Shown piece after piece: positions 1 to 64,000 of a stretch of DNA of 64,000 nt. How positions within the stretch are numbered: the first letter of the stretch is position 1; each line of letters starts with the position of its first letter. This stretch comes from Roseibacillus sp. (GTDB lineage: Bacteria; Verrucomicrobiota; Verrucomicrobiia; Verrucomicrobiales; Akkermansiaceae), in NCBI GenBank assembly GCA_051251855.1, contig JBPOGI010000005.1:1-64000 (forward strand), in the 5' to 3' direction. The translations under genes were made by a program, and so were the position numbers. The notes under the pieces were generated by a model. The model was not told where the DNA came from and ran no database searches. It saw nothing but the letters and a program-made list of their open reading frames with translations.

Positions 1-3000
1 GAGTATTCGGTTTTCTCGTCCTCCGAGTCCGATCCTGCCCAACCTTACCAAGAGTTCATCACTCGTGAGTATTCGGTCTATTCCGATTCGAATCCTCCTG
101 CGCCGGTGACGGGGTTGGTGGTGAGCACTTCGAACTCGAGCTTTGGTGCTGCCAATTTGAATTGGGCGAGCCATGCTACGGTTGAGGAGCCGAATGTGGT
201 GCGCTATCGCATCTATGCTGAGACGGCGACTTTCAGTGATGTTTCTTTGATGACTCCAGTGGCCTTTGTGTCGAAGGGGAGTTATCAAACTTCGGTCTCC
301 AGTCTCTTGGGGGATCAGAGTTATCACTTCGCGGTGGTGGCGGAGGATGTGGGAGGCGGCTTTGATCCAATGGTCACCCCTGTTGTGCAGCAGACTTCGG
401 TGGGGTCCTTGGGTCAGGTGGTTGGACTTTCGTCGTTCAGTGATTCAGGAGGTTTGACTTTTAGTTGGCAAGCTCCTGCGGGCGCTGAGGATTTTCTTTC
501 GCACTATGTGATTTACTTCAATAGCGAGCGGATTGGGACTTTGGACAAGGGGGCGACGAGCTGGACGGTGACCGGCCTGGATGCGGCGACGGGTTATGGC
601 TTCGAGATTGAGACGCGTGATTTCTTTGGAGGAGGCAATGGGCTGGCTCAGAATGCCGCCACGCTTTTAGGTCACCCAGAAGCGGTTTGGTTCGATCTGG
701 TGGGGGGAGATCTTACGCTGAACTGGGAGTCTGTCGAACCGAGTGCCCTTGTCTTGAGGTATGATGTCTTTCAGCAAGCGGGTTCGTTCGGAAATGTTTC
801 GACCCTCACTCCGGTGCAGAGTTTAGCAGGCACGAGCATCAATTTGGGACCGTATTCCAGTCTGATCGGGGAGCACTTTGCGGTGACGACGGTCAACGTT
901 TCTGGTGAAAGCAATGTACTGGTTTCTTCGGTGGAGGTACCCGTGGAATCGGCGCCGGTCATTCTGAGTCAAAGCCAATCGGTGGACTCTCTTTTCACGG
1001 GACAATCGGTCACTCTGGCGGTGGAGGCGAGCGCGTTTCCCTATCCAAGTTATCAATGGTATCGGGGGATTCGTCGAGGACCGAAGACATACCTCGTTGA
1101 TGTCAATTACGATGGGATTGAGAATGAAGTGAATCCGGTTTTCTCGGTGATTTCCAATGGAGCAGGAAATAATGGAGGAGCGGCTTGGGACCAGCAATCG
1201 GGGCTTTTGACGAAGGGAACGAATAGCAACTCAGTCTCTGGGTTGGTTGCAACCTCGTCTCTTGATATCGTGGGTTTGGGTAACGAGACCTTGGAGGCAA
1301 GGTTCGTTCTTGAGAGTTTGACGGGGCCGATCGCTTGGAACGGACTCTTCATTGGTTTCCAGAACGAGCAAGGGGGGCCGGGCACGGGAGGAAAGCTTTG
1401 GAACAATACGGGGCCAAGCTTTGGGCTGAATATTCATGGTGGTCGCATCGCTCCTGCAAGGACGGTGGTGATTTCCGGCAATCAGGATACGACCTCGTCC
1501 TTCGATAGTTATGTTCACGCCGTGCCGACATACGGAATCGCAGATGCGGCTTCCATCGGAGACGGGTTTGAAGTGACCATTCGAGTGAGCACGAGTGGCT
1601 GGGCCTTTGAAATCGCCGGTCTCTTGGATACTTCGTTGGCTCCCATTACAGGGAGTTCAGGCACTTGGGCGGAGGTTCCGTTTCAATTTTCGGATTTCAC
1701 CAGCAGTATGCGTTTGGCTTGCGAAGTGCAGGGTGCGGGTGGACAAATTCAAGTGGACCGAATCTCGGCAACCACCAACGTGGATAGCGATGGCGACGGG
1801 ATGGACGATGGTTGGGAGCTTACGTATGGATTGGACAAGAATGATCCGAGCGATGCGGCGCTTGATAACGATGCCAACGGTGGTCCCGATGGCTTGACCA
1901 ATTTGGATGAGTTCAAGTTTCTCATGGATCCAACGGATTCTGACAGCGATGATGATGGGGAGAATGATGGCGCGGAGGTGAGCCAGTTCTTGTTGTCAGG
2001 AGAAACGGGAACTTCACTGACTTTGGCTCAATTTTCTGGGAGCGGCACTTATTGGGCCGAGGCGACCAACGCGATGGGGACCGCGGAGAGCCTTGATTTT
2101 GCTCTTTCCGCAATCGATCCCCAAGTGGTGGTGGAAGAGCCGGTTTCGTTTCCCCTTGTGGTGGGAGAGAGCAGGGATTTTGGAGATTTGGATGCGGGGC
2201 TCGCTTCTGTGAGCAAGACGTTTACGGTGAAAAATCCGGGGGCGGGGGCACTTGTTCTTTCGAGTCTTTGGCTTGAAGACTCCAATGGGCCGGACTTCGT
2301 TTTGGATTCTGCAGGGATGGCTGGGAGTTTGGCACCAGGGGCGAGCACGAGCTTTGTGGTTACTTTTGCGCCGATGAATGAGGGGGGGCAGACTGCTTTG
2401 CTCACGCTGACAACCGATGATGGGGATGAGGAGCAGTTTGCGATCTCGTTGAGTGGTTCGGCGCGAGAGACTGACTTGGATAGCGCGGACTTGGCTTCGC
2501 TGCAGCTGAGCGATGGCACTTTGTCGCCTGTGTTTGGGCCTTTGTTGGAGAGTTACCAAGTCACGGTGTCGAATTCGGTAGCGAGTCTGACTTTGACTCC
2601 GACCGCGGTGGAGCCTCTGGCTGCCATCACGGTTGATGGAAGCGCGGTTGTTTCGGGTGAAGGGAGCGCGTCCTTACCTTTGGTTGTTGGAGTCAATGAC
2701 TTGTTCGTGGGGGTGACTTCGTATGATGGGTTGGCGACGAAGACCTATTCGGTGGAGGTGACTCGTTTGGATGTTCCTCAGGTTGCGACTGGGGTGAGTG
2801 GCTATGAGGTGAACGTTGACGACGATTTGGTCGTGGTGAAGGGGACGGTGATTCCCAATGGGACGGTGGAGGCTTTCTTTGAGTTTGGGACTGATGCCAA
2901 TTATGGTGAGCGCACGGCAGGACAATTTTTCACTGGTGCCAACGAGGTTGAAGTGAGTGCCGAGTTGGGTGGATTGTTGGCGACGGAGACTTATCACTAC

Positions 3001-6000
3001 CGCTTGGTGGTGATTGAGAGCGGGATCCCCGTCGAAGGAGCTGATAAGGAATTCATTAAGAGTCCGCTGCCGCCACAGGTCTTTACGGGAATTGCGAGTG
3101 GGGTGACTGCAAGTAGCGCAAATTTGATTGGGGCGGTGGATCCAGGCAGTTTTACGCTGCAGGTCTTTTTCCAGTATGGTCAGACGGACCAGTATGGAGC
3201 TGTGGTTGGTCCGGTTTTAATTCCTGCAGAGAGCGGCTTGGTGGATGTTTCGATTCCGGTGGAAGGTTTGCAGGATGATAGGACCTATCATTATCGCCTA
3301 GTGGGCAAGTTGGTGAGTGGAGCCTTCGGTGAGTTTCCATTCGTGGGCGAGAATCAGGACTTTGTGTTAGAGGATGCTTTGACTGGTTTGGGAGTGCCGT
3401 CTGCGACTCCTGAGGTGACGACGATGGGGAGTAGCGATGTGGAGACCACGTTGGCGACTTTGCTGGGGGAGGTGAATTCGAATGGGGGAACCACGGTGAC
3501 TCAGTTTGAGTATGGTGTGACTCCTGCCTTCGGCAAAAAGAGTGAGGTCAAAGGGGTGGGAAATGCCGCCGTCAATGCGGCGGTCGCGATTGTCTTAGAG
3601 GGATTGCAGCCCGGCACGACCTACCATTATCGGTTTACCGCCCGCAATAGTGAGGGCACTTCGCTGGGTCAAGTAGCTACCTTTCAAACTCGTTTCCAGC
3701 CTCCTGTGGCTACCACGGGTGAGGCGGTTGTTTTAGATAGATCTAGTGTTTCGATTGGTGGCACGGTGCGAGCCAGGGGGACGGTGAGTGGCGTTTTTGT
3801 TGACTATGGAACAGAGCCTGGAGCTCTCAATCAGAGTCAGGCTATGACCCCTGCGAGTGTGAATGGTTTTAGCATTTCCGATGTGACCACCGAATTGGGG
3901 AATCTGGTGCAAGGCGCGCAATATTACTATCGCGTTCGGGCCGTCAGTGAGGAGGCGGGAACGGGAGTGGGTGAGGTCTTGAGCTTCAATGTCGATGCTT
4001 TGTCTGGCCTTGAGCAAAGTTATGCGGATGCGATTTCGGGTTGGGATGCCGATGTAGTGGTGGATTGGGTGGCTCCGGGAGACGCCATCGCGGGAGCGGG
4101 ATGGCGCTTTCAAGGAGAGCACAGATGGCGTGACTTTGGAACTGCGGCGGCGGGTTTAGAAGCTGGTGAACGGATTGTGGAATATCGTCCTGTGCCTGGA
4201 GCGCAGAGACCTGCCAACGAGGTTCTCTTTATCCCATCGGGTGAAAGTGTGGCTCTGGCTCGTAGTTATGAAGCAGGTAGTGGTGGCACGGGGTCTTTGG
4301 TGGTCGATCTCAAGCCGGTCACTCTGGCTAGTGGTGGCTGGCGTCTCTATGGGGAGACTACTTGGCAGAGCTCAGGTTTTGAAATGATGAGTCTTGCAGA
4401 AGGCGATTATCTCATTGAAGCAGAACCTGTGGTGGGCTTTGAGACTCCGCAACCGGTGAATGTAAGGGTCAGAAATGGTGAGCAGTCGTTGGGGACGATG
4501 ACCTATTATGTCGCTACGGCTCCCGATCCGAGCAGTGTCGCTCCGTCTGAGTTAACGCTGGAAGAGACGAATGCGGTCGGGGAAGAACCCTATCCGTTTG
4601 TAGGGCAGCTTCGGTCCAATGCTGGTAAAGGATCGGGGTTTGTGGTCAGACCATGTGTGGTGGCTACCGCAGGGCATGTGGTCTTTGATGACGGAACTCT
4701 TTCGGCCTCCGAAAATTTGCAGTGGTTGGCTCAGCGTCATCGGGGGGAGCAAGAGCCGATTCCGCAGACTCCGCGTGGATTCTACCTCATGACCGGTTAT
4801 GCTTCGCAGCGGGTTCTTGAGATCGGAGAGGGGACTTCGGAGCCGGGCAACGCGACCCCTGATTCGCAAAACCTTGATGTGGCGGCTCTTTATTTTCAGC
4901 CTCGGAGCGATGATGAAGAGCAATTTCCTGGACGGGGTGGATATAGCGGATTTCTGGCCAGTGATTTGTTAGAGAATGAGTATTTGGTTCAGAATTCGGG
5001 AGAGGTTCGGTTGAAGACTCTGGTAGGTTACCCGCTGGATGGATTGGCTTTGGTGGATCAAGATCGGATGCATGCGACTCCAGCGGCTCCCGTTCTCTTT
5101 GAAAAGGTTCCTGGTTTTGAGCTCTACAAGACGATGGAGATTCGGAGTAGTGGCGGAAATTCGGGAGGTCCTCTCTGCGTCTATGAGGCGGGGGCCTACT
5201 ATCCGGCAGCGGTCTATATCGGAGGCACGGGTCAAGCGCTGGTGAGAGGGTTTGATAGTTCGGTGGTTCAGTTGATTGGCTTTGCGGAAGCGAGTTGTGC
5301 CGAGCCCTTTGTGGGTGGCGGGACTTTGGTGGTTGATTCGACCACGTCGTTTTCGAATCCGAGTGGAAAGGGCAGCTTGCTGGTGAATATCGAACCTGCC
5401 GAGGTTTTGGTTGAAGGAGCGGGGTGGCGAATCAACTCTCTCGAAGAGTATGAAGTCAGCGGTGCTCAACTGAACGGGATCACGGTTGACGATTATCTCA
5501 TCGAGTTTTCCAGTGTGCCAGGATTCGAGGTGCCAGCCTCACAACCCGTTACGATTGTTGAGGGTCAGCTATTGTCGGTGACCTTTACTTACGAGGATCT
5601 CATTGAACCTCCAGAAATCAATTCCTCCACTTTGGTGGAGATAGCGTTGGGTGAACTCAATGATCCTGCGAATGAGTTGTCGGGAGAAAAAGAGCTGTCG
5701 TATGCCATTACTGCGGTTGATCAGTCGGAGGTCGAGCGGCTTTCCTATTCGGGAGCTCTCCCTGAAGGGGTGGTCTTTGATGCGGGGTCAGGAGTCTTCT
5801 CGGGTGTTCCGTTAGAAGCGGGTGTTTTCAATATCACGGTGGCAGCTAATAATTCTGGCGGCGCGGATTCTCAGGGGGTCTCTTTTGTTGTTCGACCGAC
5901 TGTTGTTGAAAATCAGATTGGAACGCTGGCGAGGAATGAAGCGGGTAGTTATCAAGTTCTGACCAGCCAGCCAACGGACGACGAAGGATTGGTCTTTGCG

Positions 6001-9000
6001 ATGAGCGGCTTGCCGAGTGGTCTTTCCTTCGATTCGGCGAGTGGTCTCATTACTGGAATTTCCCCTCAGGCGGGCGAGTTTGAAGTGATTGTGACGGTTG
6101 CGAAGCGAGGCGCGATCTCGGATGCAGTTGCGATTCAGTTGAATCTGACAGCTCTCGACGAGCCTCCGGTCATTACCTTGAACCCTCAAGCGTTTGTTTC
6201 GGTGGAGTATGGGTTGGGCACGACTTTGGTGGCTGCTGCAACGGGAGCTCCCGTGATTCGCTATCAATGGTACGAAGGAGCGGAGTGTGATACGAACAAT
6301 CCGGTGGAAGGGGCCACTTCGCCGACGTTCGTTTCGCCCCCTTTGACAGTGGATACCAGTTTTTGGATGTTGGCTTATAGTATCAACGGGCTTGCTCATA
6401 GTCAGGTGACTACAATCACAGTGGTTCCTTCGCAGAATCCAACCTTGGCTGATTTGCAAGTGAGCGGAGGGATCTTGAGTCCTCTATTCAGTCCTCAACA
6501 GACCAATTATACTCTCCAAGTTGCGAACCCCGTTGATGAGATTTTGATTACTCCCACGTCGTTGATAGACCAAACGGCTATTTCTGTTGATGGTTTTTCA
6601 GTGGCGAGCGGGGTGGAGAGCAGTCCTATTACCCTGGCGGTCGGCGATACTTTGATTGATGTGGTGACGACTGCGGCAGACGGAACGATGCGGAGTCACA
6701 CCATCACAGTGACTCGGGTGCCGGCTCCTGTCCCGACCACTGGATTGGCAACGGCAGTGGATGATGTTTCCGCGATGTTGACGGGCACGGTCGACACGAG
6801 TGGGGGCGCGGCAGTCTTTTTTGAATACGGACCGGATTCCGGCTATGGCTTTACTACTGCACCTCAGTTTGTTGTCGGAGATGGAATCTTGCCGGTGCAG
6901 GCGCAAGTCAGCGGCCTGAGTGGAAATACCGACTACCACTTCCGTCTTTGCGTCGACAACGGGGGGACCTTCATTCATGGAGCAGATCAACTTTTTACCA
7001 CCACGCAACCGAGACCCCTCGTGGCGACAGGGAGTCCGGGAAGTTACTCCGAAGTCATTGGGACACCGAATACGATTAGCCTCTCGCTGGTGGGATCGGT
7101 CAATCCACTCGGGCCGGATGCCTATGCTTTCTTTGAATATCGTTTGTTAGATTCTGGTGGCAACCCATCGGCTTGGATCGATGCTCCTGCGACGCCGACG
7201 TTGGTAGGCAGTGGAGGGGGAATTCTGTCTTTCACGCAGGCCTTGACCGGATTGACCAAAGACGCGACCTACGAAGCGCGGATTATCGCACAGCGCCTTG
7301 ATGGCTCGGGCGTCTCAACGGGGGAAATCGTTTCCTTTGTGGCTGAGAACAATACGGGAGCAGGCACTGGAGAAGCGCAAAACTCCCCTGTGGTGGCCAC
7401 TGAGCCCGTGTCGGACTTGACCGCTACGGGAGCGACGTTGAATGCGTCAGTGGATCCCAATGGTGGTCTGACTGAAGTCTACTTTGAATATCGCCTCGCG
7501 GGCTCTGCATCTTTCTCTGAGTCGGCCCGGATCTCATTGGGCAATAGTGTGGGTTTGAAGCCAGTTGCTATCCCTGTAGAAAACCTCTCGGCAGGTCAGA
7601 GCTATGAGTATCGCGTCGTTGCCACCAATACCATTGGCTTGAGTCGAGACGATTCACCTACGGCGTGGCCTGTGAATTTTACCACGACGGACAACGAGCC
7701 AACGGTTGAGACTGGATTGGCGATCGCGCTCTCGTCGAGCAGTGCCACCTTCTTTGCAACGGCCAATGCGAATGGGGGGAGCGGAGTCGCTACTTCTTTC
7801 GACTATTGGGAGGATGTGCAGGGTTCGACGGTGGAAAGTGTGAGCGCGCAAGCGGTTTCGGGAGTGAGTCCAGAGACGATTCTTGCGACCGTTACGGGAT
7901 TCAGCGAGGGCGCGACCTACAAGTATCGAGCAAAGGCTGGCGATGTGTATGGCCAGGAGTTGGTGTTGCAGATCGACTCGCTTCTGGGATTGGACCAGCG
8001 GCCGCCACGTTTTGTTTCGGCAGGAGAGCATCAAGGTCAGCTTACGGTTAATCTCGAACCCTCGATTGGGGCTTGGCGGTTCTCTGGTGAACGAGAGTGG
8101 AGGGCCTCGGGGACGACAGCGATTGGTCTCACAACGGGCGAGCGACAGCTGGAATTCCGACCCGTTAGCGGATTTATCCAACCTCCCACGCAAGTGATTA
8201 GCGTATTGAGCGGTCAGCCTCCGGTCGTCTTAGACGCCCTCTATTATGAGTCTTCCTTCCCTGGTAGCTCGGAGCTGAGTGTTCACCTTAATTCTGTTGC
8301 GGGAGCTCAGTGGCGCCTCCTCGATGATGAGGATACGGTGTGGAGAAATTCGGGAGAGGTTATTCAGGGGCTGGAACCGGGAACGTATTTGATTGAGTCC
8401 AAGGAGGTGTTGGGATGGGTGGCTCCAAAGACTCGAGAAGTGACCCTCAGTGGTAGTGATTCTCAATCCGTTTCTCTTACTTATGTTCCCGAGGGCGTTG
8501 CGGGAACGGAGACTCCACTTGCGGTTTCTTTTGCAGATTCTCAAAATCCTGCGCTTCCCAATTCTTTTGTGGGTCAGATCGAAAGCGAAGCCGGCTGCTT
8601 CACTGGATTTGTGGTGAAGCCTCGGGTTGTGATGACTGCTGCCCAGTCTGTCTTTGATGAAGAGACTCTGAGTTACGTCGAGACTGTTCGCTGGTATCAT
8701 CAGCGAGAGAAGGAGGTCTATGAGCCGCATCCTCAGGAACCCCGGGGATTCTATGTTTTTGATGGTTACGCCAGTTTGAGGGAAACGGAGAACTCGCCAC
8801 AGATTCTATCGCTCGAATCTCAGAATCTCAATGTGGCTTCATTGTATTTCCAAGAGGATGCGGGGCGGGGCGGTTATAGTGGATTTCTCGCGAGTGATGA
8901 GAAGAACAGTGTTTACGATACTCCTCCTGACTTGAAGACTTTGGTGGGCTATCCCAATGAATCGGTATTGACGCAAGACCGGGGTAGGATGTTTGCTAGC

Positions 9001-9951
9001 TCACCTGCACCTGTTTCTTTGAATCAAGTCCAGAGTGCAGTCGCGGTTTATGAGACTTCCTCTCTCACCGGAGACACTGGGTATCTGGGAAGTCCACTTT
9101 GTGTGAAGCATGAAGATGGTCTCTTTTATCCAGCTGCAATCTTCGTTGCGAGCGGTGCACAAGGTCGTTTCCGTATCATTGATAGCGAGGTCGTGGAGCT
9201 CGTTGGTCGCGCATCAGTAAGTGGAAACGGTGGAGGGAATCAGGTGGGGGGAGGAATTACTCACACTAGTTTCTTATCACTGGGAGGGGGAAGCACGGGA
9301 GCTCTCAAGGTGACAATTTTACCCGAAGATATCGGCGCTAAGTGGAACCTGAAGCCGCATTCCGCAAATTCTATTTTCGCGCTTTCGTCGGGGAATACTC
9401 TTTCCTCGATTAAGGTTGGAAAACCCAAGCTGACCTTAAGTTCCGTTCCCGGTTTTTTGACTCCGCCGGCTGAAATTTCCGTTGAGGTGAGGGCCGGAGA
9501 GGTTACCGAGGTCGTATTTACCTACGAGGTCGTCTATGGCCCTCAAGAGCTTTGGAGAATCGACTTCTTTAATGCTCCCAGCAGTTTTGGACTTGGTGAA
9601 GATGATGAGGATCCTGATGGGGATGGGCTTACAAACGCTGAGGAGTACGCGCAGGGCACCAATCCGCTGCAGAACCTGAGTATTACGGCTTTCGAAAAGA
9701 CACCTACGCAATTTGAGGTGACCGTTAGAGACGGAGTTGATCTCGCGGGGAATCTGTTGTCGGGAAGAGGTGGCTCGACATACTTCCTTCAGCGTTTTGA
9801 TGAAGAAAATCTGGTGTGGGAGGATCTCTCGCCGAGCGTGGGGCCTTTGAGTGGGGATCAGTTTGTGAGCGATGTCTTGAACCTTTACGACACCTCTCCT
9901 CCTGTAGAGAAAGCGCTCTATCGAATCCGGGTTGAAAATTCTTCAAACTAG
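1..9951 (+). CDS. Giant modular surface/secreted protein (FN3, Ig-like, cadherin-like beta-sandwich, He_PIG-like and DxDxDG repeats; two trypsin-like domains); 5'-truncated by the window edge
   Basis: Frame 1 is open from base 1 (EYSVFSSSESD...) to TAG 9949-9951. FN3-like 'L.P.T.YHYR' repeats; 'LASLQLSDGTLSPVF' cadherin-like modules; TAGH...DVA...GNSGGP protease motif. Confidence 0.9.
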   Translation, partial: EYSVFSSSESDPAQPYQEFITREYSVYSDSNPPAPVTGLVVSTSNSSFGAANLNWASHATVEEPNVVRYRIYAETATFSDVSLMTPVAFVSKGSYQTSVSSLLGDQSYHFAVVAEDVGGGFDPMVTPVVQQTSVGSLGQVVGLSSFSDSGGLTFSWQAPAGAEDFLSHYVIYFNSERIGTLDKGATSWTVTGLDAATGYGFEIETRDFFGGGNGLAQNAATLLGHPEAVWFDLVGGDLTLNWESVEPSALVLRYDVFQQAGSFGNVSTLTPVQSLAGTSINLGPYSSLIGEHFAVTTVNVSGESNVLVSSVEVPVESAPVILSQSQSVDSLFTGQSVTLAVEASAFPYPSYQWYRGIRRGPKTYLVDVNYDGIENEVNPVFSVISNGAGNNGGAAWDQQSGLLTKGTNSNSVSGLVATSSLDIVGLGNETLEARFVLESLTGPIAWNGLFIGFQNEQGGPGTGGKLWNNTGPSFGLNIHGGRIAPARTVVISGNQDTTSSFDSYVHAVPTYGIADAASIGDGFEVTIRVSTSGWAFEIAGLLDTSLAPITGSSGTWAEVPFQFSDFTSSMRLACEVQGAGGQIQVDRISATTNVDSDGDGMDDGWELTYGLDKNDPSDAALDNDANGGPDGLTNLDEFKFLMDPTDSDSDDDGENDGAEVSQFLLSGETGTSLTLAQFSGSGTYWAEATNAMGTAESLDFALSAIDPQVVVEEPVSFPLVVGESRDFGDLDAGLASVSKTFTVKNPGAGALVLSSLWLEDSNGPDFVLDSAGMAGSLAPGASTSFVVTFAPMNEGGQTALLTLTTDDGDEEQFAISLSGSARETDLDSADLASLQLSDGTLSPVFGPLLESYQVTVSNSVASLTLTPTAVEPLAAITVDGSAVVSGEGSASLPLVVGVNDLFVGVTSYDGLATKTYSVEVTRLDVPQVATGVSGYEVNVDDDLVVVKGTVIPNGTVEAFFEFGTDANYGERTAGQFFTGANEVEVSAELGGLLATETYHYRLVVIESGIPVEGADKEFIKSPLPPQVFTGIASGVTASSANLIGAVDPGSFTLQVFFQYGQTDQYGAVVGPVLIPAESGLVDVSIPVEGLQDDRTYHYRLVGKLVSGAFGEFPFVGENQDFVLEDALTGLGVPSATPEVTTMGSSDVETTLATLLGEVNSNGGTTVTQFEYGVTPAFGKKSEVKGVGNAAVNAAVAIVLEGLQPGTTYHYRFTARNSEGTSLGQVATFQTRFQPPVATTGEAVVLDRSSVSIGGTVRARGTVSGVFVDYGTEPGALNQSQAMTPASVNGFSISDVTTELGNLVQGAQYYYRVRAVSEEAGTGVGEVLSFNVDALSGLEQSYADAISGWDADVVVDWVAPGDAIAGAGWRFQGEHRWRDFGTAAAGLEAGERIVEYRPVPGAQRPANEVLFIPSGESVALARSYEAGSGGTGSLVVDLKPVTLASGGWRLYGETTWQSSGFEMMSLAEGDYLIEAEPVVGFETPQPVNVRVRNGEQSLGTMTYYVATAPDPSSVAPSELTLEETNAVGEEPYPFVGQLRSNAGKGSGFVVRPCVVATAGHVVFDDGTLSASENLQWLAQRHRGEQEPIPQTPRGFYLMTGYASQRVLEIGEGTSEPGNATPDSQNLDVAALYFQPRSDDEEQFPGRGGYSGFLASDLLENEYLVQNSGEVRLKTLVGYPLDGLALVDQDRMHATPAAPVLFEKVPGFELYKTMEIRSSGGNSGGPLCVYEAGAYYPAAVYIGGTGQALVRGFDSSVVQLIGFAEASCAEPFVGGGTLVVDSTTSFSNPSGKGSLLVNIEPAEVLVEGAGWRINSLEEYEVSGAQLNGITVDDYLIEFSSVPGFEVPASQPVTIVEGQLLSVTFTYEDLIEPPEINSSTLVEIALGELNDPANELSGEKELSYAITAVDQSEVERLSYSGALPEGVVFDAGSGVFSGVPLEAGVFNITVAANNSGGADSQGVSFVVRPTVVENQIGTLARNEAGSYQVLTSQPTDDEGLVFAMSGLPSGLSFDSASGLITGISPQAGEFEVIVTVAKRGAISDAVAIQLNLTALDEPPVITLNPQAFVSVEYGLGTTLVAAATGAPVIRYQWYEGAECDTNNPVEGATSPTFVSPPLTVDTSFWMLAYSINGLAHSQVTTITVVPSQNPTLADLQVSGGILSPLFSPQQTNYTLQVANPVDEILITPTSLIDQTAISVDGFSVASGVESSPITLAVGDTLIDVVTTAADGTMRSHTITVTRVPAPVPTTGLATAVDDVSAMLTGTVDTSGGAAVFFEYGPDSGYGFTTAPQFVVGDGILPVQAQVSGLSGNTDYHFRLCVDNGGTFIHGADQLFTTTQPRPLVATGSPGSYSEVIGTPNTISLSLVGSVNPLGPDAYAFFEYRLLDSGGNPSAWIDAPATPTLVGSGGGILSFTQALTGLTKDATYEARIIAQRLDGSGVSTGEIVSFVAENNTGAGTGEAQNSPVVATEPVSDLTATGATLNASVDPNGGLTEVYFEYRLAGSASFSESARISLGNSVGLKPVAIPVENLSAGQSYEYRVVATNTIGLSRDDSPTAWPVNFTTTDNEPTVETGLAIALSSSSATFFATANANGGSGVATSFDYWEDVQGSTVESVSAQAVSGVSPETILATVTGFSEGATYKYRAKAGDVYGQELVLQIDSLLGLDQRPPRFVSAGEHQGQLTVNLEPSIGAWRFSGEREWRASGTTAIGLTTGERQLEFRPVSGFIQPPTQVISVLSGQPPVVLDALYYESSFPGSSELSVHLNSVAGAQWRLLDDEDTVWRNSGEVIQGLEPGTYLIESKEVLGWVAPKTREVTLSGSDSQSVSLTYVPEGVAGTETPLAVSFADSQNPALPNSFVGQIESEAGCFTGFVVKPRVVMTAAQSVFDEETLSYVETVRWYHQREKEVYEPHPQEPRGFYVFDGYASLRETENSPQILSLESQNLNVASLYFQEDAGRGGYSGFLASDEKNSVYDTPPDLKTLVGYPNESVLTQDRGRMFASSPAPVSLNQVQSAVAVYETSSLTGDTGYLGSPLCVKHEDGLFYPAAIFVASGAQGRFRIIDSEVVELVGRASVSGNGGGNQVGGGITHTSFLSLGGGSTGALKVTILPEDIGAKWNLKPHSANSIFALSSGNTLSSIKVGKPKLTLSSVPGFLTPPAEISVEVRAGEVTEVVFTYEVVYGPQELWRIDFFNAPSSFGLGEDDEDPDGDGLTNAEEYAQGTNPLQNLSITAFEKTPTQFEVTVRDGVDLAGNLLSGRGGSTYFLQRFDEENLVWEDLSPSVGPLSGDQFVSDVLNLYDTSPPVEKALYRIRVENSSN

Positions 9952-10014
9952 ATCCGCTATTGAAACTTTATTGCCGCAAGGTTCAAAAACATCCATCATC
10001 AGCAAAGACACACC

Positions 10015-10479
10015 ATGAACGATATGAACGTAGCACTCCCAACGGGCAGTTTTCTTGAGTCTCTGAGCGAAGAAGAACGGCAAGCATTTTTCTTGCTGGG
10101 CGAAGTCCAGCAGCACGGAGAAGGAGAAACGGTAATTCAGGAGACGAATCATCAGGATCACCTTCATATTCTGATTTCAGGCCGAGCCAAAGTGATGCAG
10201 AAGCATGTTGCTCCTGCGGTGACAGCTTGGTTGGAAGCAGGGGAATCTTTTGGAGAGGTGAATCTGTTCGATCTTGAAGAGTCGGGAGCGAGTGCGTCCG
10301 TCATTGCTGCGGAGAGCATCACTGTTTGGCGAATTGATAGGGCGGGCTTAAACACCTTTATCGCCCAAGAGCCAGATGCGAGCCTCCGGCTCATGATTGG
10401 GCTGAGCACGTTGCTCTCGAAGCGTCTGCGGGCGATGAATGATCTCGTGAAAGAGATGTCGGTTTGGACTCATTCCTAA
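10015..10479 (+). CDS. Cyclic-nucleotide-binding (Crp-type cNMP) domain protein, no HTH
   Basis: GETVIQE...LHILISG...GESFGEVNLFD...ASASVIA signature; C-terminal LSKRLR helix. Confidence 0.85.
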   Translation: MNDMNVALPTGSFLESLSEEERQAFFLLGEVQQHGEGETVIQETNHQDHLHILISGRAKVMQKHVAPAVTAWLEAGESFGEVNLFDLEESGASASVIAAESITVWRIDRAGLNTFIAQEPDASLRLMIGLSTLLSKRLRAMNDLVKEMSVWTHS

Positions 10480-10503
10480 ATTGATCTTAAAGGACGAGAC
10501 CTA

Positions 10504-10863
10504 ATGGTTGAAATTTCCCAATTTGGATGGTTTGGCATTCTGTTTGCCCTACTCATTGGTCATGCTTTGGGGGACTTCGCTTTTCAAACTGAGTTTGTTT
10601 CTCAAGCGAAATGCAAGGTCTACTGGGGGGCCGATTCAGGGAAGTGGGATTGGTTGGTGATTCTATCAGCGCATTCGCTGATTCATGCTGGTTTCGTATG
10701 GGCGATCACGGGCTCACTTTGGTATGGAGTAGCGGAGTTTGTTTTGCATGGAATTATTGACCAAACAAAGTGCTCCCGTCGGCTTGGATTTTTATCTGAC
10801 CAGCTCTTGCATATAGGCTGCAAAGTGTCCTACGTGCTTTGCTTAGTTATCTTCCCTAGCTAA
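10504..10863 (+). CDS. DUF3307-like small membrane protein
   Basis: GHALGDFAFQ...HSLIH...HGIIDQTK...DQLLH conserved His/Asp pattern. Confidence 0.75.
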   Translation: MVEISQFGWFGILFALLIGHALGDFAFQTEFVSQAKCKVYWGADSGKWDWLVILSAHSLIHAGFVWAITGSLWYGVAEFVLHGIIDQTKCSRRLGFLSDQLLHIGCKVSYVLCLVIFPS

Positions 10864-11588
10864 CGTTCCCAAGCTCCTGATTCTAAAAGTTGCTTCGTCG
10901 CCGCTTCGGCCCAGCCTCTGTTGGCGGCGGGGCTGGCGGGGCTGGGGTGGAGGACAGTGGTGATAGTTGTTGTCTCGGGGACGATGATGCGCTTGAAGCA
11001 GGATTCGGCGAACTTACCGACGCCGACGGCGAACTCGGGTTGGAGGAGGTTGATGACGGTCTGGAGGTGGGCGTCGCAGGCGGCGAAGAGAGCTTCCCGT
11101 TCGGCGATGGGGAGCTTGTCGGGGGTGCGATTGCGGCTGCTCTCTTCCATGAAAACCAAGGGACAGTAGTTGGTGACAAAGTGATCGGCGAAGAAGTCGG
11201 CGGGGTCGGGATATTGTTCAGAGAAGAGGCCCCAGAGGCGACGTCCGGAGACTTCGGATTTTTGGCAGGCGAATCCTTCGATGATACGTTTGGGATGCTC
11301 GTTGGCGGGCTTGGAGACGGGGGATTTAATTCCCATCCAGTCGCGAACGTGTTCGATTTCGCCAAAGGGGATTCCAGTCTGAGACATTCCCCAAGGACCT
11401 GGATTCATGCCTAAGAAGAGCACACGCTTTTTTGAATTACCGAATCGCTCGAGGTAAATGCGGTGAGGTTCCCACGCATAGTCGAGAGGGTTGTAGACGT
11501 GGGTGACGGGTTCGGCAAAAGTGAGTTTGTTGACTTCATCACAAAGGGTCTTGGCAGCGGAAATGAGTTGGTCGGAGATGGAAGACAT
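10860..11588 (-). CDS. SMUG1-family (family 3) uracil-DNA glycosylase
   Basis: YNPLDYA, GMNPGPWGMSQTGIPFG, SEVSGRR, NYCPL and LHPSP motifs. Confidence 0.92.
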   Translation of the reverse strand: MSSISDQLISAAKTLCDEVNKLTFAEPVTHVYNPLDYAWEPHRIYLERFGNSKKRVLFLGMNPGPWGMSQTGIPFGEIEHVRDWMGIKSPVSKPANEHPKRIIEGFACQKSEVSGRRLWGLFSEQYPDPADFFADHFVTNYCPLVFMEESSRNRTPDKLPIAEREALFAACDAHLQTVINLLQPEFAVGVGKFAESCFKRIIVPETTTITTVLHPSPASPAANRGWAEAATKQLLESGAWER

Positions 11589-11589
11589 G

Positions 11590-11985
11590 TCAGCGAAGAT
11601 TGAGTTTTTTGGCGAATGATTGGATGGCTTGCGCGGTGCGACGGGTGGCAGGGTAGCGGTTGCTTTTCAGATTAAATAGGGTGTCGGATGAAATGCCGAT
11701 TTGGGGTGCGAGCTTGTAACAGGAAAGGCCGGTTTGTTGGCAAATCGATTCAATCAAATCGGGGATTTCGGCGCGTTCATTCTCGACTTGGTAGCCGAGG
11801 AATTTTTCGATTTTTGGGATGCGAGAGAGGCGAGGCTCCACGAGTCCGCGCTCCCAATCGGACAAAATGTCGCATGAAATGCCGAGGAGGGTTGCGGTCT
11901 CTTTTTGCGTCCATTCGAGGGCTTGGCGTCTTCGTCGGAGGTGATGACCGTAGATCGATGGCTTGCTGGGATGGCGCTCAAGCAT
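11590..11985 (-). CDS. XRE-family transcriptional regulator with two HTH modules
   Basis: GHHLRRRRQALEWTQKETATLLGIS...DWERG, then a second GLSCYKLAPQIGISSDTL. The frame stays open upstream to ~12039. Confidence 0.8.
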   Translation of the reverse strand: MLERHPSKPSIYGHHLRRRRQALEWTQKETATLLGISCDILSDWERGLVEPRLSRIPKIEKFLGYQVENERAEIPDLIESICQQTGLSCYKLAPQIGISSDTLFNLKSNRYPATRRTAQAIQSFAKKLNLR

Positions 11986-12211
11986 TGAAAATGAATGCCT
12001 TGAGTGGAATTGGCAAAAAGTGGCTGAAACAACCAGGGTTCATGCCCATGAAGAGGACGCGCGTGGGGCCAGAGCCGTATTTTTCGAGGTATTGGGTGTG
12101 GGGCTCCCAAGCGTATTCGAGGGGATTGTAGGTGTGGGTGACGGGCTCGGGAAAGCTGAGGCCGTTCAGTTTTTTGCGTAGGGTGTCGGCGGCTTGAATG
12201 AGGGCGTTCAT
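11978..12211 (-). pseudogene. 5' fragment of a second SMUG1-family glycosylase, truncated right after GMNPG
   Basis: 37 of 57 aligned residues identical (manual alignment) to the N-terminus of 10860..11588; homology stops at nt 12032. Confidence 0.85.
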
Positions 12212-12321
12212 AGTTGCGTTGGTAGTGTTTGATGGGGTGGGGGTCGCTCGTCAAGGGCTTGATTTCCCGCCTTCGTTTGCTATCGCCTTTCTTGGTCAAG
12301 AGAGCCTGTGGCCCTTCATTC

Positions 12322-13221
12322 ATGAGCGTTGATTATTACTATCTGAAAGATGGGACGGAAATGGGGCCTTACTCGCTTGAAGTTTTGCGAGAGAAGCGTG
12401 CCGAAGGCTTGCTGACTAATTTGACTTTGATTGCGGGTCCTGGCCACAAGGGTTGGCAGAATTATAGTAAAATCCTTCCGGGGATTCACTTTGAATTGGG
12501 CCCCGAACACGAGCATTCGGGCCGTCCCTTGCATCCCGTCGAGAAAGTGGCTCTTCTCCCATTTCCTCATCTTGAGCGGTGTAACATCGGAGTTTTAATT
12601 TTCTCGTCAGGAGGCTTCTGCATTCTTGTTTGCCTGATAGTGGCGATGATATTTTTTTTGGATGGTAGTGCGGTAACTCTGCCGGCTTGGAGTGGTCAGT
12701 TCATGGAGACCGTTTTGGCTCTTTCAAGTATTTCGTTACTGCCCGTATTCCTCATCATGTTGGCAACTCAAATGGCGATTCTTTATCGTGGATGGCTGCT
12801 TCTTTCTCCCTTTGGATCTCCTTTGATTCCAGATAGAGCGGCAGCTGGTTTGTTCATACCGGTGATTGGGCATTTCTGGAATTTTCGTTGTTATCGTGAT
12901 TGGTCGCGGGAGTATCACGCACTTCTTGAGCGCGAGGAAGCTCTGGCGGAAGCGCCCTCTGTTCAGCGTTTTGTATTTTTGATGGTAGGACTGGCTTCGG
13001 TTGGCCATTTCCTTGCGTTCGGGTTCTCGTTTGTGAATGGGGGTAACAATAGTGAGTTAGCGTCGGTGTTTGCTTTGATAGGAGGTGCCTTTTTATTGAT
13101 TCACTTTTTGGCGGTGAATTATGCCAGTTTTCAGATCGCGAGGGCGGTGAACTATGTTGTTTTTGCGAGGAAAGAGGCTCTCGCCTTTCAGCGTCAGTCG
13201 AGGAGGCCGTCTTTGGACTGA
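12322..13221 (+). CDS. GYF_2 (DUF4339)-like domain membrane protein
   Basis: N-terminal YYYLKDGTEMGPYSLEVL...GPGHKGWQ motif, then several TM segments; start moved to ATG 12322. Confidence 0.7.
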   Translation: MSVDYYYLKDGTEMGPYSLEVLREKRAEGLLTNLTLIAGPGHKGWQNYSKILPGIHFELGPEHEHSGRPLHPVEKVALLPFPHLERCNIGVLIFSSGGFCILVCLIVAMIFFLDGSAVTLPAWSGQFMETVLALSSISLLPVFLIMLATQMAILYRGWLLLSPFGSPLIPDRAAAGLFIPVIGHFWNFRCYRDWSREYHALLEREEALAEAPSVQRFVFLMVGLASVGHFLAFGFSFVNGGNNSELASVFALIGGAFLLIHFLAVNYASFQIARAVNYVVFARKEALAFQRQSRRPSLD

Positions 13222-13238
13222 CGGTTGCTCAAATCAAA

Positions 13239-13769
13239 CTACTGGCTGCCGTAATGGTAGCGGGCGCACTCGATGATGCCGGTGGTGATTTCGGAGAAAT
13301 CGAGGTTGGTGGTTTCGAGGATGAGGTGGGCGCTTTCGCGGTAGCTGGCATCACGCTGTTCGAGCATGAGACGGATGGTTTCGGCGGGGTCTTGGGTTTG
13401 GAGAAGAGGGCGTTCGCGATTGCGGGAGGTGCGCTCGAGGATGGTTTCGGGCTGGGCGACGAGCCAGACGACAAAGCCGAGGTCGCGCAGGAGTTGGCGA
13501 TTTTCTTCGCGTAAGACGATGCCGCCACCGGTGGCGATGATGCGCTTGTGGCACTTGTCGTTTTGGAGGGAGCGAAGGGTTTCGGTTTCGAGGTCGCGAA
13601 AGTATTGCTCGCCTTCGGCTTCGAAGATGTCGGCGATGGGGCGCTTTTGTTGAGCGACGATGCGGGCGTCGGTGTCGATGAGCGGGTAGCCGAGGGCTTT
13701 GGAAAGTTGGCGACCGATAGTCGACTTTCCTGTGCCCATGAATCCAACCAATATCAGGTTCTTTAGCAT
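13239..13769 (-). CDS. aroK: Shikimate kinase
   Basis: GFMGTGKS P-loop, DTD, GEQYFRDLE, ATGGG and RPLL motifs. Confidence 0.95.
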   Translation of the reverse strand: MLKNLILVGFMGTGKSTIGRQLSKALGYPLIDTDARIVAQQKRPIADIFEAEGEQYFRDLETETLRSLQNDKCHKRIIATGGGIVLREENRQLLRDLGFVVWLVAQPETILERTSRNRERPLLQTQDPAETIRLMLEQRDASYRESAHLILETTNLDFSEITTGIIECARYHYGSQ

Positions 13770-13910
13770 CCTTCGAGGTAGCCTAACGAAAGCTATCGCT
13801 TGGCAAAACCTTAAAACACAGAATCAGCAGGGCGAGTGGAGAAGCGGGAGCTTGATTTACTGGAACTCATCTGTAGTTGAAAATTGCGCTTTTTCCCTAT
13901 AACGAGGGCT

Positions 13911-14927
13911 ATGGAAACACGGGTTGAGGTAGCGGATTTCGAGGATTGGCGTGAGCTGGCGGGTGAGGCGGTGGAGCTTTTGCAGGCGGGTGAGGTTGTC
14001 GCTCTGCCGACCGAGACGGTTTATGGCTTGGCGGCTGATGCCTTGAATGAGGAAGCGGTGGCGAAGGTATTTGCGGTGAAGGGCCGGCCTTCCTTTGACC
14101 CCTTGATCGTTCATTTAGGAGGTTGGCGTGATATTCGACGAGTGGCAGAGGTGCCGGAGGACATTGACGAGGCTGTACGTGAATTGACGAAGGAATTTTG
14201 GCCAGGGCCGTTGACGTTGGTTTTGCCGAAGAAGGCGGAGGTTCCGGAGGCGGTGACGGCGGGTTTGGATACGGTGGCAGTGCGGGTCAGTGCGCATGAA
14301 GTGATGCGTGAGGTGTCGAAGAAGGTGGGTCCAATTGCGGCGCCGAGTGCGAATCTCTTTGGGAAGATCAGTCCGACCAGTGCGGCGGCAGTCGTGGCGG
14401 ATTTGGATGGCAAGATTCCTTTGGTGATTGATGGGGGTGCCTGCCGAGAGGGCTTGGAGAGCACCATTATTAAGATTGAGCCGGGTGAGAAGAAGCCGCT
14501 CATTACGATTTTGCGCCCCGGGCCGGTGACTCGGGAGGAGTTACGCAAATTTGGCACGGTGAAAAAGGCGAAGCCGAAAAAGGGTGAGAAAGTGGAAGTG
14601 CCTGGTCAAACACCGAGCCACTATGCGCCCAATGCGAAGGTGGTGATTTTGGAGAAGGATCAGGAGTTCACGCCCGAGGAGGGGGTGAAGTATGCCTTGC
14701 TGACGTATCGAGGAGATACCAAGTGGGAAGAAGCGCATGAGTGGGTGGCGAAAGATGCCCTGAGTCCGGGAAGCGGGAAGCTCGCGGAGGCGGGAGTGCG
14801 GCTGTTTCACCTTCTTCGGAAGATGGATGAAGCGGGGCCGGATGTCATTTTGGTAGAAACGCTTACCGAGACCGGAGTGGGTGTGGCGATGATGGATCGG
14901 CTTCGTCGGGCTTCGGCGGAGAAGTAG
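13911..14927 (+). CDS. sua5: L-threonylcarbamoyladenylate synthase (Sua5 type, YrdC + SUA5 domain)
   Basis: PTETVYGL, KGRP, WPGPLT, AAPSAN, PGQ..SHYAP and C-terminal AMMDRLRRA. Confidence 0.93.
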   Translation: METRVEVADFEDWRELAGEAVELLQAGEVVALPTETVYGLAADALNEEAVAKVFAVKGRPSFDPLIVHLGGWRDIRRVAEVPEDIDEAVRELTKEFWPGPLTLVLPKKAEVPEAVTAGLDTVAVRVSAHEVMREVSKKVGPIAAPSANLFGKISPTSAAAVVADLDGKIPLVIDGGACREGLESTIIKIEPGEKKPLITILRPGPVTREELRKFGTVKKAKPKKGEKVEVPGQTPSHYAPNAKVVILEKDQEFTPEEGVKYALLTYRGDTKWEEAHEWVAKDALSPGSGKLAEAGVRLFHLLRKMDEAGPDVILVETLTETGVGVAMMDRLRRASAEK

Positions 14928-14946
14928 TTCTAGGTGGCGCTGAAAG

Positions 14947-15011
14947 CTTTATCGCCATTTTGTTGCGATAAAGTTCTTGCCATAGGTCGCCCTTAATGCA
15001 ACTTAGGGGCG
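14947..15011 (+). promoter_or_regulatory. Two inverted repeats upstream of the metal-uptake operon
   Basis: CTTTATCGC-N9-GCGATAAAG (14947-14973) and CGCCCTTAA-N6-TTAGGGGCG (14988-15011); the second covers the purine-rich RBS 2 nt before ATG 15014. Confidence 0.45.
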
Positions 15012-15013
15012 TT

Positions 15014-16213
15014 ATGAGAATTTTGGAAACAAGCGTAGTGTTGGGTCTGGGGGCAGGAGTGCTTTCGGCGGATTGGGGACTTTATGAGGCGAAGGATTGG
15101 GTTTCGCTATCTGCGCATGCTCGTATTGTGGGCGGGACGACTTCTGGAGACTTTGAAGAATTGGCCTCTCACAACCATGATCCCAATCAAGATGTGGTTT
15201 TGCAAGGGCTCGAGGTGGGGGCGAACTTTACTTTGAATGATCATATTCAGGGTTTTGCTACCATGAATGTTTTCCAGAATGTGGATGATGAACTCGAGGC
15301 GGAATGGGAAGAAGGTTTTGTAAAGCTGGTTGACCTCCCGGGTGGGATTGAGCTTCGAGGGGGACGTTATCTGAATCGCTTTGGCGGACAAAATGCGGTT
15401 CATCTCCATAGTTGGGATTTTGTGGATGCCAATCTGGTAACTTCTCAGTTTTTGGGCGAGGAGGGTCTTGTTACTGAAGGTGGAGAGTTGAGCTGGATTT
15501 TTGAAGGGCCGGTTACTTCGGCGATCAGCTTGGCCTTTGGCCGGGCGCTGGAGCATGACCATGGTCACGGTGAAGAAGAGGAAGAGCACGAAGGAGAGGA
15601 GGGACACGACGAAGAGGAGCATGAGGACGAACATGGCCATGGTGGAGCTGAGGAAGCTTTTTTTGCAGAGGATGTGTTCACTGCCCGTTGGTTGGTTCGC
15701 TGGGATCAGAATGATTTTCATCGCCACCAGTGGGGTTTGAACTTTGCGATGGGAGAGAATGGCTTTGGTCGGGATACTCGGATTTACTCGGGAGACTACT
15801 ACTATACCTATCGTAGCAACGGCCTCGAATCCGGAGGGAGTTCACTGCGCCTTGGAGGAGAACTCTATTACCGTGATGTCGAGTGGTATGATGAGGAAGA
15901 GGGAATTGGTGGCTCGGGAGAGCATTGGGGCGCGGTCTTGTCTGCGATTTATGGTTTTGCTGATGACTGGGAGGTGGCCTTGCGCTATGGCTGGATTCAG
16001 GGAGAGACTTCTGGTCCTGATGCTGATGAGATTATTCTCGATATCGAGGAGCGTAAGCGGATTTCTGCTGCCTTGACTCGTCGCTTTCAGCTGGGAGAAT
16101 CACAAAGTGCATTTGCGAGAGTGCAGGCAAACTTTGATGAGCTGCCCGAGGGTAGTGAACAGAGTGTGTTCCTTCAGTTAGGCTTTGATTGGGGCGGGCC
16201 TGAGATTCGCTAG
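15014..16213 (+). CDS. Outer-membrane beta-barrel with His/Glu-rich loop (zinc-regulated porin/receptor-like)
   Basis: Signal peptide, HNHDP, GRYLNRFG..N.VHLHSWDFVD, His-rich insert, C-terminal FLQLGFDW; first gene of the metal ABC operon. Confidence 0.75.
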   Translation: MRILETSVVLGLGAGVLSADWGLYEAKDWVSLSAHARIVGGTTSGDFEELASHNHDPNQDVVLQGLEVGANFTLNDHIQGFATMNVFQNVDDELEAEWEEGFVKLVDLPGGIELRGGRYLNRFGGQNAVHLHSWDFVDANLVTSQFLGEEGLVTEGGELSWIFEGPVTSAISLAFGRALEHDHGHGEEEEEHEGEEGHDEEEHEDEHGHGGAEEAFFAEDVFTARWLVRWDQNDFHRHQWGLNFAMGENGFGRDTRIYSGDYYYTYRSNGLESGGSSLRLGGELYYRDVEWYDEEEGIGGSGEHWGAVLSAIYGFADDWEVALRYGWIQGETSGPDADEIILDIEERKRISAALTRRFQLGESQSAFARVQANFDELPEGSEQSVFLQLGFDWGGPEIR

Positions 16214-16242
16214 TTGAATCAACCTTTTCCAAAATTGTTGCT

Positions 16243-17121
16243 ATGAAACTTCTTCTTATTCTATTCCTTGTCGCTTGCGCTGGCTTTGGGCAGGCGCAAA
16301 TTAAGGTAGCTAGTCTCCATCCCTTGATGGCAGACCTCACTCGTCAGGTCGGAGGGGAGCGAGTTGCGGTGACCGATATTGGAAAGCCGGGCTTCAATGT
16401 TCATACTTTTGCTCCGACGCCGAAGGACTTGCAGGCAATGGGCCGTAGCCAATTGGTTGTCGCTTCTGGTAAGGGGATTGAGACTTATCTTTCTGCGGTT
16501 CAGGATGCAATTGGAGCGGTTCCGATTCTTGAGGTGGGTCGTTCGATTCCTTCGCGCAAAATATCGGGAGGGGAGTCGCTTTATGTCTGCTGCCCCCAAC
16601 ATTCTCATGGCACTGTTGACCCTCATTGGTGGCACGATGTTGGGAATATGGAGCGGGCTGTGAAAGTGGTGGAAAAGCAACTTATCAAGATGGATCCGGA
16701 TGGAAAGAGTTACTACCAAACTCGTAGTAAAGCTTTGCGCACTCGGTATCAACAGTTGGACCGATGGGTGAAAAGTCAGATTGCCAGCATTCCCAAAGGT
16801 CAACGTAAGCTGGTAACCGCTCATGCGGCTTTTGGATATTTTTGTAAGGCGTATAAGATGGAGCCGGTGTTTGTGTTAGGGATGAGCGGCGACCATGAAG
16901 TGGCGGCTCAAGAGTTAGCCAAGGAAGTTGTCAAGCTGAAGAAGGAGGGCGTTCGGGCTGTTTTTCCCGAGAAACTCTCGAATCCTAAGGTCTTGACTCA
17001 GGTTGCTCGGGAAGCAGGTGCCAAGATAGGTAAACCTCTCACTGCCGATGGTGCAATTGCGAGCTATGACTTGATGATGAAGCAGAATGTGACCGCGATT
17101 GTGCAAGGCTTGACTCAATGA
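16243..17121 (+). CDS. Zn/Mn ABC transporter substrate-binding protein (ZnuA/TroA family)
   Basis: NVHTFAPTP, DPHWW and HAAFGYF motifs. Confidence 0.9.
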   Translation: MKLLLILFLVACAGFGQAQIKVASLHPLMADLTRQVGGERVAVTDIGKPGFNVHTFAPTPKDLQAMGRSQLVVASGKGIETYLSAVQDAIGAVPILEVGRSIPSRKISGGESLYVCCPQHSHGTVDPHWWHDVGNMERAVKVVEKQLIKMDPDGKSYYQTRSKALRTRYQQLDRWVKSQIASIPKGQRKLVTAHAAFGYFCKAYKMEPVFVLGMSGDHEVAAQELAKEVVKLKKEGVRAVFPEKLSNPKVLTQVAREAGAKIGKPLTADGAIASYDLMMKQNVTAIVQGLTQ

Positions 17122-17540
17122 AGGATGCTCCGCTCAAGGAAGGAATCATACTGCTGAGCGGGCTTGCATTGTTGGCGATACCGCTGTCTTTTGTCACGGG
17201 ACAGGCTGAGGTGCCTGCGCAAGAATTGGTCGCGATTGAGACGGAAGAGGGGTGGGTGACGGATGTTAATGTGGTGGCAGCTCATGAATTTTTGTGGATG
17301 GAGCTGCGGCGTGGTTCTGAAGTTGTCGGGAGGATAGAGGGGCCTGCGACTGAGGGGGAATTCGAATGTCTCGTTGCCAAGCATGGCGAGCGGTTAGTGG
17401 TGGCAGCTCAGTTTGTGGAGGAAGCTCCTGAGACGGCTTTGAAAGTGGAGTTGTGGGCAGGTGCGATGCCTGACGTGGTGTTCAATTTTTGGGGAGAGAG
17501 TGAGATACTGGAAGAGGTGGAGGTGAAGTTTCATGAGTGA
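17118..17540 (+). CDS. Hypothetical membrane-anchored protein within the metal ABC operon
   Basis: Overlaps both neighbours (ATGA-type coupling); N-terminal TM helix. Confidence 0.7.
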   Translation: MKDAPLKEGIILLSGLALLAIPLSFVTGQAEVPAQELVAIETEEGWVTDVNVVAAHEFLWMELRRGSEVVGRIEGPATEGEFECLVAKHGERLVVAAQFVEEAPETALKVELWAGAMPDVVFNFWGESEILEEVEVKFHE

Positions 17541-18300
17541 GTGTTGTGATCATCACTTTGAACCAGGGCATGAACCTCATCAGTTGGAGGTGGAGGGGCT
17601 CTGCGTGACCTTTGGCGCGGTGACCGCTCTTTGTGAGGTCGACTTTACGACGACTTGCGGCAACCGCTTGGCTTTGTTGGGCCCGAATGGAGCGGGAAAG
17701 AGCACCTTGATCCGAACTTTGGCAGGGCTTCTGAAGGCCGAGCACGGGTCTATTCAGTGGCGTGGGGAGGCGTTGACGGGCTCGACCCGGGAGATTGCTT
17801 ATTTGCCTCAATTGGATCGGCATCGGGAGGGGTTTCCTGTCAGTGTGCGTGAGGTGGTGGCGATGGGGCGTCTGCCGCATACGGGATTTTGGAAGACATT
17901 TCGCAAACTTGATGAAGAGAAGGTGGAGGAGGCGATTGCGGCGATGCGTTTGGAAGATTTGGCGCATCGACAAATTGATGCTTTGAGTGGGGGGCAGCGT
18001 CAGCGGGCGTTTTTGGCGCGGGCTTTGGCGCAGGAAGCGCATATTGTGATGCTGGATGAGCCCTTTACGGGGCTGGATGTGGAAAGTGGCGAAGAGCTTT
18101 CGGAGACTTTGCGGGAGTTGGGTGAGCGTGGTCATCTGGTCATTGCTTCTCATCACAATTTGGCGACGGTGGAGTCGATTTTTAGTCAAGCGCTGGTGAT
18201 GAAGAAAAGGCAGGTCGCCTTTGGTGAGGTGAGCGAGGTGATGGCGCGGGAGGAAGTGCGGGAAGTGTTGGGTTTGGCGAAAGGAGGAGTGAGTGTTTGA
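17533..18300 (+). CDS. Metal ABC transporter ATP-binding protein (ZnuC-like)
   Basis: GPNGAGKST, LSGGQRQR, LDEPF; N-terminal CCDHH..GHEPH. Confidence 0.93.
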   Translation: MSECCDHHFEPGHEPHQLEVEGLCVTFGAVTALCEVDFTTTCGNRLALLGPNGAGKSTLIRTLAGLLKAEHGSIQWRGEALTGSTREIAYLPQLDRHREGFPVSVREVVAMGRLPHTGFWKTFRKLDEEKVEEAIAAMRLEDLAHRQIDALSGGQRQRAFLARALAQEAHIVMLDEPFTGLDVESGEELSETLRELGERGHLVIASHHNLATVESIFSQALVMKKRQVAFGEVSEVMAREEVREVLGLAKGGVSV

Positions 18301-19132
18301 ACTGTTGGATTTGCCTCTCTTGCGGAGGGCGTTTTTGGCGGCGGTGATGATTGGTTTTACCAATGGGTTTGTGAGTGCTTTTGTGGTGTTGCATCGAAGT
18401 CCGCTTAAGTTAGGTGCTTTGAGTCATTCGGTTTTTCCAGGGATTGCGGCGGTGGTCCTGATGGTTGGGTTGTCTACTGTCGGGGTTTACTTGGGTGCTT
18501 TGGCTGCAGCGGCTTTGGTGGGGTTGGGGGCTGTCTTTTTTGCGAGGAAGTCGGCAGTGGGTGAAGAGACGGTGTTGGCGGTCTTGATGACGGGTGCCTT
18601 TGCGGGAGGGGTGATGATGCTCACTCACTATGAAGGGGCAGGAGGATTGGAAGACTGGCTGTTAGGAAATATCGTCGGGATGTCCGATGCTGATTTGTGG
18701 ATGAGCTATGGGGTGGGGCTTTTGGCGGTGGGGGTGCTTTCTGTGCTGCGGCGCCCGATTATGGTCACGCTTTTTGAGCCCGATGTGGCCGCGACCCTGG
18801 GGGTGCGAACCAGCTTGTTGAACTATGGGCTTTTTGCGCTGCTGATTCTAGTTTTGGTGACCACCTTGCAGGCGGTGGGAGCGATATTGGCTTTGGGCTT
18901 TATTGTGACTCCGGCCGCAGCAGTCCGTCAGTTAGTTGGCTCAGCGAGGGGTCTCTTTATCTGGAGCGGGGTAACGGGAGCCGTCGGTGCGGGAGTGGGA
19001 TTCATGGGCGCCAATGTCTTTGATCTACCGATTGGAGCCTTCATGGTTTTCGTGCTGACGACGATATTCTTGGGAGCTGTGGGGGTTCGTCGGGTGCGTG
19101 AAGGGCTAGCAAGTCGGCGGCATCAGCATTGA
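18293..19132 (+). CDS. Metal ABC transporter permease (ZnuB-like)
   Basis: ALSHSVFPG, LLGNI, hydrophobic multi-TM profile. Confidence 0.9.
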   Translation: MFELLDLPLLRRAFLAAVMIGFTNGFVSAFVVLHRSPLKLGALSHSVFPGIAAVVLMVGLSTVGVYLGALAAAALVGLGAVFFARKSAVGEETVLAVLMTGAFAGGVMMLTHYEGAGGLEDWLLGNIVGMSDADLWMSYGVGLLAVGVLSVLRRPIMVTLFEPDVAATLGVRTSLLNYGLFALLILVLVTTLQAVGAILALGFIVTPAAAVRQLVGSARGLFIWSGVTGAVGAGVGFMGANVFDLPIGAFMVFVLTTIFLGAVGVRRVREGLASRRHQH

Positions 19133-19150
19133 TTGAGAAGGAGGCCTAGA

Positions 19151-19513
19151 ATGAGAGAATATAGCACGACATTTGAAGCTGCGGAAAGCCTGACCGAACC
19201 AGGGAGTTCGAATCCTTGGCTGGTTTGGGGGATTGGCCTCGTGCTTCCGCTTCTTATCGTATTTTATGCGGCTAAGTGCTGGTTCACTCGAGAGGCGAGC
19301 TTCCCGGCGATTGGAAATGGTTCAGTGCTCTATGGCGATGCGGCTCGTTGGACCGCATTCGTAATTCTGGCCATCGCTGTCTTTATTCATGGTCGTTCTT
19401 TTTGGGGAGCCAAGGGGTTTCTCCGCAGTCATCGAGTGCTTTCGCTCGTTTCTTGCCTGCTCTTTATTGTGAGCTTCTTTGGAGCAATGGTGTGCTCTTT
19501 TGCTGGCGTTTGA
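19151..19513 (+). CDS. Hypothetical membrane protein
   Basis: Three hydrophobic segments; fills the gap before the convergent gene. Confidence 0.6.
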   Translation: MREYSTTFEAAESLTEPGSSNPWLVWGIGLVLPLLIVFYAAKCWFTREASFPAIGNGSVLYGDAARWTAFVILAIAVFIHGRSFWGAKGFLRSHRVLSLVSCLLFIVSFFGAMVCSFAGV

Positions 19514-19514
19514 T

Positions 19515-20378
19515 TCAGCGTAAGACCTCGATGGGAAACTTGTATTGGGTGCCACGTTCGTTTTCGGCGATGAGAGGATACTTGCGATTGCGCGGCTTGA
19601 GGGCGACGAGGCGGAAGACTTGGCCTCCGCTCTGGAAGAGGCGGTGGTAGTCGTCGAAGGTGAGGCCGAAGAGAGGAGCGGTTTGTTGGAAGAGGCGTTC
19701 TTCGGGGCTGAGGCCGTCTTCGGGTTCGGATTCGATGTCGAATTGAAGGCCGACGGTGGCTCGGGAGGAGGAGAACTGGCTTTTGCTGGGGGAAAGGCTG
19801 AGGCCGAGTTCGTCAGCGAGGGGGCCGAGTTGTTCCATGATGCGTTCCTGCAGGCTGAGGACGGTAGGGCGGTCGAAGTATTCGACGGGCTGGGTGGTGA
19901 ACTGGGGGTTGGGTTTGACGACGAGTTGGCCGAGGGTTTCAGCTTTGCGTCCGCGAATGAAAGTTTGGGACAAGTCGTTGTTCGGCTTGCGATGATGATG
20001 GGAAAAGACTTCCCCGGTTTCGCGATGGGCGAGGACCCAGGGAGCGTCGGGGGCGTTAACTTCTTCGCCATCGTAGCAGCGATCGGGACGGGCTCCGATA
20101 CGACGGCAGATGGCTTTCCATCGTTCATCGTGGCCGCAGTTTTGGCCGGTTTCGATGCCGGCGAGGGCGTGGGCAATCTCGTGGAGAATGGTGTCGAGGA
20201 CTTCTTCTTCGGGATTGAGGGCGGCGAGGGGGCGGCTGAGAGAGATTTCCCTTTTTGCGGGACGGCAGATACCAAAGCGACGTTCGGCATTGTCCAGCGA
20301 GCCTGTCCAACCGCGCTCAGCGAGCCCGTGTTCGGCGAGCTTGCATTGCAAAAGGTCGAGGGCCTCGTTGGGGTTCAT
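19515..20378 (-). CDS. SprT-like zinc metalloprotease domain protein
   Basis: RRFGIC...ISLS...DTILHEIAHAL...GHDERWK. Confidence 0.85.
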   Translation of the reverse strand: MNPNEALDLLQCKLAEHGLAERGWTGSLDNAERRFGICRPAKREISLSRPLAALNPEEEVLDTILHEIAHALAGIETGQNCGHDERWKAICRRIGARPDRCYDGEEVNAPDAPWVLAHRETGEVFSHHHRKPNNDLSQTFIRGRKAETLGQLVVKPNPQFTTQPVEYFDRPTVLSLQERIMEQLGPLADELGLSLSPSKSQFSSSRATVGLQFDIESEPEDGLSPEERLFQQTAPLFGLTFDDYHRLFQSGGQVFRLVALKPRNRKYPLIAENERGTQYKFPIEVLR

Positions 20379-20448
20379 GGCGCGCCGAGATTCCTTGATT
20401 TTCTGTGAAATGAGAAGCTTCTCTCGTGGCAGTCGGGTGCCTCCTACC

Positions 20449-20826
20449 TCATGCCTTGTCTAGAAATTGTTCAGCCGAGATCGCTTCTAGTAACGTTAAG
20501 CGCTCTGCTTGCTTTTTGAAGCGAAGGCAGACTAGGAGGAGGCCAACGAGTTGCCCTGCCATTCCGAGAGCCCAAAGTCCAAAGACTGCCGTAATCAATT
20601 CTTCATCGTTAAGGAGGGTAAACACATTACTACCTGAAAAAGATTCCAGAGCTTCAATGGTGAGAAATCCGGCGAGGGTGATGAAGATGATGAAGCTACT
20701 GACAAGAATGAGGGTAGAGAGGGCGGGCACCTTTTGTCCTTTAAGGGAAAAGGCGGCGATGATTCCAAGAACTTGTAACGGGATGCCGAGAACAAGGATG
20801 AGATAGTCGATGACAAAGGCAATCAT
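20449..20826 (-). CDS. Small 3-TM membrane protein (paralog family)
   Basis: Three TM segments plus C-terminal RLTLLEAI helix. Confidence 0.7.
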   Translation of the reverse strand: MIAFVIDYLILVLGIPLQVLGIIAAFSLKGQKVPALSTLILVSSFIIFITLAGFLTIEALESFSGSNVFTLLNDEELITAVFGLWALGMAGQLVGLLLVCLRFKKQAERLTLLEAISAEQFLDKA

Positions 20827-20853
20827 TCGGAAGAGGGGCAGCTCGCTGAGAAC

Positions 20854-21630
20854 CTAATTGCCGAGGAATTGATTGAGGTGCTCAGTGAGCTCGGCTTGAA
20901 ATTTTTTGCCTTCGTGGTAGCGAGGGGGGAGGGTCTTGATGATAGAGTTGGGAAGCGCGTTCGCGATGGCTTGGGCAATCTCTTGAGGGTGAAGCTCGTC
21001 GCGGGTGGTATCGAGGACAAGGGTTTCGTTCTGGATGGCGGAGAGGTTGGCAAGGCTTTCGAAGGGGCGGCTTTGCCACATCTTGAAGAGAACGCGGGTG
21101 CTGGCATCGTCTTTGCGGCGGTCTAACAGTCGGGTGAGGGATTCGGCTACGGGGACATTATTTTCCGCGAGGTCTTGGTAATCGGGATGGAGGGCCAGCT
21201 CCATGGTGGCCTTTTCTTCATCGTAAGCGTCGAGCCATTGGCCGACTTGAGCAACGAGGGAAAGGTGGGCGGGTTCGGGTTGGTCGAGCCAGGAAGGGCG
21301 AAGGACGATGATTTTTTTGACACGTTCGGGATAGCGGAGGGCGATGTTGAGAGCGATGCCAGAGCCCATGGAGATGCCGCCAAGATCGGTGGACTCGATG
21401 CCGAGTTCGTCTAAGAGGGCGACGGCGAGGTCGGCAAAGTAGTCGAAGGAGAAGAGATCGGGGTTAAAATCGAGGGAGTCACCGTGGCCCGGCATATCTG
21501 GGGTGATGAGATGGGTGTTCTCTAGCATGGATAGAGCAGAGACCGACTGCTGACGCGAAGCCCCAAGGCCGTGCATGAAGAGAAGCGGTGGATTTTCAGG
21601 ATTTCCAATGAGAGAATGAGCGAGTGGCAT
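20854..21630 (-). CDS. Alpha/beta fold hydrolase
   Basis: HGLG, DMPGHG, GISMG nucleophile elbow, YPERV. Confidence 0.9.
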   Translation of the reverse strand: MPLAHSLIGNPENPPLLFMHGLGASRQQSVSALSMLENTHLITPDMPGHGDSLDFNPDLFSFDYFADLAVALLDELGIESTDLGGISMGSGIALNIALRYPERVKKIIVLRPSWLDQPEPAHLSLVAQVGQWLDAYDEEKATMELALHPDYQDLAENNVPVAESLTRLLDRRKDDASTRVLFKMWQSRPFESLANLSAIQNETLVLDTTRDELHPQEIAQAIANALPNSIIKTLPPRYHEGKKFQAELTEHLNQFLGN

Positions 21631-21653
21631 AGGATAGCTGGGGTCAGGAAAGA

Positions 21654-22031
21654 TTAAGAGACTTTCGGGCTATCTTGCGAGATTTTTTGATGTTCAAGAT
21701 GCGCTCTGAACTCTTTGGCGATGAGGAAGATGCCTGCGAAAACAAGCGCGTTGCAGACCACAGAAGAAAATGCGGTTGCGAGGTAGAATTGTTGCATGAA
21801 CTCAGTGGTGAACCCGTTCATTGAAAGCAACTTAGTAAGTAAAAGATTGAACACGAGCTGGGAGAGCTCGACCAACAGGCTTCCAATCGAGCCTATGAAC
21901 AAGAGAAGAGGGCCAGCGTTCTCGGTCTTTTTCCATAGCACTCGGCTTGCGGCGATGGCGAGGCCGTAAATTACAGTCCACGCCAGCGGAAAGACGATGT
22001 TGTAAATGGCTAGGATTAGTTCTGGAGACAC
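21654..22031 (-). CDS. Small 3-TM membrane protein (paralog family)
   Basis: Shares YG..ASR...GPLL...GI.L.A..FRA with 22080..22436. Confidence 0.7.
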   Translation of the reverse strand: MSPELILAIYNIVFPLAWTVIYGLAIAASRVLWKKTENAGPLLLFIGSIGSLLVELSQLVFNLLLTKLLSMNGFTTEFMQQFYLATAFSSVVCNALVFAGIFLIAKEFRAHLEHQKISQDSPKVS

Positions 22032-22079
22032 TCGGCAAGGTTGAAAAATTATCAGTAAATTGTCCCGTGAAATCGATGC

Positions 22080-22436
22080 TCACTCACGGGCGTTCTCGGA
22101 CTCTCTCGTGTCCAGCAGGGCTCGGAAGTCCTGTGCCATCAGTAAGATTCCCAAGAGAAGAAGCATTGTTGCTACCAAGTCGACCAAGCTGAGCGAAAGC
22201 CAGACCTTCTGCATCATTCGGTAGGCGAGAAAATAGCGATCTTCTAGGAGATTGGAGAGGGGAAAGGTGAGTCCTACGATTAACTTGGTGGTGCAAGTGA
22301 GTAGAATCAACAAGGGGCCACGATTTCGAGTTCGTCCGAGTAGGCGCGAGGCTCCGTAGATTCCGACGATGCTCACCAACCCGTAGACCAACGAGTTGAA
22401 GTAGCTGAAGTAGAAATCAAAAAGCTGGTCGAACAT
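22080..22436 (-). CDS. Small 3-TM membrane protein (paralog family)
   Basis: Tandem paralog of 21654..22031. Confidence 0.7.
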   Translation of the reverse strand: MFDQLFDFYFSYFNSLVYGLVSIVGIYGASRLLGRTRNRGPLLILLTCTTKLIVGLTFPLSNLLEDRYFLAYRMMQKVWLSLSLVDLVATMLLLLGILLMAQDFRALLDTRESENARE

Positions 22437-22500
22437 GGGTCTACGAAGAGACCCAAGTGTCGCCAGCTAGTCATTCGAAAGCAAGAGGGATGGAACCGAG

Positions 22501-23292
22501 TTACTCGGGCTTCAGCTCTTTGATGCGGATATTGCGATACATGAGCTCCGCCCACTCGGCTTGGAGTCCGATGCGCCCTTTCTCGAGAGGGACGGTTTCG
22601 CCTTCTTTGTTCTTCTGGGTAAAGTTTGTGATTTCGTGAACCACTTCGCCATTGAGAATGAAGACTGCCTTTTCCGAGCCGTGGACTTGGATTTCCATTT
22701 CGTTCCACTCGCCTTTGGGGTTTTCGACACCGAGATTGGAGGGGTATGACTTGCCGTTTTTGACTTCGCCTTCGGGATGGTAGTAGCCGTCTTTGCGCTT
22801 GGTGTCGACACGAAGGTCTTTGCCGAGAACGAAGAGGTCACCGGTGTGAAAGCGTCCATCGGCTCCCTTGCCATGTTTCTTGTCTGCGGGGGATTCGCCA
22901 ATCTGCATTTCCAAGCAAAGGGGCCAGATTCTCTTCAAGTCGCCATGGACATGAAAGAGAAGTCCGGCGTCGCGGTCCCAATCGGTGCGGGGTGCGAAGC
23001 GCTTGTCGAGCCACTTGTAGTCGAGCTTGAGAATAAAGTGGCTGAATTCGGTTTCGGTATTGAGGCAGTCGGTCTTCTGCTTGGAGTCTGCTTCCTTTCC
23101 GGCGTAGACGTGAATGGCCTTCTCTTCTTCGTTGACGGTGTAGGCGGATTCTTCACCAGCCAACACTCGGGCGGAAGTCCAGCCGTTGAGGGTTTTGCCG
23201 TCAAAGAGGGGGACGAATCCTTCTTCCTCGGCAAAGGAGGGAAAAGCGGAAAAGAGGCTGACGGCGAGGAGCGCGTGGAGTGGTTTTTTCAT
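22501..23292 (-). CDS. DUF1080 / 3-keto-disaccharide hydrolase family secreted protein
   Basis: Signal peptide, FVPLFDGKTLNGW, EMQI, GEWN, GRIGLQAE, YRNIRIK. Confidence 0.9.
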   Translation of the reverse strand: MKKPLHALLAVSLFSAFPSFAEEEGFVPLFDGKTLNGWTSARVLAGEESAYTVNEEEKAIHVYAGKEADSKQKTDCLNTETEFSHFILKLDYKWLDKRFAPRTDWDRDAGLLFHVHGDLKRIWPLCLEMQIGESPADKKHGKGADGRFHTGDLFVLGKDLRVDTKRKDGYYHPEGEVKNGKSYPSNLGVENPKGEWNEMEIQVHGSEKAVFILNGEVVHEITNFTQKNKEGETVPLEKGRIGLQAEWAELMYRNIRIKELKPE

Positions 23293-23405
23293 ACGGTAGG
23301 ATCTACTTAATAGCGGTTGTTATTCTTACAGTGCCCTTCTGAGGGAAAAGCTTAAGATGGAATTTGTTAAGGAAAAGGGAGTGCGGGCGTTCTTTGCCCT
23401 TCTAT

Positions 23406-25064
23406 CTAGGGGGCGCCGGTGAGTTGGAGTTCGCGTTTGTAGATTTTATCGGCGACGGCAACGTAGAGGGTTTGGCGGTTGGGGCCGCCGAAGGTGACGT
23501 AGTTGGTGCGGTTGCCGATGGGGCTGGGGGTGGGGAGAATGAGTTTGCAGCGGCCTTCTTGGTCAAAGAATTGCACTCCGTATTGAGTTCCACAGAGGAG
23601 TTCGCCGGTGGTGGTGCTGGTCATGCCGTCGAGGCGGCCTTCGGTCATGTCGTAGGGAAGATGAGCATGGAAGTAGGGCTGCTTGTCTTTAAGGCTACCA
23701 TCGGAGTTGATGGTGTAGTTGTAGATCATGTTGCTGGTGAAGTGGGCCACGTAGAGGCGGGTGTGATCGGGGCTGAGTCCGATGCCGTTTGGGCGTTGGA
23801 AGTTGGGGTCAGCGGCTTTGCGGTCGCCGGTGACGAGGTTGACGTGCCAGACTTTGTTGCTGCTGGGGTCGGTGTAATAGAGGTGGCCATGCTTGGTGAC
23901 GACGAGGTCGTTGGAGGGGGTTCCGCTGGCGACGACCTTCCAGGTTTTACTAGAAATCTCGTAGCTACGGATTTCGTTTGCGCCGTTAGAGGCGAGGTAG
24001 AGAGTTTTGCCGTCAGGGGAGAGAGCAAGGCCGTTGGAGCGAGCGGTGTCGTCGGAGAGAAGGGTTTGGGTGCCGTCGGGGGTGATTTGGTAGAGTTCGT
24101 TGTCTCGCACGTCGGTGAAGAAGAGGGTGCCGTCGGGGGTGACTTTCATGCCTTCGGCAAAGCTGTGTCCCTCGGTGACGAGTTCCCAATCGCTGTCGGG
24201 GACGAGCCAGTCTTTGGCGGCGGATTGGGAGTCCTCGAGGTGGGTGGTGACGGGTGTTTTGCCATGGTCCTTCCAAAGCCAGCGCAGGGCATCGGGAAGG
24301 ATGGCGCCGGAGCCTTGACGATTGTGACCGCCTTCATCCCAGGCGTGGTCGACTTCGTAGCCCGCCCATTGGAGGGCGCTGAGCATGGTTTGGTTGGCGA
24401 GGAACCAGTTGCCGTAGGAGTTGTCGAGGTCGTTGGAGCCGTCTTGGAGGAAAATGCGCAGGGGCTTGGGTGCGGTTTTGCGAATGAGGGTGGGGTAGTC
24501 GCCACCGCTGCGGATATCGACGTAGGTGCCAATGGCGGAGTAGACGCGGCGAAAGGCGTCGGGACGATGCCAGGCGACGGTGAAGGCACAAATGGCTCCG
24601 GAGGAGGCTCCGCTGATGGCGCGGTCGTCGGGGTTGGGAGAGATATTAAGTCGGTGTTCGTTCTCTAACAGAGGAATCATTTCGTTGATTAGAAAAGTGG
24701 CGTAGCGGTCGGTCATGGCGTCGTACTCGAAGCAACGATTTTTGCGGGGCTTGCCTCCTTCGATGGCGGAGGGGACGACGCCGGGGTTGATGAAGAGGCC
24801 GATGGTGACAGGCATGTCGCCAGAGGCGATGAGTTCGTCGAAGCGCTCGGGAACGCGGTCTTGGCCTTTGGGGTTGATGGAGGCGTGGCCATCTTGGAAG
24901 ACCATGAGGCAGGCAGGTTTGCTGGGGTCGTATTGGTCTGGGAGGTAGATCCAATAGTCGCGCTCAGTGCCGGGGAAGATTTTGGAAGAGTTGAAGCTGT
25001 GCTTGGTAAGGGTGCTGGCTTGGAGGGTAGCAGAGAGGGCGAGGAAGAGAATGAGGCGTAGCAT
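23406..25064 (-). CDS. Esterase (Fes-like alpha/beta) + SMP-30/gluconolactonase fusion, secreted
   Basis: FPGTERDYW, GASSG elbow; C-terminal FAEG...SNGL...PNGIGLSPD...LDGM propeller motifs. Confidence 0.88.
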   Translation of the reverse strand: MLRLILFLALSATLQASTLTKHSFNSSKIFPGTERDYWIYLPDQYDPSKPACLMVFQDGHASINPKGQDRVPERFDELIASGDMPVTIGLFINPGVVPSAIEGGKPRKNRCFEYDAMTDRYATFLINEMIPLLENEHRLNISPNPDDRAISGASSGAICAFTVAWHRPDAFRRVYSAIGTYVDIRSGGDYPTLIRKTAPKPLRIFLQDGSNDLDNSYGNWFLANQTMLSALQWAGYEVDHAWDEGGHNRQGSGAILPDALRWLWKDHGKTPVTTHLEDSQSAAKDWLVPDSDWELVTEGHSFAEGMKVTPDGTLFFTDVRDNELYQITPDGTQTLLSDDTARSNGLALSPDGKTLYLASNGANEIRSYEISSKTWKVVASGTPSNDLVVTKHGHLYYTDPSSNKVWHVNLVTGDRKAADPNFQRPNGIGLSPDHTRLYVAHFTSNMIYNYTINSDGSLKDKQPYFHAHLPYDMTEGRLDGMTSTTTGELLCGTQYGVQFFDQEGRCKLILPTPSPIGNRTNYVTFGGPNRQTLYVAVADKIYKRELQLTGAP

Positions 25065-25129
25065 AGGGAAAGGATACGGAGGATTTCTCTGAAACTGAGC
25101 AGAAAAATTTGAGGCCGCCGCTCCAGAGG

Positions 25130-26227
25130 TTAGTCAAGCTTGGGACCGACGCGGGGGGGGCGGGGGGTGGGGGGCTTTTCGGGGGGCTCTTCGAGGCGAT
25201 TGACTTCGACGTCCATCAGAGGGTGGCGATGGCGGTCCCAGCCGTTGACTTCCCAACCAGCGGGGACGTTGGCTTTGTCGGCGAGTTCGCGAGCGACGAG
25301 GTAGGTGTTAAAGCTGTTGGGGTTGACCTTGAACATGAGGACCGCTTTGCGGTCGCGGGCGAGGACTTTGAGGATGCCGATGAATTTGTTGTTGGGTTGG
25401 CTGAGCTCTTCCAATGAAGTGCCACCTTCCTTTCTGTCGGGGATGGTGTCGAGGGCGAGTCGTGTTTGGGAGGGGGTTTTAGGGAGGTGAACTTTTTGCC
25501 CCCGATTGTTGCCAAAGTCGAAGTCCTGAAAGGCTTCCATGACTTTGGTGTGGTCGAGGATGTAGCGGTCGGCACCTTGGCGTTTGATGCGCTCTCGGAG
25601 CCATTTACTGCGGTTCTTTTTGGTGAGTTGGTAGTATTTTTCGGCGGGGGTGTAGGGGTCGATGAAGTGCACACGGTCATCCATAACAAGGGCGTAGAAG
25701 ATGGTGGCGTTGGCGGGGATGTCGCGGCTGTTGGGAATGGTGACGACGGTGGGAGGTTCGGCTTGGAGGACGGGGGTGTCGTCGAGGCGTGCTTCCAGTT
25801 CGGCGATTTCCTTCTGAAGAAGGTTGGTTTCCTCTTGTTCGGTGTCGCGCTTTTTTCGGGCTTCGGTCTCGAGTTTTTTGAGTTCGGCGAGGTCTGCGAG
25901 GAGGCTTTCGTCGAGGACGGCGTCTTTTTCGAGGAGGGCGAGCTTGCGTTTTTCCTCTTCGAGTTCTTCGGGAGTGGGTGGGTCTTCCTTAAGTTTTTCT
26001 TCCTGCTCTTCTTTTTTCTTCTCGAGTTCGGCGACAATTTTTTGGGACTCTTCGACTTGTTCGGGGGTGGCTGGCTCGAGGTTGTCGAAGAATTCTTGCA
26101 CCTTTTGAGTGACTTCGGTTTGCACGAGGATGAGAACAAGGATCAGGACGGCGACTACGTTGGTGAGCGCGTCCATGAGAGAGTCGAGATTGACTCCTTC
26201 GTCGTTGTTCTTGGGTCGGCGAGCCAT
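25130..26227 (-). CDS. ExbD/TolR/MotB-like single-TM protein with long coiled coil (Asp-containing TM)
   Basis: MARR...NLDSLMDALTNVVAVLILV; Glu/Lys coiled coil; third gene of the MotA-like operon. Confidence 0.75.
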   Translation of the reverse strand: MARRPKNNDEGVNLDSLMDALTNVVAVLILVLILVQTEVTQKVQEFFDNLEPATPEQVEESQKIVAELEKKKEEQEEKLKEDPPTPEELEEEKRKLALLEKDAVLDESLLADLAELKKLETEARKKRDTEQEETNLLQKEIAELEARLDDTPVLQAEPPTVVTIPNSRDIPANATIFYALVMDDRVHFIDPYTPAEKYYQLTKKNRSKWLRERIKRQGADRYILDHTKVMEAFQDFDFGNNRGQKVHLPKTPSQTRLALDTIPDRKEGGTSLEELSQPNNKFIGILKVLARDRKAVLMFKVNPNSFNTYLVARELADKANVPAGWEVNGWDRHRHPLMDVEVNRLEEPPEKPPTPRPPRVGPKLD

Positions 26228-26230
26228 GGT

Positions 26231-27046
26231 TTACTTTTTGAAGAGGGAGAGGTCGATTTCGCCATCCTTAGGGACGGGGAGTTTGCCGGTGCGGACTTCG
26301 AATTGCTCTTCGGCGTGGCTGGCAGCCCAGAGGTAGGGGTCGTTGCCGGCCTTGCGAACGAGGAAGAGAACCATGGAGTCACGGGTGCGTTTGACTTCTT
26401 CGAGGAAGTCGCCGTATTGGTCGTTGTTAGGGATGGCTGCTGTGGAGACGGTGACCTGAGGTTTGTCTTCGCGGCGGAGGATGATGCCTGTGGAATTGCA
26501 CTCGACGAAGAAGACGTTTTTGGCGGTGCGAGAGCCGACGCCGCCGGGACGGATGACGACTTTTTCGTTGGGTTTGGGGGGGATCTTGCGCTTTTCGATT
26601 TCGGCGAGGAGTTCTTTTTTGCGCTTGGTGAGAACGGGTTGCTCCTTCTGGATTGCGCGGGTTTCTTTGCGGAGGTTTTCGAGGATTTTTTGAAGGGCGG
26701 CGTCGGTTTCCTCGGGGTTTTTCGCTTTCTCGAGTTCCTCGATTTTCATGGAGAGGGCGATATTCCGTTCCTGTAGTTTTTCGAGTTCGACCGCGGCGGA
26801 CTTTTCTTTCTTGAGGCGCTCTTCGAGTTGAGCGAGTTCTTGGCGAGCTTGCTCGGCTTGTTGCTTGAGCTTGAGGTTTTCTTTGGCGCGGTCGAGTTCC
26901 TCTTGGGAGACGTTGTCGCGCTCCTGCTCTTTGATGATCATGTTGACACTGATCAAGAGGGTGAGCACGCCAATGAGACTGGCGAGAATGCTCATGAAGG
27001 GGAAGAGGGAGACTCCTCCTTCGTCACTCTTACGGCGGCGGGGCAT
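26231..27046 (-). CDS. ExbD/TolR-like single-TM protein with coiled coil (TM lacks Asp)
   Basis: MPRRRK...SLFPFMSILASLIGVL; coiled coil; C-terminal alpha/beta domain (FLVRKAG...TGKLP). Confidence 0.75.
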   Translation of the reverse strand: MPRRRKSDEGGVSLFPFMSILASLIGVLTLLISVNMIIKEQERDNVSQEELDRAKENLKLKQQAEQARQELAQLEERLKKEKSAAVELEKLQERNIALSMKIEELEKAKNPEETDAALQKILENLRKETRAIQKEQPVLTKRKKELLAEIEKRKIPPKPNEKVVIRPGGVGSRTAKNVFFVECNSTGIILRREDKPQVTVSTAAIPNNDQYGDFLEEVKRTRDSMVLFLVRKAGNDPYLWAASHAEEQFEVRTGKLPVPKDGEIDLSLFKK

Positions 27047-27068
27047 GATTTAAGTTTGGGGGGTGGGG

Positions 27069-28328
27069 TTACTTGCCAAAGAGGCCTTTCTTCTTTTTGG
27101 CTTCGTTGGGGATGCCGTCTTTGCCGAGGTCGCGCAGGGCGGTGTTGATGGAGTTGATGCCATCGGCGATGCGGCTGAAGGTTTTGTCGAGTTCGGCGTG
27201 GGACTTGAGGAAGATTTCGCTGCTGGTGCCGTTGAGTTTGTCGGAGGCTTGCACCAAGTTGTTTTCGAGGACCTCGGAGGTTTTTTGCATCTGCCGCGTG
27301 GACTCGTTGAGGTTGTTGAGGAAGGTCTCGTGAGCGCGGGAGAGCGAGCCGACAAGCTCGGGGAGACTGTCGGCTTGTTGGAGGATTTCCTCGTTGCTGG
27401 AGGCTTTGCTGTCGTTGAGTTTTGGGAGGAGCTTCTCGGTGCAGACGGCGTCGATGATGGTGAGGGTCTCGTCCTCTTTCTTCATCACGGCGGCGAGGGG
27501 GAAGTTGAGGAAGAGGGACAGGATGAGTCCTAACAGGGTGGTGTCGAAGGCGGTGCCGAGGCCACCGGTGAGGTTGTTGATGGCGTTCTTGAGCGCTTCG
27601 GGGTCACCGCTAGCGTCACCCATGTCGAGGGCGCCCACGGCGGTGGAGAGTCCCATCACGGTACCAATAAAGCCGAGGATGGGGATGGCCCAGAGGAAGA
27701 CTTTGAGAAGGGAGTAAGAACCGGCGGAGCGGTTGGCATCGAGGTCGGATTGGGTTTCGAGAAACGCAGCGGTCTCACCATTGTCGTTGCGAATTTCGAA
27801 GAGTTCGAGCGCTTTGCGAATGCGGTTGACGATGATGCTGTCGCGCAGGGTGAGGGGGACTTTGTAGATGTTGTCGATGAAGGCGCCGACGTTGCCGGAG
27901 TGAATCTCTTTGCCAATGCTTTCGGGGAAGAGGTTGAGGATGGAAGCGCGTTCTTGGCGTCGGTTTTTACCGACTTTGAGGAAGAGAATAGCGAGGCCCC
28001 AGAAGAAGAGGAAGGTCTCGGCGTAGTTGACCCAGCCGCGATCGAGGAAGATGTCGGCTATGCGGGTGCCTTTGAAGGGGAACAAGAGTCCGAGAAAGAG
28101 GACGGTGACTCCGAGTCCGATGCCAAAGCTTTTGAGGAAGTCGGCATTAGCATGATCTTTTTCGGCCCAACCATGGCGTTCGGGCCGGCCGGATTGGGAA
28201 GGGGTTGCGTCTTCGGCTGGAGCTTCGATGGCGAGTTTACCGGAGCAGGCGGGGCATTGTACGGTTTGGCCATAGTGCTCGGGAGCGACATCGAGATTGG
28301 TTTGGCAGGAAGGGCAAGTGACAAGCAT
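27069..28328 (-). CDS. MotA/TolQ/ExbB proton-channel family protein with N-terminal zinc ribbon and helical C-tail
   Basis: CPSC...CPAC at N-terminus; IPILGFIGTVMG and LGTAFDTTLLGL channel helices. Confidence 0.88.
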   Translation of the reverse strand: MLVTCPSCQTNLDVAPEHYGQTVQCPACSGKLAIEAPAEDATPSQSGRPERHGWAEKDHANADFLKSFGIGLGVTVLFLGLLFPFKGTRIADIFLDRGWVNYAETFLFFWGLAILFLKVGKNRRQERASILNLFPESIGKEIHSGNVGAFIDNIYKVPLTLRDSIIVNRIRKALELFEIRNDNGETAAFLETQSDLDANRSAGSYSLLKVFLWAIPILGFIGTVMGLSTAVGALDMGDASGDPEALKNAINNLTGGLGTAFDTTLLGLILSLFLNFPLAAVMKKEDETLTIIDAVCTEKLLPKLNDSKASSNEEILQQADSLPELVGSLSRAHETFLNNLNESTRQMQKTSEVLENNLVQASDKLNGTSSEIFLKSHAELDKTFSRIADGINSINTALRDLGKDGIPNEAKKKKGLFGK

Positions 28329-28364
28329 TGTTTCTTATGAGTAGAACGAGTGTTGGGAGAGGTT

Positions 28365-28429
28365 CTTAGATTGCGTTAGGCAATCTAAGCATTTCGTATG
28401 CACACAGGATATCGTCAAAATTGACGATA
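28365..28429. promoter_or_regulatory. Two perfect palindromes upstream of the MotA-like operon
   Basis: CTTAGATTGC-N5-GCAATCTAAG (28365-28389) and TATCGTCAA-N2-TTGACGATA (28410-28429). Confidence 0.55.
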
Positions 28430-28437
28430 CCGTGTAA

Positions 28438-28767
28438 TTATTTTCGCTTTTGGGGGAGTGTTTCTGCGAACTCGAGAGCGGGAGAGAGCCAAGTGGCGAG
28501 CGTTTCTTCATCGAGAGAAGTTGGGTCGATGTAGAGGTAGCCTTTCATAGCTCGGCCGGTGAAGTCCATTTCGCGTGCCTCGGGGTGAGCGAGGAGTTCT
28601 TGATATCTGTCGGGGCCGACTCGCAGCATCAAATCGTCCTTGTGGGTGAGTCCGCAGGCCATGTTGCCGTTGATGAGGAAGCAGAGACCTCCGAACATCT
28701 TTTTCTCGCTGAGACTCGGGATACCAGTGAGAAGGGTTCGGAGTCGGTCGGCGAGGAGCTCGTTCAT
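28438..28767 (-). CDS. TfoX N-terminal-like domain protein
   Basis: EKKMFGGLCFLINGNM...LMLRVG...MDFTGRAMKGY. Confidence 0.88.
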   Translation of the reverse strand: MNELLADRLRTLLTGIPSLSEKKMFGGLCFLINGNMACGLTHKDDLMLRVGPDRYQELLAHPEAREMDFTGRAMKGYLYIDPTSLDEETLATWLSPALEFAETLPQKRK

Positions 28768-28836
28768 GGGTGGCGAGGGGTGGGGGACGAAGGTGATTCG
28801 GGGTTGATGTTGGGTGTTTGGTTTTGGATGTTGGGG

Positions 28837-28873
28837 ACGGACCGCTGGGGCGAACTGAAGATTCGCGGTCCGT
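28837..28873. repeat. Intergenic hairpin, REP-like
   Basis: ACGGACCGC...GCGGTCCGT 9-bp arms with an inner GCGAA-CTGAAGA-TTCGC; single copy seen in the window. Confidence 0.35.
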
Positions 28874-28908
28874 GCTGGCTGGCCGGTTTGAACTTGCAGC
28901 GTTATGCT

Positions 28909-29880
28909 CTAGGGATTGAGGCCGTTCACGACCCGCATGATCTCTCCGAGGTTTTCTGAATAGACGAGCCTTCGGGTGATTGGGCCATCAGCATAGTGGG
29001 CAGTTTCTTGATTTTTGAAGCGTGGCCGCAGCCTGGTATTGGTGATGTAATCGATGAAATACCTTTCCCCTTCTTCAGAGGGCCAAGTGAGGAGAAATTG
29101 ATAGCCTCCAGTCATCACAGGCTCAATTTGTGAAATTTGAAGGCAATCAATAGCGACGCTTTCCTCAGGAACAGGGACGATAGCGAGGCCGTTAAAAGCT
29201 GCTGTCGAGATGCCGCTTGAGTGGCTGTGCGGCCCAAAAGACCATCTAATCGAGAGAGAGTCATCGACAGTCGATCCGGTTGTGAACCTAAATTTACAAA
29301 AGCGGTCGAGGGCGACTCCTGGGCTTTGATCGGGATCTTGATCGCTGACTGGGGACTGGAAATATTGACTTCTTATCGGGCCGTAACCAAAGCGAGAATC
29401 TTGTCCGGAGATGTCTCCATATCCGAAAAGGTAGAGGAAGTATTCTTTTTCGGGGGTGAGTAAGGGGGAGAGGCCTGCGATCGTGATCGTCGAAGAATCG
29501 TTATTTCTGAGATAGAGGTAGTCATCCAACAGGTCGTTGTTGAAGGCCTCTGGGGTGCTAAAGACTCCTGGCGGGGTTGAAAACGAGACAACGATGGGGG
29601 AGTCAGTTGCTGATACGCTTGAAAATTCCTCAAAGCGGGCACCCTCTGCGGTGACTGCGGTCACCTGCAAATTGTCGAGTGGCTCAACAACGCCTGCCGC
29701 CTTGAAGCTTTCTACTGTCGCTTCTGCATTCAGATTGAACCATGCTTGCCCATCATTGAAGTCCAAGAGGAGGCCGTCGGCTTGAGCTGAAAGCGGCCAC
29801 AGAGAAGTGAGGAAACTACCGAGCAGCGGTGCCTTGAGGTGACTGATCGAACTCACAAACTTCTGGGGCATGAGGTCCAT
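28909..29880 (-). CDS. Hypothetical secreted protein with PVC-type C-terminal domain
   Basis: Signal peptide (...SAQA), LLLDFN, NGLAIVPVPE, then LTWPSEEGERYFIDY. Confidence 0.7.
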   Translation of the reverse strand: MDLMPQKFVSSISHLKAPLLGSFLTSLWPLSAQADGLLLDFNDGQAWFNLNAEATVESFKAAGVVEPLDNLQVTAVTAEGARFEEFSSVSATDSPIVVSFSTPPGVFSTPEAFNNDLLDDYLYLRNNDSSTITIAGLSPLLTPEKEYFLYLFGYGDISGQDSRFGYGPIRSQYFQSPVSDQDPDQSPGVALDRFCKFRFTTGSTVDDSLSIRWSFGPHSHSSGISTAAFNGLAIVPVPEESVAIDCLQISQIEPVMTGGYQFLLTWPSEEGERYFIDYITNTRLRPRFKNQETAHYADGPITRRLVYSENLGEIMRVVNGLNP

Positions 29881-29886
29881 AGACGG

Positions 29887-31545
29887 TTAGAATTTCTTTT
29901 CGTTTTTGAGAAAGGAGAGGGTACCGACGATGAAGAGAAGAACGAGGAAGGCGAGACCGCCCTTGGCCACGTTACCAATCCACCCGGGAGCTTCTGCTTT
30001 GCCAAGAAGAACCCAGACCGAACCGGAAGTGGCGATTGAGGTAGCGAAGAGCATGAGGGCGTTCCAGATAAGGCGGGTCTTTCCTTCGGGGCGATGCTCT
30101 CCAAGGATTTTCTTGGAGTTCATCATGAGGAAAAAGGTGAAGTAGGCGATGGGAATGAGGGAACCGCCAATAACGGAGGTGGGGACGGCGAGAGCAGCTT
30201 TGGATTCACCGGTCCAAAGAAGGGGGAAGCAGCAACCAGCTAAACCTGAGAGAGTGCATCCAAGGAAGAAGAGGGCCTTATTATCGTTGATGTTGGCCTT
30301 GTTGGGGGATGGTTGCGCAGCCCCGTCTTCAGAGGATTTGGAGAATGCTTCTTGGAAGGCGAGTCCGTTCATGAGCATGAGAATGATGATGGTGGAGACA
30401 GCCATGCCGAGGACGCCGACACCAAAGATGCGCTGGGAAATGACTTTGCCAGCAAAAGGTTCGAGAGTGATGGCGAGGGCTCCAGCGTCGCGCTTGGTGA
30501 GCATCTGGGTGAGAAGAATATCGGCATTGCCAACGGTGTTCGCGGCGACGCGTTCGGCTCCCATTGTTTCTGCGACAGCGGTCTGGGCGGCAATCAGGGC
30601 TTCTCCTTCTGGTAGTTCTGCCTTGCCGTGAAAGCTGCTTGCCGATGCAATGACGACACAGGAAGTGGCGAGGAAGAAGGGAACGAAGAGGCCGATGGAG
30701 AGATCGGTAATGGAAAGGCCGCGGTGCTTCTTGCCCCAGCGCTTTTTGAGGAGGGTGTAAGGAAGAAGGAAGGTCATGTTGATTCCCACTGCGGAACCAA
30801 AAGCGGCAAAGGTGACGTCGCGTTGTTGGTCGGTGATCTTGTTGCTCCAATATTCGGGGAAATTGGATTGGGCTATCAGGGCGTCGTAGGTAGGCGAAGG
30901 TTTAAAAAGGGCAAGGGGATTGGGGAAGTAGCCGCCGAGAATCTTGGCGATAGGTAGTTGGCCACTGGTGAGGAGGGCGATGACTACCGCCATGAAGGAG
31001 AGGATGATGATGGCGACCATGACTTTGATAATCAGGTCGAAGGTTTTGGCTCCTTGTCCTCCAGATTCGTAGAGCCAGTTGACAAAAAGGCCGAGGATGA
31101 GGAGGGGAATGGTGATTGTGATGGGGTTGAAGTCGGCCCCTCCGAGTAGGTTCTGCTGAATAGAGGCGGTCGCGAGGGCGAACTGGGGCATGGTCCAAAC
31201 CATGTTGGCCATGATAGTGGCGATGAGCCACGACCACCCGAGAAGCGGGTTGAGGTGGCGATTGATGGAGTGGAAGGGGCGATTGCCGGTGGAGAGGGTG
31301 ACGTATGCAATGGCGGAAAGCATGATGATTCCGCAAATCATGGCGAGAGGCTGGACCCACATGGCTCCGAAGCCTGAGGTGCTGCCAAGAAAGAGAGCTC
31401 CCGCAAGAGAACCGCCGCCGAGGGTGATGGCGCCTTGCAGCCAGCCGGGGCCGGAGAGTTTTGCGTAGGCAAAGAATTTCTTAGCAGGAGGGGCATCTGC
31501 GACGGACTCGATGGCGGCGAGCTCGCGCTCGTATTGGTCAGACAT
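29887..31545 (-). CDS. NRAMP-like divalent metal cation transporter
   Basis: LSGPGWLQGAITLGGGS, AVGINMTFLLPY, multi-TM; start moved to ATG 31545. Confidence 0.8.
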   Translation of the reverse strand: MSDQYERELAAIESVADAPPAKKFFAYAKLSGPGWLQGAITLGGGSLAGALFLGSTSGFGAMWVQPLAMICGIIMLSAIAYVTLSTGNRPFHSINRHLNPLLGWSWLIATIMANMVWTMPQFALATASIQQNLLGGADFNPITITIPLLILGLFVNWLYESGGQGAKTFDLIIKVMVAIIILSFMAVVIALLTSGQLPIAKILGGYFPNPLALFKPSPTYDALIAQSNFPEYWSNKITDQQRDVTFAAFGSAVGINMTFLLPYTLLKKRWGKKHRGLSITDLSIGLFVPFFLATSCVVIASASSFHGKAELPEGEALIAAQTAVAETMGAERVAANTVGNADILLTQMLTKRDAGALAITLEPFAGKVISQRIFGVGVLGMAVSTIIILMLMNGLAFQEAFSKSSEDGAAQPSPNKANINDNKALFFLGCTLSGLAGCCFPLLWTGESKAALAVPTSVIGGSLIPIAYFTFFLMMNSKKILGEHRPEGKTRLIWNALMLFATSIATSGSVWVLLGKAEAPGWIGNVAKGGLAFLVLLFIVGTLSFLKNEKKF

Positions 31546-31678
31546 GGTGTGTTTTGGTGTGAGAGCTTGTTGCTTACTTATATGAACCGATTTTGCAGGA
31601 ATGAACAGTTTTAGATAAATTAGGCACAACTACTACATCGATCTTGAATGTTTTTAAAAATTAACTTACTATCAAGTG

Positions 31679-32323
31679 ATGAAAGGTGTTTGGGGAACTA
31701 TTCTTCTGGTTGGGGCGGTGCTTTCGCTGGCTTCGTGTAAGCAGATTAAGAATAGCTTGAGCGAGTTTGCGGGCAGTGGGGGCTCGGTGCCTGAGGCCTT
31801 GCCGGATTCTGAGTCTTTGGCCGGAGCGGAAGGTTTGCCGGTGGTGACGAGTTTCCAAAAGGTGACTCCGGCCACTATCGTCTCTTTTACGGGGGCGGGG
31901 GACCGGATTTCGGTGGTGGAATTTTACTCGGACACGTGACCTCCTTGCCGGACGCTTTCCTCCGTGCTGGGGAAACTTGCAAGTAAGGGGCAACCAGGAG
32001 TCCAGTATGGTAAGGTTGATCTTCAAAAAAATGGTGCCTTGGGAGCGGAGTATGATGTGCGGAGTATTCCTGATACGCGCATTTTCCATGACGGCAAAGA
32101 GATTGGGAAGTTTGTCGGGAGTATGGATGGGGCAAGTGTTGAGGAGTTGGTGAGCCAATATTTGGCTTCGGTAAGGCCGGTGGGTGAGATGAATCCGGCG
32201 GGTCCCCGAGTGGATCAGAACGGAAGAGCGCTGCCGCCAGTGGATACAATCCAGCCTGCAATTCGACCAGAACCCGCGATTCGTAGCCTGCCTCCGGGGA
32301 TCACACCGCTTCCTGCCTCTTGA
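31679..32323 (+). CDS. Thioredoxin-like lipoprotein, predicted selenoprotein (UxxC; in-frame TGA 31937-31939)
   Basis: ORFs 31676..31939 and 31964..32323 are the same frame; read-through gives VEFYSDT-U-PPC...YDVRSIPDTRIFHDGKE. Lipobox LASC; SECIS-like hairpin downstream. Confidence 0.85.
31944..31983 (+). promoter_or_regulatory. Putative bacterial SECIS element of the seleno-thioredoxin
   Basis: Upper stem TTTCCTC/GGGGAAA (31956-31975) with loop CGTGCT; lower pairing CTTGC/GCAAG. Confidence 0.65.
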
Positions 32324-32358
32324 TGCGGAGTGGGATCCGGTGTTAGCTACCGCTATCA

Positions 32359-33657
32359 ATGTTTGAGGTAAGCGAAAAGCCCGACCTAGTGGAGCGGGCG
32401 ATGTTAGTGGGGTTCTACTTTAAGAGTGACGAGGAAGAGGAAGCGCGTGCCCTGCTACTAGAGCTGGAGGAGCTGGTGGACACGCTAGGAATCGGTGTAG
32501 TGGGGATGGAGCTGATTCGAGTGCGAGCCCAGCACAAGGCCTTCATTTGTGGCACGGGAAAGTCGGATGAGGTGATTGAGATGGCACGCGAGAAGGAGTG
32601 CGATTGTCTCATTATCGACAATGGACTTTCTCCTTCGCAGCAGCGTAATTGGGAAGGAAACGCTGGGATCACTGTCATCGACCGTGAGGAGGTGATTCTC
32701 GATATCTTTGCGAGTCGGGCTTCGACGAAGGAAGCTCAGCTGCAGGTGGAATTGGCTCGGATGGAGTATGCTCTTCCTCGAATGGCTAAGATGTGGGGTC
32801 ACCTTGACCGTGAGGGTGGCGGCGGCGGCGGAAGTGGGGCGGCTTCCCGGGGTATGGGTGAGCAGCAGATCGAGATCGATCGGCGACTGGCTCGGAATAA
32901 GATTTCTCGTATTAAGAAAGAGCTGGAAGTGGTGAGACGCCAGCGAGCGACACGGCGCAAGGACCGGGACCGCATGGACGTGGCGGCGGCGGCGATTGTG
33001 GGCTACACGAATGCAGGGAAATCGACTTTGTTAAACAAGCTTTCGGGCTCCGATGTTTTTGAGGCGGACCAGCTGTTTGCCACTTTAGATCCGACAACCC
33101 GTGGGATTGAGCTTCCAGGTGGGCAGCAGCTTCTACTTACTGATACGGTCGGGTTCGTGCGGAATCTACCTCACCGGTTGGTGGAAGCCTTTAAGTCGAC
33201 CTTGGAAGAGGCGGTTTTGGCTGACTTTTTGATTCATGTGCTGGATGCGAGTGACCCTGGGGTGGAGGCGTTCTATCAGACCACTGAAGCGGTGCTTGCG
33301 GAACTGGGGGCGGGAGATAAGCCCACTCTGACAGTTCTCAACAAGGTGGATCGATTGGGAGAGGGGGATAAGTTGACGTGGTTGCGCGAGCGTTTTCCAG
33401 GGGCGATCGAGATTTCTGCTAAGACAGGGTTTGGAATTGAGAACCTCATCCAGGCGGCCGAGAACCAGCTGGCGGACCGAGTTTTGCGTCGGCTTTACCG
33501 GATTCCACAGAGTCGCGGCGATATTACCAATGTTCTTCACAAAGATGGCAAAGTGATTGCTACAGATTTTGAAGGAAATGACGTTCTCGTCACGGCGGTT
33601 GTCTCGCCGACTCTTGATGGACAATTACGAGATTTCTTGGAAGAAAACGCTGACTAG
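32359..33657 (+). CDS. hflX: GTPase HflX
   Basis: IDREEVILDIFA, LQVELA, GYTNAGKSTL, LFATLD, DTVGF, NKVD. Confidence 0.96.
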   Translation: MFEVSEKPDLVERAMLVGFYFKSDEEEEARALLLELEELVDTLGIGVVGMELIRVRAQHKAFICGTGKSDEVIEMAREKECDCLIIDNGLSPSQQRNWEGNAGITVIDREEVILDIFASRASTKEAQLQVELARMEYALPRMAKMWGHLDREGGGGGGSGAASRGMGEQQIEIDRRLARNKISRIKKELEVVRRQRATRRKDRDRMDVAAAAIVGYTNAGKSTLLNKLSGSDVFEADQLFATLDPTTRGIELPGGQQLLLTDTVGFVRNLPHRLVEAFKSTLEEAVLADFLIHVLDASDPGVEAFYQTTEAVLAELGAGDKPTLTVLNKVDRLGEGDKLTWLRERFPGAIEISAKTGFGIENLIQAAENQLADRVLRRLYRIPQSRGDITNVLHKDGKVIATDFEGNDVLVTAVVSPTLDGQLRDFLEENAD

Positions 33658-33793
33658 ATACGTCACACATTTATACCGCTTGAGGGGGATAAAGATTGCT
33701 CTCTTGCGGAGAGGTAGAGAAAAACTTTTTAGAATACTTTGCCTTTCTTAAATAAATTGTTAATGTTTCTTCCGCTACTGATTCACCTTCTCA

Positions 33794-34795
33794 ATGAAAA
33801 CTTTCTTCTCCCTCCTCTTTTTTCTGACGTCATTTGCCTCCGCTACTGACAAGACCCTAGGTACCGAAAGGGATGCTGCTGTACGTTTGCAGATTCTGCT
33901 GGACCAAAAAATGTTCGGGCCTGGCTTCATTGACGGCAAACCAGGGACGTTTACCACTCGAGCCATTGAAGCCTATAATCGGGCGATGGGGCGTGATGAG
34001 GGTGATCGCACTATTATCCAAGCAGAGGCAGATGATTTGGTGACGAATACCTTTGTGACGACGACCGTGCCGTCGGTGGCGAAAAAATTTGTGAATCCCA
34101 AGCTGCCCTACAAGAGGGTTGAGCAGGCGGAAGAGCGGGCACTCACTTATCGGAGCTACTATGAATTTATGGCTGAGCGCTATCACACCTCGGAGAGTGT
34201 GCTTTATGAGTTGAATGGCAAAAACAAGACGTGGGGAGCGGCACCTGGGCGAACTTTGGTGGTGCCGAATGTGACGCCCTTTAAGATCGAGGATATCAAG
34301 CCCGGGCGCATGTATAAGAGTGGCGAAGGCGCTCTCGGCAAACGGAAGGTGATTATCGACACCAAGGAGCGGCAGATTCAGATTTATGAGATTCTTGATA
34401 AATCGATGGCGAGTACTGGGGCCTTGGCGGTGAGCGGCGAGGACGCGTATCGCTTGGTCGCCAGTTTTCCGACCACTCCTGGACAGGAAAAGTTTATCCA
34501 TCGCGGCACTTGGGAGCTGCGTAATACGATCGAGTGGCCGACTTGGCGCTACGATAAGCAGCTTTTGCAGGAAGGGAAGCGGGGCAAGGAAGCTCTCAAT
34601 ATTCCTGGGGGCCCGAACAATCCGGTTGGTGTTCTCTGGGCAGGATTGAGCAAAAGTGGAATTGGAATCCACGGCACGGATAGTCCTCGCACGATTGGCC
34701 GCGCTCGGAGTTCCGGCTGCTTCCGCCTTGCAAATTGGGATGCAGCTCGCATTCCGCTTGTGATTCGCCCAGGCGCGAAGGTGATTGTGAAGTAG
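33794..34795 (+). CDS. L,D-transpeptidase (YkuD) family protein
   Basis: GPNNPVG...GIHGT...SSGCFRL catalytic motif; signal peptide. Confidence 0.9.
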   Translation: MKTFFSLLFFLTSFASATDKTLGTERDAAVRLQILLDQKMFGPGFIDGKPGTFTTRAIEAYNRAMGRDEGDRTIIQAEADDLVTNTFVTTTVPSVAKKFVNPKLPYKRVEQAEERALTYRSYYEFMAERYHTSESVLYELNGKNKTWGAAPGRTLVVPNVTPFKIEDIKPGRMYKSGEGALGKRKVIIDTKERQIQIYEILDKSMASTGALAVSGEDAYRLVASFPTTPGQEKFIHRGTWELRNTIEWPTWRYDKQLLQEGKRGKEALNIPGGPNNPVGVLWAGLSKSGIGIHGTDSPRTIGRARSSGCFRLANWDAARIPLVIRPGAKVIVK

Positions 34796-34814
34796 TCGCC
34801 GCTTTGCGGGAGAG

Positions 34815-35027
34815 CTACTTAAATAGTCCTGCTGCTTCTCCCTCGATGGGAAAACCGCCAGTGCGCTCTTTCTTGTAAAGCAGTTCGCCGTCTTTGCGGA
34901 TTTCGAAGATGCCTCCTTGGCCGGGAATGAGGGTGATTTCCTCGTCGCTGACGGTCTTGATTTCAGCCGACACACGGTCGGCTTCGGGGAGGTAGTTTCA
35001 TTTAGAGCAGTATTCGATCTCGATCAT
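34815..35027 (-). CDS. SelW/Rdx-family selenoprotein (CxxU; in-frame TGA 35000-34998), absent from the ORF track
   Basis: Manual translation: MIEIEYCSK-U-NYLPEADRVSAEIKTVSDEEITLIPGQGGIFEIRKDGELLYKKERTGGFPIEGEAAGLFK, 70 aa. Confidence 0.9.
34965..34983 (-). promoter_or_regulatory. Putative bacterial SECIS element of the SelW-like gene
   Basis: Perfect AGCCGAC-CGTGT-GTCGGCT hairpin starting 14 nt after the TGA. Confidence 0.75.
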
Positions 35028-35077
35028 GGTGAGGAGAAGATGTGGGGCTTTCTGGATTTGGCCAATGAAAAGTTTGC

Positions 35078-35500
35078 TTACCGATGGGACTGCTCTTGCT
35101 GACTGATGAGGCTGGAGTTGATGGTCTCGAGGTCGTTGATGCGCTTGGCAAACGCTCCGTAGCGGACACAGAGCCCGAGGAGCCCGACGATGTAACTGAG
35201 TAGGCTGGCTGCAGTGAGGAGTGCGCCAGCCCCAGAAATCAGAGAATAGGCTCCTAAGTTACCTGCACCTGAGCTCGCGGAGGGTGATGAGGCTATCGAT
35301 GCTGCGATGCTTTGGAAGAGAAGGTAAGAAGCGACGACGGCAGTGGTAGTGCCCAGAATCAAACCGATGCCTCCTCCAAGCATCATCCAAGAGCCCCAAA
35401 ATTTCTTACCGCGATGGGCGATGATTGCAGAGGCGATCATGGCAATCGCGACCAAGACCGCGAGGACCGTAGAGATGAGCGCTGGTATCATAGAAGTCAT
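35078..35500 (-). CDS. Small 3-TM membrane protein (paralog family)
   Basis: Likely start ATG 35500 (MTSMIPAL); AHRG..FWG motif; C-terminal KRINDLETI. Confidence 0.7.
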   Translation of the reverse strand: MTSMIPALISTVLAVLVAIAMIASAIIAHRGKKFWGSWMMLGGGIGLILGTTTAVVASYLLFQSIAASIASSPSASSGAGNLGAYSLISGAGALLTAASLLSYIVGLLGLCVRYGAFAKRINDLETINSSLISQQEQSHR

Positions 35501-35547
35501 AGAACGATTGAACTGGATTCGGTAGTAAAGGGCAAGTTTTGCTCTTG

Positions 35548-35925
35548 TTAGGCAGAGTCCGAGTGGCGTTGGAGCTCGTCGCGCTCGGCTGCGAGCTGGA
35601 GGGCGAGTTTTTCGAGGTCGGCGGTTTCTTGGCTGAGAGTTTTCCAGTGCATGGTCATGAGGAAAGCGCCAATCCCCAAACTGAAAGCTGAGAGAGTGAT
35701 GAGCCAGCCAAAGAGCGAGAGAATCGAGCCCATGGAGTGAGGGGCGCCAATGAAGCTCAACGCTAAGAGGGCAACAACGGAAAGGAAGTAGCCGCAGATA
35801 GAGATAAGGACGGTCCACGTTCCTTTCGTCGCAAAGCCTCGATGGGCGAGGATGGCGGCAAAGAGAATGAGAAGTCCTAGTCCGAATGGAATGAGGAGAG
35901 CCAGAAGGTTGATAAAAGGGATCAT
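35548..35925 (-). CDS. Small 3-TM membrane protein (paralog family)
   Basis: AILAHRG...TW; C-terminal ETADLEKL. Confidence 0.7.
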   Translation of the reverse strand: MIPFINLLALLIPFGLGLLILFAAILAHRGFATKGTWTVLISICGYFLSVVALLALSFIGAPHSMGSILSLFGWLITLSAFSLGIGAFLMTMHWKTLSQETADLEKLALQLAAERDELQRHSDSA

Positions 35926-36329
35926 GAACTAGGGCTGTTTGGGGGGAGGTTGCGTTGAGCCTGTTCTTTTGCTGCGGCGAGGGCGGAGGTGATTTCGAGA
36001 AGTTCCGAGCGCCGTTTGCCAGTGGCGCTCCAACGGGTGCAGAAGCCAAAGAAGGCAATCGGATAGAGTATGGCTCCGAGTATGAACAAAAAGTATGAGA
36101 TGATGAGCAGGCCGAAAGAGTGGGAGGAGCTTTGATCAGTCAGGAAAAACCAAAGTCCGAAGGCGACCATGATGGAGGTGGAAATGACCAAAAGAGTGGC
36201 GCCATATAAAAGGAGCCTGATTGCCCAAAATTGGGTTCCTTTTTGGGCTTTGAGTGCTCCAATGAAGAGGAGAACGACTGTGCTGAGGACTCCTGTTAAG
36301 AGAAGGGAAATGGTGAGCTGTTCGTTCAC
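35922..36329 (-). CDS. Small 3-TM membrane protein (paralog family)
   Basis: AQKGTQFWA; C-terminal RRSELLEI; ATGA overlap with the next gene. Confidence 0.7.
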   Translation of the reverse strand: MNEQLTISLLLTGVLSTVVLLFIGALKAQKGTQFWAIRLLLYGATLLVISTSIMVAFGLWFFLTDQSSSHSFGLLIISYFLFILGAILYPIAFFGFCTRWSATGKRRSELLEITSALAAAKEQAQRNLPPNSPSS

Positions 36330-36564
36330 GAGACTTTGGTTTTAGCGCTTTGCTGGCATTGGGTCACCGAGAAAAATTTGAGTGGTAAGTGGTGTGTGCC
36401 TCTGGCGCTTGGAGATGAATTCAAGCATTCTGCCTGTATGGGCTTAAGTGTGGGTTGAGTGGTAGTCAGCGGCTGGAAGCCCCAGAAACGGACTGTCGTT
36501 GGAAGCGTCAGCTACTTTTCGGAAAGGTCGTTTTTCCGTTTCCATTTTCTGAGCTTGAGGCAAG

Positions 36565-37479
36565 TTGGGAGCCTTGAGCGACGCAGTGTCAGAGGAAGCA
36601 GCAGTTGAGGTCCCCAGTGCGATGGAGGACTTGAAGGTCTTGGTGAAGGCGCGCCTGAATTTGTTTGTGATTATCACGACCTTTTTCGGCTACGCGATCG
36701 CTTGTCGGCATGGGGGCTGGGAGTTTTGGACGTTGTTGCATCTGATTCTGGGGACGACGGCTTGTGCCTTTGGTTCGGCGGTCTTCAACCAGCTTTCGGA
36801 GGTGGATAGTGATGCCTTGATGAAGCGGACCGCGAATCGGCCTTTGCCGTCGCGCCGGATGGGGATTGTGAAGGCGTTTGTGATTGGCTGGGGTCTCTCG
36901 GCGTTCGGAATTGTGCACTTGTCCGCGATGGTGGGCGCTGTTCCTGGGGTGCTGGCGGCGGTGACGATTGCGACTTATGTCTTCATTTACACCCCGATGA
37001 AGAAGTGGAGTTCGGCCAATACTTTGGTGGGGGCGATTCCGGGAGCTTTGCCGCCGTTGATTGGGTGGACTGCAGGCGGTGGGGGGCTGGCGGAGGCTGG
37101 GGGCTGGTATTTGTTTGCTCTCCTCTTCCTCTGGCAATTACCGCACTTTGTCGCCATTAACTGGCTGTGCCGCGAAGAATATGAGCTAGCGGGCTATAAA
37201 ATGTGGTCGAATGGCGATGTCAGCGGAAAGCGGAGCGTGGGCTTGGCGGTGGGTTTTTCGGTGGGGTTGGGAGTTTTGGCGGCAGCTGTGATTCCGTTGG
37301 GGATTGCGAGTTGGCCCTTTGTGGTTCTTGGCTTGGCGCTGGCTGCAATGCTGGTGGCGACGGGTCAGCGGTTTTTGAAGAGCGGGGAGCGAGTGCACTT
37401 TCGTAAGTTTTTCTTGGCTACTTTGCTGTATTTGCCCCTGGTTTTGGTGGCTTTGCTGATTTTTTGGCGGAAGATTTAA
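36565..37479 (+). CDS. cyoE: Protoheme IX farnesyltransferase (heme o synthase); exact start uncertain
   Basis: NQLSEVDSDALMKRTANRPLP, YTPMK, GAIPGALPP, WQLPHF. Confidence 0.93.
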   Translation: MGALSDAVSEEAAVEVPSAMEDLKVLVKARLNLFVIITTFFGYAIACRHGGWEFWTLLHLILGTTACAFGSAVFNQLSEVDSDALMKRTANRPLPSRRMGIVKAFVIGWGLSAFGIVHLSAMVGAVPGVLAAVTIATYVFIYTPMKKWSSANTLVGAIPGALPPLIGWTAGGGGLAEAGGWYLFALLFLWQLPHFVAINWLCREEYELAGYKMWSNGDVSGKRSVGLAVGFSVGLGVLAAAVIPLGIASWPFVVLGLALAAMLVATGQRFLKSGERVHFRKFFLATLLYLPLVLVALLIFWRKI

Positions 37480-37494
37480 GAGGGCTTTGAGGCC

Positions 37495-38262
37495 TTGCCA
37501 CTTTGGGAAAAGGCGTTAGCTTCCCCGCACGTGAAAAGTGCTGCCGATGGACTCGAACCTGCGGAGGTGAACCCTGCCCAGTTGCGAAAGACTGCTTTCA
37601 TTCTTGTGGGTGTGATTTTAGTGGGGGCGGTGGCTGTTACGAGCTCCTATATTGCGACGGCCAAGAAGCAGAAGGAGGATTTCCGTCCTGCCTTTGTGAA
37701 TGAATTGAAGGGGCACGTGAAGCTGCAGTTGTCGGACGGCACGGTGGTGGATACTTCCGATATCGAGGAAGATGTTTGGCTCTATTATCAGACTTCTTTC
37801 GAGGAGCGGGATAGCCATAAGGAGCGGGAGAGGGCGCTCGCTCTTTTGCCTGAAGAGGGAGTGAAGCAGGTTGTCTTCTTTGTGGATATGGATCCGAACA
37901 AAGACGAGGATCGAGCGCAAATGGCAACCTTAGAGCGTGAGCCTGGAGTGTGGAAAGTGGCAGCGAAGGCAAAGGTGTTAGAAAAATATTTGAAGGCGGG
38001 GATTCGCTTCGGAACCATTCCTCACATGAAGGATGGGAAGTTGATTTATGATAGTTCGGTTGCTCTCTTGAAACGGGATTATCCGGAAGGGAAGAATCCG
38101 AGAATTCACATCCGAGGAGAGATGTTTGATTTCAAGAAGGCTGAGGAGGAGGCGTTGAATCGTGAGAATCCTCAGGCTGCGGACGGCTATCGCAAGGACT
38201 GGTTCATGCGTGATCACATTAATTTTTTGCTGAACGAAGGCGACCCCACTGAAGAGAAATGA
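37495..38262 (+). CDS. Membrane-anchored hypothetical protein in the cytochrome oxidase assembly cluster (possibly a degenerate SCO-like fold)
   Basis: Single TM; lies between cyoE and SCO, overlapping SCO by ATGA; no Cys. Confidence 0.65.
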   Translation: MPLWEKALASPHVKSAADGLEPAEVNPAQLRKTAFILVGVILVGAVAVTSSYIATAKKQKEDFRPAFVNELKGHVKLQLSDGTVVDTSDIEEDVWLYYQTSFEERDSHKERERALALLPEEGVKQVVFFVDMDPNKDEDRAQMATLEREPGVWKVAAKAKVLEKYLKAGIRFGTIPHMKDGKLIYDSSVALLKRDYPEGKNPRIHIRGEMFDFKKAEEEALNRENPQAADGYRKDWFMRDHINFLLNEGDPTEEK

Positions 38263-38963
38263 ACGACAAAACAAAAATCATTCTGATGTATGCCAGCACG
38301 GTAGTGTTAGCCGTGCTGTTGGTAGGAACCTTTACTTGGTTACGCAAAGCTCAGGAGGCGAAGGAGCGGAAAGCGATTGGGCAGCGGATTGCGACTAATG
38401 TGGGTCGGGAGGAGAAGAAGGAAATGATTCGCTTGGAGAAGGATCTAGTTGCGATCAATCAGGCGGGCGAAGAAGTGAGCCTCTTCGAGTTGAAGGATAA
38501 GGTCTGGATTGTAGCGGAGTTTTTTGCGGAGTGCCCCAATTGTGCAGCACGCAACGGGGACCACCTCGTGAAGCTCTATCAGGCCTATAAAGACAATCCT
38601 GATTTTTATGTCGTTTGTGTTTCGGTGGATCCCGAGTTCGATGACGTGGAGCGCTTGCAGCAGTATGCCACGAATCTAAATGCAGATATTTCGAACTGGT
38701 GGTTCCTAACAGGCCCTCGGGAAAGGCTTCACAGTTACATGGAGGACGAGATGAAGTTCTTGGCGATACGCGAGCGCACCAATGAAGCTGACATCGAGCG
38801 GGAAGGACGTTGGGCTCACGATATGGGGGTGGCGGTCTTTGGAAAAGGGCTAGTGATGAAGGAGAAGAAGGATTTGTTTTTCGCGCGGGAGCAGAGTCAG
38901 GACATGTATGACCACTTTGAAGAGCTCTTGACTTCTGCAATTGAAAAAGCGCTGGCTGAATAG
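38259..38963 (+). CDS. SCO family copper chaperone
   Basis: NQAGEEV...FFAECPNC...SVDPEFD...WWFLTG...WAH. Confidence 0.85.
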   Translation: MNDKTKIILMYASTVVLAVLLVGTFTWLRKAQEAKERKAIGQRIATNVGREEKKEMIRLEKDLVAINQAGEEVSLFELKDKVWIVAEFFAECPNCAARNGDHLVKLYQAYKDNPDFYVVCVSVDPEFDDVERLQQYATNLNADISNWWFLTGPRERLHSYMEDEMKFLAIRERTNEADIEREGRWAHDMGVAVFGKGLVMKEKKDLFFAREQSQDMYDHFEELLTSAIEKALAE

Positions 38964-38971
38964 ATAAGACA

Positions 38972-39535
38972 ATGAGCGAGCGGATGCGATATCTTGGGAA
39001 GCCGTCCAACGACGTCTTGGCCCAGAAGTTAATGAAGGTGGTGTGGGTGCTGACGGTGGTGGTGCTGGGTCTGGTCGTGGCGATGCGTCGGATTAAGTTG
39101 CCGCTACCAGAAGGGGTGGATTTGAGTTTTTTGCCTGCATTGAATGCGGGGCTGAATACGGGAGTGGCGCTGCTGTTGATTGCTGGTTTGGTGGCAGTGC
39201 TCAAAGGGCGCATCACGCTTCATCGGATTTTGATGACTCTGGCAGTCGCCTTTTCGGTGGCTTTCTTGCTGTGCTACGTGGCCTACCACATCACGACGGG
39301 GGAGACGAGTTATGGGGGCGAAGGTTGGGCGAAGACCGTCTACTACATCGTGCTCGCGACACACGTTATTTTGGCTGCAGTGAGCTTTCCTTTCATCCTG
39401 ATGACGTTGGTCTATGCGTGGACGAATCAATTTGGGAGGCACAAGCGGTTGTCGCGTCGCATCTATCCGGTGTGGCTTTATGTTGCAGTGACGGGCCCTG
39501 TCGTCTATTGGATGCTCCAACCCTATTACTCATAA
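38972..39535 (+). CDS. DUF420 family membrane protein
   Basis: LPALNAGLN, FLLCYVAYH, HVILA, WLYVAVTG. Confidence 0.9.
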   Translation: MSERMRYLGKPSNDVLAQKLMKVVWVLTVVVLGLVVAMRRIKLPLPEGVDLSFLPALNAGLNTGVALLLIAGLVAVLKGRITLHRILMTLAVAFSVAFLLCYVAYHITTGETSYGGEGWAKTVYYIVLATHVILAAVSFPFILMTLVYAWTNQFGRHKRLSRRIYPVWLYVAVTGPVVYWMLQPYYS

Positions 39536-40825
39536 ATGAAGGTCGTTGAACACTCTTCCGAAGGCTATGAGGCCTTTTTGAAAACCTTGGACCGCCGGGC
39601 GATTCCCTCGGATCGGGTGCGTGCGATTGTGACGGGCATCATTGATGATGTGCGTGAACGAGGAGATGAGGCTTTGGTCGAGCTGACGAAGAAGTTCGAT
39701 GGCGCGGACTTGAGCAATGGTCTCTTGGTGACTGAGGTCGAGTGGTCGGAAGCGGAAGCGGCCGTCACGCAGGAAACGCGGGAAGCGATTGCCGCGAGCT
39801 TGCGAAACATTTCGTTTTTTGCGGAAAAAAGTCAGCGGCAAGATTGGTCGGCGCGCAATGAGCAAGGTGCGGAAGTGGGCGAGCGGTTTGTTCCCTTTGA
39901 GCGGGTGGGCTGTTATGTCCCAGGTGGAAAAGCGCCTCTGGTTTCAACGGCTTTGATGACGGCGGGTTTTGCGCAAGCGGCAGGGGTGCCAGAAATTGTG
40001 GCGGCCACTCCTTGTGGTCCGGATGGTAAGGTGAATGCGGCTTTGCTGTATGCGCTGAGAGCGGCGGGAGTCACGGAAGTAATTAAGGTAGGTGGGGCGC
40101 AAGGGGTCGCAGCTCTGGGATTGGGCACGGGTTCGATGGCTCCGGTGCAGAAGATTGTGGGGCCAGGAAACGATTTTGTAGTAGAGGCGAAGCGCCAGTT
40201 GATCGGTGCTATCTCCATCGACCTTTTACCGGGGCCGAGCGAGATTATGATCTTGGCCGATGAAAGTGCGAACTCGGCTTTTGTAGCAGCTGATCTTTTG
40301 GGGCAAGCCGAGCACGGGCCCGATAGCGTGGTGGGCTTGGTGACGACATCTCGTGATTTGTTGCAGAAGGTTCTAGAGGAAGTCGAAAAACAGGCAGCGA
40401 CTTTGAGTCGGGGAGATTATCTTCAGGAGGTTCTTTCGGAGGGGGCATTTGCGGTTGTGGTGGAGTCTTTAGATGAGGGAATTGCGGTGGTGAATGCTTT
40501 CGCGCCGGAGCACCTCTCATTGGTGGTAGTCGATGAGGAGGCGTGGCTGCCGAAGGTTTTAACGGCTTCGGCGATCTATGTAGGGTCTTATTCTCCGGTA
40601 GCGGTAGGGGACTTTTTGGCAGGACCGAGCCACACCCTTCCAACGGGTGGTAGCGGTAAAAGTTTCTCGGGTTTGCGGGCGGATCAGTTTCAGCGTCGTG
40701 TCAGTGTGGTGCGCTTGGATAAAGACGCGGTGGCTAAGTCAGTGGAGGCGGTGGAAGAGTTTTCGCGGGTCGAAGGACTGGATGCTCACGGTCGCTCGGC
40801 ACGAATCCGTGTCAGTGAGCACTAA
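39536..40825 (+). CDS. hisD: Histidinol dehydrogenase
   Basis: YVPGGKA, GGAQ, GPGN, GPSE, QAEH, APEHL, GPSHTLPT. Confidence 0.96.
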   Translation: MKVVEHSSEGYEAFLKTLDRRAIPSDRVRAIVTGIIDDVRERGDEALVELTKKFDGADLSNGLLVTEVEWSEAEAAVTQETREAIAASLRNISFFAEKSQRQDWSARNEQGAEVGERFVPFERVGCYVPGGKAPLVSTALMTAGFAQAAGVPEIVAATPCGPDGKVNAALLYALRAAGVTEVIKVGGAQGVAALGLGTGSMAPVQKIVGPGNDFVVEAKRQLIGAISIDLLPGPSEIMILADESANSAFVAADLLGQAEHGPDSVVGLVTTSRDLLQKVLEEVEKQAATLSRGDYLQEVLSEGAFAVVVESLDEGIAVVNAFAPEHLSLVVVDEEAWLPKVLTASAIYVGSYSPVAVGDFLAGPSHTLPTGGSGKSFSGLRADQFQRRVSVVRLDKDAVAKSVEAVEEFSRVEGLDAHGRSARIRVSEH

Positions 40826-40867
40826 AGAAGGTTTTCCCTTTCGCCGAGGTAGCGCAGTATTCACCCA

Positions 40868-41476
40868 GTGAAGAAAGGAAAGGGTGAGCGCAAAAAAGTC
40901 TACGCAGCGAAGCGGTTCGCGCGCGGGGCGATGGTGTGCCCATCCTGCCAGTATGTTTTAGAGGAGTCCTCAGAGAAGTGTGGCAAGTGCGGCTTCTCGG
41001 GACAGGTTGCGGTTGAAAAGTTCCCCTTTCCAGCTCCGCCTTTGGCGCCTGTAGTCGATCCGAGTAATTTTCTTTCTGGTGCGGAGAAGAGTTCAATCTC
41101 CAAGAAGGTGGCTAAGTTGCAAAAGCGTCTCCCGCAGGTTCGCTTTCTCAATTGTCTGGTGGCCTTGGGAGACGAGGTTAATTTGCGCGAATTCGGTTTT
41201 TGGCTTTTGAATGCAGGTCAGATGAAGGAGGGCGAGGGTGCGAAGAATTTTGCTGTTTTATTCCTGATCGACCCCAAGGAACGAGCGATGTCGGTGACGG
41301 TGGGTTACGGTTTGGATCCGCTCGTAATGGATACCGAATGGGTGCCTATTTGCGAGGGAAGTCGCGATCTTCTCTATCGGCAAAAATATGGAGAAGGAAT
41401 TGAGTTGTTCCTCAACGGTGCTTTTGACCTCCTTGCGGAACGAGCGTTGGCCCTACAGAAGGAGGTGAAAAAGTGA
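40868..41476 (+). CDS. Zinc-ribbon + TPM domain protein
   Basis: CPSC...CGKC; LFLIDP...VTVGYGL TPM motif. Confidence 0.75.
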   Translation: MKKGKGERKKVYAAKRFARGAMVCPSCQYVLEESSEKCGKCGFSGQVAVEKFPFPAPPLAPVVDPSNFLSGAEKSSISKKVAKLQKRLPQVRFLNCLVALGDEVNLREFGFWLLNAGQMKEGEGAKNFAVLFLIDPKERAMSVTVGYGLDPLVMDTEWVPICEGSRDLLYRQKYGEGIELFLNGAFDLLAERALALQKEVKK

Positions 41477-42216
41477 AAGCCCTCCGTATTATTCTAGGGC
41501 TTTTGTTTGTGTGGTTTTTGGTGGCTTCCTCGGCGGCGCTCGATCTGAAGACGCCGCCACCAAACGGGATTTATGATCCCAGTAATTTTCTGGGCGAGGA
41601 TTTCATCCAAGATGTAGCCTATCAGATTAGCTATGAAGAGCAGCACCGACAATTTGAGATTTTTCTGATTATTTTTGAGGAAGAGCCTTCTCAAGGGGCT
41701 TCTATTCTAGCGAAGCAAGCAGGCGAAAGCTGGTCTAAGGGAGAATGGTGGGCGGTAATTTACCAAGTGGGGGCCGAAGGGGAACCCGACTGTCTCGCCG
41801 GGGGTAAGTTGGTGAAGCAATTACCAGCTGATACGATTGATCGGACGGTGAAGGCTGCCCGCAATACCGCTCTATTGGTGAGGGCTCCCAAGCGCCGTTT
41901 GGAAGAGATGGTCACTAACCTCGCGGATGGTTTTGGCTTTCTCTATGTCAAAGCCAAGCAAAACTACGAAACGGCAGTAGAAGAATTTGATAAGCGACAG
42001 GAAGCGAAGCGCAAAAAGAAGGAAACGAGAATGGTATACCTGTCCTTGGCACTCGTATTTTTGTTAGCGCTTGCCGCAGTAGGTTTTTCGTTTTGGAAGA
42101 AGCATCTTCGTAAAATGAAGCCGATGGAATTTCCCCAAACGTCACCTCGTCGTCGCCTCGCTGCACCTTTTAGTGGAGGTGGGGATGTGCTGGTGAACTA
42201 TGGGAGAAAGCATTAG
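41473..42216 (+). CDS. TPM-like domain membrane protein
   Basis: Signal peptide, IYDPSNFL, C-terminal TM, RRLAAPFSGG tail; GTGA overlap with the previous gene. Confidence 0.65.
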   Translation: MKALRIILGLLFVWFLVASSAALDLKTPPPNGIYDPSNFLGEDFIQDVAYQISYEEQHRQFEIFLIIFEEEPSQGASILAKQAGESWSKGEWWAVIYQVGAEGEPDCLAGGKLVKQLPADTIDRTVKAARNTALLVRAPKRRLEEMVTNLADGFGFLYVKAKQNYETAVEEFDKRQEAKRKKKETRMVYLSLALVFLLALAAVGFSFWKKHLRKMKPMEFPQTSPRRRLAAPFSGGGDVLVNYGRKH

Positions 42217-42241
42217 CCTTTTCCCGTTACCCCCCATTGAT

Positions 42242-42967
42242 ATGAAGACTGCTTTCCACATGTCGTTGCTGCTGACGGCCCTATTTTTTGCGGCTTGCCG
42301 TGAGAAGACCGAATCACCTAAAGAGTCTTCCATCGACCAAGTGCGCTTTACTCCGCAAGAAGGGGAGAAGTGGGTCTATAAGGTGGAGATTAGCCTCGAT
42401 CCAACCGCGCGAGTCCCTTCGGGGGTGATTGATGCAGGCCCTGAGGGGAGTGAATCTACTTATCAAAAGGAGAGAGTTTATCTAGGGCAGCGGCCTGTAA
42501 AAGAGGGCAGCAAGGAGATGGCCCATTGCTTCGAAATCTCGAAAAATGGTCGGAAGCAGGAACAAGAATTCAGTCTCATTAACGGGGAGGGGATTCTGTC
42601 GCGCGCGTGGCAGGAGGCGGGAAAGGAGCGCATCATTATGGATCCCATTTTGTTGGTGCCAGCGAAGAAGGTTCCTGGAGCGGTGTGGGATGCTAGCTTA
42701 CCAAACCCTAATGATCCGGGAGGGCCCCCGATGTTCTATCGACGGTTTCACTACTACGGAATCGAGGAGATACAGGTGATGGGGCAACCTCGCCGAGCGC
42801 ACCGAGTGAAGGTCCTCGGGAAGACGGGGCCTCTTCAGCTCCAACGTGACTTTTGGTTTGTCGATCAACTGGGATTCGTGAAAGAGCGAAAGGCTTATTA
42901 CTCGGAAGAGAGTCGATTGGCTCTTGTGGAGGAGTCTCTCGTGGAGCATGTGAGGCCAGAGAAGTAA
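42242..42967 (+). CDS. Hypothetical lipoprotein
   Basis: Lipobox FAAC; beta-rich body (WVYKV...WFVDQLGFVKE). Confidence 0.7.
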   Translation: MKTAFHMSLLLTALFFAACREKTESPKESSIDQVRFTPQEGEKWVYKVEISLDPTARVPSGVIDAGPEGSESTYQKERVYLGQRPVKEGSKEMAHCFEISKNGRKQEQEFSLINGEGILSRAWQEAGKERIIMDPILLVPAKKVPGAVWDASLPNPNDPGGPPMFYRRFHYYGIEEIQVMGQPRRAHRVKVLGKTGPLQLQRDFWFVDQLGFVKERKAYYSEESRLALVEESLVEHVRPEK

Positions 42968-42979
42968 GGGTGCGAACCA

Positions 42980-43921
42980 TTAGGCCAAGTCTCGGGCCTT
43001 TGTCTCCAAGGCTTGGAAAAAGTCTTTTCCGAGGGGGGGGAGATCGAGAGCATCAATAGCAGCATCGTAGTCTGCGAGATTCTTTGCGCCGAGACAGATG
43101 CTATCGTGGGCAGGATGATCGAGCACCCAGCGGATCGCTGCTTGTGCCATGGTGTAGCCCTCGGGCAAATCTTCAGCTAAGGAAGCATAGTGAGAAAGGT
43201 CCTTGCCGGCTAGGTGCTGGCTACGATTGTCATTGGAATCCCACTGGGGCTGTTGGGCAAAATACTTTCCGCTCAAGCGGCCTTGCGAGAGGACTCCGCG
43301 AACTTGAGTCCCGATATCATGGTGTTGGCAGAAGGCGGTGAGTTCGCTCGCAGGTTCGAGGAGGCTGCTTGGAAATTGCAGGACGTCTAGCAGGTCCTCT
43401 TGATGAAGAGCTTTCGTCATTTCGAGGCACCCAGTCGAAATACCAAAAAAGCGAATCTTTCCAGCTTGGCGCGCCCCCTCGAGAATTTCGCGAGCCTCGG
43501 CGAGGTCATCGATATCGGGGGCGCAGTGGTAGAGGTAGATGTCGATGTGGTCCGTTTGTAGACGGTCGAGGGATCCCTCAAGACTCGCTAGGATGGTGGG
43601 TGGGCTGGAGTCATCAATTCGGGTGACTCCAGGCCCGACGCGGTAGCCGAATTTGGTAGAAATGATCCATTGACCACGTTGACCCTTGAGGGCTTCCCCT
43701 GTGCGACGTTCCGCTTCTCCTGCGCCATATTGCTCAGCGGTATCGATAAAGTTGAGACCACGATCACCCAACTCTTGAATCATGCGGATGGAGTTTTCTT
43801 TGCCAGGGTCGGGATGCCCGTCGGGTTTATCGTCAAAGTTCACCGGGCCGGCCAGTTGCCACGTCCCCACGCAAAGGGGAGAGACTTGCAGGCCCGTTTT
43901 TCCTAAGGTTCTTGATTTCAT
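42980..43921 (-). CDS. Aldo/keto reductase
   Basis: RTLGKTGLQVS, IDTAEQYG, STKFG, SLDRLQTDHIDIYLYH. Confidence 0.92.
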   Translation of the reverse strand: MKSRTLGKTGLQVSPLCVGTWQLAGPVNFDDKPDGHPDPGKENSIRMIQELGDRGLNFIDTAEQYGAGEAERRTGEALKGQRGQWIISTKFGYRVGPGVTRIDDSSPPTILASLEGSLDRLQTDHIDIYLYHCAPDIDDLAEAREILEGARQAGKIRFFGISTGCLEMTKALHQEDLLDVLQFPSSLLEPASELTAFCQHHDIGTQVRGVLSQGRLSGKYFAQQPQWDSNDNRSQHLAGKDLSHYASLAEDLPEGYTMAQAAIRWVLDHPAHDSICLGAKNLADYDAAIDALDLPPLGKDFFQALETKARDLA

Positions 43922-43973
43922 TGTGGGAGAAGAGTGGCAGGAGAATGGGCTTGGGGAAATAGGGAAAGCGAGC

Positions 43974-44387
43974 TTAGGAAGGTTCCACGTTTTTCTTGAG
44001 GCTGAACCTGCCGAGGATGGTGTAGAGGGCGCAGGGGAGGCCAAAGACGAGAAAGAACATCAGCGCCTCGGCGAGGTCGTTGCTTGAACTCGTTAATGGA
44101 TCGGGGGTGGAGAAGGCTTGTTTGAAAAGGATGTAACCGGTGGTGTAGGCAACGACACCAGTGACGATTCTGATCACGTGGGGCACGCCCCAAAGAGAGA
44201 GGAGGCTAGCGAGTAGAACCGTCTCAAGAAGTGCGGTCCTAGTAAGGTCCATGCCGTCGTTGGAAGGATTGGGATAGGTGCAAGTAGAGGCGAAAAAAAG
44301 CATGAACAAAACCAAAAAGGGAGAGAGCGTCCAGCGAGCAAAGCGACTGGGACCCTTTTCGAAAACGGCTTGGATGGCCCTCATCAT
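43974..44387 (-). CDS. Hypothetical membrane protein
   Basis: Hydrophobic 137-aa ORF, ATGA-coupled to tsaB. Confidence 0.6.
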   Translation of the reverse strand: MMRAIQAVFEKGPSRFARWTLSPFLVLFMLFFASTCTYPNPSNDGMDLTRTALLETVLLASLLSLWGVPHVIRIVTGVVAYTTGYILFKQAFSTPDPLTSSSNDLAEALMFFLVFGLPCALYTILGRFSLKKNVEPS

Positions 44388-45052
44388 CGTTCGAGAAGCG
44401 ATTTGCGTTTGCCGATAGTGATGTGGGGATCGCGAAGGTAGAAGGGTTCTGCAGGAGTTGCTGTGAGAGTCGCTCTTTCTGAGGAAGGCCTTTCGGCAAA
44501 AGACTTCGCTAGTTTTCCAGCCTGCGATTGCCGAAATTGAATTACGGCCTGAAGTTCGTTGCTGATCGGAAAGCGCTCAGGAGGGTCGAAGGAGAAGACT
44601 TCGGTGCCTTCTTGAGCGCATTCGTGAATCCGAGTCGAAAGCTCTTCCGATTCCACGAGTGAAAATTCACCTTCGATACGTCCTCGGACTACTTTCTGTA
44701 GGGAGAAGCTCTTCCGTCTCGCATCGCCGATGGCTAGCGCATTCTCGGTGGCGGGGGTCACTCCTTCGAATGAACAAAGAGGAGCTACTCCGCAGTTGTG
44801 GACCATGGCGATCCCTTGGGCGGCGGCGATGCCGATTCGCGAGCCATTGTAGCTCCCCGGGCCAATGCCCACGATGATGGCGTCTAGGTTTTTGACCTCG
44901 CCCATCACCTCTTCTAACGCGGGCCAGAGAGTGGCTGAGGGCTTTCGACCGGCGAGAAATGTGCGCTCCAGCACGATGCCGCCCTCTTGCCACAGAGCCA
45001 CCGAACCGTTAGCGACACTGGTCTCGATGGCGAGGAAGGAGTCGTTACTCAT
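44384..45052 (-). CDS. tsaB: tRNA threonylcarbamoyladenosine biosynthesis protein TsaB
   Basis: LAIETS, VGIGPGSY.GSRIG, DARR, EPFYLR. Confidence 0.9.
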   Translation of the reverse strand: MSNDSFLAIETSVANGSVALWQEGGIVLERTFLAGRKPSATLWPALEEVMGEVKNLDAIIVGIGPGSYNGSRIGIAAAQGIAMVHNCGVAPLCSFEGVTPATENALAIGDARRKSFSLQKVVRGRIEGEFSLVESEELSTRIHECAQEGTEVFSFDPPERFPISNELQAVIQFRQSQAGKLAKSFAERPSSERATLTATPAEPFYLRDPHITIGKRKSLLER

Positions 45053-45154
45053 GGGAGGGAAATAGAAGAGAGTGAAAGGAAAGAAAAGAAGAGCTTGAAA
45101 GTCTCGCCAGACTTCGGCATTTTTCTGCCGCACCGTGAGTGACACGGAGCTTAT

Positions 45155-45230
45155 GCAGGCTTAGCTCAGTTGGTAGAGCAACTGGTTTACACCCAGTAGG
45201 TCGGCGGTTCAAGCCCGTCAGCCTGCACCA
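45155..45230 (+). tRNA. tRNA-Val (TAC)
   Basis: 76-nt cloverleaf: GCAGGCT acceptor, AGCTCAGTTGGTAGAGC D-arm, ACTGG-TTTACAC-CCAGT anticodon arm, GGTTCAAG T-loop, encoded CCA. Confidence 0.96.
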
Positions 45231-45354
45231 TTTTTCCTTTTGCGCCAGTGTCGCAGGGGAGCGGGAGTCTGATTTTACAGCTCCTTCTTGCGTGGAATAT
45301 CAGAGAACTCCTGTGATTGGAGCTAGAGCTGATCGTTTTTAGGGGCGACTTGCA

Positions 45355-46425
45355 CTACAGTAGCTCGTCGGGAAGGAAGGCGGAGAGCTTTTTGATGGCG
45401 TCGGCTTGGTGGCGATTGGCCACTAGGAGGGCATCGCCGGTTTGCACTACGATGAGGTCGTCGACGCCGAGAAGGGCGATTTTGATGCCCTTTTGGTCGT
45501 TGAAGACGATGTTGTTCTCAGAGTCGATGAGGGCGAGTTCGCTATTGGTAGCATTGTTGTCACCCTGTTGGGTGAGGTATTTAGCGACTGAGATCCACGA
45601 GCCGACATCGTCCCAATCGAAGTTGGCTTCAATATTGAGCACGCGCTCGGCGTTTTCCATGAGGGCGTAGTCGATGGAGATGGGGGTGAGTTCGGGAAAT
45701 TGAGCAGCGACGGTGGCTTGAATATCGCTCGATTTGCAGAGCTCTTGCACAAAGTGGCGCAATTCGGGTGCGTGCTTTTCGAGCTGAGCGAGGACGGTGG
45801 GAACGGACCAGATGAACATGCCGGCGTTCCAAGCGAAGTTGCCGGCGGCGAGGAATTTTTCAGCGAGGTCGGGTGCGGGCTTTTCTCGGAAGCAGGTGAC
45901 TTCGTAGGGAGTGTTCTCGACATTGCAGCCGGTGACGGTGGCCTTTCCACCTCGCTCGATATAGCCATAGCTGGGGCAGGCCCAAGTCGGCTTGATGCCT
46001 ACGGTGACGAGGGCATCGGTATTGGCAGCGACCTCGACAGCATCGCGCATCACTTGCTGATAGGCGCCGGTGTCTTGGATGAGTTGATCGGCAGGGAGTA
46101 CCATCATAGTGGCCTCAGGGTCGCGGGCGGCGATGAGGCCAATACCGAGGGCAACGGCTGGGGCGGTATCGCGCTTGGCGGGCTCGGCAAAGATGTTCTC
46201 CGCAGGGAGCATGGAGGCCACTTCACGGGTTTTGTCCTCTTGGATGGCATTGGTGAGAATAAAGATGTTTTCGTGGGGGACGAGGCCTTCGAGGCGAGAG
46301 ATGGTTTGCTCGAGCAGGGTGCCGTCGCCGAAGAGATCAAGGAGCTGCTTGGGCTGGCTATTACGGGAAAGGGGCCAAAATCGGGTTCCGGAGCCGCCGG
46401 CGAGGATGAGAGCATAGTTCGACAT
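45355..46425 (-). CDS. manC: Mannose-1-phosphate guanylyltransferase
   Basis: LAGGSGTRFWPLSR...PKQ, EPAKRDTAPA, YGYI, FREKP, SIDYALME, WDDVGSW. Confidence 0.92.
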   Translation of the reverse strand: MSNYALILAGGSGTRFWPLSRNSQPKQLLDLFGDGTLLEQTISRLEGLVPHENIFILTNAIQEDKTREVASMLPAENIFAEPAKRDTAPAVALGIGLIAARDPEATMMVLPADQLIQDTGAYQQVMRDAVEVAANTDALVTVGIKPTWACPSYGYIERGGKATVTGCNVENTPYEVTCFREKPAPDLAEKFLAAGNFAWNAGMFIWSVPTVLAQLEKHAPELRHFVQELCKSSDIQATVAAQFPELTPISIDYALMENAERVLNIEANFDWDDVGSWISVAKYLTQQGDNNATNSELALIDSENNIVFNDQKGIKIALLGVDDLIVVQTGDALLVANRHQADAIKKLSAFLPDELL

Positions 46426-46522
46426 GCGGCGGATACTACAGGAATCCTAAGGATTTTGAAGGCTGAATGTCAGGAGTTATTTTTGAGATTTTGCGAAGCT
46501 CTTTTTTGAAGTAGAGTGCGGG

Positions 46523-46843
46523 ATGGCTATCGAAGAGCAAAGAAAAGTGGTGAGTCCTTGGGCAGAGACAACGGCGGACGTGGGTTCTGCCGTGTTGGGT
46601 GCTGCAGTGGGAATCGTAGTTGGAGATTTGATTAAGGAAGAGGCGCGCAAGCCTGTAGCCTTTGTCGTGGCCTGTTTGGGCATCGCGGCGATTGTACCTG
46701 CAGTCGTTGATGGTGTGAGAGAAGTGGTTGCGGGACCCAATACCCGCCGGGGCGTGAAGCGGACCTTACGCTCTATTCGTGATGCGGGAGTGAGCACGCG
46801 CCAAGGCGACTTGGTGGCGGAAGACGAGATGTTTGTGGGTTAG
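46523..46843 (+). CDS. Hypothetical small membrane protein
   Basis: Two hydrophobic helices; co-oriented upstream of rfbA. Confidence 0.6.
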   Translation: MAIEEQRKVVSPWAETTADVGSAVLGAAVGIVVGDLIKEEARKPVAFVVACLGIAAIVPAVVDGVREVVAGPNTRRGVKRTLRSIRDAGVSTRQGDLVAEDEMFVG

Positions 46844-46856
46844 ATTTGCGGACGCC

Positions 46857-47735
46857 ATGATTCGCAAAGGCGTCATTCTGGCAGGGGGGAAGGGAACGCG
46901 TCTCGATCCACTGACGCGGGCGATCTCGAAACAGCTGCTACCGGTCTATGATAAGCCGATGGTTTGTTATCCGCTTTCTTTGCTGATGCGGTGCGGCATC
47001 CGGGAGGTGCTTGTGGTGACGAGTGAGGAGTGGGTGTCCAGCTACCGTCGGGTGTTGGGCGATGGTTCACAGTGGGGGATGCAGATCGATTTTGCGGAGC
47101 AAGAGGAGGCAGTGGGTGTGCCGGATGGTTTGGTGGTGGCGGAGGATTGGCTGGCGGGAGAGGGTTGTTGCTTTATCCTGGGGGATAATTTATTTTTCGG
47201 GAATTTGGATCCGATTCGGAAGGCGATGATGTTACAGGCAGGTGGATGTATTTTTGCGATTCCGGCTCGTGAACCTGAACGGTTCGGGATCGTTGAACTG
47301 GGCGAACAGGGTAAGGTCCTGTCTTTGGAAGAAAAGCCCGAGAAGCCGCGCAGTGATTTGGCGATTCCAGGAATTTACTTTTTTGATGGCTCAGTCGTTG
47401 AGCGAGCGAGGAATCTGGATGTGTCCCCTCGGGGAGAGACGGAGATTTGTGATTTGATGGAGAGCTACCGTAAGGATGGGGAGCTGAATTGTCGGCGTCT
47501 CGGTCGTGGTTTCGTTTGGTTAGACGCGGGTACCACTGAGGCGCTGTTAGAAGCAGGAAATTTGGTGGCGACTCTGGAAAAGAGAATGGGCTTTGAGGTG
47601 GCGTGTCTGGAGGAGATTGCTTGGCGAGAAAACTGGATCAGCGACGAGCAGTTGCGTGAGGTTGCAAACGCGCAGGTTAATCCTCAGCGGAGACGTTACT
47701 TGAAGAGTATTCTGCAAAAGACTTCGTCTCACTAG
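46857..47735 (+). CDS. rfbA: Glucose-1-phosphate thymidylyltransferase
   Basis: GVILAGGKGTRL, SKQLLPVYDKPM, LGDN, EEKP, SPRGETEI, WLDAGT. Confidence 0.92.
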   Translation: MIRKGVILAGGKGTRLDPLTRAISKQLLPVYDKPMVCYPLSLLMRCGIREVLVVTSEEWVSSYRRVLGDGSQWGMQIDFAEQEEAVGVPDGLVVAEDWLAGEGCCFILGDNLFFGNLDPIRKAMMLQAGGCIFAIPAREPERFGIVELGEQGKVLSLEEKPEKPRSDLAIPGIYFFDGSVVERARNLDVSPRGETEICDLMESYRKDGELNCRRLGRGFVWLDAGTTEALLEAGNLVATLEKRMGFEVACLEEIAWRENWISDEQLREVANAQVNPQRRRYLKSILQKTSSH

Positions 47736-47748
47736 GCTCTCTCAAGGG

Positions 47749-48618
47749 CTACTCGAGACGCCAAGTGCGCACCCAATCGTATTTGGTGGTGCGTTGTTCC
47801 CAAGTGCCGCTTTCGACCATGCCTCCGTCAGCTGGAAGTGGATTCCAGTCGTAGGTTTCGATAGCCATTTGAATGAAAGCGGGAACATCCCATTCTATTG
47901 GAGCCTTGATAGAATAGACGTATTCGCCATCGAGGAAGAATTGTACTTCGTGCGGTGATTTCCACCAGGCTCCATAGACATAGAAGCGTTCGTGATTCTT
48001 GGTGGAGGTATATTTCTGACCTTGAATCTGAACCTTTTCGGGATTGTGGCGGTTGACACGGTGAATGAGGTTGGAATGAAAAATTTGGTCCCAGTTCTTC
48101 ACCCAGCTCTCAGCATGGGGGCTCATCTTTCCAACACACTCTTGGATGTCGAGTTCGAGCTTCTTCTTGTGGTTACCTTTGGTCATGAGCCAGAAGGTGG
48201 AGGACATTTCGGTGGCATTTGCCTTCATACGGCACTCGAAATACCAACCGAGTTTGCCGGGATGGAGGGAGCGGACAATGGCACCTTGGTGGGTGAAGTG
48301 AGACTTCTTGGTGGAGTAGGGCTTAGGAAGCTTGCTGACGGTCACGTTCATCATGTCGCCTTTGACGACCACATTTTCAGAGCGAAAGAGAGCGGGAGGC
48401 CGCCCAATCCATGTCCATCCATTTCCGGTGGGTTCTGATTGCCATTTTTTTAGGTCCAAAGAGGAGCCACGAAATTCGTCTGAGAGCTCTGGAACCTTCA
48501 CCCAAGTCTTCTGAGATGGTTTGGGGTCGTGCTTCGGTTGGAAGAAAGGCTGGTTTTGGGCGAGTCCTGACTGAAGGGAGACAAAAAGTAAAACGATGAT
48601 GGCAGCACGGTGAAGCAT
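47749..48618 (-). CDS. Secreted GH16 glycoside hydrolase, beta-porphyranase/agarase-like
   Basis: LSDEF, MSSTFWL, ELDIQE catalytic motif, ETYDW, YDWVRTW. Confidence 0.85.
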   Translation of the reverse strand: MLHRAAIIVLLFVSLQSGLAQNQPFFQPKHDPKPSQKTWVKVPELSDEFRGSSLDLKKWQSEPTGNGWTWIGRPPALFRSENVVVKGDMMNVTVSKLPKPYSTKKSHFTHQGAIVRSLHPGKLGWYFECRMKANATEMSSTFWLMTKGNHKKKLELDIQECVGKMSPHAESWVKNWDQIFHSNLIHRVNRHNPEKVQIQGQKYTSTKNHERFYVYGAWWKSPHEVQFFLDGEYVYSIKAPIEWDVPAFIQMAIETYDWNPLPADGGMVESGTWEQRTTKYDWVRTWRLE

Positions 48619-48686
48619 AGTATTTTCGGGAGAAAATTAAGATTTTTGCTAGCTACGGAAGGAGGGTACTTTGTTTTTCATTCGAT

Positions 48687-49682
48687 TCATGACGAGGAGG
48701 CGTTGACGTCAACGACGACGCGTCCACGAGTTTTACCGGCGAGGATGTCTTTCCCTAAAGTGGGAATGTCGCTCAGAGATGCGGAATGAATCATTTCTTC
48801 GAGTTTGTTGAGTGGGAGGTCGGCGGCCAGGCGCTGCCAGGCGGTCTGTCGCCGTTCGAAGGGTTGCATCACGCTATCGATTCCTAACAGGTTCACGCCT
48901 CTCAGGAGAAAAGGCACGAGAGAGGCGGGTAAAGAGGAGCCTGCCGCGAGTCCGACTGCAGCAGCTGAAGCACCGTATTGCAGTTGTCCGAGCACTCGCG
49001 CCAACATATCTCCCCCTACGGCATCGATGCAGCCTGCCCAGGTTGCGGATTCGAGTGGTCTCTTGGAGAGTGAAGCTAATTCTTCCCGGGGGAGAATGCG
49101 AGTGGCTCCCAGATGGGTGAGGTAGTCAGATGAAGCGGGGCTCCCGGTGACGGCCGCGACTTTGTAACCGAGTTTGGCGAGAATGGCGGTGGCAATGGAG
49201 CCAACTCCACCAGTGGCTCCGGTGACGAGGACTTCTCCTTGGGTAGGGGTGAGCCCATGTTCCTCCAGCGCGATGATGGCGAGCATGGCAGCAAATCCTG
49301 CGGTGCCGATGGCCATGGCTTGTCGCGAGGAGAGGCCTTGGGGGAGAGGGACGAGCCAATCGGCGTTGACTCGAGCCTTTTGCGAGAAGCCACCCCAGTA
49401 ACGTTCGCCGACTCCCCAACCAGTGAGAACGACTGAGTCGCCGGATTGGTATCGTGGATCTTCGGAGTGTTCGACGGTTCCTGCGAAGTCGATACCAGGA
49501 ACGTGGGGATAATTACGGACGAGAGGATTGTTAGGTTGCAGGCAGAGCCCGTCCTTATAGTTGAGGTTAGAGTATTCGATGGCGACGGTGACGTTGCCAT
49601 CGGGGAGTTGGTCTTCCCGGAGTTGTTGAACGGTGGCGTTATCGGGGCCGTCTTTTTGAACGAGAATGGCGTTGAAGGGCAT
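48687..49682 (-). CDS. acuI: Acryloyl-CoA reductase AcuI / YhdH-family MDR oxidoreductase
   Basis: NYKDGL, VPGIDFAG, IGTAG, GATGGVGS, LRGVNLLGIDSV. Confidence 0.85.
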   Translation of the reverse strand: MPFNAILVQKDGPDNATVQQLREDQLPDGNVTVAIEYSNLNYKDGLCLQPNNPLVRNYPHVPGIDFAGTVEHSEDPRYQSGDSVVLTGWGVGERYWGGFSQKARVNADWLVPLPQGLSSRQAMAIGTAGFAAMLAIIALEEHGLTPTQGEVLVTGATGGVGSIATAILAKLGYKVAAVTGSPASSDYLTHLGATRILPREELASLSKRPLESATWAGCIDAVGGDMLARVLGQLQYGASAAAVGLAAGSSLPASLVPFLLRGVNLLGIDSVMQPFERRQTAWQRLAADLPLNKLEEMIHSASLSDIPTLGKDILAGKTRGRVVVDVNASSS

Positions 49683-49721
49683 GGTGAAAAGGAGAAGTGA
49701 GGAGAAAAGATGAAGCGGCTG

Positions 49722-50165
49722 TTAGGCTGGGTTTTCCCAGTGGGAGGCAACTATTTGAGCCTGCTGAGCGAGAGCCGACTTTTCGTCTTCATTGAATTCG
49801 TAGGGTTGAATCATACCGATGCCAAGAGTGCCGATAACGGTTTGGTCTTTTGTGGAAAAAATAGGCACGGCGAGCGAGCCCGAGACCTTGGTGTCTCGTG
49901 CGCCTTCCTTGGCTACGCCGCCGAGGTCTTTTTGAAGGTTACAGAGTTCCACTGGTTCGCGGGTGGCAGCAGCTGCTCCGGCGATTCCTTTGCCAAAGGG
50001 GATATTGTCGATGACGGAGAGGAGGTGCTCAGGGACTCCTAAAGAGGCAATGAGTTGCAGGGTTTCGCTATCTTGGGAGCGATGGAGAGTGCCGGTTTGG
50101 CAATTGAATTGAGTGGCGACTTTGGATAGCCAGGCCGTTGGGTCTTCGGAGGGGGAAGTTTGCAT
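49722..50165 (-). CDS. GAF domain protein
   Basis: IPFGKGIAGAAA...GSLAVPI...IGTLGIG. Confidence 0.85.
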   Translation of the reverse strand: MQTSPSEDPTAWLSKVATQFNCQTGTLHRSQDSETLQLIASLGVPEHLLSVIDNIPFGKGIAGAAAATREPVELCNLQKDLGGVAKEGARDTKVSGSLAVPIFSTKDQTVIGTLGIGMIQPYEFNEDEKSALAQQAQIVASHWENPA

Positions 50166-50286
50166 AAAGAGATTAAAGCAGAGGGAAGGTAGGGAGGAAA
50201 GCCGCCTCTTTGCGAGGCGCCCGGGGAGTTGTTGGCACGATTGCTTCGTGAGTGTGGTTAGATAGCAGGGCAGTCTTCAGTTCTCG

Positions 50287-51261
50287 ATGCCGTTGCTTTC
50301 CAGTTCTTGCTACAAGTCGCCTTGGTTTTTACCGGGTGGGCATTTGCAAACCATCGTTCCTTCCTTGACGAGGAAGGTGCCTCATGTGACTGAGGAGCAA
50401 GAGCGGCTAGAGCTTGCTGATGGTGATTTTTTGGATTTGCAGTGGTGTCGTGAAGGAGGTGAAGGGGAGAAGTTGGTGATTCTTTGCCACGGTTTTGAGG
50501 CGGATGCGGGGGCGAGCTATTTGCAAGAGATGGCGGGCGCTCTGAGGGAGAAGGGTTGGGATGTGCTGGCTTGGAGTTACCGAGGTTGTAGTGGGGAGAT
50601 GAACCGATTGCCGCGCTTCTATCATAGTGGAGCCACAGAAGACCTCGGGGCGGTGGTGAATCATGCGCTGAAGAGCCATCGGGCCAACCAGATTGATTTG
50701 GTGGGTTTCAGTTTGGGTGGAAATATGATTTTGAAGTATTTGGGAGAGAAGGCGGAGGAGGTGTCTCCGAGGCTGGGGAGGGCGGCGACGTTTTCGGTGC
50801 CGTGTGACCTCGCTTGCTCGTCGCATGCACTTGATACGGCCTTCAATCGTGAAATCTATATGCGACGCTTCATCAAGAGTTTGGCGGATAAAATTCGACA
50901 GAAGGAGATAGTTTTTCCGAAAGAGATGGACTCGACGGGGCTCGATAAGGTGCGAACCTTTCGAGAGTTTGACTCGCGTTACACGGCGCCACTTCATGGG
51001 TTCATTGATGCCGAGGACTACTGGAAACGTAGTAGTTCACGGCCTTTTCTTGAGGAAATTCGGCTTCCGGCTCTGTTGGTGAATGCGGCGAACGATCCGT
51101 TTTTAGGACCCGGTTGTTTTCCTCGTGAGGAGGCGGTCGCTAGCAGTTTCTTTCATCTAGAAGTTCCAAGCACGGGAGGGCATGTCGGCTTTCCGGGAGG
51201 AGTAAGAAATCAGTCTTGGATGACTCGGCGAGCGCTCCGGTTTTTGGAGAATCTTACTTAA
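50287..51261 (+). CDS. YheT-family alpha/beta hydrolase
   Basis: GHLQT, DGDFLDL, RGCSG, YHSG, GFSLGG, NDPF, GGHVGF. Confidence 0.92.
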   Translation: MPLLSSSCYKSPWFLPGGHLQTIVPSLTRKVPHVTEEQERLELADGDFLDLQWCREGGEGEKLVILCHGFEADAGASYLQEMAGALREKGWDVLAWSYRGCSGEMNRLPRFYHSGATEDLGAVVNHALKSHRANQIDLVGFSLGGNMILKYLGEKAEEVSPRLGRAATFSVPCDLACSSHALDTAFNREIYMRRFIKSLADKIRQKEIVFPKEMDSTGLDKVRTFREFDSRYTAPLHGFIDAEDYWKRSSSRPFLEEIRLPALLVNAANDPFLGPGCFPREEAVASSFFHLEVPSTGGHVGFPGGVRNQSWMTRRALRFLENLT

Positions 51262-52462
51262 GGAATTCTCTTCCCAGTTCGGTTTCCGACATCTTGATAG
51301 TTTCGTCTTCGCGGAATTTTTCGACCCAGCTACGAGCAACATATCCTGCCAAGAAGTGGCTCAGGCTGTGAGCGATTTTTTCGTTATTCGTCGCTTGATC
51401 CTTACCGAGTCGGGAGAGGAGGTCCTCCAGATAGTTCTTCTCATTAAAATATGTGGCAAGATTTTCGGCTAGGTAATCTTCTCCTTCCTTCTCATAGAAC
51501 CACTTCGAGTAAGTTTCCATGGAAGGATCGGTGGTTGCCCACTTGAGCCAAAGTTTCATGGGTTCGTAGAGTAAGAAATACTCTCCGAATTTGACGCCGG
51601 CTTTCCGTAAGCGAGCCTCGAGTTCTTCCGTGGTCTCCTCGTCATCCCAGATGTCTGGCGGGATGAACCCAAACGACATGTTAATGAAAACAGGGAGGCC
51701 ATAGCTGTCCTTGGTAACGTCGATACAGGTTTCCACTTTTTCAGGAAAGGGTGGGCGTTCATCAAGGAGGGTTTCATCCGATAGGTCGGTTTCGAGTTTG
51801 AGTAGTTTGAGAGTGCGACGTTCGCCTTTCTCGTTTTCAAGAATCTGTTGCTGCAGAAATCCTGTCTCTCGATTAATACGCACTTTCCCCATTTCCAAGG
51901 TGTCAAATTCAATCGTTTCCTGCCATTTGCGAATGGACTTCGATTTATCGAGATAGAAATTTGCCCAGAGTGTGATGGGTAACGACTGGGTCACTGGACT
52001 GCAATTGATTGAGGTTTTGTCCAAATTAAGCTGGGGAGCAATCTCATACTCCTTGGCGGTGTTTTTACTGTCTGGGAGAATTTCTAATCTGACACGATGA
52101 CTACGCTCACTGATTGCCTTCATGTGCTTCATCCCTTTCACGCACACTCCGTTCATTGATATATAGGCGGTGTCGTCGTCATTGTTGGCTAACCAGTAGA
52201 GGACTTGGTCTCCCTCGTCGGTTTCCACTTCAACTTTGGCCCATAGTTGGGAGTGATCAGAAAGCGAGGTGACGACGGCCCTGAAGTTTTTGTTTCCCTT
52301 CCGGCCGTCATAGGTTGCGCGGTAGCCACCCACCGTCTGAAATTGCTCCTTCAGGCGCTCGCTCCATTCTGCAGCCTCACTCAAAGGTTCTTCCTGGGAC
52401 CAACAAAGAGAGAGTGAGCCGATCAGAAAGAGAATCGAATAGCACCTTAATGAGAACATCAT
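51254..52462 (-). CDS. Hypothetical secreted protein
   Basis: 402-aa ORF with signal peptide; no motif recognised. Confidence 0.7.
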   Translation of the reverse strand: MMFSLRCYSILFLIGSLSLCWSQEEPLSEAAEWSERLKEQFQTVGGYRATYDGRKGNKNFRAVVTSLSDHSQLWAKVEVETDEGDQVLYWLANNDDDTAYISMNGVCVKGMKHMKAISERSHRVRLEILPDSKNTAKEYEIAPQLNLDKTSINCSPVTQSLPITLWANFYLDKSKSIRKWQETIEFDTLEMGKVRINRETGFLQQQILENEKGERRTLKLLKLETDLSDETLLDERPPFPEKVETCIDVTKDSYGLPVFINMSFGFIPPDIWDDEETTEELEARLRKAGVKFGEYFLLYEPMKLWLKWATTDPSMETYSKWFYEKEGEDYLAENLATYFNEKNYLEDLLSRLGKDQATNNEKIAHSLSHFLAGYVARSWVEKFREDETIKMSETELGREFLK

Positions 52463-52544
52463 TGGACGATACCTAAATGGTATTAGGTATGTCTAGCTAT
52501 GAATCGGCGAGCTTGGAAGCTGTCTTTGGTGACAAACGAGACGA

Positions 52545-53033
52545 CTATTTTCGATAGGATTTTGTCAGTCGTCTGGCGCATTCGATCTGAGCACCAGTCT
52601 CGAGGCAGCATTTGCGGCGGGCACGGATCCAGTCTACGGGATCTGTTCCTTTGGGGATGAATCCGGCTTTCGCGCACCAAGCGATGATGAATTGGCCTGT
52701 TCGTCCACAGCCTGCGACGCAATGCACCACCACGGGTTCTTCGGCGGCATGGTGTTTATCCATGAGGTTGAGGAACTGCTGGATTTGTTCTTCAGTGGGA
52801 ACTCCATAGTCTGGCACGTTGATGAAGTGATAGTCGAAACGCTTGGGCACATCTTTGCGATTGTCGAACTCGCAGACATTGACCACGGCCTTGACACCTT
52901 CGTCGTCAAAAAGATCGAAGACATAAGGGTCTGGCCACCAAGAGGCGGCGATGACTCCTTCAACGATCCAAGTGAAGGGCTCGGTTCGCTCCGGTTGTCC
53001 GCGTTCAGGCCAATACCAAGGTCGAATAGGCAT
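52545..53033 (-). CDS. Dual-specificity protein phosphatase
   Basis: VPDYGVP general-acid loop, HCVAGCGRTG (CX5R). Confidence 0.9.
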   Translation of the reverse strand: MPIRPWYWPERGQPERTEPFTWIVEGVIAASWWPDPYVFDLFDDEGVKAVVNVCEFDNRKDVPKRFDYHFINVPDYGVPTEEQIQQFLNLMDKHHAAEEPVVVHCVAGCGRTGQFIIAWCAKAGFIPKGTDPVDWIRARRKCCLETGAQIECARRLTKSYRK

Positions 53034-53108
53034 GGCTCACTGTCGCAGTTACGCGATGCCATGCAATGCTGCTCTGCGTGAGACTTTCGCTTCCGTAGAA
53101 GAGCAAAG

Positions 53109-53846
53109 CTATCGGCGACGACGCAGAGTCACGAGAGCCAATCCACCACTCAAGAGAAGGAGGGAAGAAGGCTCGGGAATCACGGTGTAGGTGATCAGAG
53201 GTCGGTTGGCTACATCTCCATCATTAGCGGTGTTAATGACATAGCCGCTCCGCTCGTCAGTAATGTCAGTGGATCCATCCCGATTGAGACGAAGAAAGAC
53301 GAAGTCGCCAACACTAGCGCTATTATACTGGGCGTTAAGAAAACTTGAGATGTCTACAGACGTTACCAAGCTGGGACCAGCAGTCTCAGGGACAGAGGTT
53401 GGAGTCATAATGCTGTCCTCTAGAAGAGTTGCAGTGGGATCCACGCCATCGCCAACCCAGAAGTCGTCGGCGGGGATAAGGGTGTTTGCAGCCCGGGCAT
53501 CAATTCCGTAAAGGTCAACATTGTAGAGACCGGGAACGTCGTTTCGAATTTCCAGATTGAAGCTCACGGTGGCAGAGGCAAAGGGACTGGTGACTGCTCC
53601 CAGATCTGGAAGTGGAAAAACTAAAACAGCGTTAAAGTTGAAGCCGGTGCCAGCGTCCCAGTTTCCAGCCCGAGCACGTGCATTTGTGGTTCCCTGAATG
53701 GAGGTGGCCCCCCCTCCGGTAGCACCATTGGCTGAGGCCTGAATGATTCCGTCGCCGGCGTTTCCAGCAATGGTAGCAGATTCACAAAGTTGCGTTGCGA
53801 GTGCGATACCTGCGAGGGGCAAAAGTTGTTGAAGTTGAAAATTCAT
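53109..53846 (-). CDS. PEP-CTERM sorting domain protein
   Basis: Signal peptide; C-terminal IPEPSS-LLLLSGGLALV-RRRR. Confidence 0.92.
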   Translation of the reverse strand: MNFQLQQLLPLAGIALATQLCESATIAGNAGDGIIQASANGATGGGATSIQGTTNARARAGNWDAGTGFNFNAVLVFPLPDLGAVTSPFASATVSFNLEIRNDVPGLYNVDLYGIDARAANTLIPADDFWVGDGVDPTATLLEDSIMTPTSVPETAGPSLVTSVDISSFLNAQYNSASVGDFVFLRLNRDGSTDITDERSGYVINTANDGDVANRPLITYTVIPEPSSLLLLSGGLALVTLRRRR

Positions 53847-54082
53847 GCTGTGATTTAGGGGTTCTGGCCATGAAAGAGAAATCTGGGGACTCAACAAGAA
53901 GAAAATCGGATCAAAAAGCTTTTAATGCTCAAAATGAGGCAAGACCGCACTTGTCTTACACATGACTAAACTTTTTATGCTATTGTCTCTGAGGTGAGGA
54001 GGGAGTTCGCCCTTTCGTGAGAGTTCTCGCTTTGCGAACCATTCGTGATGAAAAAGCGACCAATCTACGTCCTACTCTAAAC

Positions 54083-55294
54083 ATGACCGCTATTCGAATT
54101 CTTGTTACCTCTCTTGCCGCAGGGCTTTTCCTTTTCGCGTTCCCTTTGCTGGGGCAGACGGTGCATTTGGTCAAAGATGGAGAAAGTCTGTGGACGATTT
54201 CTAAGAAGACTGGAGTGTCTATTGCGGCAATCAAAACGGCGAACGGGTTGGAGAGTGATGTGATTTGGGAAGGCTCAAAGCTGATTATTCCAAAAGTTGT
54301 TCCTAACCAGACGGCACCGCTAACCAATACGGCTTCGGGGGTGAGGCCTTTGGCGCCTATCGTGGAGCGAAGGCCTATCGTCGAGAGGAGACCTATTGTG
54401 GAAGAAAGGAAGTCTCCGGCAGGTCCCTTGTCCGAAAAGGGTCGTCAAATTCTTCGGCAGCAAGTTCTTCTCGACCGGGCTGGATTTTCTCCCGGAATAA
54501 TCGATGGCTATGATGGCAAATACACGCAGTTGGCAATGACCTTGTGTGAATCTTGGAACCCGAGTGCTCTGCGTTCGACAATATCGACGACGACTCTGGT
54601 AGAGGTTCCTGCGAACTGGAGCTCGTTCGTCAACCCTCGTTTACCGGGGTCGGGGAATTCTCCTGATTTTAAAGCTCTCACCGCAAAGAAGGAGGTAATC
54701 CATTATTACTCGGGCTTGGAGTACCTTGCTGAGCGCTATCATTGTAGCGAAGGCCTCCTGAAAAAGCTCAATCCGAGAATCGACTTCAAGCGACTTCAAG
54801 CCGGTGTTTCCCTTGTGGTGCCCAACGTGGTGCCCTTCAAAATCGAAGATTACTTTAAGCCGAACGGAACGGGGATTTGGTCAAGCGGTTTGGGCAAGGG
54901 TGATACCGAGCATACGATTTATATTTCGGCGCCTGACATGATGTTGACCGTCTGGGAGGGAGCGCAACTCGTCCGGGGCTACCCTATCACGCTCAACTTA
55001 GAAGATAGTCCGCGAGGGCAAAGGGAGCTTGGGGTGATTACCCCGGGGCCGGTCTATATGCGTAAGAAGACGGGGCTGGATTTAAAGGCGGGTCCGAACA
55101 GTCCAGTGGGTATCGTGTGGTGTCCGCTCGGGAATGGCTTTGGGATTCATGGCACGAATAATCCTAACACCATCGGACGGGCTTCCAGTTCGGGTTGTGT
55201 TCGGCTTGCGAACTGGGATGCGGTGCGCTTGGCGGCCCTGGTTCGGAAGGGGACAAAGGTCATGATCAGCGAACGACCTCGCAAGCACAACTAG
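54083..55294 (+). CDS. LysM + L,D-transpeptidase family protein
   Basis: HLVKDGESLWTIS LysM; GPNSPVG...GIHGT...SSGCVRL. Confidence 0.9.
   Translation: MTAIRILVTSLAAGLFLFAFPLLGQTVHLVKDGESLWTISKKTGVSIAAIKTANGLESDVIWEGSKLIIPKVVPNQTAPLTNTASGVRPLAPIVERRPIVERRPIVEERKSPAGPLSEKGRQILRQQVLLDRAGFSPGIIDGYDGKYTQLAMTLCESWNPSALRSTISTTTLVEVPANWSSFVNPRLPGSGNSPDFKALTAKKEVIHYYSGLEYLAERYHCSEGLLKKLNPRIDFKRLQAGVSLVVPNVVPFKIEDYFKPNGTGIWSSGLGKGDTEHTIYISAPDMMLTVWEGAQLVRGYPITLNLEDSPRGQRELGVITPGPVYMRKKTGLDLKAGPNSPVGIVWCPLGNGFGIHGTNNPNTIGRASSSGCVRLANWDAVRLAALVRKGTKVMISERPRKHN
54356..54409 (+). repeat. Three degenerate 18-nt coding tandem repeats (PIVERR/PIVERR/PIVEER)
   Basis: cctatcgtggagcgaagg cctatcgtcgagaggaga cctattgtggaagaaagg. 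Confidence 0.75.
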
Positions 55295-55369
55295 AAGAAT
55301 TCCTCTAGGTTTCTAAACGATTCTCAAGTCTTCTGTGCTTCGCAATGGCATCACCGATGGAAACTGTTT

Positions 55370-56278
55370 TCATTCCTTGGTTTGTTCAAAGAGCCATTCG
55401 TGCATTTTGGTGTCGTTGGTGACATTGCCGATGATGCCATGACCCGCATCTGGGAATTCAGTATACTTGAAGACTTTCGAGCGCTTCAATTCTTCAGCGC
55501 AATTGCGCGCAGAGGCTGGGCTAACGACGTCGTCCTTGGCTCCATGAAATGACCAGATGGGCATCGAACGAAGTTTGCCGACATCGTTCGCTCCCCCTGC
55601 GATAGGGACTCCTGCCGCAAAGAGCTTTGGTTCTTCTTTGAGAAAATGCCACGTACCGAATCCGCCCATGGAATAGCCAATAACGTAGATTCGATTCTCG
55701 TCGATGATGGGCAGGTTTTTAAGAAGATCGTCCAAGAGCGAGAGGGTTTCTTCACCGGGCTCATCATCCCAACCACCACCGGTGGCACCATGGGGTTGGT
55801 AACAGAGAGGTGCGAGGATGAGGCAAGGACGAGCCTCGTAGTTCGAGCTTTCCGCAAACTTTCGAGCAAAGCCAATCTGCAGTCCGTTTTCATTGTTGCT
55901 ACTTTTTCCATGCAACGAAATCACCAGTGGGACTTTCGAGTTACCGTCCAACTGTTTTCCGCCATAGAATGCATAGGGCAAGTTGCCGTGCTCTGCATTG
56001 ACCCATTCGCCAGTGACCAAATGGGCGTAATCTCCCTCAATTTTCTTTGTTTGTTGGGCTGGAGCATCGTCCTGTTCTTCAACAAAGGAATGATCCGCTT
56101 CGACGAGACGTTCGAGGGGAATGGTGAAGACCTTGCCATCTTTGTCCCGCTTGAGGGTGACTTCTGACTCGGTAGCGGAAACAAAAGTGGCTTCGAGAAG
56201 TTTTCCGTCGGTCGAAGTCCAAGTGCGAGCGGTTGCACTCGATAAACTGAGGGCGAGAATGAGGAAGTGATTTTTCAT
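55370..56278 (-). CDS. SHD1-like domain + alpha/beta hydrolase (esterase/peptidase)
   Basis: RTWTSTDGKLLEA...IPLERL; LHG, GYSMGG, FHGAKDDVV, GH. Confidence 0.85.
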   Translation of the reverse strand: MKNHFLILALSLSSATARTWTSTDGKLLEATFVSATESEVTLKRDKDGKVFTIPLERLVEADHSFVEEQDDAPAQQTKKIEGDYAHLVTGEWVNAEHGNLPYAFYGGKQLDGNSKVPLVISLHGKSSNNENGLQIGFARKFAESSNYEARPCLILAPLCYQPHGATGGGWDDEPGEETLSLLDDLLKNLPIIDENRIYVIGYSMGGFGTWHFLKEEPKLFAAGVPIAGGANDVGKLRSMPIWSFHGAKDDVVSPASARNCAEELKRSKVFKYTEFPDAGHGIIGNVTNDTKMHEWLFEQTKE

Positions 56279-56394
56279 AGCCAACCTTAAGTCCTACTCG
56301 AGATATGCCCCTCTTGGACAGCCTTTTTATTCGTGAGGAACGAAAAGTGAAGGGGTTAGCACAGTGAGTGTAACCGTCATGGCTTGTCATTTGC

Positions 56395-59300
56395 TTAGGG
56401 CAGCTCAAGGGCAGAAATTCGGAGTTGGTAGAACTGCTTGGGTGTCGTGGAGATGAAAGCTGGGTCGAGGATAAGGACGGACTCCAGTTCGGAAGAGAGA
56501 ACGGTCAAGTTTTCTTCCGCAGGGGTGGGGGTGGCGTCTAGGTTGGGTAAGCTTGGGCCTGCGAAGAGTTGCCATTGAACGTCGGAGGTGAAGCGGCGGC
56601 GGGTGGTCTGTAAGCCAAGCTGCTGGGTGGCGCCGGTTCCGAAAAATTGAAGGCATGAGGGGAAGTCGTTTGGTACGTTTTCGTTAGTTCCAAGTGCGTA
56701 TTCGTCCCATGTGGTGAGTCCGTCACCATCGACGTCACTATCGGGGTGGCCAGGCATTCCGAGGAGTTGATCGGCAAGGCTGAAGTTGATGGCCTGCCAG
56801 CCGTTGAAGTGAGTTTCGTAACCGCTCCCTACAAGGCCGGGTGAGCCGTTGAGTTCTGGGCTGCTACCCCAGGTCGCGGGGTTGCTATACTCGTCGTAGT
56901 CAGCGGCGATATCGCGGAGAACAAGGCTGGAGCCACTGCCGTCGGAGTTGGGATACCATGAGTCGAGGTAAGTGAATTCGAGAATGTTCTCCCCGATGGG
57001 GTCTTCCAGCTTGAGAGTCTCCCCGAGGTTCTCTAGGAGCCCTGAGTAGGGACCAAGGACAACCACGCCAGGGTCGCCATAGCGGATGTCAAAGGCGGTG
57101 GGGTTCTTAACGAGGAGGAGGCGATCGTTTGCTGCTAGGTCTGTAGAAGCAGGGAAGGTATAATCGATACCAAGGGTGAAAGAAGCGCCGGAAAGGTCGA
57201 GGGTGTTGGGGCCAGTATTCATCAGCTCGATGAATTCGAAGTCGCGGTCCTCGAGTCCAGGTTGGATGAGAAGTTCAGCTGGGGTTGGGTTCGCGGGGTT
57301 GTAATTGATTTCAGAAATCCGCAGGTAGCGCTGCGCATCGGTGGGAGCTCCTGGGTAGGTGTATTCATCGACGAAGGTTCCTGCCGCATTGCGAAGAACG
57401 ATCATCTCTCCTCGTGCAGAAAGCTGTCCGTCGTAGGGTCCTTGCACGAAGCGGAACTCGCCGCCGGTGGGGCCGGTGGAGCGTGACCGAAAGTCAGCCG
57501 GGCTGCGGGCAACGTGGATGAGGCCTTTGTAGTTCGAACCGATGGTTCCGCTGCCTGCTAAGACAACGGTGCCAGCGGGGAAAGTGTAGTCCACTGCGCC
57601 GCTGAGGGTCCAGCCAGTGAGGTCGAGGGAGGAGGATTCGTTGTTCTTGATGATGAGGTATTCTTCGTCTTGATTCCCTGAGTTGGGAAGGAAGTCGATG
57701 GAATCAATGACGATATTGGGAATGGACGGTTGGGTGGGAGGAATGGGGGTGCCGTTGATGTTGGCGCTAAACATAGCCGAGCGATGTCCGGGAAGCCACT
57801 CATTGTATAGGCGCATGGAGTAGGGAAGGCTGGCGAGGTTGTCTCCCCAAGAGCCCCAAGCGGTGTAGTCGAGATCCGAGTCCGAGACGACTCCTGGTGG
57901 ATTGGTCGAGACTTCAATTTCGATGATTTTCTTTCGGACCCAATCCTCTGCGATAGGGGTGCCGTTGGGCTGGAGGAATTCACGACGCAAGGTCTCGAAG
58001 CGTCGGGCATACATCTCTTTGAATTCGGTGGTGGTGTAGATGAGTTGCCAAAGCGAGTTGAAGTTGTCCAGAAGCAGTGGGGTCTGAAGGCTGTCGTCGA
58101 AATACTGTAGCGAGGGTCCACCCCAGCGGTGCCCAGCAGAGAGATCAACATCCCATGGGAGGGGGCGCCATTCTTCAGTTCCTTCCGTATCACGATAGAG
58201 ATAGTAGTTCTTAAGGCCGGTATCGTTGACTCCGATGATGGCGTTGGCAACGAGCTGATTCACGGTGCCTGCGACGTCCAAATAATCGTAAGCGTTTCTC
58301 CGCCGGGTGGTAGTAGAGTTGCTTTGCGACATTTGATTAAAGAAGTCCTGCAAGTCTTGTCGGCCCTCATCTTTACGCGTTTTCTTGTTGGCGGTGTTCA
58401 CGTTTTGCATGGGGTCATACATTTTGTAGAGCGCTCCATCAGGGTCCATGCCAAGGCGTTCGAGGAAGCGATCATCTCCATCTTCAACGAGATCAGAGAT
58501 GGCGAAGAAGGAACCATTACGTTCAACGCGAACAGGGAAGGCATAATGATAGGGGTTGCCCACCTGCTTGTAAGAATCGTAGGCGAAGGTGTTCCGGACT
58601 TTGCTTTTGTCGGCCCAATTGGAGAGGAGATTGATGTCCTTGGCCTTGATTTCACCTTCTTTCCAAGTGAAGCGATTGCCGCGATTGAAGTCTAGATCGT
58701 AAGATTTTTTTGGGAAGCTGAGGCTGGTCTGACCGTGTAAATCCATCTGAACGTTGTCATAGAATTCTCCAAGGTAGGAGACGGAAATCCGGTCGCCTCC
58801 CGAGGTGTCAACGGCAGCGGCGTTCTCAACAAAAAGTTGTATCACGGGGAGATTGGAGGTCGTTAAATCAGGATCGAGAGCGACGGTGCCATAATAGCGA
58901 TCAGAATCGAGAGGGTCGTTGTAAGGAGGAGAAGTCCGCGCGTTGTTGCTAGAGTCTACGGCTTCGAATCGCCAGCGGAGCATCTCTCCGGGGCTGATTT
59001 GGCTAGTGGGAATTTCCCCACTATAGATGCCGTCTGCGGCCAAAGCGTCAGGGGCGATACCATCGTCTAACAGGATGAGCGATGATTCGGCTGCGAACAT
59101 GGTCCGGTAGAAGGCGGTCACGGTTGCGACCGAGTCGGTGCCTTCGCGAACGGTGGCAGTGACGAGGAGGTTCGGGCTCGTTGGGCTGCCTGTTGGCTGG
59201 GTGGGAGCTGACTCGGTGATTTCTTCGAAGAGGGGAGCGAGGTCTACGCTTCCGCTTCCGTTTGCTGAGCCTGGGGAGGGAGTGGTGAAGTAGGAATGCG

Positions 59301-60330
59301 CTCCGCTGCTCGCCAATCGAGTGAGAACAAGCTCTGCTTGAATGAGGAAGTCTGAGCTACCTGCAGTTTGATTGAGACCGTGAATCGCGAGGAGGTTATC
59401 GCCTCCGTTGAAAGACGCATTCCCAAGGTCAATCGGGAAGTTGGTGAGTTCCTCATTGAGCTCTTCGATTCGAATACCGTCGGAGGCGGAGTCCCACGAG
59501 AGGTTTGCGGGTTTGCGGTGCTCCGCGATTTCATCGCCGTTTAGATAGGCGACAAAGCCGTCATCCCAACGCATGCGCAGTGAGGCAGAGGTGACTTCGC
59601 TGGGGTTGGCTATGCTGAAGGGAATGCGAAAGAAGGCGGACGCGTTTTGATTATGCATTAGGGCTTCGATATCACCTCCGGTGCTGAGCCATGAGCCGTA
59701 GGGAACGCCGCCGGTATTGGTTTCGTATCCCGCTCCGAAGGTGACCGCCTGCCAACGGTTTCCAGTGAAGCTACCATTGAGGCTGGTATTCCATCCGCTG
59801 AATTGGGAGTTAAAGTTTGCTAGCGAGGTGGGTACGCCTGCGCGACCTGAGGCGTTGAGCGGGACGGCGGTTTCCTCCGAAATACCCTGTTGAGGACCGA
59901 ACGAGACATCGGGAGCTTGGGGTGGAAAGCTGGGTGCGAACTCAGTAGCGGCGATGCTCCCACCTGGTTCGAACAAGGCGAGATACTCACCCCCTTTGCT
60001 GAGTGAAAAATTGGTGTGCAAAGGGAGCCCGGGAACGGAGCGGTCTTTGTTCGAAGCAAAGACAACCAAGAATTCGCCCGGCGCCATGGTGACCGCAGGG
60101 AAGATCCACTTTTGTGAGTTGTCCGCCTTGTCGGTCAGACTCCAACCATCGAGATCGACGAGGGCACTTCCCGTGTTGTGCAATTCAATCCAGTCTTTTC
60201 GATCTCCGTTTTCGTCTTCGATACCGGAGTCATTGGAGGCCAAAAACTCAGTAATCACGACCTGACCTGGGCTCAGGGCCGAGAGACCAAACAGGATGGT
60301 GAAAAGGGTGCGGGTGAGGCGGCTGCACAT
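56395..60330 (-). CDS. Lamin-tail domain + CotH kinase family secreted protein
   Basis: VITEFLASN/DWIELHN LTD; PKKSY...DKSKVRN...KNYYLY...WDVD CotH motifs; further LTDs and C-terminal DxDGDG domain. Confidence 0.9.
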   Translation of the reverse strand: MCSRLTRTLFTILFGLSALSPGQVVITEFLASNDSGIEDENGDRKDWIELHNTGSALVDLDGWSLTDKADNSQKWIFPAVTMAPGEFLVVFASNKDRSVPGLPLHTNFSLSKGGEYLALFEPGGSIAATEFAPSFPPQAPDVSFGPQQGISEETAVPLNASGRAGVPTSLANFNSQFSGWNTSLNGSFTGNRWQAVTFGAGYETNTGGVPYGSWLSTGGDIEALMHNQNASAFFRIPFSIANPSEVTSASLRMRWDDGFVAYLNGDEIAEHRKPANLSWDSASDGIRIEELNEELTNFPIDLGNASFNGGDNLLAIHGLNQTAGSSDFLIQAELVLTRLASSGAHSYFTTPSPGSANGSGSVDLAPLFEEITESAPTQPTGSPTSPNLLVTATVREGTDSVATVTAFYRTMFAAESSLILLDDGIAPDALAADGIYSGEIPTSQISPGEMLRWRFEAVDSSNNARTSPPYNDPLDSDRYYGTVALDPDLTTSNLPVIQLFVENAAAVDTSGGDRISVSYLGEFYDNVQMDLHGQTSLSFPKKSYDLDFNRGNRFTWKEGEIKAKDINLLSNWADKSKVRNTFAYDSYKQVGNPYHYAFPVRVERNGSFFAISDLVEDGDDRFLERLGMDPDGALYKMYDPMQNVNTANKKTRKDEGRQDLQDFFNQMSQSNSTTTRRRNAYDYLDVAGTVNQLVANAIIGVNDTGLKNYYLYRDTEGTEEWRPLPWDVDLSAGHRWGGPSLQYFDDSLQTPLLLDNFNSLWQLIYTTTEFKEMYARRFETLRREFLQPNGTPIAEDWVRKKIIEIEVSTNPPGVVSDSDLDYTAWGSWGDNLASLPYSMRLYNEWLPGHRSAMFSANINGTPIPPTQPSIPNIVIDSIDFLPNSGNQDEEYLIIKNNESSSLDLTGWTLSGAVDYTFPAGTVVLAGSGTIGSNYKGLIHVARSPADFRSRSTGPTGGEFRFVQGPYDGQLSARGEMIVLRNAAGTFVDEYTYPGAPTDAQRYLRISEINYNPANPTPAELLIQPGLEDRDFEFIELMNTGPNTLDLSGASFTLGIDYTFPASTDLAANDRLLLVKNPTAFDIRYGDPGVVVLGPYSGLLENLGETLKLEDPIGENILEFTYLDSWYPNSDGSGSSLVLRDIAADYDEYSNPATWGSSPELNGSPGLVGSGYETHFNGWQAINFSLADQLLGMPGHPDSDVDGDGLTTWDEYALGTNENVPNDFPSCLQFFGTGATQQLGLQTTRRRFTSDVQWQLFAGPSLPNLDATPTPAEENLTVLSSELESVLILDPAFISTTPKQFYQLRISALELP

Positions 60331-60481
60331 TTATGCAATCTGCAGTAGGAGTTCGTTGCTGTCCAATTCCGAATTACCAATATGAACGAGCGTGAGAGTA
60401 GGCGCGTTTCGCACAGGGAGCGAAGCTAAGGAGGATACAGAATGTGTTTTTTCATTTCCCTTCTCGATAAGGCTGCGATCC

Positions 60482-61270
60482 TTAATGTGCGACTTTCCCC
60501 GGTTGCCCCACAAAACGCTGGTAGTTGGCTGCCAGTTTTTCTTTTAACTCATTTTCTGGTGTTTCTAGCAGACGGGCAAGTGGAGGGAGAAAGAGGGGCT
60601 GGTTGGCAGGATGGTTTTGCTTGTTGGGTAGGGGGATGGAGATGAATTCTTGAGGCGGGAGCATGGAGGGGGCGTCTGTTTCGAGAAGCAATCGGTCGGT
60701 GGGGATGATTCGGAAGGTTTCGCGGACGGAGCCTTTGCGGTCGTGTAGGAAGTAGCCGTTGAAGGAGAAGTAGGCTCCGAGTTTGGTGAAGGTGGGAACC
60801 ATTTCGGTGCTGCCGGAATAGGCGTGAAGAAGAATGGGTGGTAGGTCTGGTTCGTCTTCTAACAGTTCTAAGAGGGGTCCCCAGGCTTTCAGGCAATGAA
60901 TGGTGAGAGGGCGTTTGAGTTCGCGGGCGAGATGGATTTGAGCGCGTAGGCAGTCGATTTGGTCGGAGAGGTCGAAGGGTTTTTTCCAGCGGTCGAGCCC
61001 GCATTCCCCGATAGCGGCGTGGCGGTTTTGGAGGAGGAACTCTCGCAATGTTTGGAGCCAGTTCTCTGAGCGGTCTGGCACGTTCCACGGGTGAAGACCA
61101 AAGGAAGGAGTGAGCTGGTCGGGGTGCGTTGCACAGAGTCGGGCGACTTGGGGCCAGTCTTGCTCACTGGTGCCGTTGACGAGCATGTGGGTGACTCCTG
61201 ACTCGGTGGCTTGGTCGAGTATTTTTACCGGATCAGAGAATTGCTGCAGATGGTTGTGAGCATCAATCAC
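60482..61270 (-). CDS. TatD family hydrolase
   Basis: GTG start overlapping the selU stop; IDAHNH, GLHPW, IGECGLD, TIHC, LHAYSG, LETDAP. Confidence 0.9.
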   Translation of the reverse strand: MIDAHNHLQQFSDPVKILDQATESGVTHMLVNGTSEQDWPQVARLCATHPDQLTPSFGLHPWNVPDRSENWLQTLREFLLQNRHAAIGECGLDRWKKPFDLSDQIDCLRAQIHLARELKRPLTIHCLKAWGPLLELLEDEPDLPPILLHAYSGSTEMVPTFTKLGAYFSFNGYFLHDRKGSVRETFRIIPTDRLLLETDAPSMLPPQEFISIPLPNKQNHPANQPLFLPPLARLLETPENELKEKLAANYQRFVGQPGKVAH

Positions 61271-62313
61271 AAGCTGAGGAGGGTTTGAGTCGCTTCTTGA
61301 AAGGAGTGGTCGCTGTGGTCGGCGATTTCGAGAGTCTTCTGCGGGCTCTGGTAGTTGGAGCCTTCGTTGCCGACCGGTCGGTAGCAAAGGTCGTAGTGGT
61401 CGCGAAGGATGGACTGGAGGAAGGCGGGCCAATCTTGGGCAGCGATAAGTTGGTGCCACTGATCGACTTGCTTGTGACCGCGCAAGGAGCGGAGCTTGTC
61501 GAGGAGTTGGCAGAGGTCGTCGGGTTCGTTGAGGAAGCGGGGGTAGTCGTCGAGGAGGAGTTGGGCGCGACTGGGAAGGGGTAGGCAAACTTCAGTGACG
61601 GTGGCGGTGGCGAGCTTCTTCCACAGGGGAGCGGGGAGGCTGCGGGCACCGATGCGGTTGGACTCGGCTTCGACGAAGACGGTTCGCTCAGGGTCAAAGG
61701 CTTGCATCGCTTGGTGGATGGAGCTTTCGAAAAGTTTTTGGGAAGGCTGGGGGCCGACGTTGCCCAAGAGTGAGCCGCGGTGGTTGGCGAGGGCTTCGAG
61801 GTCGAGGACTTGAGCTCCCGATTGTTGGAGGTGGTGAAGGAGACGGGTTTTTCCAGTACCTGTGAATCCGGCGAGGACGTGGAAGTGGGGCAGGGGATCG
61901 GAAAGACGTTTGGTGAGGTCTTGCAGGACGAATTTGCGGTAGCTCTTGTAGCCGCCCTCAAGAACGCGGGCACGCCATCCGATGGAGCGCAGGATGTGGG
62001 TGAAGGAGCGGGAGCGGAGTCCGCCGCGCCAGCAGTAGAGAAGGGGGTGGTGCTTGCTGTCCCAGATTTTCTCTAAGGTGAGCAGGTGGTCTGCTGAATT
62101 AAGGGAGATATAGCGGGCGCCAAGAACACGGCCTGCGAAGGGATTCTCTTTGTAGAGGGTGCCGACCTCGACGCGCTGTTCATTGGTGAGAACGGGAAGA
62201 TTGATAGCGCCGGGAAGATGGTCTTCCTCGAACTCGAGGGGGGTTCTGACATCTATGATGCTGGAGAATTCCTCCAAGGGATGGGGGAGGGAAATGGTTT
62301 CGAGGTCCTGCAT
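61267..62313 (-). CDS. selU: tRNA 2-selenouridine synthase (MnmH/SelU)
   Basis: Rhodanese IDVRTP.EF..DHLPGA, YCWRGGLRS; P-loop GFTGTGKT; DLEALANHRGS. Confidence 0.95.
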   Translation of the reverse strand: MQDLETISLPHPLEEFSSIIDVRTPLEFEEDHLPGAINLPVLTNEQRVEVGTLYKENPFAGRVLGARYISLNSADHLLTLEKIWDSKHHPLLYCWRGGLRSRSFTHILRSIGWRARVLEGGYKSYRKFVLQDLTKRLSDPLPHFHVLAGFTGTGKTRLLHHLQQSGAQVLDLEALANHRGSLLGNVGPQPSQKLFESSIHQAMQAFDPERTVFVEAESNRIGARSLPAPLWKKLATATVTEVCLPLPSRAQLLLDDYPRFLNEPDDLCQLLDKLRSLRGHKQVDQWHQLIAAQDWPAFLQSILRDHYDLCYRPVGNEGSNYQSPQKTLEIADHSDHSFQEATQTLLSL

Positions 62314-62366
62314 CGGGTTGGGAAACTTGTGCCATGGAACGGGAGCGAAGCCAACCTCTCCTCGCT

Positions 62367-62408
62367 AAATAAAGGCACCCGGAGAGTCCGAAGACTCCAC
62401 CGGGTACC
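62367..62408 (-). terminator. Intrinsic terminator after the LysM gene
   Basis: Minus strand GGTACCCGG-TG-GAGTC(TTCG)GACTC-T-CCGGGTGCC followed by TTTATTT. Confidence 0.75.
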
Positions 62409-62446
62409 ATCTCTGCCTTGCCGTTAGAGAGTGTCTAAAAGGTGAA

Positions 62447-63256
62447 TTAAATGCCGGGCACGTAAATCTCTGAGCCTTTGGCTAAGATGGTGGTCGGCTT
62501 GAGGCTCCAGCCATTGAGCTCGTTGAGCTGTTTGGTGGAGGTGCGGTGTCTGCTGGCAAGAGCTCCGAAGGAGATTTCCTTGCTGACCATAACGGAAGAT
62601 ATGGCGGAAGGGACCTCGGTCTTCTTCTCGGCGATGAGGTTAGGCTTGGCCTTGGGCTCAGAAACAGGGGTGCTGAGTGGGGCTGGGGTTGGTTTGGCGG
62701 CCGCCTCAGTTTTTGGTTTGGCTGCCGGAGGAGTCGTTTTGGCGATGACGGGCATGGGCTTGGCTGCCTTGGGCTTTGGAGTAGCCTTGGGTTTAGCAAC
62801 TGTCTTTGGCTTCGGAGTGGCCTTGGGCTTGCTGTTGACAGCTCCCTTGGTCTGAATTTTTTGTCCCACAGACAACTGAGAAGGATTAAGACCGGGGTTG
62901 AGGCTGGTCAACTGAGAGACGGAGAGACCGTGCTTGCGAGCGATGGAGTAAAGAGTCTCTCCAGCTTTCACCGAGTAGTTACCGGTGGTTTTTGAGGGAG
63001 TGGACTTCGCCTTTGGCTTAGAGGAGGTGGTTGGCTTTGCGCTCGAACTACTGACCTTCAAGACTTGGCCAATTTTGAGAAGGTTAGGATTAGAGATTCC
63101 ATTATCTCTCATCAGCTGGCTGGAGGTGGTGCCGTTTTTGCGGGCAATAGATGAAAGGGTGTCACCAGATTGAACCTTGTAGGTGCTGGCGGCTTGGAGG
63201 GATGCTGCCAAGAGGGGCAACAGGGCAAGTTGGAGAAGCTTTGGCAAGGCGTTCAT
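62447..63256 (-). CDS. LysM-repeat peptidoglycan-binding protein with Pro/Lys/Ala-rich linker
   Basis: YKVQSGDTLSSIA, YSVKAGETLYSIA and a third degenerate LysM; signal peptide. Confidence 0.9.
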   Translation of the reverse strand: MNALPKLLQLALLPLLAASLQAASTYKVQSGDTLSSIARKNGTTSSQLMRDNGISNPNLLKIGQVLKVSSSSAKPTTSSKPKAKSTPSKTTGNYSVKAGETLYSIARKHGLSVSQLTSLNPGLNPSQLSVGQKIQTKGAVNSKPKATPKPKTVAKPKATPKPKAAKPMPVIAKTTPPAAKPKTEAAAKPTPAPLSTPVSEPKAKPNLIAEKKTEVPSAISSVMVSKEISFGALASRHRTSTKQLNELNGWSLKPTTILAKGSEIYVPGI

Positions 63257-63544
63257 GACAGAGAAGGTTATGACAAAAGTGCGGCCTTTGGTCAAATTAA
63301 TTTTTAACATTTCCTAACTAATTTCAAAAAGTTTTATGTCCGCGAGGCTCAATGCCTTGTAGGATAGGAATTTCGTTGTTGGATGGCAAAGGGGGCGGAA
63401 GATGCGGAGAGCCCTGCCATTGCTCAATAAAAACAAGGGGGAAAGAGTGTCTTAGCGTGCTCGCGGCGTTGCTAACCCCTCTGAGATCGCCGTTCTAAAG
63501 GTGGTTTCAGTTGAGAATGGAGGATGTCGGGTTACCTTGAATTG

Positions 63545-64000
63545 ATGCTTAAGGCCTATTGTCCTCGTCCTCTCGTTCCTGCTGCTATTTTTATTTTGTT
63601 GGCTGGTGCCGTTTTTTGCAAGGAGCCTAAAAACGCGAATCCAGCACTCACCATTGAAGAGGCAAAGTTCCAAATGGTGCAGCTCTATTTGGCGCAAGAG
63701 AACCCAATGCCCAAGTTGAGAACGAAATATCCCGAACTGAGGGCTGCGGATAAGGCGTCGCTTGCGGCTGGGAGAGAGTTGCGGGAGGCTGCTCAAGCTC
63801 ACCCTCAGCTTAAAGAACGCTTCGAGGCGATTGCTGATTCGGAGGCATCCATCCCTGAGAAGATGAAGCTTTGGCAACCGCTCTTTGCTGAAGCGGAGAA
63901 GATTGCCGACTTGAAGGACTTTCAGAGAAAATATGATCACGCCCGAGTGGGCGCCTTGAAGGCTGAAATGGAAGCGATTCGGAAGGAGGGCTTTGTTGAG
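63545..64000 (+). CDS. Hypothetical secreted helical protein, 3'-truncated by the window edge (not in ORF track)
   Basis: ATG 63545 opens MLKAYCPRPLVPAAIFILLAGAVFCKEP..., with no stop up to 64000. Confidence 0.7.
   Translation, partial: MLKAYCPRPLVPAAIFILLAGAVFCKEPKNANPALTIEEAKFQMVQLYLAQENPMPKLRTKYPELRAADKASLAAGRELREAAQAHPQLKERFEAIADSEASIPEKMKLWQPLFAEAEKIADLKDFQRKYDHARVGALKAEMEAIRKEGFVE

Follow-up and report, generated by a model that had tools for sequence, protein, structure and literature searches.

A putative SelW-like (Rdx family) selenoprotein gene with an in-frame TGA and a conserved SECIS-type hairpin in Roseibacillus

The window, a 64,000-nucleotide stretch of Roseibacillus sp. DNA, carries on its minus strand at 34815..35027 a putative gene for a SelW-like selenoprotein of the Rdx family. 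As the preliminary description had proposed, the minus-strand frame that opens with the ATG at 35027 runs for 70 codons (70 aa), contains a single TGA (codon 10, 35000-34998) and closes with a TAG at 34817-34815; its translation reads MIEIEYCSK-U-NYLPEA...LIPGQGGIFEI...DGELLYKK...GGFP. The TGA (34998..35000, minus), which is kept in orthologues, supplies the U of a CxxU motif (C7-S-K-U10). The first residue of this motif, Cys7 (35007..35009, minus), closes strand 1 in the structural model, and both motif columns are invariant in 19/19 aligned orthologues. Long hydrophobic stretches are absent from the protein, in which hydropathy over 11 residues peaks at 1.19. The gene had been said to be missing from the standard ORF list, and indeed the sole entry there is a 52-aa C-terminal piece with a GTG start (34973-34815; translation table 11), which begins downstream of the TGA and lacks the active site. 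The sequence comparisons described below confirm that the small gene is real.

The convergent neighbor encodes an L,D-transpeptidase with a YkuD domain (33794-34795, plus), an arrangement that we saw by eye in six of eight genus relatives. Also convergent with the Rdx gene is an HflX-type GTPase gene (32359-33657, plus; domains GTP-bdg_N, GTP-bdg_M, and MMR_HSR1); both of these neighbors are ordinary genes. On the other side lie three tandem small hydrophobic ORFs on the minus strand (35500-35078, 35925-35548, and 36329-35922, encoding approximately 140, 125, and 135 aa), which overlap or nearly touch their neighbors (35078-36329 overall) and produced no Pfam or NCBIfam match over the cut-off. 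Contig C6 has another tandem set (336837-337597) that two of the three match. Similar membrane ORFs precede the Rdx gene in five of eight genus relatives (by eye), and linkage to either the transpeptidase or the membrane ORFs was absent in other genera. We rejected an operon with the upstream membrane genes: the arrangement is kept in at most three-quarters of the genus and not in other genera, and the 50-nt upstream gap contains a promoter-like motif.

This putative promoter (35037..35065, minus), identified by eye, has a hexamer starting with TTG, a 17-nt spacer, and CATCTT, and ends 9 nt before the ATG. A TTG hexamer, a 16- to 17-nt spacer, and CA-N3-T ending 7 to 11 nt before the ATG recur in eight of nine genus members (by eye); a promoter scan returned 0 sites at its threshold. 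The motif suggests that the gene may have a separate, leaderless or nearly leaderless transcript. Across the genome, the same promoter-like motif is slightly more common 6 to 8 nt before long ORFs (27/2,547) than at other distances, a spacing hinting at leaderless transcripts.

With U read as C, the product scored 61.7 bits against the Rdx profile PF10262 (cut-off, 22.6) and 43.9 bits against TIGR02174 (cut-off, 34.2), which bears out the original family assignment, and the gene is the single Rdx match in the whole genome. The best-scoring model was NF041051 (SelTWH_Campy, a 70-position equivalog), covering residues 2 to 68 with an E value of 6.9e-22. All 19 orthologues in the protein alignment (a 20th, L036, was excluded because it is cut by a contig end) match this model. 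Since the score of 77.5 bits lies below the curated cut-off of 88, we did not file the gene in that equivalog. Seven solved sequences matched, the best being Atu0228 (2fa8; E value, 2.4e-11). The expectation that Cys-containing homologues would align at the TGA also held: in 2fa8, 3dex, and 2ojl, the residue opposite the TGA is the second of the two Cys in CxxC.

An AlphaFold2 model built from the 19 orthologues (mean pLDDT, 95) predicts the order strand, helix, three strands, and two short helices and superimposes on 2fa8 with a TM score of 0.87 to 0.88. Together with 2fa8, five further solved Cys-type bacterial SelW-related chains (3dex, 2ojl, 2oka, 2p0g, and 2obk) match in sequence (E values, 2.4e-11 to 4.5e-6) and in modeled structure (TM, 0.80 to 0.88; rmsd, 1.2 to 2.3 Å). 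These six are 103 to 108 aa long compared to 70 aa here, and 2fa8, 3dex, and 2ojl have CxxC, unlike the CxxU of the present protein. The model predicts a thioredoxin-like Rdx fold with high confidence. Mammalian SELENOW (mouse; PDB 2npb) and MIEN1/Rdx12 (PDB 2ljk) have the same fold as the model (TM, 0.66 and 0.74, respectively). In eukaryotic selenoprotein genes, the SECIS sits in the 3' UTR. As described in the parts of PMC10650576 that we consulted, SELENOW and MIEN1 share CxxU and a tGxFEI(V) consensus, which GGIFEI at residues 38 to 43, in the C-terminal half, matches. The partners reported there for the two proteins are glutathione and the eukaryote-only 14-3-3 proteins and are therefore not directly transferable to the bacterial protein.

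The preliminary description had made selenocysteine decoding depend on selA, selB, and selC being present in the genome (completeness, 95%). A profile search of the genome found all four sel genes over their family cut-offs: selA (455.6 bits), selB (331.1 bits), selD (375.9 bits), and a tRNA-Sec gene (selC; 63.9 bits, anticodon TCA), which ARAGORN also calls tRNA-SeC. The selD gene (G000:C7:93151, plus; L010) has an in-frame TGA of its own and is another selenoprotein gene, with a candidate SECIS (5-bp stem, loop GGUCU) beginning 27 nt past this TGA. A few other tRNA genes stood out. Ten of them lie within 1.5 kb (G000:C10:114076-115599, plus), most of these duplicating anticodons found elsewhere in the genome; such tRNA arrays often accompany mobile elements. 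ARAGORN also called a second tRNA-Trp(CCA) of an unusual 87 nt (G000:C1:686953-687039) and a tRNA-Ala(GGC) of 99 nt (G000:C6:778943-779041), which may be false calls or atypical tRNAs.

The hairpin claimed to follow the TGA was found as described: a 7-bp stem without mismatches, capped by a 5-nt loop (34965..34983, minus; read 34983-34965), begins 14 bases past the TGA, with a folding energy of -11.5 kcal/mol. The second loop position is G (34975), followed by U, and the loop lies 21 nt past the TGA. Four constraints on bacterial SECIS elements are summarized in the consulted parts of PMC13188914, and the hairpin falls within each: a loop of 3 to 9 nt (here 5) on a stem of 4 to 16 bp (7), a G within the first two loop positions (position 2), 16 to 37 nt between UGA and loop (21), and an energy of -7.5 kcal/mol or lower. 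Of the 175,622 TGA triplets on both strands of the genome, 18 (0.010%) are followed at the identical distance by a Watson-Crick stem of 7 bp with a 5-nt loop. Such a stem-loop with G at loop position 2 lies 8 to 30 nt downstream of 104 triplets (0.059%), and a 7-bp stem of any kind lies within that range for 1,517 (0.86%). Folding of the 61-nt stretch was unremarkable against shuffles (z = -1.09; 28/200 shuffles equally good), and random synonymous codons for the same protein yield all six inner pairs in about 8% of cases. On these last two measures the hairpin alone is weak, and comparative support was therefore needed. A scan of the genome for other same-register hairpins with a nearby Cys returned two additional matches (on C1 and C6), and we discarded the one on C6, which lies opposite a 405-aa ORF, as a chance match.

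We compared 61 genomes, namely, the source genome and 60 relatives. The gene was matched in 20 of them, including all eight other genus members, at 21 places. The preliminary description would have given way had homologues carried neither Cys nor Sec at the TGA position, but 20 of these places have TGA at the codon and the remaining one, a second copy in G019, is of the Cys type. In a separate sample of 301 genomes from the phylum, TIGR02174 matched in 40, 4 with TGA (the source included) and 36 without a stop. We found selA in 30 of the 61 genomes, among them all 20 TGA-type genomes; 10 selA-bearing genomes had no match to the gene, and neither did any of the 31 in which selA was not matched. 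As related genomes are not independent samples, we attach no probability to this co-occurrence. Against the eight genus orthologues, pN/pS was 0.09 before the TGA and 0.23 after it, a pattern of purifying selection in the aligned codons on both sides of the TGA.

The hairpin is kept in the orthologues as well. Its six inner pairs are intact in 17 of 20 and five are intact in the other 3, with 91.4% of cells paired compared to 80.3% in shuffles. The 20 orthologues contain 15 double-sided changes in four pairs, and the covariation score (0.319 versus 0.115) was reached in 0/500 shuffles. Slid registers gave at most 51.4% paired cells, and RNAalifold independently recovered the same 6-bp helix. 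Synonymous change is reduced within the hairpin codons (pS, 0.28, versus 0.68 after them). The outermost (seventh) pair is broken in 9/20. For the Cys-type control, 19 of 31 loci could be parsed and 12 were left out, as their sequences did not match the motif expression. No stem with five or more pairs was found in the 19 (0/19), and one of those left out, L041, has only 2 pairs. The loop G is present in 19/19 controls too, owing to a Trp codon at that position, and by itself does not discriminate. By these comparative measures the hairpin is under selection, and it is its conservation, not the single structure standing alone, that makes it convincing.

We also searched with a DNA pattern that includes the TGA and runs across the motif as far as the second base of the stem; it matched at least 120 stretches. 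The titles of the matches listed include Gemmatimonadota, Planctomycetota, Acidobacteriota, Verrucomicrobiota, Desulfocapsaceae, and others, and all 118 usable loci among them match the protein profile. Of the six inner pairs, these 118 listed loci have six in 59, five in 46, and four in 13. Thus, 105/118 have at least five pairs, against 36% expected by synonymous recoding, and 59/118 have all six, against 7%; slid registers were seen in 0 to 3 loci. Loop position 2 is G in 118/118 listed loci. The residue encoded there is Ser, Gly, or Arg, with AGT as the codon in every case of Ser (53/53). The commonest loop among the listed loci (39/118) is GGUCU, the same as after the selD TGA of the source genome. 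The second-outermost pair is broken in 44/118 of the listed loci; with the outermost failing in 9/20 orthologues, the widely kept core is therefore 5 bp. Cys-type genes of the phylum have a C-terminal GH(S/A/I)(D/E) tail that occurs in 0/118 TGA-type loci among the matches listed; short Cys-type forms of 72 to 80 aa also exist (among the best 150 of 1,763 library relatives). A protein-to-DNA scan of named genomes with the protein alignment returned 0 relatives, as expected from patterns that use Cys codons.

The best explanation for these observations, to which we assign a probability of about 0.93 on the sequence evidence, is that the gene is functional, stands alone, and encodes a cytoplasmic SelW-like (Rdx) selenoprotein of 70 residues. 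The proposal that the TGA is read as selenocysteine has held up, given the sel machinery in the genome and the homologues with TGA or Cys at the position, and codon 10 is almost certainly decoded in this way. A ribosome would arrive at the UGA of codon 10 and receive Sec-tRNA(Sec), made by SelA and SelD, from SelB sitting on the hairpin 14 nt farther along; translation would then proceed to the UAG at codon 71. Decoding of UGA10 by SelB and SECIS, as outlined for bacteria in the consulted parts of PMC1794560, is strongly supported by the comparative sequence data. Lying within the coding sequence of helix 1, the hairpin would restrict the codons usable there. In the predicted fold, a minimal Rdx domain, Cys7-x-x-Sec10 would sit on the loop that joins strand 1 to helix 1. 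The Sec10 selenolate would attack an oxidized substrate (a disulfide in a protein, or a peroxide), and Cys7 would resolve the intermediate to a selenenylsulfide. By analogy with the family, the product is most likely a cytoplasmic Cys7/Sec10 redox protein, and general redox catalysis is the probable role given selenocysteine decoding. Re-reduction by the thioredoxin system seems likelier than by glutathione, because a thioredoxin reductase scored over the cut-off in the genome and no gshB did; gshB was the single glutathione-route gene searched.

A genuine selenoprotein might instead serve in selenium handling (as a carrier, a buffer, or a sensor feeding SelD) or in metal binding, which we consider unlikely. 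Some genomic context points that way. At six loci with Verrucomicrobiae, Verrucomicrobiales, or Chthoniobacterales titles (L073, L088, L094, L101, L110, and L114), tRNA-Sec and a selD-like ORF (recognized by eye) come after the gene in the same orientation. The tRNA-Sec lies between or beside the gene and the selD-like ORF in 6/6; the tRNA scan covered 12 of at least 120 loci, these six picked for the selD link and another six that were without tRNA-Sec. In the selD of L094, the N-terminal motif carries Cys instead of a TGA. In the source genome, however, selC (C1), selD (C7), and the Rdx gene (C9) lie unlinked on three separate contigs, and the six linked loci probably represent one related group. 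The remaining neighbor clusters among the 118 listed loci are lineage specific, with no partner gene conserved across phyla. Given selenocysteine decoding, roles beyond redox catalysis and selenium handling or metal binding are about equally unlikely. Still more speculative is a more specific version, in which the short TGA-type Rdx proteins are a dedicated part of selenium metabolism, as minimal, separately transcribed carriers or sensors that hand selenium to SelD or report its supply. The linkage to tRNA-Sec and selD at the six loci could conceivably be the genomic trace of this. If true, this would be the first function for the most abundant marine bacterial selenoprotein family.

The other alternatives deny the selenoprotein itself. 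The gene might be nothing but a 52-aa protein initiating at the GTG at 34973, the upstream part being irrelevant; this is what the table 11 listing shows, and the protein library holds N-truncated entries of a similar kind (e.g., P0036 and P0051). This is very improbable, as the constraint on codons 2 to 9 is stronger than that on the remainder, an in-frame ATG stands 9 to 14 codons upstream of the TGA in 20/20 orthologues, and, judging by the model, the GTG-start product would lose strand 1 together with the active site. Reassignment of TGA to Trp (code 4) or Gly (code 25) throughout the genome, which would make the residue something other than selenocysteine, has some precedent: UGA-to-Trp reassignment is reported for two Verrucomicrobiota endosymbionts in the consulted parts of PMC13462651, and 47 of the best 150 of 1,763 library relatives have W at this position and 4 have G, compared to 76 with C and 2 with another residue (21 unparsed). 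Yet TGA is a normal stop in this genome, where it terminates 288 of 1,345 ORFs of at least 400 aa. Of 50 tRNAs, moreover, only tRNA-Sec has a TCA anticodon and no Trp or Gly tRNA does, and in orthologues L023, L031, L034, and L037 the same gene is closed by a genuine TGA stop. The library relatives with W or G (within P0002-P0151) probably derive from TGA-type genes translated with codes 4 and 25, so that, as far as the protein entries tell, gene-caller artifacts are the simplest account of them; reassignment has next to no probability. A nonsense pseudogene, in which a Cys codon mutated to TGA in a dead gene, would need just one base change (TGC or TGT to TGA) and would fit the absence of the full-length protein from the protein collection, but it is just as implausible with the same TGA in 19 related genomes at identities down to about 39% and in at least 120 loci across phyla, purifying selection downstream of the TGA, and a gene found solely in genomes with selA.

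The selenoprotein gene that we favor is an ordinary one: its family of bacterial redox selenoproteins has been known for a long time and is very common. With the bacterial SelW-like proteins (PF10262 Rdx; TIGR02174 CXXU_selWTH) it shares CxxU, the G-x-F-E-I motif, and the Rdx fold, as well as the in-frame UGA, the downstream bacterial SECIS, and Sec machinery in the genome. It differs from them in no categorical way, and its 70 aa place it at the short end. In the portions of the literature that we consulted, a 2006 survey counted 10 SelW-like genes (PMC1794560), an ocean survey listed 427 SelW-like sequences as the most abundant family (PMC2398784), and a 2026 review gives SelW-like proteins with PF10262 and CxxU as "predicted with high confidence" (PMC13188914). 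The functions of such proteins are described as largely uncharacterized in the consulted parts of two reviews (PMC13188914 and PMC10650576), and the matches listed in our literature search included no relevant functional study of a bacterial SelW-like protein. We found no paper on the family in Verrucomicrobia in a search of main texts; such genes may still appear in survey tables. A collection of 15 billion sequences contains neither the full-length protein nor the 52-aa fragment. This absence, and W or G at the selenocysteine position in about one-third of the best 150 of 1,763 relatives, makes database counts of the family unreliable.

The finding corrects one annotation and adds one lineage to the known distribution of the family. 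It leaves knowledge of selenocysteine decoding itself unchanged, and for tests of what bacterial SelW-like proteins act on, this host offers little advantage over others. The gene does offer a clean, small case of an RNA signal constraining a protein, with only NGN codons at one helix position in 118/118 loci among the matches listed.
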